Shown here piece after piece: positions 1 through 64,000 of a stretch of 64,000 nt of DNA; the first letter of the stretch is position 1, and each line of letters begins with the position of its first letter. The translations under genes and the position numbers were made by a program. This DNA comes from Salpingoeca rosetta (lineage: Eukaryota; Protista; Choanoflagellata): the NCBI GenBank assembly GCA_033442325.1, contig JAWQFM010000005.1, positions 469,701-533,700 on the forward strand. Direction: 5' to 3'. The notes below the pieces were generated by a model, which made no database searches, was not told the origin of the DNA, and saw only the letters and a list, made by a program, of their open reading frames with translations.

Positions 1-33243: not shown

Positions 33244-35780
33244 TGTGTGTTAATGTGAGTGTGATTGTGCGGGTGAGTGACCAAGTGCGCGTGAGTGACC
33301 TAGTGTGCACATGCATGTGCAAACAGATGTACTGCATGACTGCAGGGCAAACTGCATCAATACTTCACCAAAGTCTCCGTGGACAAGCAAAACGCACACA
33401 CACGCACACACAACACGCGATGCAAGCCCGTGTGTCGTCCAAGATACCCACGACATACGTCTGTGAGCAGCATATCTGGGACGATGCGTGTACGGATCTC
33501 TCTCGCGCGAGCCACAACCGCATCCCTGATGTGGGGTGAATCAAGGTGGGCCATCAATGACAGGTCCTGGGGCGGAACGGCGGCAGTTGTTCTTGGAGGT
33601 TGGAAGAACAAGAGCGTCAGCACCCACACATACTCGTGCATCTGTGCATGGGCCTGACACCGCGGAAACCGCTGCTCGATCCACTTGGTGACAATCTCTG
33701 GCAGTTGCAGGTTACCCACGAACAGCTCCCCCTCTTTGCGCAGCGCGGGGACACCAACGCCTTTGGTTTTCATGCCTGAATTGAATATGCAGCAAGGTGA
33801 GAGGGGACAACCAGCCAGTGCACAGGAACACGCGCCAGCAACAATGAATGCATGTGCAAGTGTGTTTGTGTGTATGTGTGTGTGTTTGTGTGTATGTGTG
33901 TGTCTGTCTGTAGATGCGTTGTGGATTTGGATGCACCCCACGTGCGTGCTTGCTTCATGGCTTGGCCTTGTTGACCCAACTTCCCAACCAAACACAACTC
34001 CATCTCCTGTTTTCTCATACTTCGTCCATCCGACAGACATCACTTGTGTCCCCATCCCTCCATCCCATTCAAGACGCCTCTGCGTACCTCGAGCGGAAGC
34101 AGTCCACATGTTTTCCAGCACACGTTGTATCCAATCGCGCTGCTGGCTTGACGAATCGGACAACGGTGACCCCTCGTACATCGTATGCACAATCACCTAT
34201 TCAGACCGCAAGGAGGCAAGGCCAGTAAAGCAGAGTCGTGAGCGATCGTGTTGGCATGAGCTTCTGTGAACATCCGCGAGCAGACACCACAGGCACCACT
34301 AGCACTGCTCAAGAAGTTAAGACACACACATACACATACATACACACACACACATACACAGTGGCGTTTGCTTACCGAGTGGGTGTCGGTGAGAATGGCG
34401 CCGGACGCCCATGGAGCGCGGCGAACCAGCGCAAACCCGACGGAGAGCTTGGCAAAGGGTAGCACGTGCTGAGTTACTTGCCGCTCAAGCACGCACTCAG
34501 CGGCCACAACACCTGCAATGGATCTGTACCACCAAACACATACATCACACGGAGAACACGGCAATGATGTGTACACCATGATATTGTGGATCTCGCTATC
34601 TCGAGATTTGAGGAGGTGACACCAGTATGGCCGAGCGGGTTGGAAAACAAGTTGTGTTGAGCATGAATCGTGCCTCTCATGTCTTGAGTGGAAACGACTT
34701 ACTCGATGAAGATGTTCGGGTCTGCTCGCCTGTAACCATCGACAGACAAGGCAACCAGGCAAACAGACAGGCAAGACTGGCTGTGAGTCCAGATTGAATG
34801 TTCCAATGTCATGTTGTGGGTGGCGAGGTGTGCGATCTGTCGTTCGCTGCAAGTTGTGCTTGCTCAATCATGTGCGTCCCAGGCATCCGTTCCTGGACTG
34901 TGCTCGAGCGAGCTCGTACATGTGGAGGGTGCTGAGCGTCTGGGATGGTGCCGTGCCACCAGCTGTTGTCATCAACAGCGGCACGTCCTGCAAGCCCGAA
35001 AAGAGAGAGAGAGAGTGTGTGTGTGTGTGCGTGTGTGATGTGTGCGTGTGTGTGCGTGTGTGATGTGTGTGTGTGTGAGTGAAGATGGGTGTCCTGAGCC
35101 GAGGTGTGTCACGTCAGTGGTACCCTTCAGAGCGAAACACGACAATATGTACTTCAAACCGAGAGTCGGCAGAGCTGTAGCTCATACCTTGCTGCCTGTG
35201 GGAAGGAAGACAGGCAAGAGTGCAAGATGGAGAAGGTTGAGAAGCCCTGAAAGCTCCTGCGGCTTAAACAAGGGCTCGGTTGTGCGAATGTGCAGCGTGT
35301 TCACCCGCGCTGCGTAGCACACGCAGACTGGGCTGAACGATGGGTGCGCAAACCTGTGCTCGTTGCCCACTGCTGAGTGCATGCAGCAGTGCGCGAACTC
35401 GTCCGAGGATGACCTCAGCTTGTCGACTGCCGCGCACAGCCTTTCCCATCTCGGGTCTTCAGTCTCGACGAAGTCAAACGTCACTGCGATGCAACACATT
35501 CAGTCACGGAGTGAGAAGTGCCGTGTGATGTTTCAACAGCACGCAGGGGACAAAGCTCACATCGCATCCTCCCTCATGACGTGTGCACAGCAACAACACC
35601 AGAACACCAAGTTGAACGAAGGCCAAACAGACGACGTGCCTACACTGCAATGGCTCACAACAATAAGTCTCGCAGTCTGGGCAAACCTATGAAGTCGTGC
35701 ATGAGGCGCACAACCAGCATCTTGACTGTCGCGTCGTGCTGCAACAGCAGCGACACGGTAGCTCGGGCCACGGTGGTCAT
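32399..35780 (-). CDS. Uncharacterised multi-exon protein with Gln-rich and acidic C-terminus
   Basis: MTTVARATVSLLLQHDATVKMLVVRLMHDFI splices in phase to VTFDFVETEDPRWERLCAAVDKL; further exon-like blocks at ~35210, ~34515, ~34200, ~33775, ~33565, ~33160; terminal QQVQQ...DDDDDADECADLLDTTLPGLESEDEED*. Internal junctions not all resolved. Confidence 0.5.
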
Positions 35781-36122
35781 CGCCGGCTATCGAAGTGGTG
35801 GGTGCAGATGCTGGTGCGGGCTGAGATGTCGTGAGTGGAGAATGGCGGGGAACTGAAGCTGGCCGAGATTGCTTGCTTCTGCGTGCACATTCGCGATTGC
35901 CGTGTGTTGAATGAATGGCATGGCCATGCTGTCTGCGTACGTGAACGTGGTCTTGGTGCGTGCGTTTGTGCGTGTGTGTGTATGTGTGCGTTTTGGTTTC
36001 GCGGGAACATTGCTGCAGTCTTTGAGTGTCCAAAGAGGGTTTGCCTTGAACAACTTGATTCATATCGGAAGGTTCATTTTCCCGCCAAAATGACAAAACG
36101 GCAATGTCCGGATTTTGTTACA

Positions 36123-36158
<36 letters not shown>

Positions 36159-36189
36159 ACAGACGCACAGACACACACACACACACACA

Positions 36190-41641
<5,452 letters not shown>

Positions 41642-41825
41642 CCTGAACTCGTTGTGTGCACTGCTGTTGCAAGTGGATGTTCGCAGTTGTCACTTTCCTC
41701 TTCTTCCTCCTCTTCTTTTGTGCAAAGTGTCAGTTGCACACGACCCTTCTGCACATGGCATTGCTGTTTATGATCGCTTGACACACACACACACACACAC
41801 ACATGCACACTTGGAGAGGACAAGG

Positions 41826-42526
41826 CTATGGGGCATCAAACTGGATGGGTTCGCATTCGAGGGTGGCGAGGTTGAGCAGCACCGCCGTGTGCGTGTCGGA
41901 GAACGACGGCACACACACGAGGCGCACCTGCTGCCCTTCTGGACCTGCAGTACAGAGGGTGTGCGTCGAATATGTGCAGGTGGACAGGTGTAGGTGGTTG
42001 TGTGTGAGAAAGGAGGGATGGGGTCACCGACAGCCACGCATGCGCAAGACAGACACAGACGTAGGCACGAACACAAACGCACACAGACACACAGACACAC
42101 AGACACAGACACACAGACACACACAAACGCAGACAGACACACAGACACAAACGCAGACAGACACACAGGCACACAGACACACAGACACACAGACACACAC
42201 AAACGCAGACAGACACACAGACACAAACGCAGACAGACACACAGGCACACAGACACACAGACACACAGACACACAGACAGACAAGCACCTGTGACGAGTT
42301 TTGTGGCAAAGGAGGGCTGGTTGCCGGCAAAGTAGACGTGGGGACAGGAGGTGATGACAAAGGGGTCAGAGAAGTCGGTCATGTGATATGGGAAGCATCC
42401 TGGTCATGGGGACAGGCAAGCACACACGGGGTAGCAAGGGGAAAGTGGTGGCGTGAGTACAAGCACATGTGCATGAGGCACAATGTGGACCACACATGTG
42501 AACGCGCACGTTCATGTACATCACAC

Positions 42527-42585
<59 letters not shown>

Positions 42586-43742
42586 TAATTCACAGAGAAG
42601 CAACAGTAGCACATGAAGCGGCGCACCGAGCGTGTCAGGTGCTGTTGGGAACAGCTGTGCCCACTCCAGTGTTTGCTCAAGAATGCGTAACCTGTCAAGA
42701 GCCAATCGTGCCACGACACAACGCGTAAGACGTCGCTGCTAATGGCTAAACACACACATATACGCAGACACACAGACACATACGCACACGCACGCACGCA
42801 CGCACAAACACAGATCAGCGGCTGTGTCGCGGCGTCACCTGTCCTCCTCTGTTGAGAAGCGGTAGATGTCATCAACACCCTGGCCGGATGTGCCAAGAAA
42901 CCTGAGAACGCAAGCAGAAGCACGTGTGAAGTGACGAAGTGACGTGGAAATAGCAATGGATGGATACAAAGGCATGGAGAATGGTTTTTTGCTTTGTTTT
43001 GTTCGGGTGGTCACACGCGGTCGCATGCACAGGCACACTCTTGCACGCACGCGAGCACTTGTGCACAGTCATGCACAGGTGCATGTACACGTATAACATT
43101 GATGAACGGACTTACGTTCTGCCGGCGACTGTGGTCTCGTATGGGTTTGTTTCGCCCTTGACGCTGCTCACGTTTCGTGCAAGCGGAAACATGCAGGGGT
43201 GCATCGGCTGGCAGTGCAGAAGTGCAAAGTGGTGGTGGAAGAGGTCATGGGAATGAGTAACATAACTGGACACATGGGCTGGCGCAAACGAACGCAGCTG
43301 CTCAAGATGTTTGAACGAATAGCCACGCACACAAATTGTTCTGCAACCATTCAATCACACACACACACACAGACAGACACAGACAGACACACAGACAGAC
43401 AGACAGACACACACACACAGACAGACACACAGACACACACGCAACCACGAACAAAGCAGCACCTGCTGTGGGAGGATTGCGTCTGAGGGGTCGTGTGGGC
43501 CGGGCATGAGATCAACGCGGACGTTGATGCCCATCTGAGCGAGGAAGAGATCAACCTCCTGAAAACACACACATTTCATGTTGGACAGACACAAGGAATT
43601 GTTAGTGCACATCCACACACACACCAAACAGCACGCGAACGAGAGTGCATTTCATGCCGGGTGACAGCGCAGACTGCATCACGTACACACGCACACACAC
43701 ACACACTCTCTTTCACACACACACACACTCTCTCTCTCTCTC

Positions 43743-43788
<46 letters not shown>

Positions 43789-43987
43789 GCATGTGTCCGA
43801 CGCTCTCCGGAATCATGGTTCGCTTCTTGTACAGCGGCAAGTCCTGATGCTCATCGTCAAGCCGCCACACCTGCACACATGTTGGCGGGCAGTGCGATGA
43901 TGGCAATTGGTGGTGCGTTGATGGTGAGTGCAGGAACGCACACGGTTCAAAATGATAAACACTGTCAAACACACACATTGTCAAGCA

Positions 43988-44021
<34 letters not shown>

Positions 44022-45473
44022 GACACACACACAAATCAGCAACAACGCACGAGGTTGCCTGCGACAATGACGTGCACGATGCTGGCGGCGAGCTCCTGGT
44101 CTGCAGTGCTGCCGATGTTGCCCTGGATGAAGTCGCTGAGCAGCTGCATGCTGAGGCGGGCCTTGTCGTTTTTGCTGATGTTCAGGCCAGAGACAAGGCA
44201 CACGTAGCTTGGCGGGATTTTGGGCAGGCGCTGTCACGCACGCCAGAATGGTTTCATTTGGCAACTCACGTCAGCGCAGGCACACACAACTCAAGACACA
44301 GAGCCACACAGACACATAGACACACAGACACACACGCACGCACAGACACACACACACACAGACAATGCGAAACCTCCCATCGCTTCTCATCTCTCCACGC
44401 CTCTCAAAACATCCACATGCAAGCATGTTGCGCGTACCTTCTGTGGGGGGAACCTGGGGTAGCAAACGTCTGCAATTTGGAACTCGCCAGAGGGCAGAGC
44501 CTTGCCAAGAACAGCCACCACAACACCTGCAGGAACAAGCACGCCAGTGTTGTGTATGGTGAGGAATAAACGCAGGCAGAAGACGACAGCACAGAGATAG
44601 GGTACAGAGGGATCGAGAGGGAGGCAGAGACAGACATACACACACACACACACACGCGCACACACACACACACAGACGCGAGCAGCATGGCTCTGTACCT
44701 GAGACATGGGTGCCAACGTCCAGGGCATCGCCAATCAACACGATGCGCCCACTCATATCCTCAAGCACGAGCGCGTCCTCATCGGAGTTGTACTTTGACC
44801 GCTCTGGTGGTGGCGCTTCATAGTTCTACCAATGACCCGCCGAGGGAGAAGCAGTGAGCGCGGCGCCCAAGCGCCAGCGAAAGCAAAGCAGTAGTGGCAG
44901 TAGCGGCAGTAGCGGCAGCGAAGCGCTCACGTGCGCTTGGCTCACAAAAGCAGCAGCAGGAGCAACATGGCTCCCCACAGCCACGTCAGCTCTACAGGCA
45001 AGAAGCAGCTAACCTCACGAGCATGGTACTCGTCCAGGATGTTGGGTTTGAGCGGCATGTCCTTGTACAACACTCCAAATACAACACATTCCTTCTCCTT
45101 CTCGATGTCGAGCAGCTTTGGCACAACGTCTGTGAAGCAAGCAATTGCACACACGCACAAAAGTTAAGGCAAGGGAAGCGATGCATGGACTACACGCAAG
45201 GTGGCATCAAACACGTCAAGCAAGCGCGGCACTCAGTTGCGCACGTTTGCTTGGCCATTTGTTTGTGGCGGCAGTCTCGATGAGCTTCTTGAACGAGTTG
45301 TAGCGTGTGAAGTACACATGCGCATACTGCCTGTCGAAGTCATGGCTGGATGGCACAATGAACTGCTTGTTGCGCTCCACCTTGATGCCTGCAGCGCTGC
45401 GTGTCACCCTTGGCGGCTGCTCTGGCGCATCATCCCGCACATACCGCGCCTCCGGAGCACTCATCACATCCAT
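41826..45473 (-). CDS. POLD2: DNA polymerase delta subunit 2 (p50)
   Basis: [125 protein letters not shown]. Confidence 0.96.
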
Positions 45474-45640
45474 GATGACGATGGTGCAGTGGTCGTGTGT
45501 GTTGATGGTGCAGTCGGTGGTCGTGGGTGGTGCAGTGGTCGTGTTTGTGGCGGCAAAGACGAAACGGCGCGCAAACGCGACTCTACGGAAATCTTGTCGA
45601 AGATTTACACAAACAACGGAAACTGCCTCAACGATGCGAC
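45474..45640. promoter_or_regulatory. Probable bidirectional promoter between POLD2 and SMG8
   Basis: 167 bp separate the two divergent predicted ATGs; inferred from geometry only. Confidence 0.55.
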
Positions 45641-48600
45641 ATGGGCTGCTTCCAGCTGCCACTGACAGCGGAAGGCTTGAGGTGAGTGTGCCACACGGAC
45701 AACCAAAAACCAGCACACACTCGCTCGCTCGCGTGTGCTTGTGTGCGTGTGTGTGTTTGCGTGCGTGTGTCGGGGTATGGAAGGTTCGAATGCCGATGTG
45801 CGATGGAGCACCTTGCCACACGCGATTGCCTTGTTCCAACCTACTCACGCCACCGTGTGTTTGTTTTGTGTGGGCCTGCAGAGCTGTCGTTGGCGATGAA
45901 GATGATGCGGTGCAAGTGGTGTCCTTCGTCGGACACTCGCGCGATGGGCACTCGTGTACAGCAGCTCTCATCAACACCATCATTAACAACGACATCATGC
46001 TGGTGGGTGCGTGCGTATGTGTGTGCATGTGTGTGCGTGCGTGTATGTGTGCATGTGTGCGTGTGTGCGTGTGTGCATGTGTGCGTGTGTGCGTGTGTGC
46101 ATGTGTGCGTGTGTGCATGTGTGTGTGTGTGTGTGTAACATTCATGCACACATTTTTGCCTGTCCTCCTCTTAACCCTCCCCTCCCCTCCCCCCACTGCC
46201 CACTCCCCATCTCACCTCTCACCCGTATGCTCTCTTCCCCTATGTCCTCCAATGCCGCCCACGATGTCTCGTTCTTGCTTGAAATGGGCCCTCTCCCAAA
46301 CCCAACAGCCAAGCACAACTTCGCCTGTTGTACAGAGTGGAACATCATCAGGAGCCTTGGATGCTTGCAGCACCCCCACCACCAACGTCGGTTCCGTGCA
46401 TCTGGGCGCTCCTCATGCACTTTCTGCGTGGACTTGCTCGTGAGACACCTTTAGCGCCCAACAAACGCGTTTTTGCTTGCATAACCCACGCGCTCACTGT
46501 GAATGCACTGGTTCGTCGCCATGTGCGACATGCCTGCGCGATTTCAGGTGGAAGCGTTCTATGACAAGACGAACCGAACCATCTTCCTTTCCTTGAGCGC
46601 CGCGCAGGACCCGGCCGCACTTCTCGCGCTCGCAGACACACTACTGTCAGCCCCGCAGGAGGTCTGTGTCAGTGACCATGCATTCATCCGTGCGTTTGGT
46701 GCATGAAGGAGTGAGCATTCGTGTGTGTGTATGTGTGCGTGTGTGCATTTGTGTGTGTGTGTGTGTTTGCGTGCTTACGCAGTTAACTTCGCTGCATAGT
46801 CTCAAGTCCTGCATTTTGGCTTGCCATGCACGACCACGTGGCACGCTCTGACTGTCCCAGTTGTTCCCACCGTCATCAATTATTCACACATACGTTTACA
46901 CATCCACACACACACACACACACATACACACACGCACATGTTCAGGAGCATGCGAGGCTGTTGCAGGACAAGGACAGCCACTACCTTCGCGCCATGTTGT
47001 TCTTGTTTCTCGTTTCCACCACTGTTGTCATGGTGAACGCATCGCATGGCCTGGACCCATCAAGCCTGCAGCTGCTGCGTGCCTTGGAGGCACTCAAGAA
47101 AGCCCTGATGGTGTGTGTCCTTCCTTCTCCATATACACATTCAACCCACAAACCCACAATCTGTGTTGCGTGTATCGTGGCTACTTATCAATCTTGTGTC
47201 TGCCGCGAACTTGCACGCCAATCTCATGATGACGCACATCTCATGATGGCGGCTGCCTACCGTGGTTGTTGATGTCAATGTGGTTCCATTGCTTCCCCTT
47301 GTTGAACAACAGGACCAACACGATGGCGATGCGTTTCTCCACAGCGGCCGACTGCCATCACTGCTGGTCCTCGCTCAGCCGTCCCTCACTGTGCGCCACA
47401 CCCCGGCCAACCTCAACGGGTTTCACAAGGTGCGGGCGGTATGGAGAGAGCAACACACGCCCTGAAGAGTCATGTCACCGTCTCGCCTCTGTGTCATGCA
47501 TTTCATTTTTCTGCGCATGTAGATGCACACACACACACGCGCGCGCACACACTGCTCATTCACTTGCTGTCTCTCCCTCTCATTCCCGCGCAGATGCATG
47601 AGAAGCAGGCGCTGGAGTTGCTGCGCTTGTCGTCGCTGCGGAGTGTGGGCGACCCTGCTGCAACGCATCCCGCCTTTGAGCGCCTCTTCCGGCGACCAGG
47701 ACCGAACTTCCTCTTCATCCAGCCACGCGACGCCCCGCGCCTCGCAGCAAACGCATCGCGTGTCCTTGACCCCGTCGTGTCGCTGCTGGACCGGTTCAGT
47801 CTCCCGCTGCACACCATCACAGGCAGTGCATTCACGCTCCAGGGTGAGTTTTGTGAATGTGCAGAGGTGAACACAGCAAAGCACGTCGCAGCTCTGCTGC
47901 TGCTAACATGACATACACACACACACACACCCTCACACACACACACACACACACTTACGCATTCACACACACACATGCCCCCACGCCACTCGACATGTTT
48001 CAGGTGCCGGGCCCCACATGCGCGATGACGACGGCGCCGCAGATGATGATGATGATGATGACGATGATGACGATGCGTTGGAGGAGAGCGTGCCGCAGCT
48101 CGGGGCCAATCTCCTCGGGCGACTGCTGCAGGGCGTGCAGACAATAGCAGACACGGACCTCGCCGCCGCGTTCACTGCACAGGCCGTGGACGCGGGCGGG
48201 TTGGACGCGCGCGGTGGCAGCACAGGCCTGTATGCATCTGCGACGTCGTTTTTGAGCGAAGCAAACCGGCTCTGCGGGTTGCTGTTGGCACGTGGTGTGC
48301 ATCACGACGCCTGTGGTGCAGCCAACGCGACTTCAGACGGCGGTGTCAAGGGTGATGGCCATCATCACGCTCAGCCCTCATCCACCTTGACCACCGGTCC
48401 CCAGCTAGCGGCAGACAGCACGCCCGTAGCGTCTCGCGCCAATGCGATATCAAATGTCTTGTCGACGCACAGCGTTGAGGCGTGCGAGCGCGCGTTGCCA
48501 CAGGCGCTCAACCAATATCACATCAACCTCCCGCCCGTGTACTCGCGGCACGTACACCGGGAGCACCTGGCCAAGGCCATCGCGGTGTTTGCCGTGCTGG

Positions 48601-50329
48601 CACAAGGGCCCCATGTGCACCGCTTCCTCTCGCTTCTTTCCCAGCAGTGTGATGAGGTGTGTCGCTTTTGTTTTCCTGTATATGTGCGCTCATGCGTTCA
48701 GCCCACCAGCGTGTATGCATGTGCTTGTCGGTGGGTGTGTACGCATATGCTTGTATGTGTGCATGTATGCTTTTCAGCCGTGCTCGATCTCTTGTGTTGC
48801 ATGTATCATCGCCTCTTCTAAACCCCTCTCCCTCCACGGCACTGAACCCCACCCCCGGCACACATTGCATCATGCCCTGGTCATATGTGACTGCAGGTGT
48901 GGACGGCAGGCCGTCGCCAGTGCGAGCGCCTCAGCATGACCCACCACCCGTGCGTGCATGCGGTGCACAGGACCCCGGCCGATGCACGCCAGCTTGTTGA
49001 CCTCGGGTCTGTTGCTGTGCGCGAGCATGACAGCGGCGTTCGCTTGCGCTGCGCGTGTGTCTGCGGCCGATCGCAATCCGACATTCCAGACGCATTTCAT
49101 ATCAGCGAGGTGCACGCTACAATCGTGTTTTATGTCTGCGCGTGTGCGCGTGTGCTTGTTGTGTGTGCTTTGCGCCTTGTGTGGTTTGAGTGCCGCGTAT
49201 TTGTCTTTCTCTTGTGTTGTCATTCTACACGCGTGACCACAACCCTCATTCATCCACGCCCCCCTCTCTCACCACCCATCCTTTCTGTTGTTTTGCACCA
49301 GATCAACCGGTTTGCTGTTGAGGCTGCCTGCTGCCGCGCGTGCATATCCGCCGTCCTTCCCCTGGAAACACGCGACGCCAAGCAGCACAAACCAGCGCCC
49401 TCGCTCTCTTCCTCCTCCTCGTCATCGCTGAGCAGGCCGCCCCGCCAAGTGCACGCAGCTGATGCCGCTGCTGTTGATATTGGAGACGCAAGTACAATGC
49501 CGTTTGGAACGCCCGATCAGGGCATCGCTGCCATGGACGACGTGCGTATGTTTTGCCGTGCAATGCCTGTTTTGCTGGTATTCGTGCTTGCACATGCATG
49601 CACTTGCTGGTTTATGTGTGTGTGTGTGTGTGTGTACGTGCTTGTACATGCATGCACTTGCTGGTTTATGTGTGTGTGTGTGTACGTGCGCGCACTCTTG
49701 TGCGTGTGTGCTTGTACTTGTGTTGTGGGATCATGTGCTTGCGTGGTTTGTACTGATTCGAGTGTTGCCCCCTTGCCAACGGAATGCATGCAGGCCCCAA
49801 AGCCGCCCGCGTGCTTCTGCGTGTACCGCATTGGGGACGGCGCGAGCTACGTGCCGCGATCAGGTATGCACATGCACGAGGTGGCTGTGGTTGTGGTTGT
49901 GGTTGTGGTTGTGGCTGTCTTGTTCTTGTTCTTGTTCCAAATGGTTTTGTGGACATCATGTGTTGTGGTGGTGCCGTTGTCGCTCTGCTTTAGTACTTAC
50001 AGTGCGCACGTGTGTGTGTGTGCATATTACGCTGGACGCAGGGCTGGCGGAACAGCAAGGGTTCCTGCCAGGCTGCCAACACCTCCTCCCTTATGCAATC
50101 TACAGCAGGTAGGTGTTGCGGAAGCGTACGCTCACTCATTTTTGCCCGGCTGTCTGCTCTCAGTGATACGTTGATGCCGTGCTGACACGTTGGAATGCCA
50201 CGTGCGCCTGTGTTGTGCAGGAAGGGTCGCCAACAACAACAGCAACAGCAGCAGCAGCCGTCATCCCTCACGCGCCGACAGCGACACCGAGGTACGCGTC
50301 AGAGGGCGGGTTATGCGTTGACGTGTTCA

Positions 50330-50405
<76 letters not shown>

Positions 50406-50745
50406 CTGCGACCTATGAGCCGGTTCCTATCGGCTTTGCTGACACTTGTTGATCATTTTCTTCCCACAACGCCGACATACTACGCACCCTGTGTTCAGAC
50501 CGCACGTGCGTGGCCAAGTTGTACATCGGATATGAGTACGAATCACCCAGTGGCAAGCGGTTCATTGCCCATGGACCAGACGCATGCGTCCGCGTGTCAT
50601 CAACGGGAAATGCAAAGGTAAGGCAACCCGCAATGTTTGGGACTCGTGGCACACACACACACACAGAGGCACAGACACACACAGACACAGACACACACAC
50701 AGACACAGACACACACACAGACACAGACACACACACACACACACA

Positions 50746-50782
<37 letters not shown>

Positions 50783-50995
50783 NNNNNNNNNNNNNNNNNN
50801 NNNNNNNNNNNNNNNNNNNNNNNNNNNNNNNNNNNNNNNNNNNNNNNNNNNNNNNNNNNNNNNNNNNNNNNNNNNNNNNNNNCTTGGGAATTGTATAAAG
50901 GGATTTTGTTCCCCCGATTGGAGAGACAAGTTTTGTTATGAGAAATAGGTGCGGCCTTGGGGAGTAACTAAATGGGACACACACACACACACACA

Positions 50996-51035
<40 letters not shown>

Positions 51036-51325
51036 CACGCCCTGCAGGGTTCGGCGCGCAAGTCACTTGATTCAGCGATGCCCATCTTGATGCCTGTGCC
51101 CAAATCCCCTCACGAACTGGTCAGTGCCACGCAAAACGCAGCCGTTGCGTCCGATTGTGTGCTATGCTGCACATAGCGGCTGCGCTGCGTCAACACTGTG
51201 CTGGTCGCCGCATCTCGATCGACATCCATCTTTCTTCTTTCTCACAAACATTCACACACACACACACGCACGCACGCACGCGCGCGCACGTTTTCTCTAC
51301 TCACACACACACGCACACACTCACG

Positions 51326-51420
<95 letters not shown>

Positions 51421-51922
51421 ATGCACATGCACATACACACGCAGGCGCAGCTTGTGCGTGTGCACATTGCGATCCCGGATATCCCGGCCAGCGTGCGCGT
51501 TCATCCCGTGGTGCAAGTGAAGCGGAACATGGCGATTGCCATCACCACCGACAGTGTTCTGCTCCACCCGGACGGGCAGTACGTGCTTCAATTTCCCCGC
51601 GTGTTCACGTGGCATGAGCGACCGGTTCTCCTGCCATCCACGACTGAGGTACGCACACCCCTTCGGGCCCAATGTCCGTCGTCTCTACTTTTCCTTCACT
51701 GACGCACATGTTCCTGACAATGCCTTGTGCCCTCATTTCGAAGTTCATGGAATTGCTGTCCGACACTTCTGATGCCAACCTTCTTGTTGCCTCACCACCA
51801 ACCAACCAACCAACCAACCAACCAACCCTCACCACACTGTACTGTTCGCGGTGCAGGCGCGGAAGCATTTTGTTCTGCTTTCAAACAGCATCACTGTGGA
51901 CTATCACGAGCCTGGCTCGTAG
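45641..51922 (+). CDS. SMG8: Nonsense-mediated decay factor SMG8, multi-exon, spans the gap at 50783-50882
   Basis: LRAMLFLFLVSTTVV, ALPQALNQYHINLPPVY...AQGP, WTAGRRQCERLSMTHHPC, HDSGVRLRCACVCGR, LYIGYEYESPSGKRFIAHGPD, SAMPI, AQLVRVHIAIPD and LHPDGQYVLQFP follow SMG8 motif order. First exon MGCFQLPLTAEGLR joins exon 2 in phase 2. Confidence 0.9.
50783..50882. other. Assembly gap (100 N)
   Basis: N run. Confidence 0.99.
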
Positions 51923-52499
51923 CGGCAACCTCCCAAAGGTCACTTGTGATCCTCTTCCCCACTCGTTGTCGTTTTATGTGCACATTCACACATGTGCAAG
52001 CGACACTCGTTTGGTACTTGTGTGCACAAATGCACACGCTCGCGAGCGCAGCACCAGGAGACATGTAACACGTGGACACCCAGCAGCAACTCGTCATGCA
52101 GTCGCTTGGCCACATCAACACGAACACCAGCACATGTCCTCCTCAGCGCAAACATCCACCCGTATTTTTCACCAGCACCCACTCGCTGCCGTGGAAGGAA
52201 GAACGCGCGCGCGTGGCACCGTTGTCCGCATCTGTTGTCACCGAGGCGCAGCGCATGCCACGCTGTGCCAACTCTCTCGCCCTGTGCAGGCTTTGCTTTG
52301 GTTTCGTGACGTGTGTATCTGTGTCTCGTAGCATGGGCCTGAACACCACCACGCCTTGGTGTACACTGCTTCTCGTCAGTCTCAACTTCGTTTTGTCATG
52401 TCATGTCATGTGTCACGCCACTCATGTTCCCACGAATTACACACGTGCGAAAAGCACCCCAACATTCCGGCAAGAGTGCACGATCGAACATGGCACAAC

Positions 52500-52742
<243 letters not shown>

Positions 52743-52842
52743 NNNNNNNNNNNNNNNNNNNNNNNNNNNNNNNNNNNNNNNNNNNNNNNNNNNNNNNNNN
52801 NNNNNNNNNNNNNNNNNNNNNNNNNNNNNNNNNNNNNNNNNN
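52743..52842. other. Assembly gap (100 N)
   Basis: N run. Confidence 0.99.
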
Positions 52843-52853
52843 ACACACACACG

Positions 52854-52914
<61 letters not shown>

Positions 52915-52928
52915 ACACACACAAGGGT

Positions 52929-53635
52929 TCAGGTTGGGTTCTTCCAGATGACGTTGGTGTAGAGCATTTGCTGCGGCATTGCCAACTGTGTTGGCACATC
53001 ACGTCTCAAGTCACTCGTGAACAGCATTTGCTGCGGTATTGCGTGGCGCTGCCTGCCTGCCACTGGCAGAGGTGGCTGCTCAGGCTGCGCCTCCGCCACC
53101 ACAGCAGTTCCAGTACTGCGCTCGCGCTTCTGCTTCATGTGCTTGAGCGACGTCTGCAACCTCGCAACATCCGGGTGGCCCTTGCCCAAGTTCTCCTCCT
53201 TGATGCTCAGCGCCTCGTTGTAGTGCCGCGTTGCATCGCTGTCCTCCGCAAGCTCTGCCAGCACATCTGCCAGGCGCTCGTGGCTGTTGGCTGCGTCGAC
53301 GTGGCGGCCACCGAGCAGCTTCACGCGCAGCGCAAGCGCTTCCCTGTGCGTGGCCGCCGCCTCTTCAAGCCGCCGCGCACCGTGAAGGGAGGTGCCGATG
53401 TTGTTGAGCGACGTTGCAACCTGCACGCTCTCCGGCCCGTGCACGCGCTTCAAGGCCGCCATGGCCTCCTTGTGCATGTCGACTGCTGCGTCGTGATCGC
53501 CCTTGCTGTCGAGTACTTTCCCCGCGTTGTTCAGCAGCGCTGCCCGCAGCAACAGCACTTGCTCGGCGTCGGCATTCTTGCCATCGCAGCTATCATCATT
53601 TCCACTGTTGTTGCTGTCATCACTCTCGTCGTAAT

Positions 53636-53670
<35 letters not shown>

Positions 53671-55187
53671 CTGTGGTTGTTGCTGTGGTTGTTGTTGCTG
53701 CCGTCATCGCCACTGTTCTCGTCATTGCTGCTGCTGCTGCTGGACTCGAGGGTGCGCATACGGTCCCACGCCTGGTCGAGCACAGCCTGCGCCTCACGCG
53801 CCTTGTGCTGTGCCAGCAGCAGGCCAGCGTGGTTGTTGAGTGCGCTGATGACCTTGGTGTCTGACGGCGAGAGCTTGGCATCGTAGATGTCCAGTGCGCG
53901 CCGCACATTGGCAATTGCGGCGTCGATGCGGTCAAACTGGCCCTGCACGACAGCAACCTGCAAGCACACGTGCGCATACGCGAGCGACTGCTGATCAGGG
54001 TGACTTGGGAGCGCAGCCTCTGCCGCGTCAAGATACCACTGCCTGAGCTTCTCCTTCACGGCGTAGTTGAAGGCGGAAAAGCCCATGCCGCGGCGGATCG
54101 TGCCGGCAATCATGGTTGCGTCGCTCTGCTTGGTCGCCTCGGCCTTCTCTGCGTCGATGCGAGCGAGCGCTGTTGGCAGCGCAGAGAAGTCTGTCAGAAT
54201 TCCCTCGTGCATGAGCGCCTGTTGGGCGCGTGGCACGCGCACCTCAAACGCCGCCGTCTGCATACCGCAGTTGATTTCCCACAGGCACCACGACCGCTGC
54301 AGAGGCACGGGGTCGTACCACGGGGAGAAGATCACGGCGACGCGACCAATGTCATCAATGGCGGAGGAGAACGTGTTGCTCCAGAAGTCGTGCGGCAGCG
54401 CCGTGGTCGACACCTGGTTGTTGCACACGAGGTCGAACCAGAAGTAGGTCGCTGGGTCCTCTGCTGCCATATCCTGCATGACGCTGGCCACTTCCTCAAA
54501 CGGGAAGCGCCAAGCGTGCGAGATGAACACGGTGGCACGCCCAACCAGCGATCGAGCACCTTGCCCTTGCTGTTGCTGCGTGTTGTTGGTGTCGTGCAGG
54601 CGTCGGAGCTTCGCTCTGATACGGGCCGAGGCGTCCGCGTAAGAAGCTGCGGTGCGCTGCTTGTCCGTGTCGCTTCGAATGGCAGGAGTGGTGTGTGATG
54701 GTGGCTCGTCTGACTGCGATGATGTAGGTGTGTGGGTGTGGGCGTCCTCGTCAGCGACATCCCTGTCGCCGTCGTTATCCGCGGTGACCTCCTCTACCGC
54801 AGTGTCACCGCGACACAGTGACGGCAGCAAAGATCGAGGGCGCAGGCGCCCTGAACGCGGCTGTCCCGGACTGCTTCGTGTGCCACGTGACGCATCCGCT
54901 TGCGTCACTGCGCGCGTGATGAGCTGCGCGAAAGAGCAATCGCTTGCGAATGTGGCGGGAACAACCACATGCTGGCACACGTCTGCCGTTGTCCACGCCT
55001 TCTTCGATGCCTTCTTCGATGCCTCATCCCCGGTTTTCTCCTGCTGCTGATCTTTGACCTTGAGGGCCTGCACTTCTTCCAAGAGCAAGTTGATCACCCT
55101 GATGTCAACGCCAGTCGTCAAGTAGCCGTTTCCATCGTGCTCAAGAGACGCGTACGACGTGCGATCCCGACTGGCACCCACGCCCAT
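52929..55187 (-). CDS. Intronless 752-aa protein: MGxxxS N-terminus, TIR/HET-like domain, kinesin-light-chain-type 42-aa TPR array
   Basis: Single long ORF; motifs TTADVC, ATVFISHAW, YFWFDLVCNNQ, PLQRSWCLWEI; TPR units such as VATSLNNIGTSLHGARRLEEAAATHREALALRVKLLGGRH and ALSIKEENLGKGHPDVA. Confidence 0.88.
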
Positions 55188-55268
55188 GCTGTTGCGTGCT
55201 TGGTTGTCCTACCCACTCGTTGTAGATAATTCACTTCCACATGGTGAATTTTCAGCACAGGACGGACG
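55188..55268. promoter_or_regulatory. Probable minimal bidirectional promoter or overlapping 5' ends between the TPR gene and the oxygenase gene
   Basis: Only 81 bp between divergent predicted ATGs; inferred from geometry. Confidence 0.5.
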
Positions 55269-57360
55269 ATGATGAGCAGGGTCGCAAACAGCAGCAGCAG
55301 TGTTGGTGTTGTGGCAGTGCTGCTGGTTGTGGTGCTTGTTGTCGTTGTTGCTGTTGGAGGGAGCCATGCGGTGGAGAAGGCACGTGATGGAGACAAGGAA
55401 AGGCGCAGTTCTGGAGCTGGAGTGCAGGCGTTTGCTCCTCCCGCAAAGACCGACGTGTTTGCAGACGAACAAGGACAAGATGCGGTTGCTTCACAACAAT
55501 CTGGCAGTGCTGCCGCTGACGCCAGATGTAAGTGTGTTGAGTGCTTGTGTATGTGAGTTGTGTATGTGAGTTGTGTTGCTGTGTTTGGGTGTGCGAGTTG
55601 TGTTGCTGTGTTTGGGTGTGCGAGTGGTGCTGCTGTGTTTGGGTATGCGTTGTATATGTGCGCGCGTTGTGTTATTGTGTTTTGTGTATGCGCCTGAGCG
55701 CAAATTTTGTCACATCACTTTTGATTTGCTGCGTCCAGCGTCACTCACTACTCAACTTCCCTCGTTGCTCACATCGCTGATCGCTGCAACAGTACCAAAG
55801 TACGGCCTGATGCGGATGGAGTGGCAAACACCGATTTATCACGTGGAGGCGAGGAGCTTCGACAGGGCTTTAAGCGACGACAAGCTGCGCACGCTACGAC
55901 AGGTCGTCTTGGCCAACTTCAACTCGTTCGTCGAAGCACACGGCGATGAACTGGTAAACAACAGCTGGGAACACAACGGCGTCAACGACGCCTTCTTCAC
56001 TTGGCAGCGGGAAGGCGGCTGGGAGCGCCGGTTCAAGGACCACCCCATCATCCAGCGATTGCAGCGCCTCTTTCACCTGGTCACAGACACATACCTGCAC
56101 GCCATTGGCGTGTCTCAGGTGAGGATTTCCGCTGTACCTTCCTCTCGACTGCCCTGCACACGTCCATGCCGGAAGGATGGCGTGTGGCAGTGTATTGGAT
56201 CTGCTTTACCAGTGTTTGTTCACGCTTTCATGCTCGCGTGGCTTCCTGTCTCTCTTTGGCGCTGTCTGTTGGCGCCTGTGTATTGTGTGTGTGTGTTTTC
56301 TGCAGGAGACGGTGGAGCAGCGTGATCGGGAGTTGCAGGCATGGGCCACAGTTCATCGAGGGTGTATGGGCCACCCACAGCACACTCACCCAAACAATGT
56401 CAGTATGTGCGCGTGAGAGAGAGAGTGAGTGAGTGAGTGTGAGTGAGTGAGTGTGTGTGTGTGAGTGTGTGTGTACGTGAGTGAGTGAGTCATTATGTGA
56501 GTGAGTGAGTGTATGTGTGCGAGTGAGTGAGTGTGTGTGTGTGTGTGAGTGAGTGAGTAAGTGAGTGAGGCATTATGTGAGTGAGTCATTATGTGAGTGA
56601 GTGAATGAGTGTGTGTTGCTGATGGATTCCACGGGTTGTGCGCAGATGGTATCGGGAGTGTTCTACGTCGCTGTGCCCGAGGACGCGGGGCCAATTGTGT
56701 TCTCTGACCCAAGGTGCGTTTGTGGTGCATGTTGTACGTGTTTGCGTTGCGTTGATGTTGTGTGTTGCTGCCTGTCTGTGTGCCGCGTTGCACGCATACA
56801 TGCATCATTGTCGTACATTAGTGCATGTACTCGGACAACCAAACCTCTCCGTCGTCGATTGCTGCTCAGACATCAGCTTCCTACCCCTTCCCTCATCCGT
56901 GTCACATGCACATGTGATCAGGGGACCGTATCCGGGTCTGGACGGCACGATTGTGGTTCAACCAAAAGCTGGCGACCTCATCTTGTTTCCAAGCTGGCTC
57001 CCGCACCAGGTCATGCCCACCGCCTGCACGGAACCGCGCATCAGCATCGCCTTCAACATGCCAGGTGCTTGTATGCGTGTGTGTGTGTGTTATGTGTGTG
57101 CATGTGTGATGTGTGTGTGTGATATGAGTGAGCGTGTGTATGTGTGTGCGTGTGCTTTGTTTTCGAACTGTGTTGGCAAGAGATGCTTCAGCTTACTCAA
57201 CTCCCGCCCACCCAACACAAACACACACACACACACACACACATACACACGTTCCGCCCACCATCTGCCAAATATTCCACTCTTCACCCATGACACCATG
57301 ACAGGCGACTGGGCCGACACAGCATCAGTTGCTGCGCACTTTCCACTCACATTCAACTGA
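55269..57360 (+). CDS. 2OG-Fe(II) oxygenase (TIGR02466 / 2OG-FeII_Oxy_5-like) with N-terminal signal peptide, 6 exons
   Basis: [23 protein letters not shown] signal-like segment; WQTPIY; [20 protein letters not shown]|[23 protein letters not shown]|G...[19 protein letters not shown]...RISIAFN is the family signature (HxH...H...R). Confidence 0.88.
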
Positions 57361-57820
57361 TGCACACATACACGCACAAACATGCACACAGACACACAGA
57401 CACACACACAAGCACACAGACACAAGCACACAGACACACACGCACGCACACGCACACACAGACACACAGATACACAGACACACACACACACACACACACA
57501 GACACACACACACGCACACGCACACGCACACACAGACACCACACGAGAGCAAGGCCCAGCCACACACAAGCGACCCGTCATGCTGGCATGGATTGGTGTG
57601 CCTTTATGGTTATGGGGACGTTTAGTCAGACAGTAAGGATACACGAACCAATAGACAATGCATCACACGCTAATGAAAGGCACAAATGGAGGGTGGGAAA
57701 GAAGGGGAAGAGCGAGAGGGGGGGGGGGCGCTGAGGGAGAAAGGAGAATTTCGGGAAGGCAAGACCACGAAGGTTTGCACGCCACACAACCACCGACTTG
57801 TTGCAACACGAAATGCAAGC

Positions 57821-64000
<6,180 letters not shown>

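What the first reader, a model, noticed from the sequence alone, without database searches (positions are those of the whole stretch)
52929..55187. Membrane-targeted TIR/HET-like enzyme fused directly to a TPR array: candidate NLR-like immune receptor lacking a NOD domain
Seen: an intronless 752-aa ORF among intron-rich genes. It starts MGVGAS (MGxxxS myristoylation consensus), carries VFISHAW...WFDLVCNNQ...RSWCLWE, then 5-6 42-aa TPRs, with no P-loop/NACHT between them. Established: FISY and S-x-WC-x-x-E mark the first strand and catalytic-Glu helix of TIR NADases; SHxW, W-x-D-x-x-C-x-x-Q and R-x-W-x-x-x-E mark the related fungal HET cell-death domain; 42-aa TPRs are sensor domains in fungal and bacterial NLR-type receptors. 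Inference: a one-component sensor-effector (ligand-gated NAD+ cleavage or cell death) at a membrane, with the putative catalytic Glu intact (~54275).
Basis: partly seen in the sequence, partly recalled or inferred. Interest (0 to 1): 0.78.

Follow-up and report, generated by a model that had tools for sequence, protein, structure and literature searches.

The report
Myristoylated TIR-like enzyme domain on TPRs
This choanoflagellate gene joins a hidden, divergent relative of the TIR immune-signalling (NAD-cleaving) domain, with the key glutamate intact, directly to TPR repeats and a lipid-anchor signal; it is the conserved odd-one-out of a family of about 66 copies whose activity nobody has tested.

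Summary
The 752-aa ORF (window 52929-55187, minus strand) is real. It is Salpingoeca rosetta PTSG_01684, annotated "hypothetical protein". All quoted motifs are present, there is no Walker A motif or NACHT domain, and 4-5 TPR units plus a cap are detectable.

Residues about 215-395 are invisible to Pfam at threshold (TIR_2 E 0.03; no HET hit). Three other lines place them in the TIR superfamily:
- Two AlphaFold models (pLDDT 82 and 88) rank TIR domains first in Foldseek and VIA-align (SARM1, TIR-1, RPP1; Z 7-8).
- A profile-profile comparison with canonical S. rosetta TIRs gives P 5e-5, against at least 0.08 for 21 scrambled controls.
- That alignment puts invariant Glu304 on the TIR catalytic Glu.

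The domain family is very large: 3,966 cluster representatives, plus 65 further loci in this genome, all 10 tested being domain+TPR with no NTPase. This gene and its orthologues (Microstomoeca roanoka and one unnamed) form a separate, conserved lineage. That lineage has an MGxxxS start, no intron at the family's intron site, degenerate TPRs and a private C-terminal PQQMLF motif pair. Paralogues start MA.. but end in PH domains or CaaX boxes, so membrane targeting is a family theme.

NADase activity, immune role and lipidation are untested. The scan already found this family at other loci.

The parts
52929..55187 (-). Whole ORF, 752 aa including the stop codon at 52929-52931. It is Salpingoeca rosetta PTSG_01684.
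   Evidence: It is 100% identical to P0001 apart from the 78 nt that the annotation splices out.
55170..55187 (-). MGVGAS, an N-myristoylation consensus (Gly2, Ser6).
   Evidence: Read directly from the sequence. The orthologue P0002 starts MGAVVS. 34 of 151 family proteins start MG, and 32 of those fit MGxxx[STAGCN].
54882..55130 (-). N-terminal helical segment (residues ~20-102) with the family motif TTxDVCxxxxxPxT. In compact homologues it is contiguous with the core.
   Evidence: pLDDT is above 90 with helices at 29-50, 67-79 and 86-102. The segment is conserved in the A1/A2 consensus and in the first exons of paralogues.
54672..54881 (-). Lineage-specific disordered insert (residues ~103-172). 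It contains the annotated 78-nt in-frame intron at 54794-54871.
   Evidence: pLDDT is below 50 for residues 113-166. The GT..AG boundaries were read. P0001 lacks 26 residues here.
54003..54545 (-). TIR-like core (residues ~215-395): four detected beta strands alternating with helices (beta-A to beta-D) and a helical C-terminal part.
   Evidence: AlphaFold models have pLDDT 82.4 and 87.7. VIA-align matches: SARM1 TIR Z 7.8, rmsd 2.9 over 112 aa; TIR-1 Z 7.2-7.3; RPP1 Z 6.8-7.4. Foldseek's top hits are plant TIRs at E 0.035-0.1. hhalign against S. rosetta TIR_2 exons gives P 5.3e-5. Pfam TIR_2 is sub-threshold at E 0.032.
54276..54278 (-). Glu304 codon, the last residue of W300-C-L-W-E304. This is the putative catalytic Glu at the TIR alpha-C position.
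   Evidence: Glu304 is invariant in 82 of 82 aligned family members. It aligns with the conserved Glu of the C-x-x-E motif in canonical TIRs.
53745..53999 (-). TPR units 1-2 (residues ~397-481). Unit 1 is detected; unit 2 is inferred.
   Evidence: The unit HMM hits residues 405-434 with i-E 3.8e-4. Unit 2 rests on the 42-aa periodicity read from the sequence.
53568..53744 (-). Ser/Asn/Asp-rich low-complexity insert (residues 482-540) that splits the TPR array.
   Evidence: Imperfect 6-, 12- and 15-nt DNA repeats lie at 53635-53701.
53118..53567 (-). TPR units 3-5 plus a half-unit cap (residues 541-690), of the kinesin-light-chain type (TPR_10/TPR_12).
   Evidence: Pfam TPR_12 E 1.7e-23 and TPR_10 E 9e-19. 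Unit HMM hits at 549-577, 584-619, 625-662 and 667-680.
52932..53117 (-). C-terminal tail (residues 691-752) with two copies of [IM]P[QE]Q[MV][LM][FY], at residues 717-723 and 737-743.
   Evidence: The motif occurs only in PTSG_01684, P0002 and P0003 among 156 family proteins and 19 paralogues.

Best explanation
PTSG_01684 is a peripheral-membrane, one-chain sensor-effector protein of the TIR superfamily.

Shown:
- A ~260-aa domain, made of an N-terminal helical segment plus a flavodoxin-like core, has the TIR fold and carries the TIR beta-A (VFISHAW), beta-B (FWFD) and alpha-C (W-C-L-W-E) motifs.
- Trp250, Asp252, Pro293, Cys301 and Glu304 are invariant across the family.
- The domain is fused directly to kinesin-light-chain-type TPRs, with no NTPase between them.
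- The protein starts with an N-myristoylation consensus.
- The domain family is huge in protists and has at least 66 loci in S. rosetta. This gene belongs to a separate, conserved orthologue lineage.

Inferred:
- The core is an N-glycosidase that cleaves NAD+ or a related nucleotide, using Glu304 as SARM1, plant and bacterial TIRs use theirs.
- Like those enzymes, it needs self-association to be active.
- The TPR array holds it off until a peptide or protein ligand binds. In this lineage the conserved C-terminal PQQMLF motifs may occupy the TPR groove.
- The myristoyl anchor concentrates the protein on a membrane, where clustering switches it on.
- The output would be NAD+ depletion or a nucleotide signal used in defence or cell-state control.
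For: Fold:
- Two independent AlphaFold models are confident (pLDDT 82.4 with pTM 0.80; pLDDT 87.7).
- In an all-against-48,161-chain VIA-align search, TIR, ThsB and nucleoside 2-deoxyribosyltransferase (NDT) chains hold most of the top 30 rows (about 27 of 30; about 28 of 30). The best is SARM1 TIR at Z 7.8, rmsd 2.9 A over 112 residues.
- Foldseek's first hits are plant NLR TIRs.

Sequence:
- hhalign of 82 family domains against 10 canonical S. rosetta TIR_2 exons scores 35.1, P 5.3e-5, over 86 columns.
- That alignment pairs VFISHAW with VFLSYTW, FWFD with TWMD, and WCLWE with YCRKE.
- Reversed and 20 column-shuffled controls score 7.6-15.7.
- TIR_2 is the commonest Pfam hit among 23 domain-only members, at 5 of 23 and all sub-threshold.

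Conservation and family size:
- W250, D252, P293, C301 and E304 are invariant in 82 sequences.
- 3,966 cluster representatives match at E<=1e-3.
- 65 further loci exist in the genome.
- 10 of 10 paralogue ORFs tested are domain plus TPR_10/12 with no NACHT or NB-ARC.

Membrane theme:
- MG starts are enriched in the family.
- The 19 paralogues read start MA.. (apart from doubtful upstream Mets).
- At least 5 of them end in PH domains that pass the Pfam cut-off.
- 6 end in CaaX-like boxes preceded by an extra Cys: CCSVL, CCSIL, CCGMQ.

Orthologue lineage:
- PTSG_01684, P0002 and P0003 (Microstomoeca roanoka) form a clade with support 99, apart from the S. rosetta expansion.

Precedents from the literature:
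- Sensor-effector proteins without a NOD: SARM1 (ARM-SAM-TIR).
- HET plus a lectin-fold domain, as in het-B (PMC10890737).
- The bacterial NADase-TPR protein BcTpr (bioRxiv 10.1101/2023.05.26.542521).
Against: - No enzymatic, localisation or expression data exist for this protein or for any family member.
- The Pfam TIR models do not reach threshold (15.2 bits against a cut-off of 28).
- A profile search of PDB sequences finds no TIR.
- Foldseek E-values are only 0.03-0.1, and VIA Z of 7-8 is in the range that tool reports as common for models without clear relatives.
- The hhalign probability is 67%, not above 95%.
- Many animal TIRs that keep the fold are scaffolds rather than enzymes.
- I could not inspect model coordinates, so I cannot show that Glu304 lies in a pocket.
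- This gene's TPRs are few, degenerate and not diversifying, and it is conserved between genera. That pattern suits a housekeeping or hub role better than a pathogen receptor.
- The TPR autoinhibition and the PQQMLF pseudo-ligand ideas are pure inference.
Confidence: 0.5

Rival explanations
1. The domain is a non-enzymatic TIR-like assembly or adaptor module. It would mediate homotypic oligomerisation with the ~65 paralogues or with the canonical TIR proteins of S. rosetta, as MyD88, MAL and TRIF TIRs do. The invariant residues would be structural, and the TPRs would recruit partners to a membrane platform.
For: - MyD88, TIRAP, TRAM and TRIF scaffold TIRs score almost as well as enzymatic TIRs in the fold search (Z 5-7).
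- S. rosetta has more than 30 canonical TIR_2 loci that could be partners.
- This conserved single-lineage gene could act as a hub for the expanded paralogues.
Against: - Glu304, Trp300 (near-invariant across the 82 sequences), Asp252 and Cys301 are kept across very divergent protists. That is the pattern of enzymatic TIRs.
- Scaffold TIRs often lose the Glu (established knowledge; not tested here).
Confidence: 0.2
2. The domain is a TIR/NDT-superfamily glycosidase or transferase acting on a substrate other than NAD+. Candidates are a nucleoside or nucleotide, cADPR, or RNA/DNA with 2',3'-cNMP production. The role would be metabolic or signalling rather than NAD+ depletion.
For: - Nucleoside 2-deoxyribosyltransferases and related nucleotide-processing enzymes match with Z 6.0-6.7, tied with TIRs.
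- The family-specific N-terminal helical segment and the invariant Cys301 have no counterpart in SARM1.
- A TIR-fold cADPR hydrolase (Raw) has been reported (PMC13455253 abstract).
Against: - Sequence-level similarity is to TIR_2, not to NDT families.
- The S/R-x-W-C-x-x-E context is that of TIR alpha-C. The comparison with the plant WCLxEL motif is recalled from memory.
Confidence: 0.15
3. It is a true member of the fungal-type HET cell-death domain family. The protein would then be a HET-TPR incompatibility or cell-death protein.
For: - With a relaxed hhalign setting, three blocks align collinearly with the two S. rosetta proteins that UniRef names 'Heterokaryon incompatibility domain' proteins (PTSG_09133 and PTSG_09132): SHAW with SHRW, WFDxxxNNQ with WIDWACINQ, and RxWCLWE with RPWCLVE. 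P is 0.0046.
- Dyrka et al. 2014 reported HET homologues in choanoflagellates, haptophytes, stramenopiles and green algae (PMC4986451).
Against: - Pfam HET gives no hit at E<=10 for the query and for 0 of 23 family members.
- hhalign probability is only 2-8%, weaker than against canonical TIRs.
- The HET-annotated S. rosetta genes are a different tandem pair on another contig.
- The ESM Atlas neighbours carry no HET label.
Confidence: 0.1

Closest known systems
SARM1 / C. elegans TIR-1 (ARM-SAM-TIR NADase)
   Same: - It is the best structural match to the core: 9hq0_A Z 7.8, rmsd 2.9 A over 112 aa, and 8p2m_A Z 7.2-7.3.
- It has the W-x-x-x-E catalytic helix motif (recalled from memory).
- It is a one-chain sensor-effector in which a helical-repeat domain regulates a TIR without any NOD.
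   Different: - Domain order is reversed here: the TIR-like domain is N-terminal and the repeats C-terminal.
- There is no SAM oligomerisation domain.
- The repeats are TPRs, not ARM repeats.
- About 12% identity.
- Pfam TIR models are not met.
- The query has an extra N-terminal helical segment and a lipid-anchor signal.
Plant TIR domains of TNL/TNP receptors (RPP1, SNC1, RPS4, RUN1)
   Same: - They are the top Foldseek hits.
- They are N-terminal TIRs followed by a repeat sensor. TNPs use TPRs (PMC9153377).
- They share the S-x-W-C-L-x-E type alpha-C motif (recalled from memory).
   Different: Plant receptors have an NB-ARC switch between the TIR and the repeats. Here there is none.
Fungal HET domain proteins (PF06985), including non-NLR forms such as Bh (HET + lectin fold, het-B)
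   Same: - A remote TIR relative with three collinear blocks.
- Large lineage-specific gene families (about 125-132 loci in Podospora anserina).
- Occurrence with TPR repeats, and also direct fusion to a recognition domain without a NOD (PMC10197012, PMC10890737, PMC4986451).
   Different: - The Pfam HET model does not match.
- Profile similarity to HET-annotated S. rosetta proteins is weak.
- The biochemical activity of HET is itself unknown (reviews of 2023 and 2025).
Bacterial BcTpr-type NADase-TPR proteins (BcTir/Tpr anti-phage system)
   Same: An N-terminal NAD+ glycosidase is fused directly to a C-terminal TPR domain that tunes its output. The architecture is reported as widespread (bioRxiv 10.1101/2023.05.26.542521).
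   Different: - No sequence relative of the S. rosetta domain was found in 185,579 bacterial and archaeal genomes by the pattern-plus-tblastn scan.
- The bacterial system works with a separate TIR partner.
- The source is a preprint.
Paralogous S. rosetta 'tetratricopeptide proteins' (for example PTSG_11051 and XP_004987959)
   Same: The same domain, including the N-terminal segment and all invariant residues, followed by TPR_10/12 repeats.
   Different: - Only 37-46% identity in the core.
- An intron after NNQ.
- MA.. starts.
- 3-10 near-identical 42-aa units that are detectable as 126-bp DNA repeats.
- C-terminal PH or CaaX ends.
- No PQQMLF motifs.

Membership tests
TIR superfamily (Pfam TIR_2 PF13676 / TIR PF01582) | Match to a curated TIR profile above the gathering score. 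| tested here: not met
   TIR_2 scores E 0.032, 15.2 bits against a cut-off of 28, covering residues 220-310. It is sub-threshold in 5 of 23 family members.
TIR superfamily (Pfam TIR_2 PF13676 / TIR PF01582) | Flavodoxin-like alpha/beta fold with parallel strands beta-A to beta-E, closest to solved TIR structures. | tested here: met
   AlphaFold pLDDT is 82-88. DSSP detects four strands alternating with helices, not the fifth. TIR, ThsB and NDT chains dominate the top of two VIA-align searches (Z up to 7.8) and two Foldseek searches. The scores are moderate.
TIR superfamily (Pfam TIR_2 PF13676 / TIR PF01582) | Collinear beta-A, beta-B and alpha-C sequence motifs, with the conserved alpha-C glutamate. 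| tested here: met
   hhalign against canonical S. rosetta TIRs gives P 5.3e-5 over 86 columns and aligns E304 with the TIR Glu. Scrambled controls give P>=0.08. E304 is invariant in 82 sequences.
TIR superfamily (Pfam TIR_2 PF13676 / TIR PF01582) | NAD+ glycohydrolase or cyclase activity that depends on the Glu. | not testable with these tools
   This needs a biochemical assay.
HET domain (PF06985) | Match to the Pfam HET profile. | tested here: not met
   No hit at E<=10 for the query and for 0 of 23 members. For comparison, the HET-annotated PTSG_09133 scores E 0.0099.
HET domain (PF06985) | Profile-level homology to HET-annotated proteins over the three conserved blocks. | tested here: inconclusive
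   hhalign against PTSG_09133 and PTSG_09132 gives P 0.021 over blocks 1-2 and P 0.0046 over all three blocks in register with a relaxed setting. Probability is only 2-8%, and the template has just two sequences.
HET domain (PF06985) | The isolated domain induces cell death. | not testable with these tools
   This needs expression experiments.
NLR / STAND receptors | A central NACHT or NB-ARC NTPase (Walker A) between effector and repeats. | tested here: not met
   No Pfam NTPase domain, no G-x4-GK[ST] motif, and none in 10 paralogues.
Kinesin-light-chain-type TPR proteins (TPR_10 / TPR_12) | 42-aa TPR units that match TPR_10 or TPR_12 above threshold. | tested here: met
   TPR_12 scores 83 bits against a cut-off of 30.1, and TPR_10 scores 67.3 against 27.5.
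N-myristoylated proteins | Met-Gly start with a small residue at position 6 (MGxxxS/T). | tested here: met
   The query starts MGVGAS. The start is shared with orthologue P0002 and enriched in the family. Whether the lipid is actually attached is not testable here.

The most novel reading that the evidence does not exclude
The unannotated TIR-like-TPR family would be a protist-wide innate-immune or self-recognition repertoire that works without a NOD and operates at membranes. It has at least 66 genes in S. rosetta and thousands of clusters in haptophytes, green algae and other protists. Expanded paralogues with diversifying 42-aa TPR units and PH or prenyl anchors would be the sensors. The conserved myristoylated PTSG_01684 lineage, whose C-terminal PQQMLF motifs would plug its own TPR groove, would be a common helper or amplifier NADase, much as helper NLRs or SARM1 act downstream of sensors. 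[quoted passage not shown]
Probability: 0.2. Interest if true: 0.85.

Novelty: new variant of a known kind. Interest (0 to 1): 0.6.

Why it matters
TIR domains are the enzymatic core shared by bacterial, plant and animal immunity. Surveys of choanoflagellate immunity counted only TIRs that Pfam can see and listed Ank, Arm, SH2 and kinase partners. TPR does not occur anywhere in that paper's text (PMC6040629).

A cryptic TIR-superfamily branch with about 66 copies in S. rosetta and thousands of protist clusters would change that inventory. Its features are an intact catalytic-type Glu, direct fusion to TPR sensors without an NTPase switch, and three alternative membrane anchors.

It would also give a tractable system for asking what HET/TIR-like domains do biochemically. 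S. rosetta is said to be transfectable (from memory). This locus is the cleanest member for bench work: it has one exon, a conserved orthologue and a single lipid anchor.

Tried and rejected
- Pfam and NCBIfam on the whole protein gave only TPR hits.
- phmmer and profile hmmsearch of the domain against PDB sequences found no TIR. The first profile (A1) was swamped by TPR tails.
- A six-frame search of the genome with Pfam HET found nothing and the controls were silent, so it is uninformative. A DNA pattern for W[IV]DxxCIxQ then found the two HET-annotated genes.
- The ESM Atlas returned only unnamed eukaryotic clusters (Haptophyta, Chlorophyta). The nearest named cluster (HNOB, 0.76) is probably chance.
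- No bacterial or archaeal relatives turned up in a scan using one peptide pattern with tblastn confirmation, which has limited sensitivity.
- A literature search for the locus tag, and for S. rosetta + TPR + TIR + expansion, found nothing.
- The careful maximum-likelihood tree did not finish in the time allowed. Only the quick tree is reported.
- I rejected 'NLR-like receptor' as a family assignment because no NOD is present.
- I rejected a transmembrane anchor: the maximum Kyte-Doolittle 19-residue mean is 1.03.
- Paralogues were analysed exon by exon (open frames by reference).
- I could not obtain fungal HET sequences or model coordinates, so a broad HET profile comparison and a pocket inspection were left out.
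Full report
**Observation**

The window is Salpingoeca rosetta DNA. The ORF at 52929-55187 (minus strand; 752 aa, ATG start) is present exactly as described. It is 100% identical to NCBI 'hypothetical protein PTSG_01684' (P0001, 726 aa).

The 26-residue difference arises because the public model removes a 78-nt in-frame GT..AG intron (window 54794-54871). That intron lies inside a linker that AlphaFold predicts to be disordered. 'Intronless' is therefore uncertain, but neither isoform loses a domain.

Motif positions are MGVGAS 1-6, VFISHAW 220-226, WFDLVCNNQ 250-258 and RSWCLWE 298-304, with the Glu304 codon at 54276-54278.

Pfam sees TPR_12 (E 1.7e-23) and TPR_10 (E 9e-19) in residues 548-690. 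A unit HMM built from paralogue repeats detects units at 405-434, 549-577, 584-619 and 625-662, plus a half unit at 667-680. One more unit (441-481) is inferred from periodicity only. A 60-aa Ser/Asn/Asp-rich insert (482-540) splits the array.

There is no Walker A motif, no NACHT or NB-ARC domain and no transmembrane-like stretch.

The stop codon abuts an (AC)n microsatellite and a 100-N gap. The C-terminal tail is conserved in orthologues, so the end of the ORF is genuine.

**What the N-terminal domain is**

Curated libraries do not recognise it. The only Pfam signal is a sub-threshold TIR_2 hit (E 0.032, 15.2 bits against a cut-off of 28, residues 220-310). HET does not appear even at E<=10. 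Sequence and profile searches of PDB sequences find no TIR.

Three independent lines nevertheless place it in the TIR superfamily.

1. Structure.
   - An AlphaFold model of residues 1-400 built on 82 homologues has pLDDT 82.4 and pTM 0.80. Disorder is confined to residues 1-18 and 113-166.
   - A core-only model has pLDDT 87.7.
   - Both show alternating strands and helices: beta 220-223, 249-251, 282-286 and 313-317, with helices between them.
   - Foldseek against the PDB puts plant NLR TIRs first (SNC1, RUN1, RPP1, RPS4), but only at E 0.035-0.1.
   - VIA-align against 48,161 representative chains gives SARM1 TIR at Z 7.8 (rmsd 2.9 A, 112 aa), C. elegans TIR-1 at 7.2-7.3 and RPP1 at 6.8-7.4. 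Hydra TRR-2, MyD88, SpbK, ThsB and nucleoside 2-deoxyribosyltransferases follow at 6-7.
   - The Z values are middling by that tool's own calibration. However, most of the top 30 rows in both searches belong to the TIR/ThsB/NDT group.

2. Profile-profile comparison.
   - The genome holds more than 30 canonical TIR_2 loci.
   - hhalign of the 82-sequence family domain against ten of those exons scores 35.1 (P 5.3e-5, probability 67%) over 86 columns.
   - It pairs VFISHAW with VFLSYTW (beta-A), FWFD with TWMD (beta-B), the beta-C strand, and WCLWE with YCRKE. Glu304 therefore falls on the conserved TIR glutamate.
   - A reversed template and 20 column-shuffled templates score 7.6-15.7, with P>=0.08.

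3. Pfam across the family.
   - TIR_2 is the commonest Pfam hit among 23 domain-only members (5 of 23, best E 0.0078). HET hits none.

**Relation to HET**

Dyrka et al. 2014 reported HET homologues in choanoflagellates and aligned an S. rosetta protein 'annotated as HET in Pfam' (PMC4986451).

A DNA pattern for W[IV]DxxCIxQ found exactly two adjacent genes on another contig, PTSG_09132 and PTSG_09133. UniRef names both 'Heterokaryon incompatibility domain' proteins. The better one scores E 0.0099 on Pfam HET, which is sub-threshold.

Against these two proteins the family aligns weakly: P 0.021 over blocks 1-2, and P 0.0046 with all three blocks in register under a relaxed setting. Probability is 2-8%.

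The measured similarity to canonical TIRs is stronger. I call the domain a separate TIR-superfamily branch. The literature held here says that HET itself still has no known activity or structure (PMC10197012, PMC12881547, PMC10890737).

**The family**

- phmmer of the core against 1.84 billion cluster representatives returns 3,966 hits at E<=1e-3 and 2,068 at E<=1e-10.
- ESM Atlas neighbours are unnamed eukaryotic clusters, with Haptophyta and Chlorophyta the commonest taxa.
- A scan of bacterial and archaeal genomes found none, though its sensitivity is limited.
- W250, D252, P293, C301 and E304 are invariant in 82 aligned members. F221, S223, H224, A225, W226, Q258, R298 and W300 are nearly so.
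- A conserved helical segment with the motif TTxDVCxxxxKPxT precedes the core in compact homologues. In PTSG_01684 a lineage-specific disordered insert separates that segment from the core.

Within S. rosetta a six-frame search finds 65 further loci. These match as two separate pieces, and the 19 loci read show the break directly after NNQ. The query lacks that intron.

All 10 paralogue open frames tested are domain plus strong TPR_10/12 arrays, with no NTPase.

Paralogue TPRs are visible as 126-bp DNA tandem repeats of 72-87% identity and 2-10 copies. In 141 extracted units, variability concentrates at positions 12, 15, 19 and 22-24 of the 42. The query has no DNA-level repeats, and its units match the paralogue HMM only weakly.

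A quick maximum-likelihood tree places PTSG_01684 with P0002 (unnamed ENA sequence, 76-77% identity) and P0003 (Microstomoeca roanoka, 65-66%) in a clade with support 99. That clade is separate from the S. rosetta expansion, where 12 copies are nearly identical. The query is only 37-46% identical to its paralogues.

Paralogues were handled exon by exon by reference.

**Membrane targeting**

- The query starts MGVGAS and its orthologue P0002 starts MGAVVS.
- In the family, Gly is the commonest second residue (34 of 151). Of those 34, 32 fit MGxxx[STAGCN], and many have nearby Cys.
- The 19 paralogues read start MA(N)DD.. instead and carry other devices at the C-terminus.
  - PH domains above the Pfam cut-off occur in at least five, with two more PH-like tails.
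  - CaaX-like ends preceded by an extra Cys occur in six..GGCCSVL four times..RCCSIL and ..GCCGMQ.
  - Two have Cys-rich hydrophobic tails.
- The query has none of these. It ends with two copies of [IM]P[QE]Q[MV][LM][FY], a motif found only in its orthologues.

Three different membrane-targeting solutions in one family make membrane association a likely functional requirement. Actual lipidation is untested.

**Mechanism**

Shown: a TIR-type fold and motifs with an invariant Glu, direct fusion to TPRs, a lipid-anchor consensus, and a conserved orthologue lineage inside a huge expanding family.

Inferred:
- Glu304-dependent cleavage of NAD+ or a related nucleotide.
- Activation by self-association on a membrane.
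- Control by the TPR array, possibly with the C-terminal PQQMLF motifs acting as an intramolecular pseudo-ligand, by analogy with autoinhibitory peptides in kinesin light chains (from memory).

Precedents for TIR-type effectors wired directly to a sensor without a NOD:
- SARM1.
- The fungal HET-lectin protein Bh (PMC10890737).
- The bacterial NADase-TPR protein BcTpr (bioRxiv 10.1101/2023.05.26.542521).

This gene is conserved and has degenerate, non-diversifying TPRs. It is therefore less likely to be a pathogen sensor than its paralogues, and may be a hub or housekeeping member.

Rivals: a non-enzymatic adaptor, a glycosidase acting on another nucleotide, or a true HET member.

**Context and novelty**

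Neighbouring ORFs give no immune context. Smg8/Smg9 exons lie at 48018-50174, and the other neighbours have no Pfam hit.

The main survey of choanoflagellate TIR proteins lists Ank, Arm, SH2 and kinase partners, and the term TPR does not occur in its text (PMC6040629). No paper held here names this locus.

The scan has already flagged paralogues of this family at other loci of the same genome. Follow-up agents reached the same reading: about 63-66 copies, a TIR-like fold and a conserved Glu. My results agree and were obtained independently.

What this locus adds is the divergent, conserved, myristoylation-type lineage and the family-wide membrane-anchor pattern.

**Verdict**

This is a new variant of a known kind: an unannotated TIR-superfamily branch in a NOD-less TPR fusion. 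It is biochemically untested.

Noticed in passing
G000:C25:197510-203138 (L039, L040): A tandem pair of genes, PTSG_09132 and PTSG_09133, that UniRef names 'Heterokaryon incompatibility domain' proteins. Their motifs are VSHRW, WIDWACINQ and RPWCLVE. One copy (PTSG_09132) has Gln in place of the Glu (WCLVQR) and SHHH in place of SHRW. Pfam HET is only sub-threshold (E 0.0099).
   Followed up: partly
G000:C17:75074-75469 (-): One copy of the TIR-like domain lies inside a stop-free open frame of 9,024 aa. This could be a giant gene or a fused gene. I did not examine it.
   Followed up: no
G000, 38 places listed (for example L021-L032): S. rosetta has more than 30 canonical TIR_2-matching loci that are separate from the cryptic family. 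One (C23:1193998-1194303, minus strand) lies about 2 kb downstream of paralogue L020 on the opposite strand.
   Followed up: no
L020 (G000:C23:1189898-1193299), first exon: This paralogue has an in-frame TAA just before FWFDL (..SSKT*FWFDL). It may be a pseudogene or a sequencing error. Its C-terminus ends ..GCCGMQ.
   Followed up: no
window 52500-52923: An (AG)121 microsatellite, a 100-N assembly gap and an (AC)40 microsatellite lie directly 3' of the stop codon. Other 100-N gaps are at 3780-3879, 23969-24068 and 50783-50882.
   Followed up: partly
window 48018-50174 (+): Two ORFs match consecutive parts of Pfam Smg8_Smg9 (E 5e-11 and 2e-16). They are exons of a nonsense-mediated-decay factor gene upstream of the finding.
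   Followed up: no
P0010-P0015, P0055, P0096: Several metagenomic homologues of 900-2,150 aa contain two or three copies of the TIR-like domain in one predicted protein. These are either tandem-domain proteins or fused gene models.
   Followed up: no
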